Made by a program: the position numbers and the translations under genes. The notes under the pieces were generated by a model. The model saw only the letters and a program-made list of their open reading frames with translations. It searched no databases and was not told where the DNA came from. From NCBI RefSeq assembly GCF_964213995.1, contig NW_027590134.1, forward strand, positions 868,001-932,000: 64,000 bases of DNA. Reading direction: 5' to 3'. Below, one piece after another: positions 1 through 64,000 of this stretch; the stretch's first letter is position 1; every line of letters starts with the position of its first letter. The stretch comes from Mustelus asterias (taxonomy: Eukaryota).

Positions 1-380
1 GAGCAAAGGAAGGAATAGGAACACGAGGAAAACATTTTTCACACAGTGAGTGTTTAAAGTGTGGAATGCACTGTTGGAGAGTGTGGTGGATACAGATTCA
101 ATTGAAACGTCCTCAGGGAATTAGACTGTTGTCCGAAAAGGAAGAATGTGCAGGATTACAGGGAGAAGTCGGAGATGTTGATTTTCTGTCACAACTCCTC
201 ACATCATTTCTCATTCATCTCTCATCACTGAACTGTTCTCTTGTCTTTGCTAAACAAGGAGAAGTGCAGCAATGATTAAATGACAAGACAGCTGGTGGCC
301 TAAGTCGAATGGGAGAGTTAAAAAATTACAAATATGTTTCTACAAGGAGGTGAGGATGGCAGAGAGACGGAATTTGAAAT

Positions 381-480
381 GAAACAGAAAATGCTAGAAA
401 CCTCAGCAGGTCTGGCAGCATCTATCGGGAGAGAAACAGAGTTAATGCTTCCAGTGCCTATGACTCTTCTTCAGAGCTGA
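381..480 (-). mobile_element. Penelope-like terminal relic with degenerate hammerhead motif (family 2); related copies near 6665-6760 (-) and 25546-25632 (+)
   Basis: Minus strand reads CTGAAGA-AGAGTCATAGGCACT-GGAAGC-ATTAACTCTG. The 6665 copy reads CTGATGA-AAGGTCACAAACCT-GAAA. The 25546 copy has CGAAACGTTAACTCTG. All three share the flank ...GATGCTGCC/GCTGCC...CTGCT...TTTTCTG. Confidence 0.5.
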
Positions 481-884
481 GGAGGGGTTGAAATGTGACG
501 GATTTAAAATGTTGAGGAGAATTCGGAGCACAATCTGGATTATTCATTAAAGCAATCACAAAAGCAAATGGCATGTTTGTTTTTATTGCAAGTTAATTGG
601 AGTAGATGAAGAAAAGTGTCTTGCTACAATTGTACAGGAGTTTATGGAGACCACATTTGCAATGCTGTGAACAGCTATGGTATCCACATTTGAGAAAAGA
701 TAAGCTTGCATTAGAGGCGGTACAGAGAAGGTTCACTGGATTGCCCCCCGGAATGAGGAGGTTGTTCCATGTTGAAAGGCCGAGTGAATTAGGCTGAGAG
801 ATCCTAGAGCTCAGAACAATGTGTAGATGCTGAGTGAACGCTTCCATTGCTGTCCTCTGGGCAGACGAGTGGCAGATAAAGTAA

Positions 885-1015
885 AAGTACAGAAAAGTAA
901 AGTTAAAGGAAAGTTTATTAGTCACAAGTAAGGCTTACATTAACATTGCAATGAAGTTACTGTGAAATTCCCCAATTTGCCACAGTCGGGCACCTGTGCG
1001 GGTCAATCACCTAAC
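885..1015 (-). mobile_element. 3' part of a tRNA-derived SINE
   Basis: Reverse complement of the SINE tail at about 6100-6235 (aacttcattgcagtgttaatgtaa...cttgtgacactaataaac). Confidence 0.6.
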
Positions 1016-2309
1016 TAGATGAAGTTCAATGCTGAGAAGTGTGAGTTGATTCATTTTCAGATTGTGGAGAAATAAATGGAGAAACTCTTAAGGAAATGCA
1101 GGAAAAAAGGGATCTCGGTTTCTAAGTACAAAAGTCATTAAAGGTGGCTGAGCATGTTGGGAGAGCAGTTAATAAAGCAAATGGCATCCTACATTTTATT
1201 GGAGGATTAAATAGACGAATAAGAAGATCATGTTGAGCTTTTAAATACACTAGACAGGCCTCACCTGGAGCACTGAGTCCAGTGCTGGGCACCACACTTG
1301 TCGAAGTTTGGAGGGAGTGCAAAGGATATTCACATGAATGATTCCATTGATAAAGGTTTGTAGCAATGATGATCGATTGAGAAGTTGGGTATTTTTCCTT
1401 ACAGGAAGAAGCCTGTGAGGACCTGTAGAGGTACAGGTAGCATTGAGGAAGCAGGTGTGCTGCAGAAGGATTTGTATAGGCTGGGAGAGTGGGCAGAGAA
1501 GTGGCAGATGGAATACAATGTGGAAAAGTGTGAGGTTATGCAGTTTGGAAGGAGGAATGGAGGTGTAGATTATTTTCTAAATTGTGAAATGCTCAGGAAC
1601 TCAGAAGCACAAACGGACTTGGGAGTCCTTGTTCAAGATTCTCTTAAGGCAAACGTGCAGGTTCAGTCGGCAGTTAGGAAGGGAAATGCAATGTCGAGAG
1701 GGTCAGAATACAAGAGCACGGATGTACTTCTGAGGCTGGCAAAGACTCTGGTCAGACCCCATTTGGAGTAATGTGAGCAATTTGGGCCCCTTATCTAAGG
1801 AAGGATGTGTTGGCCTTGGAAAAGGTCCAGAGGAGGTTCACAAGAATGATCCATGGAATGAAGAGCTTGTTGTATGAAGAATGTTTGAGGACTCTGGGTC
1901 TGTACTCGTTGGAATTCACAAGGATGAGTGGGATCTTACTGAAGCTTAGAGGACATTGCGAGGCCTGGATAGAGTGGACACAGAGAGGATTTTTCCACTT
2001 GTAGGAAAAACTAGAACCAGAGGGCACAACCCCAGACTAAAGGGACGATCCTTTAAAACAGAGGAGGAGGAATTTCTTCAGCCAGAGAGTGGCGAATCTG
2101 TGGAAATCTTTGCCGCAAAAGGCTGTGGAGGCCAGGTCATTGAGTGTTTCTAAGACAGAGATGGATAGATTCTTGATGAATAAAGGGATTAGCGGTTATG
2201 GGGAAAAGACAAGAGAATGGGAATGAGAAAAATGGCAGAGCAGTCTCGATGGGCTGAGTGGCCTCATTCTGTTCCTATGTCATATGGTCTTTTGGAAGAG
2301 AAAGAAGGG

Positions 2310-2870
2310 TGGCTTTCGCACTGCTGCTGCAGAATGACAGGGAGTCGGGTTCAATTCAGGCCTTGAGTGACTTACGTATTTTCCAAATTTTCTCTGTGTC
2401 CACGTGGCTTTCCTCCGGGTGCTCTGGTTTCCTCCCACACTCCATTGATAGGGTAAGTGGATTTACCATGCTAAATTTACCCTTATGTCTCCCAGTATGT
2501 TTAGATTAGGAGGGTTAACAGGGTAAATATGTGAGGTTATGTGGACAGGTCAGAGAATCAGTGCTGACTCAATGGGCCGAATGGCCATCTTTTGCAATGT
2601 AGGGATTCATTGATAGAGATTTTCATGTTCCAGTCATGAGTTCATCAAGAACGAGGAGAAGATTTCAAAGTAAGTGTAAAAACTGCAACGATTCAGAGCC
2701 TAATTTACATATCTTTGGAAATTAAAGGAACATTTAACATGGCCAATACACCTAACCTGCACATCTTTGAACCATGGAAGTGAACCAGAGCACCCAGACG
2801 AAACTCATGGGGGAGAATGTGCAAAATCTGCACAGTCAGCAAAGGCCAGGACTCAACCCGGGTCTCTGGG
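2310..2870. mobile_element. Two tRNA-derived SINEs of HE1/V-SINE type (about 2310-2600 +, 2720-2870 -)
   Basis: B-box-like GGTTCAATTC and the core tttcctccgggtgctctggtttcctcccaca, which recurs many times in the window. Confidence 0.65.
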
Positions 2871-3325
2871 GCTATGAGATGGTAGAGTGGGATTGGACAG
2901 CGTGCAATTTTCAATACGGGAGTGTAGACTTGACAGGCCAAATGGGCTGTTACTGCTTTGTAAAGATTCTGTGGTTTGGGAATCTAAAACATAATCCTAT
3001 TGCATGGAGCAGCAGGCTTGAGGGGCCATTTAGTCCACTTCTGATGCGATTTATTGTGCTGCTGTGTCCAGAAAGCTGCAAATTGAGTTCTCATCATTAA
3101 ATCTGAATTTACTCCAAATACCGTTGATGCATCAACTCAGTGCTCAGTGACAAACACTGACCCGCGGTTAAACAATGTCTCAATTTTAATATTCTTATCC
3201 GTGTTTCCAAACCCTCCATGTCCTCAGCTCTTCCTCCCTTTCATCACCTTCAGCCTAACAATCCTCTGAGAGATCTGAGCTCCTCTGATTCTGCCCTCGT
3301 GAGCATCCCTGATTTGGTTCACTCC

Positions 3326-3525
3326 GTAAGAAGTCTCACAACACCAGGTTAAAGTCCAACAGGTTTATTTGGTAGCAAATACCATAAGCTTCGTCAGATC
3401 TGACGAAGGAGCAGTGCTCCGAAAGCTTATGGTATTTGCTACCAAATAAACGTGTTGGACTTTAACCTGGTGTTGTAAGACTGCTTACTGTGTTCACCCC
3501 AGTCCAACGCCGGCATCTCCACATC
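3326..3525 (+). mobile_element. Short Penelope-like element with inverted arm and hammerhead motif
   Basis: 12-bp TSD TTGGTTCACTCC (3314-3325 and 3526-3537), an inverted repeat, hammerhead core CTGACGA-AGGAGCAGTGCTCC-GAAAGCTT (about 3400-3428) and tail ccagtccaacgccggcatctccacatc. Confidence 0.8.
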
Positions 3526-3809
3526 TTGGTTCACTCCACCAGTGATGGTCGCACTTTCAGCTCTCTGGATCAGCTCTGGAATTCCCTCTCTAAACGCCGC
3601 TGCTTCTTGCTTGCCTTCCTCCCAGTTCTTTTTTGTCACCTGTTCCCTTCATTTATTTCCTCCTTCCTTTCCCGCGGGGTTCAGCTTTTGCATCCTCTGA
3701 CTTTACGCAGTCCTTTTGCCGCTTTAACTGCCATCAAAGAATTATAATTGAACAACCATAATTCTGTGAGCGGTTCCACTTTAAGGATTATTTCGGCCAC
3801 AAATTCTTT

Positions 3810-4300
3810 GATTTCTCATTGGTTTCAGCTCCGGATCGAATTGAATGACGCAATGACGCTGGGCTGGGAGTGACGCTGCACGAGTCGCGCACGAGCGGCA
3901 CATTCCGATTGGACAGTGCGTTCCGATTGGCGAGAGAAGATGTCCATCTCATTGGGGGCGTGCGTTGTTAGCAACGCGGTCTGTGATTGGGTACAATTAG
4001 AGCGTCATTTTCAATGGTCTCGAACTTCTGACTATGGAGATCACGGATTGGATAAAGCAGCTGTCACTCAGTGGGCGCAGAGCGGCCATTGGATAACCGC
4101 GATGGGGCAATTTCCGATTGGTTTTCCCAGCTGCCGGTCACAGGCCGTTGGCGGGGATTCACCCCGGGCCCATCAGACACCGCGCGGAGCGGCAGCAAAT
4201 GTCCCGCCAGTGGCTTCAGTCCCCGGGCCCGGATTCTGAGCCCGCGGCGGAGCTCCGGATGGGAGCAGGGTTTCGGCAGCGGGAATCCCATCCTGCATGG
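3810..4300. promoter_or_regulatory. CpG-rich promoter-like region with 8 co-oriented ATTGG (CCAAT) boxes
   Basis: ATTGG at 3818, 3908, 3926, 3951, 3986, 4047, 4088 and 4117; TGACG half-sites; near-palindrome gcgttgttagcaacgc at 3962-3977; CpG-dense. Confidence 0.6.
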
Positions 4301-4309
4301 CTGTGAATA

Positions 4310-4580
4310 GGGCGGCACCGTGGTTAGGGACCCTAGTTCGATTACGGTTTGGGTCACTGACTGTGCGGAGTCTGCACGTTCTCCCCGTGGGTTTCCTCCG
4401 GTTTCCTCCCACAGTTCAAAGATGTGTGGGTTCGGTGGATTGGCCGTGCTAAGTTGCCCCTGAGTGTCCGGGAGATCAGCTAGGGTAAATGCATGGGGTT
4501 ATGGAGATAGGACCTGGGTGAGATTGTGGTTGGTGCGGACTCGATGGGCCGAATGACCGCCTTCTACGCTGTAGGATTCC
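4310..4580 (+). mobile_element. tRNA-derived SINE (HE1/V-SINE type)
   Basis: Starts GGGCGGCACCGTGG, has a GTTCGATT B-box and the shared core and tail. Confidence 0.7.
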
Positions 4581-5275
4581 ATAAATCCGCAGCTCAGGGT
4601 TTCAATGGCAGCTTCCTGTGTAAACGTGTCACGCTGCAGTTCCCCAGTCTCAGCAGTGGCGGCACTGCAAACTCCCTGGAGTCAGGCCAATCAGCACAGA
4701 GACTGGGATCTTCCTGTGCTCTATGTGTGGGGCTCAGTGCCATTCCCGGTTAGAGCAACTCACTTTGCAGAGGCCACGGTTAGATCCTGGAATCATCCTG
4801 TGCTCTGTTTTGGGGGTGGGGCTTGGTTCCTCTGACTGAATCTCCCTTCTTGTTTGGTTCCAATTATAGCCTCTCTCTCTCTTATCGTCAGTCTGGGTGT
4901 TCCTGACTGAGCAGAATGGCCTGATCTCACCACACACATTGAGATGGAGGAGCTGCCGCTTGAGGTGCAGATGATTGAGAACTCCAGCCTTCTCTACACT
5001 TGTTTACTGAGGCCCAGCCCTTCATCCATCTTTAGTTTTCCCAGGATGTCAGGTACATTAACATCTTCATCTGCTGTGCACACTGACCTGACAGTGTGAA
5101 GGTATTGGAGCAGGATAGTGCAGTCAACCATGTCAAAGGTGTGGACAGGTTGAGAAGGATAAGGAGGGATAGTTTAACTGGGTAAGACTGCATTTACCCT
5201 GTTCTGATCTTTTCTTTCTGGCTATATGCAAAATATCACCTGCAATGATTTCCTGCCACTGCCACCCTTAATCAA

Positions 5276-5358
5276 TGTCAGGACTGGAATTTGAAACCAG
5301 GCCTCGAGAGGAGTCTGTGACCTGAACGCAGCAGCTTCGACTACTCAGCCGTCCTGAC
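5276..5358 (-). pseudogene. tRNA-Leu(CAG) pseudogene
   Basis: Collinear with the intact copy at 25280-25362 (tgtcagg...gacctgaacgcagc...cctgac), with many substitutions in the D, variable and T arms. Confidence 0.75.
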
Positions 5359-5729
5359 ACAGACTATTTATTTCACTCCTCTGCCACTTTATGGTTCCCC
5401 ACTTTTAATTCCCAGTCTCGATCTCTCAGGAGCTTATGTTCACTTTAGCCTCTCTCTTGTTATATATTTAAAGAAACTCTTTCTGATTCTTTTTATATTA
5501 CTTGTTCATTTACGTTTGTCGTTCATCTTCTCTCACGTTAGTATTTTTTTGGTCATCATTTGTTGGTTTTAGAAACTTCCCCAATGCTCTGTCTTATCAC
5601 GAATATATGAAACATCCTATGTTCTTCTTTCAGTTTAATGCAATCTTAACTTCCTCGGTTAACCATGGTTGATTTATTCCCTTTCAGAATCCTTGTTCAA
5701 CACTGGTATATATCTTTGTTGTGAGTCAC

Positions 5730-6235
5730 TATCTGTGTGGAGTCTGCACGTTCCCTCCGTGTCTGTGTGTGTTTCCTCTGGGTACTCCAGTTCCTCCCGC
5801 AGTCTGAAAGGCTGAAAGGAACATTACAGCACAGGAACAGGCCCTTCAGCCCTCCAAGCCTGCACCGACCATGCTGCCTGACTGAACTAAAACCCTCTAC
5901 CCTTCCGGGGACCATATCCCTCTATTCCCATCCTATTCATGTATTTGTCAAGACGCCCCTTAAAACTCACTGCCGTATCCACTTCCACGACCTCCCCTGG
6001 CAACGAGTTCCAGGCACCCACTACTCTCTGTGTAAAAAATCTGCCTCATACATCTTCTTTAAACCTTGCCCCTGGCACCTTCAACCTGTGCCCCCTAGTT
6101 CGGTGAATTGGTCATGCTAAATTCTCCCTCAGTCTACCTGAACAGCCGCCGGAGTATGGCGACGAGGGGATTTTCACAATAACTTCATTGCAGTGTTAAT
6201 GTAAACCTACTTGTGACACTAATAAACAAACTTTA
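5730..6235. mobile_element. SINE (+) interrupted by a ~285-bp CR1 3' end (about 5815-6098, -)
   Basis: SINE core sequence lies on both sides; the insert is nearly identical to about 7075-7355. Confidence 0.7.
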
Positions 6236-8400
6236 ACCTTTACCAATTAAAAACATTATGAGCGACCCTGTCGAAAGTATTCTGAAATTCTAAATAAACA
6301 ACATCCACCGGTTCTTCCTGGTCAACTCTACTAGTTACATCCTCGAAGAACTTCAGTAGTTTTATCAAGCATGATTTCCCTTTTGTAAATCCATGCTGAC
6401 TTTATCTGATCATAACACTGCTTTCCAAACGCTTGGTAATGGGCTCGAGCAGCTGCCCTACGACTGACGTTCGGCTGACTGGTCATTGGTTCCCTCTTTC
6501 CTCTCTACCTCTGTTTTTGAATACAGGGTTTAGATTAGTTACCTCTCTATCCCTTGAAAGTAGTGACTCTGGCTGGGTTCAGTTCGACACTCACTGGTTC
6601 CTCTCTCTCTCTCCTGAAGGTGCTGTCTCTGGCTGGGATCTGTTCAGACACTGGAAATATGCAATAAAAGCAGAAAAGAAAGCTCAGCAGATTGGGCAGC
6701 ATCTGTTTAGAGAGAGAAACAGTGTTAGTTTTTCAGGTTTGTGACCTTTCATCAGAACTTGAAAACATAGAAACTCGGAACAGGAGTCGGCCATTCAACC
6801 CTTCGTGTCTGTTCCATCATTCAATGTGATCATGGCTGATCCTCTATCTCAATTCCATATTCTGTTTTTCCCAATACCCCTTGATGCCATTAAAATCTAA
6901 AAAAAATCTCTCTCTCCTTCTTGAACCTATGCAGTGACTTTGTCTTCACAGCTTCTTTGGTCGAGAATTCCATAGGTTCACCTCCTCTGAGTGAAGAAAT
7001 TTTCCCTCATCTCATTCCTAAATGGTGTACCCCGTATCCTAAGACTGAGCCCCATTGTTTTACATTCAAAGAACAAGGAACATTACAGCACAGGAACAGG
7101 CCCTTCAGCCCTCCAAGCCTGCACCGACCATGCTGCCTGACTGAACTAAAACCCTCTACCCTTCCGGGGACCATATCCCTCTATTCCCATCCTATTCATG
7201 TATTTGTCAAGACGCCCCTTAAAACTCACTGCCGTATCCACTTCCACTACCTCTCCTGGCAACGAGTTCCAGGCACCCACCACTCTCTGTGTAAAATATC
7301 TGCCTCATACATCTTCTTTAAACCTTGCCCCTGGCACCTTCAACCTGTGCCCCTGAGTAATTGACTCTTCCACCCTGGGAAAAAGCTTCTGACTATCCAC
7401 TCTGTCCATGCCTCTCACAATCTTGTAGATGTCTATCAGGTCGCCCCTCATCCTCCGTCGTTCCAGTGAGAACAAACCAAGTTTCTCCAACCTCTCTTCA
7501 TAGTTAATGCCCTCCATACCAGGCAACATCCTGGTAAATCTTTTCTGTACCCTCTCCAAAGCCTCTACATCCTTCTGGTAGTGTGGCGACCAGAATTGAA
7601 CACTATGTTCCAAGTGCGTCCTAACTAAGGTTCGATAAAGCTGCAACATGACTTGCCAATTTTTAAACTCAATGCCCCGGCCGATGAAGGCAAGCATGCC
7701 GTATGCCTTCTTGACTACCTTCTCCACCTGCATTGCCACTTTCAGTGACCTGTGTACCTATTCACCCAGATCTTTTTGCCTATCAATACTCTTAAGTGTT
7801 CTGCCATTTACTGTATATTTCCTATCTGTATGAGACCTTCCAAAATGCATTACCTCACATTTGTCCGGGTTAAACTCCACGTGCCATCTCTCTGCCCAAG
7901 TCTCCAACTGATCTACATCCTGCTGTATCCTCTGATGGTCCTCACCGCTATCTGCAAATCCATCAACCTTTGTGTCGTCTGCAAACTTACTAATCAAGCC
8001 AGTTACATTTTCCTCCAAATCATTTATATATATTACAAACAGCAAAGATTCCAGCACTGATCCCTGAGGAACGCCACTTGTCACAGCCCTCCATTCAGAA
8101 ACACACCGTTCCACTGCTACCCTCTGTTTTCTGTGACCAAGCCAGTTTTGTATCCACGTAGCCAGCACACATCTGATCCCATGCAACTTCACCTTCTGCA
8201 CGAGTCTGCCATGAGGGACCTTGTCAAAGGCCTTACTGAAGTCCAAGTATACAACATCCACTGCCCTACCCTGATCAATCATCTTTGTTACTTCCTCGAA
8301 AAACTCGATCAAGTTCGTGAGACACAACCTCCCTGCTTGCCATCCTTCTTAAATAAAGGAACAACATTGGCTATTCTCCAATCCTCTGGGACCTCCCCTG

Positions 8401-8551
8401 TAAGAGTTTTAACAACACCAGGTTAAAGTCCAACAGGTTTATTTGGTAGCAAATGCCATTTGCTACCAGATAAACCTGTTGGACTTTAACCTGGTGTTGT
8501 TAAAATTCTGACTGTGTTTACCTCAGTCCAACACCGGCATCTCCACATCAT
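8401..8551 (+). mobile_element. Penelope-like relic (hairpin plus tail, hammerhead core absent) inserted in CR1-A ORF2
   Basis: Inverted arms, the same tail as 3326-3525, and TSD GACCTCCCCTG/GACGTCCCCTG (8390-8400, 8552-8562). Confidence 0.75.
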
Positions 8552-9765
8552 GACGTCCCCTGTTGCCAGTGAGGATACAAAGATTTCCCTCAAGTCCCCA
8601 GCAATTTCCTCCCTTGCCTCTCTCAGTATTTTGGGGTATACCCCATCAGGCCCTAGGGACTTGTCTACCTTAATGTTTCTCAAGAACCTCAATACCTCCT
8701 CCTTTTTGATATCAACATGGCTCAAACTATCTACACATCCTTTCCCAGACTCATCACCCACCAAGTCCTTATCTTTGGTGAATACTGATGCAAAGTACTC
8801 ATTTAATATCTCACCCATTTGCTCTGGTTCCATGCATAGATTCCCTCCCTTGTCCTTGAGTGGGCCCACCCTCTCCCTGGCTACCCTCTTGCTCTTGACA
8901 TATGTATAAAAAGCCTTGGGATTTTCCTTAATCCTGCTGGCCAATGCTTTTTCGTGACCCCTTTTAGCCCTCCTTACTCCTTGCTTAAGTTTCTTTCTAA
9001 CTTTCCTTGTATTCTACACTTGCTTCGTGTGTTCCCGGCCTCCTAGCTTTGACAAATGCTTCCTTTTTCTCTTTGACTCGGCTCACAATATCTCTCGTTA
9101 TCCAAGGTTCCCAAAACTTGCCATACTTATCCTTCATCCTTACAGGAATGTGCTGGTCCTGAATCCCTATCAACTTACATTTGAAAGCCTCCCACATGCC
9201 AGATGTTGATTTGCCCTCAAACATCTTCCCCCAATCTACATTCTTCTGTTCCTGCCTAATATTGTTGTAATTAGTCTTCCCCCAATTTAGCACCTTAACT
9301 TGAGGACTACACTTATCTTTATCCACCAGTACCTTAAAGCTTACTGGATTGTGGTCACTGTTCCCGAACTGCTCCCCGACTGAAACATCGACCACCTGGC
9401 TTGGCTCATTCCTCAATACCAGGTCCAGTATGGCCCCTTCCCTAGTTGGACTATCTACATATTGTTTCAAGAAGCCCTCCTGGATGCTCCTCACAAACTC
9501 TGCCCCATCCACGCCCCTAGCATTAAGTGAGTCCCAATCAATATAGGGGAAGTTAAAATCTCCCACCACAACAACCCTGTTACTTTTATACCTTGCCAAA
9601 ATCTGCCAACATATCTGTTCCTCTATCTCCCGCTGGCGTTGGGTGGCCAATAGTAAACCCCCAACATTATGACTACACCTTTCCTATTCCTGAGCTCTAC
9701 CCATATTGCCTCGCTGTATGAGCCCTCTGAGGTGACCTCCCGGAGTACAGCTGTGATATTCTCCT

Positions 9766-11897
9766 CATACTCACCTGATGAACAAAGAACAATACAGCAC
9801 AGCAACAGACCCTTCGGCCCTCCAAGCCTGCCCCGATCATGTGTTCCTAATTAGACCATCCGTTTGTATCCCTCTATTCCCAGTCTGTTCATATTTCTAT
9901 GAACAGACTGGGAATAGAGGGATATTTCTATGAACAGACTGGGAATAGAGGGATACAAACGGATGGTCTAGTTCGGAACACATGATCGGGGCAGGCTTGG
10001 AGGGCTGAAGGGTCTGTTGCTGTGCTGTATTGTTCTTTGTTCATCAGGTGAGTATGAGGAGAATATCCATGTTCATGTGGCTATCTAGATAAGTCTTAAA
10101 TTATCCCAGCGTGTCTGCCTCAACCACCTTGCTTGGCAGTGCATTCCAGGCCCCCACCACCCTCTGTGTAAAATACGTCCCCCGCATATCTGTATTGAAC
10201 CTTGCCCCCTTGAAACTTGTGACCCCTTGTGTTTGTCATTTCTAAACTGGGAAAAAGCTTCCAACTGTTCACCCTATCTATGCCCTTCATAATTTTATAA
10301 ACCTCTATTAGGTCGCCCCTCAACCTCCGTCTTTCCAGGGAGAACAACCCTAGTTTACTCAATCTCGCCTCATATCTAATACCCTCCATACCAGGCAACG
10401 TCCTGGTAAGCCTTTTCTGCACTCTCTCCAAAGCCTCCACGTCCTTCTGGTAGTGTGGCGACCAGAACTGGACGCAGTATTCCAAATGTGGCCTAACCAA
10501 CGTTCTATATAACTGCAACATCATATGCCAACTTTTATACTCTATGCCCCGTCCAATAAAGGCAAGCATGCCATATGCCTTCTTCACCACCTTTTCCAAC
10601 TGTGCTGCCACCTTTAAGGATCTGTGGACTTGCACACCCAGATCCCTCTGCGTGTCTATACTCCTGATGGGTCTGCCATTTATTGTATAGCTCCCCACTG
10701 CATTAGATCTACCAAAATGCATCACTTCTCATTTATCTGGATTAAATTCCATCTGCCATTTCTCTGTCCAATTTTCCAGCCTATCTATATCCTGCTGTAT
10801 TCTCTGACAATGTTCATCACTATCCGCAACTCCAGCAGTCTTTGTGTCGTCCGCAAACTTACTAATCAGACCAGCTACATCTTCCAAATCATTTATATAT
10901 ATCACAAACAGCAGAGGTCCCAGTACAGAGCCCTGCGCAACACCACTAGTCACAAACCTCCAATCAGAAAAAGACCCCTCCACTGCTACCCTCTGTCTTC
11001 TATGGCCAAGCCAGTTCTGTACCCATCTAGCTAGTTCACCTTTGATCCCATGAGATTTAATCTTTTGCACCAGTCTGCCATGAGGGACCTTGTCAAATGC
11101 TTTACTAAAATCCATGGAGACGACATCCACGGCCCTTTCCTTGTCTATCATTTTTGTCACCTCCTCAAAAAACTCAACCAAATTTGTGAGGCATGACCTC
11201 CCTCATACAAAACCATGTTGTCTATCGCTAATGAGACTATTCAGTTCTAAACGTGTATAGATTCTATCTCTAAGAATCTTCTCCAACAATTTCCCTACCA
11301 CGGACGTCAAGCTCACTGGCCTATAATTACCCCGGTTATCCTTGCTACCCTTCTTAAATAACAGGACCACATTTGCTATCCTCCAATCCTCTGGGACCTC
11401 ACCTGTGTCCAATGAAGAAACAAAGATTTCTGTTAGAGGCCCAGCAATTTCATCTCTTGTCTCTCTCACTAATCTAGGACAGATGCCATCTGGCCCTGGG
11501 GATTTGTCTACCTTTATGCTTCCTAAAACACCTCACACTTCCTCCCTTGTAATTGCGATTTGTTCTAACGGGTCTACAGATCCCTCTGAGACACTACCAA
11601 TCAACGTGTCTGTCTTCTTTGTGAATACTGATGCAAAGTATTCATTTAGGATCTCACCTACTTCCTTGGGTTCTAAGCATAATTCCCTTCCTTTGTTCTT
11701 GAGAGGTCCGACTCTTTCTCTGACAACCCTCTTGTTCCTAACATATGTATAAAATGCCTTGGGATTCTCCTTAATGAAGGGGCAGCGCTCCGAACCTAGT
11801 GGCTTGTGCTACCAAATAAACCTGTTTGACTTTAACCTGGTGTTGTGAGACTTCTTACTGTGTTTATCCCAGTCCAACGCCGGCATCTCCACATCAT
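9766..11897 (+). mobile_element. Penelope-like relic split by CR1-B (pieces at 9766-9782 and 11775-11897)
   Basis: Joining CTCACCTGATGAA to (TGAA)GGGGCAGCGCTCCGAA restores the hammerhead; outer TSD ATATTCTCCT (9756-9765, 11896-11905). Confidence 0.7.
9783..11773 (-). mobile_element. 5'-truncated CR1 (CR1-B)
   Basis: RT ORFs 10120-10725, 10729-11181 and 11203-11469; gaacaaa-type tail; apparent TSD ATGAA (9778-9782, 11774-11778). Confidence 0.85.
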
Positions 11898-22229: not shown

Positions 22230-24945
22230 CATAAGAACATAAGAATATAAGAAATAGGAGCAGGAGTAGGCCATCTAGCCCCTCGAGCCTGCCCCGCCAT
22301 TCAATAAGATCATGGCTGATCTGACGTGGATCAGTACCACTTACCCGCCTGATCCCCATAACCCTTAATTCCCTTACCGATCAGGAATCCATCCATCCGC
22401 GCTTTAAACATATTCAGCGAGGTAGCCTCCACCACCTCAGTGGGCAGAGAATTCCAGAGATTCACCACCTTCTGGGAGAAGAAGTTCCTCCTCAACTCTG
22501 TCTTAAACCGACCCCCCTTTATTTTGAGGCTGTGTCCTCTAGTTTTATCTTCCTTACTAAGTGGAAAGAATCTCTCCGCCTCCACCCTATCCAGCCCCCG
22601 CATTATCTTATAAGTCTCCATAAGATCCCCCCTCATCCTTCTAAACTCCAACGAGTACAAACCCAATCTCCTCAGCCTCTCCTCATAATCCAAACCCCTC
22701 ATCTCTGGTATCAACCTGGTGAACCTTCTCTGCACTCCCTCCAATGCCAATATATCCTTCCTCATATAAGGGGACCAATACTGCACACAGTATTCCAGCT
22801 GCGGCCTCACCAATGCCCTGTACAGGTGCATCAAGACATCCCTGCTTTTATATTCTATCCCCTTCACAATATAGGCCAACATCCCATTTGCCTTCTTGAT
22901 CACCTGTTGTACCTGCAGACTGGGCTTTTGCGTCTCATGCACAAGGACCCCCAGGTCCCTTTGCACGGTAGCATGTTTTAATTTGTTTCCATTGAGATAA
23001 TAATCCCATTTGTTATTATTTCCTCCAAAGTGTATAACCTCGCATTTCTCAACGTTATACTCCATTTGCCATATCCTCGCCCACTCACTCAGCCTGTCCA
23101 AATCTCTCTGCAGATCTTCTCCGTCCTCCACACGATTCACTTTTCCACTTATCTTTGTGTCGTCTGCAAACTTCGTTACCCTACACTCCGTCCCCTCCTC
23201 CAGATCATCTATATAAATGGTAAACAGTTGCGGCCCGAGTACCGATCCCTGCGGCACGCCACTAGTTACCTTCCTCCAACCGGAAAAACACCCATTTATT
23301 CCGACTCTTTGCTTCCAGTCGGATAGCCAGTCCCCAATCCACTTTAACACACTACCCCCAACTCCGTGTGCCCTAATCTTCTTCAGCAGCCTTTTATGGG
23401 GCACCTTATCAAACGCCTTTTGGAAATCCAAAAACACCGCATCCACCGGTTCTCCTCCATCAACCGCCCTAGTCACATCTTCATAAAAATCCAACATGTT
23501 CGTCAAGCACGACTTTCCCCTCATGAATCCATGCTGCGTCTGATTGATCGAGCCATTTCTATCCAGATGCCCTGCTATCTCCTCTTTAATAATGGATTCC
23601 AGCATTTTCCCTACTACAGATGTTAAGCTGACCGGCCTATAGTTACCCGCCTTTTGTCTCCTTCCTTTTTTAAACAGCGGCATAACATTAGCCGTTTTCC
23701 AATCAACCGGCACTACCCCAGAATGCAACGAGTTTTGATAAATAATCACTAACGCATCCACTATTACCTCTGACATTTCTTTCAATACCCTGGGATGCAT
23801 TCCATCCGGACCCGGGGACTTGTCCACCTTCAGTCCCATTAGTCTACCCAGCACTGCCTCTCTGGTAACATTAATTGTATTAAGTATTTCTCCTGCTGCC
23901 AACCCTCTATCGTTAATATTTGGCAAACTATTTGTGTCCTCCACCGTGAAGACCGACACAAAAAACTTATTTAAAGACTCAGCCATATCCTCATTTCCCA
24001 CTATTAACTCCCCCCTCTCGTCCTCCAAGGGTCCAACATTCACTCTAGCCACTCTATTCCTTTTTACATATTTATAAAAACTTTTACTATCATTTTTTAT
24101 ATTAATTGCTAGCCTAGCTTAATAGTCTATCCTTCCTTTCTTTATCGCTTTCTTAGTCTCTCTTTGTTGTTTCTTAAATTTTTCCCAATCACTTGTTTCT
24201 CCACTTTTTTTGGCCACTCTGTACGCAGCTGTTTTTATTTTAATACTCTCCTTTATTTCCTTCGTTATCCACGGCTGGTTCTCCCTTTTCTTACAATCCT
24301 TGTTTTTTGCTGGAATATATTTTTGCTGAGAACTGAAAAAGATCTCCTTAAAAATCCTCCACTGTTCCTCAGCTATCCTACCTGCCAGCCTGCTCTCCCA
24401 GTCTACCTTAGCCAATTCATCCCTCATCCTATCATATTTCCCTCTGTTCAAACAGAGGACACTGGTTTGGGACCAAACTTTCTCCTCTTCCATCTGAATC
24501 AGAAATTCGACCATATTGTGGTCACTAGACCCAAGAGGGTCCTTCACAATAATATCCGTAATTCTACCTACCTCGTTACACAATACCAGATCCAAAATAG
24601 CTCGTTCCCTCGTCGGTTCCGTAACATGCTGTTCAAGGAAACTATCCCGACAGCATTCTAAGAACTCTTCCTCCATTCCACCCTTACCAACTTGAGTCTG
24701 CCAGTCAATGTGCATGTTGAAGTCCCCCATGATTATTGCCGTTCCGTTTTTACACGCATCCCTTATCTGCTTGTTTATAGCCCTCCCTACCTCAACATTA
24801 TTATTTGGGGGCCTATATACCACACCTACTAGTGTCTTTCTCCCTCTACTATTCCTCATCTCTACCCATAATGATTCCACGTTTTGTTCCTCAGAGCCTA
24901 TGTCATCCCTCAGTACTACCCTGATATTATCTCTTATTAATAGTG
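22230..24945 (-). mobile_element. Young 5'-truncated CR1 with ORF2 (EN part plus RT) broken by one stop
   Basis: ORFs 24119-24880 and 22331-24052 are in the same frame; (ataagaac)n tail at about 22230-22255. Confidence 0.93.
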
Positions 24946-24999
24946 TGAGACAGTAACACTGGTGGCTAAATACCGCATTGCAGCCTAATTTTTAATCGA

Positions 25000-25260
25000 A
25001 TCCCTGCAGTGCAGAAGGAGGCCAATCGTCCCATCGAGTCTGAACCGACCTCAATCCCACCCAGTCCGGATCCCCATTACCCTATTTATTGACCGGACAC
25101 TCCGGTGCAATTTAGCATGGCCAATCAACCTGACAGGCACTTTGGTGTGCGGGAGGAAACCGGAGCACCCGGAGGAAGCCCGGGGAGAATGTGCAAACTC
25201 CACACAGACAGAGACCTCAGCCGGGAATCGAACCCAGGTGCCTGGCGCTCTGAGACGGCA
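25000..25260 (-). mobile_element. tRNA-derived SINE
   Basis: GGTTCGATTCCC B-box and SINE core on the minus strand. Confidence 0.7.
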
Positions 25261-25279
25261 ATTCTTAGCCAAAAATCAA

Positions 25280-25362
25280 TGTCAGGAGTGGGATTTGAAC
25301 CCACGCCTCCAGAGGAGACTGCGACCTGAACGCAGCGCCTTAGACCGCTCGGCCATCCTGAC
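25280..25362 (-). tRNA. tRNA-Leu(CAG)
   Basis: 83 nt: GTCAGGATGGCCGAGCGGTCTAAGGCGCTGCGTTCAGGTCGCAGTCTCCTCTGGAGGCGTGGGTTCAAATCCCACTCCTGACA, followed by a T5 terminator. Confidence 0.93.
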
Positions 25363-25893
25363 TCCCTTAATTTTAACACAGGAAATTGCCCCAAACAGCT
25401 TCAATAAAGTGTTTGCAAACAGCGAGAAGCAGATGTGTGTGAGGATGTTCCGGAGGAAGATTCTTGCTATAGAATCGACTGTGTTTAGGTCGGAATATTA
25501 CTGACTGGGAATTATTACGGGACCAGGTTTAAAAACACAAAAGAACAAAGTCACGATCCGAAACGTTAACTCTGTCTCTCTCTTCACAAAAGCTGCCGGA
25601 GCTGCTAATTAGTTGCAGCATTTTCTGTTTTGATTCCATATTTCAAAGCTCCGGGTTTGTAGAAACTCTTGTGTGTGAAGGGCGGCTCTGGAAGGGTTTG
25701 TGTGGGGAGCTGTGTTTCGCTTCCATTGTTAATAAACGGGTTGAAATTGGCGGTTGCAGAAACTGGAGGTGGAGCTGAAAGATCACGGGCCGTTCTGTGT
25801 GTGTGTGTCAGTCCGGCTCTCTCCTCCCTCCCGCTCTGTGTTTGATCTTCACTCTGTCTCCTCCCCTCTCTGCTCTCACTCCGCCTTTCTCAG

Positions 25894-25918
25894 TCAGGTC
25901 GGGGCGGGCTGTATAAAA
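25894..25918 (+). promoter_or_regulatory. H4 promoter
   Basis: TCAGGTC (H4 site II-like), GC box GGGGCGGG and TATAAAA at 25912-25918. Confidence 0.7.
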
Positions 25919-25965
25919 GGAGCCTGAAAGAGTTCCTCTCCCATATTGTGCAGTGATCTGAGTGA

Positions 25966-26286
<321 letters not shown>

Positions 26287-26320
26287 ACAACTGGAACCTT
26301 CCTACCGAACACACAACAAA

Positions 26321-26360
26321 GGCTCTTTTCAGAGCCACTCACCGCCTCACAGAGAGAGCA
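26321..26360 (+). terminator. Histone 3' stem-loop and HDE (H4)
   Basis: GGCTCTTTTCAGAGCC at 26321-26336; purine-rich AGAGAGAGC downstream. Confidence 0.92.
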
Positions 26361-27514
26361 TTGACCTGGGGACGGGGGCTGGGATAGGCTGTTCAGTACT
26401 TGAGATGCATGTTTGTTTTGTTTAGGTTACAGTGCGGGAATCACCGAATTTAACATTTCATTTGGAGCAGCGATGCGGATTGTTTTTGAAATTTTTAAGT
26501 GGATTGTCTGAGCAGCCCCCAGTTGACATGTGCCCTCAGTGAAACGCCGCATCACTCCTGTTTAATCACCCAGTGTTTGGATAGAGTTTATCAAAGCTTT
26601 CTCTGGAATAGCGGAGTTTAGTAGCAGCAGCCGGTGAATCGTTCACTGGAATCAGTCCCAGTTGTGATGCTATTTGCCCCAGACGGTTGTTTCCTGCACT
26701 GAAACTGACGCTTTGTGAAACTGATCAGTTTCCGCTCAGTCATTCACAAACCCGCAATTCCCGCAGTTTGAGCCGCTCCAACCCCAGCCTGCTTCTGATT
26801 GGCCATCCTCTCCGCATTCGCAGCTCTGAACCAATCGCAGAGCATCGAATGTGAACATTGAGCCAATCATTGGCTTCAACTGTCAACCAGCAGAAATTTT
26901 GAATTGGGGAAATGCCGCCAATTTCAGCGCGGGAAAGGGAATTGAGACAAATTCTTAACTTATTAAAAATAGATTCTCAATTAATATTCTGCTGTAAGAT
27001 TATTTTACAAAGAGGTTTCATTTGTGAACATTTGTCCGCCACGGGCAGCAAACGGCTCTATTCAGTAATGTCAAACGGGACAAATATGAAGTCACTCTCT
27101 GTAACAAACAACAGACTCAACCCCTTTCACACCGGCTTCAGGGAGACAGAGAAGCGACTGATTTCTGATCCTTTCCCCCGAAAACGGCGGCGAATGTTAC
27201 AAGCGACAGGAGAGGGGAAATCTGAATGGGCTGGAGAGGAAAGGGACAGGGATCGAGTGGAACAGCGTGAGATTCTGGGAATGAACAGCTCAGAGAGCGG
27301 GAAAAGGGTCTAAAGCACTAAGTGGGGGGAGATAGACTTCAAATCTTCAATGTTTCTGGGAATTATCTTATTAAGGACGGAATGAAGACTTATTTTATAC
27401 AAACGGTTATTTCCTGCACAGAAAACGGCGGAATTTCTGAAAGGGGCGGTTAAGAAAACAACTGAACCAATCAGAACCTGAGGTACAGACATTAATTCGC
27501 TGGTCAGAGTTTGA

Positions 27515-28048
<534 letters not shown>

Positions 28049-28077
28049 ACCCCGACCTCAGCACCAAGAACAACAAC

Positions 28078-28118
28078 GGCTCTTTTAAGAGCCACCAAAT
28101 CGGCAAATGAAAGAGCTG
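28078..28118 (+). terminator. Histone 3' stem-loop and HDE (H3)
   Basis: GGCTCTTTTAAGAGCC at 28078-28093; AAAGAGCTG at 28110-28118. Confidence 0.92.
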
Positions 28119-28760
28119 CGATCTCCTGTTAACGATTCTAGTGTTTGAATTCCCAGGACAGAATATTCCCAGGACTCTAGTACTGACACCTCTCAATGTT
28201 ACAATTAACCCTCCGTTGCATTGGGGTCACTCATATCTCCAATCCTTTGATGGTTCGAGTAAAAACGATGCCGTTAACAATTCTACCACAATTTAATTTT
28301 AAAAGTAGTTTTATTAAACCTGCGATCATTTCAGTTTCCGAGCCATTATTCCGCAAATCCACTTTCTCCGCACGTGTTTCGAGTCGCAGCGAGAGTGTTG
28401 AAAATTGTGTCAATGACGTTCAGAATATGAAGCATGTCTCCAACAGTAACCCACTCACACAGATATAGCCATTGCAGGAACGCTTGCACATTCACATAGA
28501 CAATAATTAACACTTTTCCAGATCCAGTGACTGACTTTGAAAACCGATGGGCTGCAGATGAATATCCTCGCAGATGATCACATTTTAAAGCAATTATATT
28601 TGAAATAGGATCAATTCACTTCACTGGGATGGTTTCCCCGATAAACAACAGCAACCTGCATTAAAATACTGTATGTGTCAATAGTACGGATTGATAGAAC
28701 AAAGCGGGAAACAGCTGTGCTGTGAATAGCAGTGCAGAAACTGACCGATAGACACCAGGT

Positions 28761-28800
28761 CGCCCTTTTTCAGATAAAGTGAGTGGCTCTGAAAAGAGCC
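28761..28800 (-). terminator. Histone 3' stem-loop and HDE (H2A)
   Basis: Minus-strand GGCTCTTTTCAGAGCC at 28785-28800, followed by GAAAAAGGGCG. Confidence 0.9.
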
Positions 28801-28830
28801 TTTGGGTTATCAGATTAAAGAATGGGCGCT

Positions 28831-29537
<707 letters not shown>

Positions 29538-29659
29538 TGAAAAGATGTGCGGGTTAGGTGGATTGGCCGTGCTCAATTGCCCCTTAGTGTCCCGGGATGC
29601 ATAGTTTAGATGGATTTGCGGGATAACTATGTGGGGTTACGGGGATAGTTACGGGGTTA

Positions 29660-31140
29660 CGGTGGATAGTCAGAGATTCTGTAGATAGTTGAACAAGAAA
29701 AGAGTTAGCAGAGTGAGCATTGGTTCTATAGAAAGTGCAACTGGGGGATTGATAATGGAAAACAGGGTATTGGCAAATGTATTTTTCATTGGTGTTCACT
29801 ATAGAGGATACAAGTAACATCCCAGAAATAGCTGTAAACCAGCAAATGGAAGGGAGGAGCACAGGAAAATTCCAATCAACAGGGAAAGTGGTATTGAGCA
29901 AATTGTTGGGTCGACAGGCTGACAAATTCCTGGGTCCGGATGGACTTCTCGTGAAGGACATGAAAGAAGTGGCGAATGAGACAGTTGATGCATTTGTTTT
30001 AATTTTGCAAAATTCCCTGGCTTTGGAGAATGTTCCATCAGGTTGAAATATGACAAATGTAATACCTTGATTCAAAAAGGGATGGAGACAGAAAGCAGGA
30101 AACTACAGGCTGTTAGCCTAACAGCTGTCATCGGGAAAATGTTAGAAGCCATTCTGAAAGATATTACAACTTGGAAAAAATACAAGGCAATCAGGCAGAG
30201 TCAATATGGTTTTCTGAAAAGGAAATCATGTTTAACTAAATTATTGGAGTTTTTTGAAAGAGGCCCATGTGCTGTGAATGGGGAACCGGTGGATGTCCTG
30301 TACTTACATTTCCAGAAGACATTTGCCAAAGTGCCAGATTAAAGGTTATTGTGTAAAATAAACATTCATGGTTTTGGGCGTATCATTTTGGCATGGATTG
30401 ATGGTTGGCTCGCTAACAGGTCAAAAAGAGTTCGCACACATGGTTATTTTTCTGGGTGGCAGGATCTGATGAGTGGTGTATTCATGCTGGGGCTACAAAT
30501 TGTTACAATTTATAAAAATTGCTTGGATGAAGGGACTGAAGGTACCGTTGCTAAATTTGCTGACAGCATAAAGATAGATAAGAAATTAATTGTGAAGTAT
30601 ACGTGAGGAGGCTTCAAAAGGAAACAGATAGATTAAGTGAGGGCAAAATGTGGCAAATGAGGCAAATTGCGAGGATAAAACAGTGGTTGACAAATGGGAG
30701 ACTTTCAAAGTTGAGTTGAATGGGATGCCAGCCAGGTACATAGCCACCAGACACACATATGCAGTGTCCAAAGCTAGGGTATCCTGGATGTCTAAGGTTA
30801 TTGACGAGAAAATAAGGAAGAAAAAAGAGGCATATGATGCATGCTGGAATAATAATAGCAATAGAAACCAGGAAAAACAGCTCAAAATGCAGGAGAGGGG
30901 CTAAGGCTGGAATAATGAAGAGGAAGCATGAGGAAATGTTAGCAGGCTGCGCTAATACAAATCATAACATGTTCTTCAAACATATTAATTGTAAAGGATT
31001 AGTGAAGGATAGAGTGGGGTTCATAAGGGCCAAGCAGGGTAAACTGCTCACTGCAGCAGAGGGTATGGCAGAGATAGTAAATAAGTACTGTACTTCTGGC
31101 TTTACCAAATTAGACAATGTGACAATGGCCCAGTTGAAAA
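29660..31140 (+). mobile_element. Decayed CR1 fragments, preceded by a SINE remnant at about 29540-29650
   Basis: FLGPDGL, VSLTAVIGKMLE and AKFAD motifs with frameshifts. Confidence 0.75.
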
Positions 31141-32605
31141 TGTATGTGTTGATTAACTGAGCTTCATAGTGAGAGTGTGGAATTAACTCTCTCTCAATCG
31201 ATCATTGTGTGTGGGTGCGGAATTAACCCTGTCTCAATCTATTCGTGTGTGTCAGTGTTGAATGAACTCTCTCTCAATCTATTACTGTGAGAGTGTGTGG
31301 AATTAATTCTCAATTGATCATTGTGTGAGAGTGTGGAAGTAACTCTCAATCTTTTATTGTGTGAGAGTGTGGAATTAACGGTCCCTCAATCTATTACTTG
31401 TATGAATGTGGAATTAACTCTCTCTCAATCTATTACTATGTATCGGAGTGGAATTCACTCCCTCTCAATTATTTATGTGTGTGACTGTGGGATTAACGGT
31501 CCCTCAATCTATTACCTGTATGAGTGTGGAATTAACTCTCTCTCAATCTATTACTGTATGTGAGTGTCGAATTATCTCTCTCTCAATCTATTACTGTATG
31601 TGAGTGTGGAATTAACTCGCTCTCAATCTATTACTGTGTCAGTTTGGAATGAACTCTCTCAATCTATTACTGTGTGAGAGTACGGAATTATCTCTCTCTC
31701 AATCTATTACTGTCTGTCAATGTGGATTTACCTCTGTCTCAACATATTACTGCATGTCAGTGTGGAATTAACTCTCAATCTATTACTGTGTGTGTGGAAT
31801 TATCTCTCTCCCAATCTATTACTGTGTGTCAGTGTGGAATTATATCTCTCTCAATCTATTACAGTATGTGAGTGTGGAATTAACTCGGCTCTCAATCTAT
31901 TAATGTGTCAGTTTGGAATTAACTCTCTCTCAATCTATTACTGTGTGTCTGTGTGGATTCAATCTCTCTCAATCTTTTCTTGTGTGAGAGTGTCAATTTA
32001 TCTCTCTCTCTCTATTACTGTATGTCAGTGTGGAATTAACTCCCTCTCAATCTATGACTGTGTGAGAGTGTGGAATTAAGTTGCTCACAATCTATTACTG
32101 TGAGAGAGTTTGGAACTAACTCTCTCTCAATCTATTACTGTGTGTGAGTGTGAAATTAACTCTCTCAATCTATTACTGTGTGTCTGTGGAATTCACTCTC
32201 TCTCAATCTGTTATTGTGTGCGAGTGTGGAATTAAAAGTCTCTCAATCTATTACTTGTATGAATGTGAAATTAACTGTCAATCTATTAGTGTGTGTGAAT
32301 GTGGAATTAACTCTCTCAATCTATTACCGTGTCTCAGTGTGGAATTATCTCTCTCGCAATCCAAAACAGAGAGTGTGTGGAATTATCTCCCTCTTAATCT
32401 ATGACTGTATGTCAGTGTGGAATTAGCTCCCTGTCTCAATCTATTACAGTGTGTGTGTGTTGAATTAACTCTCTCAATCTATTAGTTTGTGAGAGTGTGG
32501 AATTAATTCCCTCTCAATCTATTACTGTGTGTCGGTGTGGAATTCACTCTCTCTCAATCATTCATTGTGTGTGACTGTGGGATTAACAGTCTCTCAATCT
32601 ATTGC

Positions 32606-33615
32606 TTGGGGTGGTGATGTTCCTCAGGGATCAGTGCTGGGACCTTTGCTGTTTGTAATATATAGAAATGATTTGGAGTAAAATGCAACAGGATTGATTT
32701 GTAAGTTTGCGGACGACACAAAAGTTGGTGGATTTGCGGATAGCGATGAGGACCATCAGAGCATACAGCAGAATATTGATCAGTTGGAGATTTGGGCAGA
32801 GAGATGACAGATGGAGTTCAATCCGGACAAATGTGAGGCAATGCATTTTGGAAGGTCTAATACACCTAGGAAATATACAGTAAATGGCAGAACCCTTAAG
32901 AGTATTGATAGGCAAAGGGACCTGGGTGTACAGGTACACGGGTCACTGAAAGTGGCAATGCAGGTGGAGAAGGTAGTCAAGAAGGCATACGACATGCTTA
33001 CCTTCATCAGCCGGGGTATTGAGTTTAAAAATTGGCAAGTCATGTTGGCGCTTTATAGAACCTGACTGAGGCTGCACTTGGAATATAGTGTTCAATTCTG
33101 GTCGCCACACTACCAGAAGGATGTGGAGGCTTTGGAGAGGGTACAGAAAAGATTTACCAGGATGTTGCCTGGTATGGAGGGCATTAGCTATGAGGAGAGG
33201 TTGGAGAAACTTGGTTTGTTCTCACTGGAGTGGCGGAGGTTGAGGGGAGACCTGATAGAAGTCTACAAGATTATGAGAGGCATGGACAGAGTGGATAGTC
33301 AGAAGCTTTTTCCCAGGGTGGAAGAGTCAATTAATAGGGGGCATAGGTTTAAGGTGCGACGGGCAAGTTTTAAAAGAGATGTACGAGGCAGATTTTTTAC
33401 ACAGAGAGTGGTGGGTGCCTGGAACTCGTTGCCGGGGGAAGTAGTGGAAGCGGATACGGTAGTGATTTTTAAGGTGCGTCTTGACAAGTACATGAATGAG
33501 ATGGGAATAGAGGGATATGGTCCCCGGAAGCGTAGGGGGCTTTAGTTGAGTCAGACAGCATGGTCGGTGCAGGCTTGGAGGGCCGAAGGGCCTGTTCCTG
33601 TGCTGTAATTTTCTT
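32606..33615 (+). mobile_element. CR1 3' fragment inserted in satellite A
   Basis: RT C-terminal ORFs 32811-33065 and 33078-33545. Confidence 0.88.
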
Positions 33616-33987
33616 TGTATGAGTGTGGAATTAACTCTCTCGCAATCTATTACTGTGTGAGAGTGTGGCATTATCTCTCTCTCAATCTAATACTGTATGT
33701 CAGTATGAATTTACCCCTCTGTCTCAACACATTACTGTGCGTCAGTGTGGAATTAACTCCCTCTCAATCTATTACTGTGTGTTGGTGCGGAATTAACACT
33801 CTCTCAAACTTTACTGTGTGTGTGTATGGAATTAACACTCTCAAACTATTACTGTGTGTGTGTATGGAATTAACACTCTCTCAAACTATTACTGTGTGTG
33901 TATGGAATTAATTCTCTCTCAATCTATTACTGTGTGTGTGTGTGAAATTTACTCTCTCACAATCATTTATTGTGTATGAGTGTGGGA

Positions 33988-35825
33988 TGAAGAACATAAG
34001 AACTAGGAGTAGGAATAGGCCATCTGGCCCCTCGAGGCTGCTCCGCCAGTCAATAAGATCATGGCTGATCTTTTTGTGGACTCAGCTTCACTTACCTGCC
34101 CATTCACCATAACCCTTAATTCCTTTACTGTTCAAAAATTTATCTATCCTTGCCTTAAAAACATTCAATGAGGTAGCCTCAACTGCTTCACTGGGCAGGG
34201 AATTCCACAGATTCACAACCCTTTGTGTGAAGAAGTTCCTCCTCACCTCAGTCCTAAATCTGCTTCCCCCTTATTTTGAGGCTATGCCCCCTAGTTCTAG
34301 TTTCACCCACCAGTGGAAACAACTTACCTGCTTCTATCTTGTCTATTCCCTTCATAATCTTATATGTTTCTATAAGATCTCCCCTCATTCTTCTGAATTC
34401 CAATGAGTATAGCCCCAGTCTACTCAGTCTCTCCTCATAAGCCAACCCTCTCAACTCTGGAATCAACCTATTGAATTTTCTCTGCACCCCCTCCAGTGCC
34501 AGTATATCCTTTCTCAAGTAAGGAGACCAAAACTGTACACAGTACTCCAGGTGTGGCCTCACCAGCACCTTATACAGCTGCAACATAACCTCGCTGTTTT
34601 TGAACTCCATCCCTCTCGCAATGAAGGACAAAATTCCATTTGCCTTCTTAATTAACTGCTGCACCTGCAAACCAACTCCTTGAGATTCCTGCACAAGGAC
34701 ACCCAGGTCCCTCTGCACAGCAGCATGTTGCAATTTTTAATCATTTAAATAATAGTCAATTTTGCTGTTATTCCTACCAAAATGGATGACCTCACATTTA
34801 CCAACATTGTACTCCATCTGCCAGACCCCCGCCCACTCACTTAGATTATCTATATCCCTTTGCAGACTTTCAGCGTCCTCTGCACACTTTGCTCTTCCAC
34901 CCATCTGAGTGTCATCTGCAAATTCTGACACACTACACTTGGTCCCCAACTCCAAATCATCTATGTAATTCGTAAACAATTGCGGTCCCTACATTGATCC
35001 CTGAGGCACACAACTAGTCAATGATCGCCAATCAGAAAAATACCCACTTACCCCCACTCTTTGCTTTCTGTTAGTTAACCAGTCCTCTATCCATGCTAAT
35101 ACATTACCCATAACACTGTGCAACTTTATCTGATGTAGCAGTCTTTGGTGTGGCTCCTTGTCAAATGCCTTCTGGAAATCCACATACACCACATCTACAG
35201 GTTCCCCATTGTCCACTGCACATGTAATGTTCTCAAAGAATTCCAAAAATTAGTCAAACATGACCTGTCCCTTATGAACCCATGCTGCGTCTTACCAATG
35301 GGACAATTAATATCCAGATGTCTCGCTATTTCTTCCTTGATGATAGATTTAAGCATTTTCCCTACTACAGAAGTTAAGCTAACCAGCCTATAGTTACCTG
35401 CCTTTTGTCTACCTCCTTTTTTAAACAGTGGCGTCACATTTGCTGTTTTCCAATCCGCAAGAACCACCCCAGAGTCCAGCGAATTTTGATAAATTACCAC
35501 TAGTGCATTTGCTATTCCTCCCGCCATCTCTTTTAGTACCCTGGGATGCATTCCATCAGGACCAGGAGACTTGCCTACATTTAGCCCCCAAAACTTGCCC
35601 AATACTACCTCTTTCGTGATAATGATAGTTTCTAGGTTCTCACCTGCCATAGCCTTCCTGTCATTAATTTTTGGCATGTTATTTGTGTCTTCCACTGTGA
35701 AGACCGACACAAAATACCTGTTGAATGCCTCAGCCATTTTCTCATTTCCAGTTATTACATCCCCCTTCTCATCCTCTAAAGAACCAATGTTTACTATTGC
35801 CACTCTTTTTCATTTTATATATTAT
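33988..35825 (-). mobile_element. CR1 fragment inserted in satellite A
   Basis: RT ORFs between 34254 and 35803; aagaacat-type tail. Confidence 0.88.
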
Positions 35826-37360
35826 AACGGATTAACGGTCTCTCACTCTATTACTGTGTGCCAGTGTGGAATTAAGTCTCTCTCAATCTATTAGTGTGTC
35901 AGTGCAAAATTAATTCCCTCTCCATCTATTACTGTGTGTCAGTGTGCAATTAACTATCTCTCAATTACTGTGTGTGAATATGGAATTAACTCTCTCTCAA
36001 TCTATTACAGTGTGAGACTGTGGAATTAACGCTCTCTCAATCTATTGCTGTGCGAGTGTGTGGAATTAACACACTCTCAATCTATTACAGTGTGTCTTTG
36101 TAGACTTAACTCTCTCTCAATCTATTACTGTATGACAGCCTGGAATTAACTCTCTCTCAATCTATTGCTGTGTGTCAGTGTCCAATTAACTGTCTCAATC
36201 TATCACAGTGTGACAGTGCAATGGAATTAACTCCATCTCAATCTATTACTGTGTGGGAATGTGGAATTATCTCTCTCTCAATCTATTACTGTGTGTCAGT
36301 GTGGAATTAACTCTCAATGTATTGCTGTGTATCAGTGTGGAATGAACCCTCTCTCAATCTATTACTGTGTGTCCGTGTCCAATTAACTGTCTCAATCTAT
36401 TATGGTGTGACAGTGCAAGGAACTCTCTCTCAATCCATTAATGTGTGTTAGTGAGGAATTAACTCTCTCAATCCATTAGTGAGTGTCAGTGTGTAATTAA
36501 AACTCTCTCAATCAATTACTGTGTGTGTGAGCGTGGAATTAACTCTCAATCTATTCCTGTGTGTGGATGTGGAATTGACTCTCTCGCAATATATTACAGT
36601 GTGAGTGTGTGGAATTATCTCTCTCAATCTATTACTGTGTGGGAATGTGCAATTATCTCTCTCTCAATCTATGTGTGTGTCTCCATGTGGAATTAACTCT
36701 CTCTCAATCTATTACTGTGTGTGTGTGGAATTAACTCTCTCTCAATCTATTGCTGTGTGCCAGTGTGGAATTAACTCTCTCTCAATCTATTACTGTATGT
36801 GAGTATGGAATTAATGCACTCTCAACCTATTAATCTGTGTGTGTGTGTGTGGAATTAACTCTCAATCTGTTACAGTGTGAGAGTGTGGAAATAACTCTCT
36901 CTCTGATCTATTTCTATGCATGAATGTGGAATTAACTCTCCCTCGATCTATTACTGTGTGTCAGTGTGGAATTAACTCTGTCTCAATCTATTATTGTGTG
37001 TCAGTGTGGAATTAACTCTGCATCTATTCCTGTGTGTGAATGTGGAATGAACTCTCTCCCAATCTATTACAGTGTGAGAGTGTTGAATTAACTCTCTCTC
37101 AATCTATTACTGTGTGTGAGCGTGGAATTAACTCGCAATCTATTGCTGTGTGTCAGTGTGGAATTAATTCTCTCTCAATCTATTACTGAGAGAGAGCTTG
37201 GAATTAACTCACAATCTATTACTGTGCATGAATGTGGAATTAACTCTCTCTCAATCTATTACTGTGCATGAATGTGGAATTAACTCTCTCTCAATCTATT
37301 GCTGTGTGTCAGTGTGGAATTAACTCTCTCAATCTATTGCTGTGTGTCAGTGTGGAATTA

Positions 37361-39082
37361 AGAACAAAGAACAAAGAAAATTACAGCACAGGAACATGCC
37401 CTTCGGCCCTGCACCGACCTTGCTGCCCAACTGAACCCCCGACCCTTCCAGGGACCATATCCCACTATTCCCATCCTATTCATGTATTTGTCCAGACGCC
37501 CCTTAAAACTCACTATTGTATCTGCTTCAACCACCTTCCCCGGCAGTGAGTTCCAGGCACCCACCACCATCTGTGCAAAAAACTTGCCTCATACATCTCC
37601 TTTAAACCTTGCCCCTCGCACCTTAAACCGATGCCCCCCAGTAATTGACCCTTCCACCCTGGGGAAAAAGCTTCCGACTGTCCACTCTGTCCATGCCCCT
37701 CATAATCTTGTAGCCTTCCATCAGGTCGCCGCTCAACCTCTGTCGTTCCAGAGAGAACAAACCAAGTTTCTCCAACCTCTCCTCACAGCTAATATCCTCC
37801 ATACCAGCCAACATCTTGGTAAGTCTTTGCTGTACCCTCTCCAAAGTCTCCACATCCTTCTGGTAGTGTGGCAACCAGAACTGAACACTCTATTCCAAAT
37901 GCAGCCTAACTAAGATTCTATAAAGCTGCAACATGACTTGCCAATTTTTAAACTCAATGCCCCGGCCGATGAAGGCAAGCATGCCGTATGCCTTCTTGAC
38001 TACTTTCTCCACCTGCGTTGCCACTTTCAGTGACCTGTGTACCTGTACACCCAGATCCCTTTGCCTATCAATACTCCTAAGGGTTCTGCCATTGACTGTA
38101 TATTTCCTATCTGTATTAGACCATCCAAAATGCATTACCTCACAGTTGTCCGGATTAAACTCCATCTGCCATCTCTCCGTCCAAGCCCCCAACCTATCTA
38201 TATCCTGCTGTATCCTCTGATGGTGCTCATCGCTATCTGCAAATCCACCAACCTTTGTGTTGTTCGCAAACTAACTAATCAAACCAGTTGCATTTTCCTC
38301 CAAATCAGTTACATCTTTTACGAACAGCAAAGGTCCCAGCACTGATCCCTGAGGAACGCCAAATGTCACAGTCCTCCATTCAGAATCGCACCCTTCCACT
38401 GCTACCCTCTGTCTTCTGTTACCAAGCCAGTTCTGTATCCACCTTGCCAGCTCACCTCTGATCCCTTGTGACTTCACCTTCTGCACCATTCTGCCATGAG
38501 GGACCTTGTCAAAGGCCTTACTGAAGTCCATGTAGACAACATCCACTGCCCTACCCTCATCAACCATCTTCGTCACTTCCTCAAAAAACTCGATCAAGTT
38601 AGTGAGACATGACCAGCCCTTCACAAAACTATATTGCCTCTCGCAAATACATCCACTAATTTCCAAGTGGCAGTAAATCCTGTAGCCAGTGAGGATACAA
38701 AAATTTCTCTCAAGGCCCCAGCAATTTCCTCCCTTGCCTCTCCCAGTATTTTGGGGTATATCCCATCAGGCCCTGGGGACTTGTCTACCTTAATATTCCT
38801 CATGAACCCCAACACTTGATCTCAACATTACTCAAACTATCAACACATCCTTTCCCAGATTCATTATCCACCAAGTCCTTCTCTATGGTGAATACTGACA
38901 CAATGAACTAATTGAATACCTCACCCATTTCCTCTGGCTCCACGCATAGATTTCCTCCTTTGTCCTTGAGTGGGCCAACCCTCTCCCTGGCTATCCTCTT
39001 GCTCTTTATATATGTATAAAAAGCCTTGGTATTTTCCTTAATCCTGCTGGGCAATGATTTTTTGTGACCCCTTTTAGCCCTA
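37361..39082 (-). mobile_element. CR1 fragment inserted in satellite A
   Basis: RT ORFs between 37623 and 38815; (agaacaa)n tail. Confidence 0.88.
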
Positions 39083-40209
39083 TATTAACTCTCTCTCCAA
39101 TCTATTACTGTGTGCCAATGTGAAATTAACTCTCAATCTATTACTGTGTGTGTGGAATTAACTCTCCCTCAATCTATTACAGTGTCAGCATGGAATTAAC
39201 TCTCTCTGTCTATCTATTACTGTGTCCATGTGGAATTAACTCTCTCAATTTATTACTGTGTGAAAGTGTGGAATTAACTCTCTCTCAACCTATTACTGTG
39301 TGAGCGTTGAATTAACTCACTCTCAATCTATTACTGTGTCAGTGTGGAATTCACTCTCTCACAATCTATTACAGTGCGGAATTAACTCCCTCTCAATCTG
39401 TTGCTGTGTGAGAGCATGGAAGTAACTCTCAATCTATTCCTGTGAGAGTGTGGAATTGACTCTCTCTCAATCTATTACAGTGAGAGAGTGTGGAATTAGC
39501 TCTCTCTCAATCTATTTCAGTGTCAGTGTGGAATTAACTCTTTCTGAATCTATTACTGTCTGGGAACATGGAATAACTCTCTCTCTATCTAATGCTGTGT
39601 GTGGGTGTGGAATTAACTCTCTCTCAATCGATTAGTGTGTCTGAATGTGGAATTAACTCTCTCTCAATCTATTACTGTGCATGAGTGTGGAATTAACATT
39701 TTCTCAATCTATTACTGTGTGTGTGTGGAATTAACTCTCTCAATCTATTACTGTGTGAGAGTGTGGAATTAACGCTGTCAGCCATTCTCTGTTCATGTGT
39801 TTCAGTATGGAATTACATCAGTTCATCTAGATTAGTGAATGCGAGGATGGAATTAAATCTGTATTTGTTATTCACTATTACCGAATGTGAGTGGGCCATT
39901 AACTCTCTGCTCATCGCTGTTATAGCATGTGAGAGTGGAATTAACGGTCAGTCTTGGTTATTGTGTATGAATGTAGCATTAACTCTTGCTCAGTAGAATT
40001 GAATGTGTAATTAACTCTGGCTGTGTTACTGTATGTTAGTGTGGAATTGATTTTCTATCCTTTAATCACCATCACTGGATTTATGTTTGCAATTACCGTT
40101 GTGGCAATCTCTGTTACTGCATCTGAATGTATAATTCACTCCCTATCTATCAATAATAATGTGTGAAATTATCTCACTGTCTGTCAGTCTCTGTTACTGC
40201 ATGGAAGTG

Positions 40210-41120
40210 GGTCACTGTCAGCTTAGCAAACTGCTGCTTGCAGAGAGCCACATGGATCAGTGCTGGGTTCTCAGCTATTTACAATCTATATTAATGGCCC
40301 AGATGAAGGGACAGACCATCACCAAATTTTCAGACAATACATAAATAGGTGGGGAAGTAGGTTGTGAGGAGGACACAAAGAGTCTGTAAGGAGATATAGT
40401 GAGGTTAAGTGAATGGACACAAATCTGTCAGGTAGGATACAATGTAGGAAAATGTGAGGCTTTCCACTTCAGTGGGAAGGATGGGAAGGCAGAACATTAT
40501 TTAAATAGAGAGGGAGATACAGCAGATTGATCCAGAAAAGGAGGAAATAACTCTAATTATAAGTACATATGTGGAGTATCAAAGTAGGGAAATGTTGCTA
40601 CAAATACATGATATTGCTGAATTTAAAGGTTTTCTCCGATTTGAAGAGGGAGATACTTGTATTGGAGGCAGTGAAGATTCACTCGGCTGATTGCTGAGAT
40701 GAAGGAGTTATCTTATGAGGAAAGTTCAATCAAGTTGAGCCGATCTCAAAAGTTGAGAAGAATGAGAGATGATCAGATTGAAACATTGAAGGATCTGAGG
40801 GAATTGGACAGGGTAGATATTGAGAGGAATGTTTTCATTTGTGGGCAAAAATAAAACAAGACGACACAGTTTAAAAATAAAGTATGCCCCACTTTAGATG
40901 GAGATGAGAAGAAATTTCTCTTCTCAAAATGTCCTTAATTTGTGGAATTTAATAGATTCCATCCTAAGTTAGAACGCGTTTTGATCTACAGGAGAGACAA
41001 GGGTTATGGGGCAGGCAATTAAATGGAGTTGAGGCCATAATCACATTAACCATGATCTTACCGAATGGTGGGGCAACCCTAAAGAACAAACTGCCTTCTG
41101 CTGCTCCTGCTTCTTATGTT
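40210..41120 (+). mobile_element. Decayed CR1 3' fragment
   Basis: ggatcagtgctggg, KFSDNT and a CR1-like 3' UTR. Confidence 0.7.
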
Positions 41121-41659
41121 CTGATTTGATGTCAATGTGGGACTAACTCACTGTCTGTTAGGCTCTGTTCCAGTATTTCAGTGTGAAATTAACTCAAGCT
41201 TGATACTGCTTATGAGTGCAGAACTGATTTGCTGTCGATTATTTATTCTATATGAGAGTGCAATGTCTCTGCCAGTCTCTGTTCCTGTACAGGAAACTTT
41301 GATGAGAAATGTTTGGCCTCGACTGGTCTCAAATGTACTCAAGGTTAAACCAATCAGCTTTTCCTCCATCAACACTCCAGTTCAAAGCCAGGTAACAAGA
41401 ACGTACCTTCACAGAACATCCACCCTCATTCCAAAGGGTTCTTCATTTGTCTATTTCAGGCCTCAGTTTTCTGAACAGCTGCAATATTTCACCGGTAAAA
41501 TCATGTGGACACTGAACATCTGAAACAAAGTGAAAATTCTGGAATGACTCAACAGGTCAGAGAGAAACAGAGTTCATGTTTCAGCTCTCTGACAATTGGC
41601 TTGCATTAAAACACGTACTGATGTCTGTGAATGGCAGCAGCCATTAATTTCCACATGAG

Positions 41660-42005
41660 GAATTAATGGTGGAGTGGTATTGTCACTGGACCATGATCCG
41701 GAGTAATGCAATGGGACCTGAATATCACCACAACAGAGTGACATTTGAGCTCAATAAACATCTGGAAATAAAGGTCTAATGATGGCCATGTCGTAAAAAC
41801 CCACTTGATTCACTGATGTCCCTTTCGACAAGCAAATCTGCCCACATGACCTCTTCTGGCCTACATGTGACTCCAGACACACAGCAATGTGTTTGACTCT
41901 TAAATGCCCTCTGAAATGGCCTAACAAGCCGCTCAGTTCAAAGGTAATTAGTGCAATGAATGCTGGCCAAGCCAGTGACGCACACATCACATGAATGAAT
42001 AAAAA
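41660..42005 (+). mobile_element. Deu-domain SINE (SacSINE1-like); second copy at about 48940-49265
   Basis: ttcactgatgtccctt...tggcctacatgtgactccagac...cagcaatgtgtttgactcttaaatgccctctg, with a catgaatgaat tail. Confidence 0.65.
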
Positions 42006-42374
42006 TAATTCTCTGCGCCCCAGAAAGCGCTCTATCCAACACACTGACTTGCCCAGGCACTGAGAGTGGGCATGCTCCCCAGGGGCAGCCGCGGGGCAAT
42101 CGGTGCTGGAACTTTCCCCACTGCCACTTGTCTCCCATTCCACCAAGCTGCCTGTGTCCTTTTGAAGTTTCCCACTTTCCTCCTCACAGTTGCCAATGCC
42201 TCCAAGTTTGCTGGCGTGTGGAAATGTTGAGCTTGTGTCCTGTACACCAATGTGTGTGTCATTAATATATATCAGGAAGAGCAGGGCTCCTAACACCGAG
42301 CCCTGGGGAACTCCACTGGAAACCTTCCTCCAGTCTGAAAAACAACCATTAACCACTGCTCTCTGTTTCCTCTC

Positions 42375-42960
42375 TGTGGTGAACCATCGTTGGTTCCCAC
42401 TGGATAGTACTGAGCCAGGGGCTGGCCAGTACTACAAGGATGTACATATGTTACTGTTGGGTTGTGCTATTGTTGCTGTTGGGGTTAGGGTGGGGTTGTT
42501 ACACCTTTGTACTGTAGTGTTGTGGCACATCCCAGTCGGGCTCCGCCTCCTGGGAGAGGTATAAGAGTCCCTGCTCTGGCCGGGACCCCTTCAGTCTGGG
42601 ATAGTGTATATAAGTTCTGGGAGCTTCGTTACAGTAAATAAAAGCCTTTCATTTACTGAGCTTCAGGCCTCGTGTTTGAGTAGCGCATCAATTTTATTTA
42701 CTGTAACGAAGCTGCCAGAACTTATATACACTATCCCAGACTGAAGGGGTCCCGGCCAGAGCAGGGACTCTTATACCTCTACCAGGAGGCGGAGCCCGAC
42801 TGGGATGTGCCACAACACTACAGTACATAGGTGTAACAACCCCACCCTAACCCCAACAGCAACAATAGCACAACCCAACAGTAACATATGTACATCCTTG
42901 TAGTACTGGCCAGCCCCTGGCTCAGCACTATCCAGTGGGAACCAACGATGGTTCACCACA
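42375..42960. mobile_element. Palindromic LTR-derived element: LTR 42375-42690 (TG...CA) followed by an inverted copy
   Basis: 269-bp arms (42375-42643 and 42692-42960) with about 4 mismatches; TATATAA at 42607; AATAAA at about 42637; TSD CTCTC. Inserted at the edge of a CR1 fragment (about 42125-42374). Confidence 0.85.
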
Positions 42961-42984
42961 CTCTCACTCACACTATTCCATATG

Positions 42985-43260
42985 GGGCGGTGAGGATGGC
43001 CTCGCTGCACCATCCGCTTCATGGTGCCGCGCCGCCGGCTCCCTCGCCGCACGTCTGCCGAGCCCGGCGGCTCTGATTCGGGCTCTGAGAGCCGCTGAGA
43101 CTCTCCGCTGTTGCGCCTGCACAGTTCCGCTCAGCTCAGCTTCCGGGAGCTGCTACGCGCAGACAGGCGGCCTCCGGGGCGGAGCATCCCGACGCCTGCG
43201 CAGTGCGGATCATTCTGAATGATATATATCGTATTCACGCTCGCGGCGCATCTTGGGTTA
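42985..43260. promoter_or_regulatory. CpG island / promoter-like region
   Basis: CpG-dense; NRF1-like CGCCTGCGCA (about 43193-43202) and GCGCCTGCACA; GGGGCGG box. Confidence 0.55.
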
Positions 43261-43732
43261 CGCTGCCCACCATTTCATGGAATAATACAGCATATGGGGT
43301 TATATTTAAACCCACCGGAATTCTGCCAGAGATTTCGTAGCGAATCCGTCCCATTTCCTCTTTATGCCCTAAAATTCGCCCTTTAAAACGGTTTTTCTCC
43401 AACTGCTCTTTGAAAAAATTTTGCATCAGATTCCCAGTTTTTAGACAGCGTATTCAGGATTCACAGAAACTAGCTACCTATGTAAGTAAACATGTGTTTG
43501 CTCACAATCTCTTTACTTTTTTAACAAATCATAATGAATCAGTGTCCTCATGTAACAGGAACAATTTATGCCAATTTACTCTATTAAAGCTGTCCATGAT
43601 TTTGAACACCTCCATGAAAACTCCTGTTAACGTGCCTGCCGACATCAAAAGCTATGAATGCTGGAAGTACAAACTTAATTTTGAAAATCTGGATGTACAC
43701 AACAAGTATGCACCTGCGGGGGTAAATAGTGA

Positions 43733-44868
43733 TGATGTGGAGATGCCGGCGTTGGACTGGGGTAAACACAGTAAGAAGTTTAACAACACCAGGTTAAAGT
43801 CCAACAGGTTTATTTGGTAGCAAAAGCCACACAAGCTTTCGAGGCTCTGAGCCCCTTCTTCAGGTGAGTGGGAATTCTGTTCACAAACAGAACTTATAAG
43901 ACACAGACTCAATTTACATGAATAATGGTTGGAATGCGAATACTTACAACTAATCCAGTCTTTAAGAAACAAAACAATGGGAGTGGAGAGAGCATCAAGA
44001 CAGGCTAAAAAGATGTGTATTGTCTCCAGACAAGACAGCCAGTGAAACTCTGCAGGTCCACGCAACTGTGGGAGTTACAAATAGTGTGACATAAATTCTG
44101 ATTCTAGGATCGCATGATAAAGACTCAGGAGGAAAAAAGCAGAAATATTTATGTGAAATAGTGTGACATAAACCCAATATCCCGGTTGAGGCCGTCCTTG
44201 TGTGTGCGGAACCTGGCTATCAGTTTCTGCTCCGCGACTCTGCGCTGTCGTGTGTCGCGAAGGCCGCCTTGGAGAACGCTTACCCGAATATCAGAGGCCG
44301 AATGCCCGTGACCGCACTTCAGCGGTCACGGGCATTCGGCCTCTGATATTCGGGTAAGCGTTCTCCAAGGCGGCCTTCGCGACACACGACAGCGCAGAGT
44401 CGCGGAGCAGAAACTGATAGCCAGGTTCCGCACACACAAGGACGGCCTCAACCGGGATATTGGGTTTATGTCACACTATTTCACATAAATATTTCTGCTT
44501 TTTTCCTCCTGAGTCTTTATCATGCGATCCTAGAATCAGAATTTATGTCACACTATTTGTAACTCCCACAGTTGCGTGGACCTGCAGAGTTTCACTGGCT
44601 GTCTTGTCTGGAGACAATACACATCTTTTTAGCCTGTCTTGATGCTCTCTCCACTCCCATTGTTTTGTTTCTTAAAGACTGGATTAGTTGTAAGTATTCG
44701 CATTCCAACCATTATTCATGTAAATTGAGTCTGTGTCTTATAAGTTCTGTTTGTGAACAGAATTCCCACTCACCTGAAGAAGGGGCTCAGAGCCTCGAAA
44801 GCTTGTGTGGCTTTTGCTACCAAATAAACCTGTTGGACTTTAACCTGGTGTTGTTAAACTTCTTACTG
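43733..44868. mobile_element. Penelope-like element as a palindrome with 547-bp arms, encoding a GIY-YIG C-terminus and hammerhead motifs
   Basis: Arms 43769-44315 and 44322-44868; TSD GGTAAATAGTGA. 44315-44488 translates HFSGHGHSASDIRVSVLQGGLRDTRQRRVAEQKLIARFRTHKDGLNRDIGFMSHYFT*. Confidence 0.9.
44771..44807 (+). ncRNA. Minimal type I hammerhead ribozyme motif (mirror copy on - strand at about 43830-43866)
   Basis: CAC-CTGAAGA-AGGGGCTCAGAGCCTC-GAAA-GCTT-GTG: conserved core, stem II and short palindromic stem III. Confidence 0.65.
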
Positions 44869-45889
44869 GGTAAATAGTGACCAGGTTTAAACTTACAGAT
44901 CAACATCCTTTCATCAGCACTGGTGAAAGTTACAAATGTGAGCGAAGATTTTAAGAAAATGCTACGGAGAACGGCAGATGGCAAAAAAAAACCAAAAGGG
45001 AGGTTTGTGATTGTGTGCAACACAAGTGCATAAAATGGCAAACAGTCTAAAGGAAATAGTAAGAGTACAAGTAAAGATAGTGAGCACTGTGTCGTCAAGA
45101 GGGGTGCATGAGTTCCATTGGAGCACTAGAGAAGACCAAGGACAGAATGATCAGTGTGAGCAAAGCACAGAATTAAAATGATAGGAATTATCACAAATAG
45201 TGTGATACTTGTGGACTGAATGGAAATGTTCCACAATCTGTGCATCTGTCATCAGAATGTAGAGCAGAGTACATTGTGAGCAGCAAATACAGCACACTAC
45301 ATTTAAATGATTAGTCCAGGAGGATTCATTGAGGGGGTTTCTGATGAGGAGAAAAGAGGTAAAAGGCCTGTTGTTGCACCTTGACAGGTGCCATGGAAAG
45401 TCAAAACGACTAGTAGAAGCTGTTAGAAAAGGACTGCGGTATTCGGCGGGGAAGGAATGTTTGGTGACAGCATCACACAAGCTAGAGGTGGTAAAAATGC
45501 TGAGAGCTAATCCATTGAAAAAGTTGGTAATTTAAAGGAGGAAGCATTATCATAATATAGAGAAGATAGAGACGGGGTGAGAGCAGAGGTGTGGGACAAG
45601 AGCAGACACAGATGAGTATGCTGTCAGCCACAGAGTGGGGAGATCAGTGGCTGAGGAAAAAGGAAGAAATATCAGAATTTCTCAAATGGAAAGCTCCATT
45701 ATCAGTACGCATTGTTCAAGACCTTAATTATACGGCCAGGAGAAATATTGATGTATCTGAACGTTTTATGTTTCAATTTTGTAGAATACATTCAATGCTC
45801 ACAATGTGGTTTGCTCTGGGTTGGATAGATTGAGTGTCTGCTTTGTGAAACACCTGTCTTCAGGCAGAACAAAGATTCAAATCCAAGCT

Positions 45890-46640
45890 TAAACTGAAGT
45901 CCCAGCTCTAAACAAAGGAAACTCAGAATGTATTACAGGTGAGTTGGCTAAAATAGATTGGGGAACTCGATGAAGGGGCACGAAGGTGGATAGACAGTGT
46001 CTGATATTTAAGGAAGAAATGCTTGCATTGTAACAGTTGTACATTTCCTTCAGTCGCAAAAACATAACAGGAAAAATGACCCAATCATGGCTAATAAAAT
46101 TAGGTATTATTAGATCTGATGATGATTTTTATAAAGTTGAAAGAAAAAGTTGAAACCCGAAGGATTGGGAACAGTTTTTATTTCAGGAAAGGAGGACAAA
46201 GAGATTGATTAGAGGGATAAAATGCTGTACGAGAGTGAACTTGCAAGTCGCTTACAATTGGATTGTTAAAGCTTATGTTAGTATGTGAAAAAATATAACA
46301 AAGATAAATTTAGGTGCTTTGCATTCGGATATGGGCAAATTTATAATGGAGAACAAGGAAATGGCAGCGCAATTAAATAAGTGTTTTCATGCTGTCTTCA
46401 TGGAGAAACACACAAATAACTTCCCAGCAATGCTCGGGAACCATGGTCTAGAAATTGGGGGGATTTAATATTACTAAAATATATAGTGCTGGAGAAATTA
46501 CTGGGACTGAGGGCTGAAAAATCTCCAAAGCCCAATAATCTACATCACAGGGTTCTAAACGAAGTGGCAATGGGAAGAATGGATCCAACATTCTCTACAT
46601 TCTTTAACAGTCTAAGCAGTTTGGAGAGTGGAAAATCTAA
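45890..46640 (+). mobile_element. Decayed CR1 ORF2 fragment
   Basis: Degenerate ELAKIDW, ENKEMAAQLN and GLRAEKSP motifs. Confidence 0.7.
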
Positions 46641-46645
46641 CCCCT

Positions 46646-47383
46646 GAGCACAGTTTCACAGCAGAGAGCACAGTTCCACAGCAGAGATCACAGTTTGACA
46701 GCAGAGAGCACAGTTCCACAGCAGAGAGTATTTTTCCACAACAGGGAAATGAGTTCCACAGCGGAGATCACAGTTCCACAGCGGAGATCACAGTTCCACA
46801 GCAGGGATCACAGTACCACAGCAGATATCACAGTTCCACAGCAGAGAGCACAGTTCCACAGCAGAGAGCACAGTTCCACAGCAGGGAGCGCAGTTCCACA
46901 GCAGGGAGCGCAGTTCCACAGCAGAGAACGCAGTTCCACAGCAGAGAGCACAGGTCCACAGCAGAGAGCACAGTTCCACAGCAGAGATCACAGTTCCACA
47001 GCAGAGATCACAGATCCAGAGCAGAGATCACAGATCCACAGCAGAGATCACAGATCCACAGCAGAGATCACAGTTCCACAGCGGAGAGCACAGTTCCACA
47101 GCAGAGAGCACATTTCCACAGCAGGGAGCACAGTTCCACAGCAGAGAGCACAGTTCCACAGCAGAGTTCACAGTTCCACAGCAGAGCACAGTTCCACAGC
47201 ACTGAGAACTTTTCCACAACAGGGAAAAGAGTTCCACAGCAGAGATCACAGTTCCACAGCAGAAAGTACAGTTCCACAGCAGGGATCACAGTTCCACAGC
47301 AGGGATCACAGTTCCGCAGCAGGGATCACAGTTCCGCAGCAGGGATCACAGTTCCACAGCAGGGATCGCAGTTCCACAGCAGA
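46646..47383. repeat. Satellite B, 20-bp unit cagttccacagcagagagca (about 37 copies)
   Basis: Directly visible tandem array. Confidence 0.95.
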
Positions 47384-47678
47384 GGATCTATTTAGAAACA
47401 AGGAAGCAGAATTAAACAAGAAGAAGGTGGTTAGAAACAGGAGACATCTTGGGATTTACATTAATGACCACTCAGTCCATTCTCCTTTGCCTGTGTGTGA
47501 TCTTGTGTATCCTGACTATCTGTCGCTTCGTCTGTGTGTCTTTCTGTGTTTTCCATTCTTGGTGACAGTGGAATTGTGGCGCCAGGGGGAGCAGCCGAGC
47601 GCATGCACTCCAATGATGAACACGGAAGTGAATACCTGTGACACATTCACAATAGCTCGCAGGCAATTTTAATTGTGG

Positions 47679-47750
47679 AGCAGAGTGGCGCAGCGGAAGC
47701 GTGCTGGGCCCATAACCCAGAGGTCGATGGATCGAAACCATTCTCTGCTA
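47679..47750 (+). tRNA. Initiator tRNA-Met(CAT)
   Basis: AGCAGAGTGGCGCAGCGGAAGCGTGCTGGGCCCATAACCCAGAGGTCGATGGATCGAAACCATTCTCTGCTA: A1-U72 pair, ATCG T-loop, one C>T giving G-U in the T stem, TTTT terminator. Confidence 0.93.
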
Positions 47751-49445
47751 TTACGTTTTGAGCAACAGCAAAAATAATTCCTCAGCGGCTCCTTCAAAAT
47801 GATTTGACATTTCCGCCCAGGATGCTGTAATTTTCTTCCGCTTCTCGCTACTAGTTAACATTTGAATGAACAACAGATCGCTAAAATGCCATTTCCTCAC
47901 ACACGGACACAAGCTGTAAATATTGCAAAGATACACAAGCCAAGGTTTTTCCCTTTCAGCCCGTTTCTCCCAAACAGCTGACACAGGCGTGATGATCCGA
48001 ATGATCTTGAATTATTCACCATCACTCTATGATTGTCCGAATAGAAAAAAAGCTATTTTCTGAAAATGAAAACAATCTAGTGAAGTTTAGACATATTAAC
48101 TGCACTATTTCTGATCTCCGGGGCACTCTGCAGTAAGCCACCATGCTTATATGGGCAGCAGCGTGCTCCCTGTGACATGTACTATTCAGAAGGACAAGAA
48201 TATCAGCACAGTGGACACAGCATCACGTTAAAGACAGAGTTAATCCTTATTTGGACAGAAATCACTATTTTTTTCTTAATTACTGGTTTAAAACATGAAA
48301 TTCAGTTCCCAAAATCACCATAAACTGAGAAAGTGAAGTTTCCTTTCTTCAGGCTTGCATTAGATACACATTGTATGAAATACTTTTTTCAGTCTCTCTG
48401 ATTGTTCCCTTGATTGGCCTCTTCATAGCTGGACGGATTTTAACGTGTTCAGTTTACAACACATTTCACCCTTCTCGGCCTTACTTCAGGTCAAAACTGT
48501 GACCTGCGTGTGTCCTTTCTCCACGCACTGAATGTCTGCCTCTAAAATATTGTGGTCACTCAGTGTTTGATGTTTATTTACTGTCAGATTATTAATTAAT
48601 CCTGCTCCTGCCTCATTACTAATATTAGTGGAACCTTTTGTCTTGTGCTTTCCAAAGCAAGGTGGAGGGCAGGAGTGATTAAGTAATAAAAGAATTGGTG
48701 CTGCAAGGCTAAAGGGAGTGGGAAAGGAACAAGTAACAGCAAACAGAGATGTGTCTGAAGGAGGTGTGAATGGAAGAATGATGAACAGCTGCCAGCTGAA
48801 AGCAAAATCAAGAGAAAATATAGATGAAAACCAAAAATCAAAATAAAATGGAATCAATTATGACGGTTACTATCATGTTAGAAATACGGACAGGAGTCAG
48901 GCCATTCAGCCCCTCAATCCTGCATCATCATTCAAGAAGGGGAGGCGATGGTCTCGTGGTATCATCGCTAGACTATTAATCTGGAAACTCAGCTAATGTT
49001 CTGGGCACCCATGTTCGAAACCCTCCACAGCAGATGGTAGAATTTGATTTCAATCAAAAGTAATTTGAAAATAAGAATCTAGTGATGGCGATGGAACCAT
49101 TGTTGGAAAAATCCATCTGGTTCACTAATGTGCTTTAGGGCAGGAAATCTGATGAAATTACCTTGTGTGGCCGACATGTGACTTCAGAGCGACAGCAATG
49201 TGGTTGACTCGATACGTGGATGGGTAATAAATGCTGGCCAGTGATGCACACATCCTATGAATGGACCAAGGAAAAAGATCATAACTAAAATAATTGTGGC
49301 TGCAATTCGACTTTTCGAACTTTTGCAGCAATCATTCACTCCCTTGTATAATCTGTCTAATTCAGCCTAGAACATATTCAATGATCCAGTCTCAACTGTT
49401 GTCTGGGGAAGGGAATTCCACTGACTAACGATCCTCTGAGATGAG

Positions 49446-50370
49446 ATGAGAGTGACTGCCCTTGACATCAAAACAGGATTTGACCGAGTTCAGCATCAAG
49501 GATCCTCAGCAAAAGCAAAGTCGATGGGAATCATGGAAACCTCTCCACTGGTTGGAACTTTATCCAGCATAAAGCCAGATGGTTGTGGTGGTCAGTCATT
49601 TCATCCTCAGGAGACCATTTCCCGAGTTTGTCAAGTTACCGTCCCAGACCCTTCCACCATAAGGTCAGAACTGGAGATGCTCGCTGATGACTGTGCAATG
49701 TTTAGCACCATTCAGGACTCTTCAGTTACCGAAGCAGCCCATTCCTAAATGCAGCAAGAACTGGACAGTATCCAAGCTTGGGCTGAGAAGTGGCAAATAA
49801 CACTCACACCACACATGTACCAGACCAAGACCATTTCCAGCAAGACAGAATCTAACCATTGTCCCTTGACATTAAATGAAATTATATCAATATCTTTGTG
49901 ATGACCTTCAATTGGACTAGCGATGTAATACAAGGGCTACAAGGCAGGTCAGAGACACAGAATCCCATGGTGAGTAACAAAGATCCTGACTGCCAAACAC
50001 TGTTCACCATCTACCAGGCACAAATCAGGAGTATGATGGATTAATCTCCACTTGCCTGGGTTAATGCAGCACCAGCAACACTCAAGAGGTTTGACACCAT
50101 CCCGGACAAAGCATCCCTCATGATTGACATCCCATCTGTAAACACACATGCCCTTGACCACTGACACACAGTGGCAGCAGTACTTACTACCTCCAAGATG
50201 AGCTACTGGAACTCACAAATGTTCCTTCAGTAGCATCTTTCAAACCAAAGAGCACTACCGTCTAGAGAAGGACAAGAACAGTTGACTCATGGAAACACCA
50301 TTAAATGGACCTTCCCCTCCAAGTCACTTACCATTCTCACTTGGGAATATATCGCTGTTCCTTCATTGTG
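49446..50370 (+). mobile_element. Decayed LINE RT fragment (CR1/L2-group, distinct family)
   Basis: ALDIKTGFDRVQH, MLADDCAMF and QQELDSIQAWAEKWQ. Confidence 0.7.
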
Positions 50371-52136
50371 GCTGGATTCATTCTGTATCTGTCATTCTCT
50401 GGTGCAATATATCTGTACCATATGCCATATGTATCTTGCATTTTTTGCTGCAGGATGCATGTTGCATCATTATTTGAACCTGTGTTTGGAACAGTAGTTG
50501 AGCAAGGGATTTTGTCTATCAGTTACTTTCTGATACTGCAAGTGAATTTGGGACTCATTCTGAATCTCTTAAGAATAGCATGTGTGAACATTCAAAATCT
50601 GAGCAGGAATAGACCACTCGAGTCTGCTCCTCCATTCTATAACATCATGGCTGATCTGATTTGAACATCGACTCCACACTCCTGTCTAACCTTAATACCT
50701 TTTACCTCTTTGCTTATCAACAATCTATCTACCTTTGGCTTAAAGACTCCATTTCAGTTAGTGTGTGTGTGTTTGTGTGTGTGACTATCAGTCAGTGCTA
50801 TTGTATATGAATTTAAACACAATTCTGAATAGGAATCTTTCTGGTACCTCACGAGTGCAGGATTCAGTATTCTCTGAAATTGTATGAGTTTGGCAGGCAT
50901 TCTGATCTGTCACAAAGATGGAATATTAGGGAAGGATTTATGTTTCTGTCTCTGGTACCATACGTGATTTGGGGTTCATTCAGCATCTGAGTATATCTGC
51001 TGCTGTTTCTAAAGGGTGCAAATCATGTGTATTGGTCAGACTGTCATAATGTGTGTGAGTGTGGGATCATTCTGAATCTGTCACTGGTACTCAATGTCTG
51101 GGATACTGCAATGTAAGTGTGATAATCAGATGTAACTTTCAGTCCCTGGTGCTGTGTGTGCAGCATGAGATTCATTCATCTAACACTGAGCACATGTGTG
51201 AGAATTATCGTGTGTATGTCAGAGTCTATGACTCAATGTGAGCATGGGATTCATCATGTAATCTTCAATCTATTTATAAGTTTGGATTCATTCTATATAA
51301 ATTTCCAGCAAAGCAACAGGCCACTGATGTGGTAGGTTTGAAGCAAACAATGTATGTGAATTTCGGCCCAACATTAAATCTGTGTCACTCTGAACACAAT
51401 TGTGAAAGATAATGTATCCTTCAATCTGATACTGGATTGCTATGCAAGCTTCACTCAGGTTGTTCACATTGATTTGATCTGTGACACTCAGCCTGATTCT
51501 GAGGAAGAATTTTGACATGAATGTTAAAGGAAACTCAGTCTGGAATTCATATAGTATCGTCTATCTGGCTCAGTGTGAGTGGGGAGTTAGGATTAGTTAA
51601 TAAGCTATCGTTCAATTCAAAGTAATCAAATTGATATTGTAACTTTAAGTTTCATAATCTGGGTGAGTTTTCAACTGGAATCTGAATTTGTATCTCAGGT
51701 TATACTCGCTCTCAGAATATCTCAATCTGAGAATGTATTTGAGATTAGGCTTTGTATCGAATGTATTTGTGAGGATACAAACTATGGGCCACTTTTAAAC
51801 CCCTGATGTGGGTGGTATTTAACTCGAATCTCAGTGTACATTATTAAGGTGCATTGTGTAACTTTTAACCGAAAACCATTTGTCAGTTTTCTCAGATATT
51901 GAATTTGGAGCTGTGGCTGCTCTATTGTGGGATTGACACAGTGATGATCCAATATTAGGTGAGAATTTGGACTGGGATTTATGGATCCCCCTATCAATGG
52001 CACTGAGTTTGATTTGATGTATTGGTATACAGTGAAAGGTATTGCTTCTTGCGTAAAACGGACGAATTCATACCGTTCATAGAGTAGAGGAGAGAAGGAA
52101 AGGAGAGGGTGCAGACTGTAGTGTTAAAAATTCATT

Positions 52137-52212
52137 TACCAGGAGTCGGGTTCGAACCCACGCAGATCTCTGGCCATTGGATCTTAAGCCTTAACCACTC
52201 GGCCATTCTGGT
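52137..52212 (-). pseudogene. tRNA-Leu(TAA) pseudogene with a 7-nt deletion
   Basis: ACCAGAATGGCCGAGTGGTTAAGGC[GTTGGAC missing]TTAAGATCCAATGG...GGGTTCGAACCCGACTCCTGGTA; the 5' strand of the anticodon stem is lost. Confidence 0.85.
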
Positions 52213-53466
52213 ACGAGAACTGGCTGTCAAATCGGCACATCATCTGTCTCTCCTGCTGTTTGGGTCTGTGGAATTGATCAGCTGTCTGTGTCTCTGAGCT
52301 GTCAGTGACAATGTACGGACTGTGTGTGAGAAGGAGTTGGCGACAATTTCCCCTGTAACTTGTGTGGAGGAAATATCACGTTTGTTTTGGATCTGTCAAA
52401 TATTTGTCTGTGAAACAAAGTACATTCAATAACTCAAATACAGATTCCGTCAGTTTAATCTCTATTAATAATCATTGTGAGCGGTTTGTGAGGCTGCAGC
52501 CAGACTCTAGCTCTGATTGGTCACTCACATTTCAATCACATTCTTAACCAATCGGAGTGCCAGGTCGAAGAAATGGGAGGTTTTGATTGGTTCACATTTT
52601 CAAATTGGAAAAACCCGCCAATTTCAGTGCAGAAAAAAAAATAACGGAACGCCTGAATGTTCAGGAAACTATTTCAATCTCACACTTTATAATCTGTTTA
52701 TTGTATTTTCCCTCACAGAATCTTGGCGCTATTGTAGGAACAGTTTGAATTTCTCAATCTCTTATCTATAACCCGCGGTAATCAGACCCCGTTCAGCAAT
52801 TTAAAACGGAGCAAATCTCAGCTCAGTGAAAAAAGCAGAACCAAAGAGATCACCAACCAACCCCTTCACACAGGCTTCACAGGGACAGAGAGAAACGGCT
52901 GATTTCTGATCCTATCCCCTGAAAGCGGCCGAGAATGTTACAATGGGAAGTGCGGAGAGAATCCCTGACTCTATCCCGCCGGTGGAACAAGGCAGCTTTG
53001 TCACCGGAGAAGGAGGAGGGCCTGGGGGAGACAGATCTGAAAAGCGCTGCAATGGACTCAGGTCCTGTGTGTGCAGAAATCTCAGTGATTCCGTCCTCTG
53101 GGAAAGCTGCGGAATAAACAGATCAGCCCGAGAATAACCTCTTCATTCCCGCCTTTACTCTGTTCCGGGAGCGGCTCCCAGATCGCCCGAGAAAAAAATA
53201 ATAATTTAATTCAGAGTCGTGAAACTCTGAATATAGTTATAATCAAATTTAAATAATTACCTCCTGATATTTTTTCTGCCCATTGTCCGTGACGATCCCC
53301 AGACTGGGATTTAAAATCTGCTCTCAGTTCAGTTTGATTGTCCCTTCAATGTGAAAGTGTGTGTGAGGGGCGGATATGAAGTCCCATTCACAGCATTCTG
53401 CACCGGGACAAATCTCTATCCTCCAGAAAGACATTTCTCATTCACTCAATAAGGGAAAAGATGGCG

Positions 53467-53507
53467 CAGCTTTTTCACAGAGATTGTGGGTGGCTCTTAA
53501 AAGAGCC
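53467..53507 (-). terminator. Histone 3' stem-loop and HDE (H2B)
   Basis: Minus-strand GGCTCTTTTAAGAGCC at 53492-53507 followed by ACCCA, then GAAAAAGCTG. Confidence 0.92.
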
Positions 53508-53544
53508 GTTGTGTTTGGGGTGTTTTTCAGTCCATGGGGGAGTT

Positions 53545-53931
53545 TTACTTGGAGCTGGTGTACTTGGTCACCGCCTTTGTCCCTTCCGACACGGCGTGCT
53601 TGGCCAGTTCTCCGGGCAGCAGCAGGCGCACGGCGGTCTGGATCTCCCGGGAGCTGATGGTGCTGCGCTTGTTGTAATGGGCCAGGCGGGAAGCCTCACC
53701 CGCGATGCGCTCGAAAATATCGTTCACGAACGAGTTCATGATGCTCATGGCCTTGGAGGAGATGCCGGTGTCGGGGTGAACCTGCTTCATCACTTTGTAG
53801 ATGTAGATGGAGTAACTCTCTTTCCTCGACCTTCGCCGCTTCTTGCCGCCCTTTGTTCCCGGTTTCTTAATCACTTTCTTCGCTCCCTTCTTGGGAGCTG
53901 GTTTCGATGTTGGTTTCTTCTCATCAGCCAT
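53545..53931 (-). CDS. H2B: Histone H2B (128 aa)
   Basis: [16 protein letters not shown]...[27 protein letters not shown]...AVTKYTSSK. Confidence 0.97.
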
Positions 53932-53976
53932 CTTCAATTTCACGCAGAAATAAAGCAAACCCCTTCCGAGCGCTGA

Positions 53977-54130
53977 TTAAATAGACAGTCCCACAGAACT
54001 ATGCTAATGAGGAATTGGGAAAGCAATGATTGTGATTGGACATTTTGAAAGTTATTACAGTCACTTATCAGGGATTCATTTGAGTGAATATGAAAACAGA
54101 CCAATCTGATTGAGGTGTTTCCGCCAATCA
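53977..54130 (-). promoter_or_regulatory. H2B promoter
   Basis: Minus-strand TATTTAA at 53977-53983, octamer-like ATTAGCAT at 54001-54008 and CCAAT boxes. Confidence 0.7.
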
Positions 54131-54306
54131 CAAGCCTCCTTACTAAATCAGGAAATACATTTTACAAAGAATCTCCAGCGCCAGTTTGTCAGTGTGTAAA
54201 GATCCACCGGGAAATGTCCCCTGACTGTCGGTGTGAGGGACCGTTCTCCACAGAGGGACTGTGCGGGAGTGTGGGATTCCTTCAGGAACTGTGAATCTCT
54301 GGTAAA

Positions 54307-55508
54307 GTGTGTGAGTGTGGGATTTACTCACTCTCTAACACAGTGTGTGTGTGGGATTTACTCACTCTCTGATACAGTGTGAGTGTGGGATTTACTCACT
54401 CTGATACAGTGTGAGTGTGGGATTTACTCTCTCTGATACAGTGTGTGAGTGTGGGATTTACTCACTCTCTGATACAGTGTGAGAGTGTGGGATTTACTCA
54501 CTCTCTGATACAGTGTGAGAGTGTGGGGTTTACTCACTCTCTGATACAGTGTGTGAGTGTGGGGTTTACTCACTCTCTGATACAGTGTGTGAGTGTGGGA
54601 TTTACTCACTCTCTGATACAGTGTGTGAGTGTGGGATTTACTCACTCTCTGATACAGTGTGTGTGTGGGATTTACTCACTCTCTGATACAGTGTGTGAGT
54701 GTGGGGTTTACTCACTCTCTGATACAGTGTGTGAGTGTGGGATTTACTCACTCTCTGATACAGTGTGTGAGTGTGGGGTTTACTCACTCTCTGATACAGT
54801 GTGAGTGTGGGATTTACTCACTCTCTGATCCGGTGTGTGAGTGTGGGATTTACTCACTCTCTGATCCGGTGTGTGAGCGTGGGATTTACTCACCCTCTGA
54901 TGCAGTGTGGGATTTACTCACTCTCTGATACAGTGTGTGTGGGGGTGGGGGGGGGGGATTTACTCACTCTCTGATACAGTGTGAGTGTGGGATTTACTCA
55001 CTCTCTGATACAGTGTGTGAATGTGGGATTTACTCACTCTCGGATACAGCGTGAGTGTGGGATTTACTCACTCTCTGATGCAGTGTGAGTGTGGGATTTA
55101 CTCACTCTCTGATACAGTGTGAGTGTGGGATTTACTCACTCTCTGATACAGTGTGAGTGTGGGATTTACTCACTCTCTGATGCAGTGTGAGTGTGGGATT
55201 TACTCACTCTCTGATGCAGTGTGTGAATGTGGGATTTACTCACTCTCGGATACAGCGTGAGTGTGGGATTTACTCACTCTCTGATACAGTGTGAGTGTGG
55301 GATTTACTCACTCTCTGATACAGCGTGAGTGTGGGATTTACTCACTCTCTGATACAGTGTGAGTGTGGGATTTACTCACTCTCTGATGCAGTGTGTGAAT
55401 TTGGGATTTACTCACTCTCTGATACAGTGTGTGTGGGGGGGGATTTACTCACTCTCTGATACAGTGTGTGTGTGTGTGGGATTTACTCACTCTGATACAG
55501 CGTGTGAG
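54307..55508. repeat. Satellite C, ~32-34-bp unit gtgtgggatttactcactctctgatacagtgtgtga; remnant at about 56750-56795
   Basis: Directly visible, homogeneous tandem array. Confidence 0.95.
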
Positions 55509-55509
55509 A

Positions 55510-56745
55510 CCATAAGTTATCGGAGTAGAATTCGGCCACTCAGACCATCGAGTCTGGTCCGCCAATCATGACTGATATTTTTCTCTTTCCCATTCTCCTG
55601 CCTTTTCCCCATAATCCCTGGTCCCCTTATTAATCAAGTCTATCTATCTCTGTCTTAAAAACACTCAATGACTTGGCCTCCACAGCCTTCTGCGACAACG
55701 AGTTCCACAGATTCACCAGTCTCTGGCTGAAGAAATTACTCCACATCTCTGTTTTAAAGGATCGTCCCTTTAGCCTGAGATTGTGCCCTCTGGTTCTAGT
55801 TTTTCCTGATTTTGGAAATAACCTCTCCATGTCCACTCTATCCAGGCCTCACAGTATCCTATAAGTTTCAACAAGGTCCCCCCTCATCCTTGTGAACTCC
55901 AATGAGTGCAGACCCAGAGTCCTCAACCGTTCCTCATATGACAAGCTTTTCATTCCAGGGATCATTCTTGTGAACCTCCTCTGGGCCCTTTCCAAGGCCA
56001 GCACATCCTTCCTTAGATACGGGGCCCAAAGCTGCTCACAATACTGCAAATGGGGTGTGACTGGAGCCTTGTACAGCCTCAGAAGTACATCACTGCTCTT
56101 GTATTGTATCCCTCTCGCCATGAATGCTAACATTGCCTTTGCCTTCCGAACTGCCAACTGACCCTGCCAGTTAACCTTAAGAGAATCTTGAACAATGACT
56201 CCCAAGTCCCTTTGCGCTTCTGATTTCCTCAGCATTTCCCCATTTAGAAAATAGTCTATGCCTCCATTCCTCCCTCCAAAGTGCATAACCTCACACTATT
56301 CCACATTGTATTCCATCTGCCACTTCTTTGCCCACTCTCCTAGCCTGTCCAAGTCCTTCTGCAGCCCCCCTGCTTCCTCAATACTACCTGTCCCTCTCCA
56401 TATCTTTGTATCATCTGCAAACCTAGCAACAGAGCTTTCACTTCCTGCTTCCAAATTGTGAATGTATATGGTGAAAAGTTGTGGTCCCAGCACTGATCCC
56501 TGAGGCACACCACTCAACATCGGCTGCCATCCTGAAACAGACCTCTTTATCCCCACTCTCTGCCTTCTGCCAGTCAGCCAATCCTCTATCCATGCCTGGA
56601 TCTTACCCTTAACACCATGGACTCTTAACTTATTTAGCAGTCTCCGACTCAGCACCGTGTCAGAGGGCCTTCTGGAAATCTAAATAAATCACGTACACTG
56701 GTTCTCCTTTATCGAACTTCCTTTTACCCCCTCAAAGAACTTTAA
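55510..56745 (-). mobile_element. CR1 3' fragment inserted in satellite C
   Basis: RT ORFs 55849-56286 and 56296-56655. Confidence 0.88.
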
Positions 56746-57719
56746 AACTTAGTGTGGGATTTACTCACTGATAGAGCATGTGAGTGTGGGATTTGTATCT
56801 GTGAATGGATGAGAACATTTCTGAGTTTATGATTCATTCTGTATCTGGGTCTCATTGTGTGTCTGTCCAAAAGTGGTGCATGTGATTGCATGTAGTAATA
56901 ATTCTCTTCTTGGTGGTATTTGTTTTATTTTTGCATGTATCCCTCTCCTCCACAATATCAGTGTGTTCATTTTATTCTGCATCTGTCAGTCTCTAGCTGT
57001 ATTTAAGTGCACGTGCTGCAGAATGGCAGTGGAATCACACACTGACTCTGTTTGACTGTTCTTCCTTTGCGCTTGATAAGCAATTGCTAAAATACTCAAT
57101 GTATAGCGTATTTTCTACCTATCCTCTTAAATTTAATCAACATTTTTCCTTCTGACAGGCAAAGAGTTGAAACCAGCAGAATAAATGGAGAGATTCTTTC
57201 ACACAAGGAGAATTGCAGCCAGCTCCTCACATACAGTAAGTGTCACTCACACACAGCAGAGATGGCCAAGAGGTTCACTTGCTGGAGTTCTGATCCATTG
57301 TGCTCTGCAAGCACAGGCCCCAAGCACAATATTGTTGTTGGTTTATGGTTCAGTTGTCTGGTTGGTGAGGGTTTCAACTAAATTGACAGCGGGTTCGACA
57401 CCAGCATATAGAAGTAGCAGAAAGGAATAAGGGCAGAAAGGAGGGAGAGTGATGGATAATACTGGAGAAGGAGCAGACTATGAAGCATTGAAGTTAGTCC
57501 TCTTCCAATTTAGAATGTCTACTTCAGATTGTTCCTTGCTAATGTCAAGCTTGTGATACAATGATCACTGGATAAAAACACAGACACTTGATTCATGTGG
57601 CCAACCTTGGCCCACCCCATTCCCCAGCACCAGATCCAGCAATGCTTTGTTCATAGTTTCTTGAGAATACTCTGGTCCAAGAAATTCTCTTGAACATATT
57701 TCAAAAATTCCCAGACTGA

Positions 57720-59545
57720 TGAATGTATGAATTAGGAGCAGGCATAGGTCATTTGGCCCCTTGAGCCTGCTCCACCATTCAATATGATCATGACTGGTCT
57801 GATTGTAACTTCAAACCCACATCCTTACCTATCCCCGATAATCTTTCACCTCCTTGCTTCCTCATAGAACTAGGGAGCCGGGTTCAATTCCAACCTTGGG
57901 TGACTGTCTGGAATTTGCACATTCTCCCTGTGTCAACATTTGTTCATTTGGGTGCTTTTTCTGAGTGGCAGTCAGTGACTAGTGGGGTTCTGCAGGGATC
58001 AGTGCTAGGACCCCAACTGTTCACATTATATATTAATGATTTAGAAGAGGGAACTGAATGTATTGTCTCCAAATTTGCAGATGATACGAAGTTGGGTGGG
58101 AGGGTAAGCTGTGAGGAGGATGCAGAGTTACTTCAGTGTGATTTGGACAAGCTGAGTGCATCGGCATCGCATGTCAGATGCAGTATAATGTGGATAAATG
58201 TGAGGTTATGCACTTTGGTAGAAGGAATCGGAAAAAAGATTATTTCATGAATGGTTGTAAATTTAGAGAGGTGGATATTCAATGAGAGCTTGGAGTCCTC
58301 ATGCATCAGTTGCTGAAAGTAAGAACGCAGGTAGAGCAGGCAGTAAAGAAGGCAAATGGTATGTTGGCCTTAATAGCGAGAGGATTTGAGTACAGAGATA
58401 GGGATGTTTTGCTGCAATTGTGTAGGGTGTTGGTGAGGCCACACCTGGAGTATTGTGTGCACTTTTGGTGTCCTTATCTGAGGAAGGATGTCCTTGCTGT
58501 AGAGAGAGTACAATTGAGGTTTACTTGGCTGATTCCTGGGCTGGCAGATCTGTCATATGATGAGAGACTAAATCGCTTAGGATTCAGAGAGACTAAGTTG
58601 GCTGGAAAGAATGTTCCAAATGGTGGGGGAGTCCAGAACTAGGGGTCTTGGTTGAGGATAAGGGGTAAAGCTTTTAGAACTTAGGTGAGGAGAAATTTCC
58701 TCACCCAGAGGGTGGTGAATGCGCAGAATTCACGACCACAGAATGTAGTTGAGGCCAAAACGTTGTCTGGTTTCAAGAAGAAATTAGATATAGCTCTTGG
58801 GTTCAAAGGGATCAAGGGATAGCGGGGGGCGGGGGGGTGGGGGGGGAAGAGTGGGGATCAGGATATTGAATTCAATGATCAGAATGAATTGTGGAGCAGG
58901 CTCGATGGGCTGAATGGCCTACTCCTGCTTCTGATTTCTATGTTTCTATGCTCCAGTTTCCTCACACATTCCAAAGATGTGCAGGTTAGGTGGATTGACC
59001 ATGCTAACTTGCTTCTTTGTGTCCCAAGATGTGTAGGTTAGGGGGATTAGCAGGGTAAATGCATGGGGTTACAGGTTTGCAGCAAGGAGTGGGCCTCAGA
59101 AAGATGCTCTGTTGGAAAATCGGTGCAAACCCGAGGGGCCAAATGGCCTTCGTCGACACTGTAGGTATTCTATGATTTTCTATCCACCTCTGCAATCAAA
59201 ATATTGAAAGACTTTGCTTGCTTTGCCTTTTGAGGAAGGGAGTTCCATCGACACACAACCCTCTGAGAGAAAATAATCTCGCCTCATCTGTGCCTTAAAT
59301 GGATGACCCTTTATTTTTAAACAGTGACCCCTCATTCTAGATTCCCCCACAAGAGGAAATATGCTCTCCACATCCATCCTGTCAAGACCACTCAGATCTG
59401 TAAAGTTTCAATCAAGTCGACACTTACTCTTCTAACCTCTCGGATGCAAATTTATCCCCTCCAACATTTCCTCATGAGACAACCCGCTCCTTCCTGGTAT
59501 TAATCCCGTAAACCTTCTCTGAACTGTTTCAAGCACATCTACATA
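57720..59545. mobile_element. Cluster of decayed CR1 (57955-58950 +, 59180-59545 -) and SINE pieces
   Basis: GVLQGSVLGPQLF, KFADDTK and LVRPHLEYC motifs; SINE core at about 58950-59180. Confidence 0.75.
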
Positions 59546-59615
59546 TTGAGCTGAAGCTAAACGAAGCACGTTATTTATTGGGAAAATTATTATATATTAT
59601 CTTTATTTGTTCTAG

Positions 59616-60214
59616 CAAGAAGTCTCACAATACCAGGTTAAAGTCCATCTGGTTTTTTTGGTGGCATGAGCTTTCAGAGCGCTGCTCCTTGTTAGAGTGT
59701 AACAGGGGACAACTTTGATTGGATGTAATGTGACCAATGGGAACAAGATGTAAGGGTCAGCTGACCCAACAAAGCATGGAACCAATCAGAGTGATGTAAT
59801 AGTCAGCTGATGAGCTGATACACTATAAATAAGGATCTGTGTCAAATTGTGGGGAGCCTGGAGTGGCCCAGGGTGAGGCCCCAAGTTTGGAGTAATGATG
59901 TTTCTTTATTAAACCCGTTCTTTGATTTATAAGATGGAGTAAGTTTTGTTGTATTTTCACTCGCTGCATTTTGAAGAGTTCCTTCTGAAGAAACACTCCT
60001 TCCTCAGGTGAGTGGAGAGTTGGATTCACAAACAGGGCATATATAGAAACATGTCTATCTATGCCTTGTTTGTGAACCCAATTCTCCACTCACCTGAGGA
60101 AGGAGAAGTGCTCCGAAAGCTCGTGCTACCAAATAAACCTGTTCGACTTGAACCTGGTGTTGTGAGACTTCTTACCGTGCCCACCCCAGTCAAATGCCGG
60201 CATCACAACATCTG
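59616..60214 (+). mobile_element. Penelope-like relic with inverted arm and hammerhead motif (60091-60125)
   Basis: TSD ATTTGTTCTAG (59605-59615, 60215-60225); CAC-CTGAGGA-AGGAGAAGTGCTCC-GAAAGCTC-GTG. Confidence 0.8.
59690..59995 (+). mobile_element. Solo LTR (306 bp)
   Basis: TGTT...AACA termini, 5-bp TSD CTCCT, CCAAT boxes, TATAAAT and ATTAAA. Confidence 0.8.
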
Positions 60215-60269
60215 ATTTGTTCTAGTATAAGGTGTAAATTTTACATTGAAGACACGTCAGGTGAAGACA

Positions 60270-61950
60270 GCTGAGTGGAATGTGCGGTTTGTCTCATGTG
60301 GGGAGTCTTGGATGCTGCCAGTGTCTTGAATGACCACATGTGCAGGAAGTGTTCCCAGCTGCAGAAACTGGAGCTCCAGGTTTCGGACCTTGAGGAGCAG
60401 CTGGACAGACTGTAATGCATTTGAGAGGCTGAGAGTTATGTGGACAGCACATTTAGAGAGATGGTCACAGCACAGCTCAAGGTTCTAGAGGAAAGAAGGG
60501 AAGGGGTGACCACTGAGCAGTCCAGGAAGAACAGGCATGTGGAATCATGGAATAGAATCATGGAATCCCTCCAGTGCAGAAGGGGGCCATTCAGCCCATC
60601 GAGCCTGCACCAATATCCATCCTACCCAGCCCCTATCCCCATAACCCCAGGTATTTACGCTGCCAATCTCTCCAACCTACACATCTTGGGGCACTAAAGG
60701 GCAATTTAGCATGGTCAATCCACCTAACCTGCACATTTTTGGACTGTGGGAGGTAACCAGAGCACCAGGAGGAAACCCACACATAAACCGGGAGAATGTG
60801 CAAACTCCACACAAACAGCCATCCAAGGCCAGAATTGAAGCCGGGTCCCTCATGCTGTGAGGCAGCAATGCAAACCACTTTGTCACCCTGCCACCCAAAC
60901 GGGTACTGCAGGAGTCCCCTGGGATCCTAGTCACGAACATGTCTTCCATTTTGGATGCAGATGAGGGTGTTGGTCAGCACCCCAGAGGAGCGCAGTCAGA
61001 GCCAAGATTCTGGCACCACAAGCATCTTGCTTGAACAGGTGAGGAAGAAGAAGACAGGAAGAGCAATAGTGATAGGGAATTCATCAGTCAGTAGAGCAGA
61101 CAGGCATTTCTGTGGCCAAGGATTTGACTTCAGGATGGTGTGTTATCTCCCTGGCCAGTGTCAGGGATGTCACTGAATCGCTGAAGGACATCCTGAAAGA
61201 GGAGGGTGATAGGATAGAGGTTGTGATACATATAAAAGTAGCAGAAAGGAATAAGGGCAGAAAGGAGGGAGAGTGATGGATAATACAGGAGAAGGAAGTA
61301 ATACCATGTTGGATAGAAGGAGACAAACAAGTACTATGAAGAATGTCAAGACAGGTTTCCAATGTATGTAAACACAAAGTGTGATAAACAAGGTTGATGA
61401 GCTTGAAGGACCAAGAGAAATGTGGGAATCTGATGCGAAGGCAATGACAGAAATGTGGCTTAAAGAGTGAAGACAGGGTGCTGAATATTCAAGAATTGTG
61501 TTCAGAAAGAGATAGATAATAGAAAAGGAGAGGTGGGATGACAATACTGACCAGGGAAGTCATTGTAGTGTTGGAGAGTGGAGATGTCCTTGAGGTGACA
61601 AGGACACAATCCAGTTGTTTAAAGTCTGAAATCAGTGTAAGGGGAACTATTGAGAAAAATTGTGAGGGTCAAAATTAATCTCCATTTGCAGAGGCAAGGA
61701 TTAATCAAGGATAGTCAGCATGGCTTTGTTCGGGGGAGATCATGTCTAACAAATTAGATTGAATTTTTTGGGGAGTTGTCTCGCCTTGTAGGTCAGGGCA
61801 GTGAGTTGATGTTGTCCACATGGACTTCAGTAAGGCATTTGACAATGGGAGACTGGTCAAGAAGATATGAGCCCATGGGATCCAGTATAATTTGGAAAAT
61901 TGCATCAAAAACATTCGTAGTGGCATAAAGCAGAGGGTGATGGTCACAGG
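60270..61950 (+). mobile_element. Decayed CR1 (ORF1 and ORF2 remnants) with a SINE (about 60540-60895, -) inside
   Basis: CRKCSQLQKLE, GRAIVIGNS...RMVCYLPG and QHGFVRGRSCLTN. Confidence 0.7.
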
Positions 61951-63084
61951 TTGCATGTTCCTTTGTGTTCCAGCTTGTGCAGATTCAATGGTTTGTGGGT
62001 TATTTGGATAGTGTGGGAGGGGGTTGTGTGGGAAAATGTAAGATGCTGAGTCAGTGCAGACTAGATGGCATAAATATCCTCCCCCACTATAGCGATGCAA
62101 AGAACAAAGAACAATACAGAACAGAAACAGATCCTTTAGCCCACCAAGTCTGTACCGATGTAGATGCCTCTCTGATCTTTGGAACAAGTTTGGTGAACCT
62201 TTGTTACACTTTCTATCACAAAATAATTATCCTTCCTAAGGTAAGGGGACCAAAACTACACACAGTTCTCCAGGTGCCGTCTAACCAAGCTGCTAGACAA
62301 TTAAAGTAAGGCTTCACTTCTGCTGTACTCAAAACCTTTTGCAATAATGTCCAACATATCATTAGCCTTCCTAATTGCCATCTGGACCTGCATGTTAACA
62401 TTTTTAGTCCTTTTGTACATCTACATTTTCTTATCTTTTATCTTGACAGGTATATATCACAGGAATAAAACAAATTCATCCACTCACAGATATAAAACAC
62501 GGTGTCACCTTGATCACACATTAAGTAACAATTCTTCGCTCAGACAGACAAAAGATAATTGTACAATACTGAATAAATTACAATTAATTACCTGATAAAT
62601 ATGTAAATGAATCCAAAAAAGCTCAATATGAGTAAGACAGAAAGATGTAACAGCAATTCCTTTGCTTCCAATTGCAGGAATTGCTTCCCAGGTTATGTAT
62701 CCAATTGTTACCATTCACAGAATTACAAATTGAATACTCACACACAGCTGCTGAATATAAACAGGGACAGTCAAATGTACTGGAAATCTATGAAAAAATA
62801 AATTGAAAGATGAACAAATATCAATACATTATGTTTTTAGCATGTAGTGTTTATCACAATGTCTGAGATACATGTAAAGTTAAAGTACAGAAGTATCCCA
62901 CACTTCAACACAACGCAAGAGACACATGGATAAAGATTGATTCCTACACCCACATGGATAATCAGAGAATCACAGATGTAAAATTAATCCTACTTTCTCA
63001 AACTCTCTAGAGACAGATGGAAGAACAAGGAATTCCAAAACATACTAGAGAATGACAACTACAGAATGATACCTACATTCAAAC

Positions 63085-64000
63085 TTAAGACCATAAGACC
63101 ATAAGACATAGGAGCGGAAGTAAGGCCATTCGGCCCATCGAGTCCACTCCACCATTCAATCATGGTTGATTTCAACTCCATTTACCCGCTCTCTCCCCAT
63201 AGCCCTTAATTCCTCGAGAAATCAAGAATTTATCAATTTCTGTCTTGAAGACGCTCAACGTCTCGGCCTCCACAGCCCTCTGTGGCAATGAATTCCACAG
63301 ACCCACCACTCTCTGGCTGAAGAAATTTCTCCTCATCTCTGTTGTAAAGTGACTCCCTTTTATTCTAAGGCTGTGCCCCCGCGTCCTAGTCTCCCCTGTT
63401 AATGGAAACAACTTCCCTACGTCCATCCTATCTAAGCCGTTCATTATCTTGTAAGTTTCTATCAGATCTCCCCTCAACCTCCTAAACTCCAATGAATATA
63501 ATCCCACGATCCTCAGACGTTCATCGTATGTCAGGCCTACCATTCCTGGGATCATCCGTGTGAATCTCCGCTGGACCCGCTCCAGTGCCAGTATGTCCTT
63601 CCTGAGGTGTGGGGCCCAAAATTGCTCACAGTACTCCAAATGGGGCCTAACCAGTGCTTTATAAAGCCTCAGAAGTACATCCCTGCTTTTGTATTCCAAG
63701 CCTCTTGAGATAAATGACAACATTACATTTGCTTTCCTAATTACGGACTCAACCTGCAAGTTTACCTTTAGAGAATCCTGGACTAGGACTCCCAAGTCCC
63801 TTTGCACTTTAGCATTATGAATTTTGTCACCGTTTAGAAAATAGTCCATGCCTCTATTCTTTTTTCCAAAGTGTACGACCTCGCACTTGCCCACGTTGAA
63901 TTTCATCAGCCACTTCTTGGACCACTCTCCTAAACTGTCTAAATCTTTCTGCAGCCTCCCCACCTCCTCAATACTACCTGCCCCTCCACCTATCTTTGTA
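63085..64000 (-). mobile_element. Young CR1 3' end that continues beyond the window
   Basis: Uninterrupted 263-aa RT C-terminus and a (taagacca)n tail. Confidence 0.9.

Follow-up and report, generated by a model that had tools for sequence, protein, structure and literature searches.

A palindromic LTR insertion consistent with fold-back of aberrant retrotransposon cDNA

Analysis of a 64,000-nucleotide stretch of Mustelus asterias DNA (referred to here as the window) identified a 586-base palindrome comprising one LTR and a reversed copy of most of the same LTR. It is a cleanly built LTR insertion, most likely derived from the fold-back of aberrant LTR cDNA. We consider it reasonably probable that a displaced plus-strand strong-stop DNA carrying a copied self-primer folded back on itself and that integrase inserted the resulting two-U3-ended product. 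The features that bear on this interpretation were as follows, with positions counted from the first base of the window.

42234 to 42374, minus strand: CR1/LINE reverse-transcriptase fragment, the insertion target (frame 41751-42431; 68 to 80% blastn identity to eight other places in the window)
42370 to 42374, plus strand: left target-site duplication CTCTC, 5 bp
42375 to 42690, plus strand: complete 316-bp LTR, TGTGGTG...GCATCA, of a high-copy family (contig depth step; independent GCATCA end)
42543 to 42595, plus strand: rival candidate promoter (GC box at 42543, TATA-like TATAAGAG at 42560, initiator-like TTCAGT with A42593; motif scan)
42607 to 42614, plus strand: consensus TATA box TATATAAG, 26 nt before A42633
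42633 to 42643, plus strand: candidate self-primer segment AGTAAATAAAA, which contains AATAAA (42637-42642) and whose last base is the fold-back point
42644 to 42691, plus strand: unpaired 48-nt loop with the rest of R, U5 with GCATCA (42685-42690), and an extra A (42691)
42692 to 42702, plus strand: TTTTATTTACT, seen at the position of a primer-binding site (PBS); putative copy of the primer or snap-back PBS
42692 to 42960, minus strand: inverted copy of LTR bases 1 to 269, ending exactly on the first base of the LTR (CCACA)
42961 to 42965, plus strand: right target-site duplication CTCTC, 5 bp, followed by five more CR1-like bases

The inverted arms (42375-42643 and 42692-42960) were each 269 nt long and 99% complementary, with 48 nt between them and four mismatches, at 42409/42926, 42507/42828, 42554/42781, and 42621/42714. 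An earlier note on this DNA had described an LTR-like unit at 42375-42690 that was followed, after 1 nt, by an inverted copy of 269 bp, and its coordinates and ends were found to be as claimed. No other copy of the palindromic element was detected in the window by blastn, and no match to Rfam was obtained within the element.

The insertion interrupted a fragment whose translation resembled other CR1 frames of the window and which we take to be a CR1 LINE; a Pfam search of this fragment gave no match. When duplication lengths of 3 to 8 bp were scanned, the two flanks matched at 3 and 5 bp only, with 5 bp being the longest, and the right flank was CTCTC rather than the reverse complement of the left flank. 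Two 5-mers at such a spacing match by chance at 0.27% of window positions. The proposed duplication of CTCTC on both sides was confirmed as an exact 5-bp match. The earlier note had also likened its reconstructed empty site to CR1 sequence near 16367, and this likeness held: a CR1 paralogue near 16369 (TGTTTCCTGTCACTCA versus TGTTTCCTCTC, with ACTCA at the insertion) showed one difference and carried the target 5-mer once, indicating that the empty site had a single 5-mer. The two insertions with a visible target, at 42375 and in a copy from sequencing run X5 (two cases only), both fell in CR1 sequence, which probably reflects the abundance of CR1.

In order to examine the LTR family, sequencing runs that contained the stretch were utilized. 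The stretch or part of it was present in 20 of 24 runs from 12 studies, with at least half of the words present in 6 runs, and the contigs of 4 of the 24 runs were aligned to 42290-42744 (3,872, 2,199, 42, and 1 contigs). Summed contig depth in the two large runs jumped ∼100-fold at 42370-42385, the TGTGG boundary, indicating that the family is high-copy and has its left end there. At the other end, one X5 contig matched 42631-42692 and then continued with 29 letters that matched a CR1 coding sequence present at two places in the window. Judged by its sequence, this contig represents an independent insertion ending at GCATCA, a boundary defined by this single contig to within 2 nt. The TG...CA unit carried TATA and AATAAA motifs, and these motifs, together with the 5-bp duplication and the recurrent GCATCA end, make an LTR the best reading of 42375-42690. 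The suggestion that TGTGG...GCATCA is an LTR was, accordingly, upheld by the high copy number of the family and by the recurrence of the GCATCA end in an independent copy.

Summed depth dropped 20- to 50-fold from U3 to U5. The ratio of X2 to X4 depth fell near 42560-42590, with X2 being ∼4-fold higher relative to X4 over U3 than over R-U5. Summed contig depth does not measure copy number, and both trends were left out of the argument. At 42690-42744, junction-spanning contigs were indistinguishable from short arm contigs in the depth values. One X2 loose end at 42505 was an adapter sequence, presumably a tagmentation adapter, and we assume that X2 may be a Tn5 library. Comparison of the arms at 16 family-variable sites detected agreement at 13 sites and differences at 42409, 42507, and 42621. 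Both arms shared the minority alleles at 42421 (12% of X4 depth) and 42628 (17% of X4 depth), while at 42409 they carried two different alleles, both found in the family. A shared-allele product of 8e-4 ignores linkage, omits the three mismatched sites, and is indicative only. The pattern of alleles fits one template with a few later changes or errors, although two molecules derived from one parent would also be compatible with it.

A single A (42691) separated the LTR end from the inverted arm, which hence began at the place where a primer-binding site lies. The junction contained neither a TGG nor any other non-LTR sequence, and no match of more than 4 nt was found between it and the four tRNAs of the window. 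Bases 42644-42647 offer no complement to the four bases at the LTR end, and there was no microhomology at the junction. A DNA folding model gave pairing probabilities in the fold-back register of 0.00 for a strand that terminates with the LTR and of 0.05, 0.51, and 0.97 for strands extended by 10, 12, and 15 nt, respectively. As the unextended strand never folded back in this model, ∼11 or more complementary bases are predicted to have existed before extension. The simplest source of these bases, on this modelling, would be a primer or PBS complementary to the R segment of the element itself. The 11-nt complementarity between 42633-42643 and 42692-42702 to which the earlier note had drawn attention was present; these 11 nt are the first of the inverted arm, however, and do not constitute independent evidence. 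Such an 11-nt complement might mask the 5′ poly(A) signal instead of priming. Lastly, the inverted copy stopped at the first base of the LTR without copying the flank, and hence the inverted arm was most likely made on free cDNA and not in the chromosome.

For the transcription start that had been predicted near A42633, the TATA box at 42607 was as described, but a second candidate promoter pointed to A42593. As there are two candidate starts, a Tf1-style primer consisting of the first 11 nt of the transcript is unproven. The TATATAA motif was retained in variant loose ends while 42614-42628 varied. At 42565, within the rival promoter, the family allele A accounted for 48% of X4 depth and matched the TATA consensus. 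If the A42593 promoter were used, the pairing segment would be internal and would overlap the poly(A) signal, unlike the situation in Tf1. No substitution was present in 42629-42654 among the 40 rows listed out of 48; one subfamily loose end from run X5 differed at one base of the 11-mer at 42633-42643. A local 8-bp hairpin, formed by 42632-42639 and 42651-42658, could occlude part of AATAAA within the LTR alone. This hairpin would compete with the long-range pairing and is thus a possible candidate for a switch between polyadenylation and priming. The local hairpin fold was not above shuffled controls. The 48-nt loop alone gave a z value of −0.25. A z value of −2.07 was obtained for 42633-42702, which includes the circular, arm-derived duplex, and the part behind the PBS is absent from the element.

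The proposed source is a Ty3/gypsy-type LTR retrotransposon that would prime with its own RNA and whose own integrase would insert the aberrant product. Bases 42633-42643 of the parental RNA would pair with a site 1 nt downstream of the 5′ LTR, be cut, and then prime the minus strand. The first plus-strand strong-stop DNA would, as in Ty3, copy U3-R-U5 and ∼11 to 12 nt of the primer and would then be displaced as a dead-end single strand. The geometry of the palindrome suggests that the 3′ end of this strand, being complementary to its own R, would snap back and that reverse transcriptase would copy U3 to the end of the molecule. Conversion of the hairpin to a linear double-stranded palindrome, the least supported step, might occur by strand-displacing re-priming or by pairing of two hairpins. 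The two U3 ends would then be inserted into the CR1 remnant; the TG...CA ends and the 5-bp duplication were observed directly, and integrase is the presumed agent. The general biochemistry of integrases is compatible with the integration of a molecule by two like ends. The palindromic product has no genes and is probably immobile. A fold-back strong-stop DNA inserted by integrase had been put forward previously, and the geometry favoured both fold-back of a free reverse transcription product and integrase-type insertion, but no parent with the 11-nt complement was found in the collections searched. The further proposal of a route to MITE-like elements was not sustained and is speculation, with one copy seen and no sign of remobilisation. 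It is possible but doubtful that integrated snap-back palindromes with two U3 ends arise time and again from gypsy elements that prime themselves and belong to an animal lineage outside the chromoviruses.

Searches for the parent element and for sister copies were performed on several sequence collections. Pattern scans detected 34, at least 120, 0, and 7 loci in viral contigs, 9 loci in metagenome contigs, and 0 and 2 loci in prokaryote genomes, all of which were unrelated to the family. A blastn comparison of the LTR with 163 scan loci gave no matches, and 9 later scan loci were without long direct repeats or LTR-like context. Peptides translated through the junction or from U3 led to no protein of the family, with no candidate in one search and none among 64 candidates in another. 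Eight peptide matches to long proteins, mostly consisting of several short stretches, were judged to be due to chance. No Pfam match was obtained for 88 of the 219 open frames of at least 75 amino acids in the window. The listed loose ends (18 of 318) and contig pieces (25 of 6,123) showed neither an internal region of the family nor the palindrome junction nor the flank joints of this insertion. The material listed contained no second palindromic copy, and at all three joints listed the strand stayed the same. Literature searches aimed at palindromic or fold-back LTR insertions found no described case, with most subscription journals and repeat databases being outside the scope of this search.

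The window contains a cluster of histone and tRNA genes, with five histone 3′ stem-loops and four tRNA genes (21044-28805 and 53467-53976); from their translations, we take the histone genes to be H1, H3, H2A, and H2B. A degenerate U2 copy was present at 29368-29537. Just to the right of the element, 42966-43300 was GC and CpG rich, gave no repeat match in the window, and, on its composition, could be a promoter island. A perfect palindrome with 550-bp arms (43766-44315 and 44322-44871) and a 6-nt loop was found within 43720-44884 and was flanked by a 13-bp direct repeat, GGGTAAATAGTGA. The end of this palindrome recurred near 8454-8554 and 11799-11897, and the whole looks to us like an inverted terminal-repeat form of a Penelope-like element. 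Another fold-back, at 9755-10067, had 139-bp arms of 98% identity and a 35-nt loop with a short tandem duplication and was inserted in CR1; this sequence is presumably SINE-like.

Other origins of the palindrome were weighed against the fold-back of strong-stop DNA. Two LTR cDNA ends of the same parent could have been joined at R/U5 by a template jump, recombination, or ligation in the particle and then integrated as one, with no self-primer. This explanation, which we regard as unlikely, would also yield precise TG...CA ends, a single 5-bp duplication, and near-identical arms, and it accommodates the occurrence in the family of both arm alleles of 42409; it requires, however, a jump to an internal site without microhomology and a precise landing both 1 nt past the LTR end and where the poly(A)-signal run finishes. 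It is decidedly improbable that the palindrome is a nonautonomous DNA transposon, LTR derived or not, of the MITE or Ginger/TDD-like type, moved by cut-and-paste through its 269-bp terminal inverted repeats. The description of Ginger1 in the part of PMC2836005 drawn on here does include TGTNR termini and inverted repeats of 40 to 270 bp, TDD-4/5 give 5-bp duplications, and within this high-copy family the share of palindromic copies was not separable. Against such an element stand the independent copy that ends at GCATCA with an unrelated flank, the promoter and poly(A) motifs of the unit, the lack of a second palindrome among the sequences seen, and, according to the same part of that source, metazoan Ginger duplications of 4 bp with CCGG or RTATAY targets (PMC2836005).

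An origin in the chromosome, in which a solo LTR gained its inverted duplication through a template switch during host replication or repair, was considered very improbable. The local fold-back in the short repeat at 9755-10067 and the 8-bp inverted repeat near the apex are compatible with such a switch, but there is no reason for it to have stopped exactly at the first base of the LTR with both target duplications intact. A chimera of sequencing or assembly, formed from fold-back reads, is likewise very improbable, even though three near-perfect palindromes occur in 64 kb and no contig among those listed bridged the insertion joints. The earlier note had used the mismatches between the arms as an argument against an artefact. 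All four are present in the window sequence, yet they carry less weight than was claimed, as three of the four are transversions and G42621 was present in none of the contigs, from four sequencing runs, that span that position. The intact CTCTC duplication and the defined junctions are the stronger argument: fold-back of a read would have inverted the flank as well, while here the CR1 sequence picks up again behind a precise 5-bp duplication and the two joints fall on biologically defined positions.

If the fold-back of self-primed strong-stop DNA is the true origin, the junction would be genomic evidence for a tRNA-free start of reverse transcription in a vertebrate gypsy family, and dead-end strong-stop DNA would be able to enter the germ-line genome by way of two U3 ends. 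Self-priming outside the fission yeast model would then become testable by a genome count. If such insertions recur, each would be a fossil record of the 3′ end of the primer (in this palindrome, the A that closes the poly(A)-signal run) and would provide a ready-made element with terminal inverted repeats, which bears on the origin of Ginger-like repeats from LTRs; a hairpin-RNA silencing locus directed against its own family would be a further possibility. A one-off accident without sister copies would be a curiosity.

In Schizosaccharomyces pombe, the first 11 bases of Tf1 serve, after cleavage by RNase H, as the element's own primer (PMC7175516). The palindrome resembled Tf1/Tf2 and the Tf1/sushi group in having no tRNA site at the PBS position and 11 nt complementary to its own LTR, as those elements are portrayed in portions of PMC7175516, PMC10085805, and PMC6317226. 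The complement differed from that of Tf1/sushi elements in that it is known from the fold-back product alone, where it belongs to the arm, and in that it covers AATAAA. The three-duplex RNA structure termed the pretzel is a Tf1/sushi feature, according to the pertinent part of PMC10085805. Membership of the Tf1/sushi group, as implied by the earlier note, was not supported by the ends, since TGTGGTG and CGCATCA do not match the Sushi motifs TGTYANR and CNTNACA given in Table 3 of PMC3601003. The element may nevertheless work like Tf1. In the same table, the CsRN1 clade motifs were matched at 7 of 7 positions for the 5′ end (TGTGGYG) and 5 of 7 positions for the 3′ end (MSYYAMA), with the qualification that the training set of this motif model excludes vertebrates (PMC3601003) and that 7 bases cannot assign a clade.

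According to section 2.2 of PMC5371799, the first plus-strand strong-stop DNA of Ty3 includes a copy of 12 primer nucleotides; re-priming then displaces this strand, which builds up as a dead-end product. A displaced U3-R-U5 strand with a copy of ∼12 nt of primer is exactly the precursor needed here. Ty3 differs in that it is tRNA primed and its extension is not self-complementary, and section 2.2 reports neither fold-back nor integration of this product (PMC5371799). Ginger1 and Ginger2/TDD share with the palindrome the TGTNR termini, the long inverted repeats (40 to 270 bp in Ginger1 and 269 bp here), and an integrase-type chemistry, as outlined in the section of PMC2836005 concerned. The palindrome differs from them in its 5-bp CTCTC duplication, in flanking 4-mers that are not identical, and in a target other than CCGG/CCGT or RTATAY (PMC2836005, same section); it is also without a transposase gene, and its inverted repeats are the U3-R of a recognisable LTR. 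That section describes the route from an LTR element to a DNA transposon as unclear, and the fold-back, if true, would provide a concrete way for the step from an LTR to a pair of terminal inverted repeats (PMC2836005). Finally, the palindrome resembled a solo LTR in consisting of a single whole LTR between 5-bp duplications with no internal region but differed from it in the extra inverted copy of U3-R and in its probable origin in reverse transcription rather than in LTR-LTR recombination.
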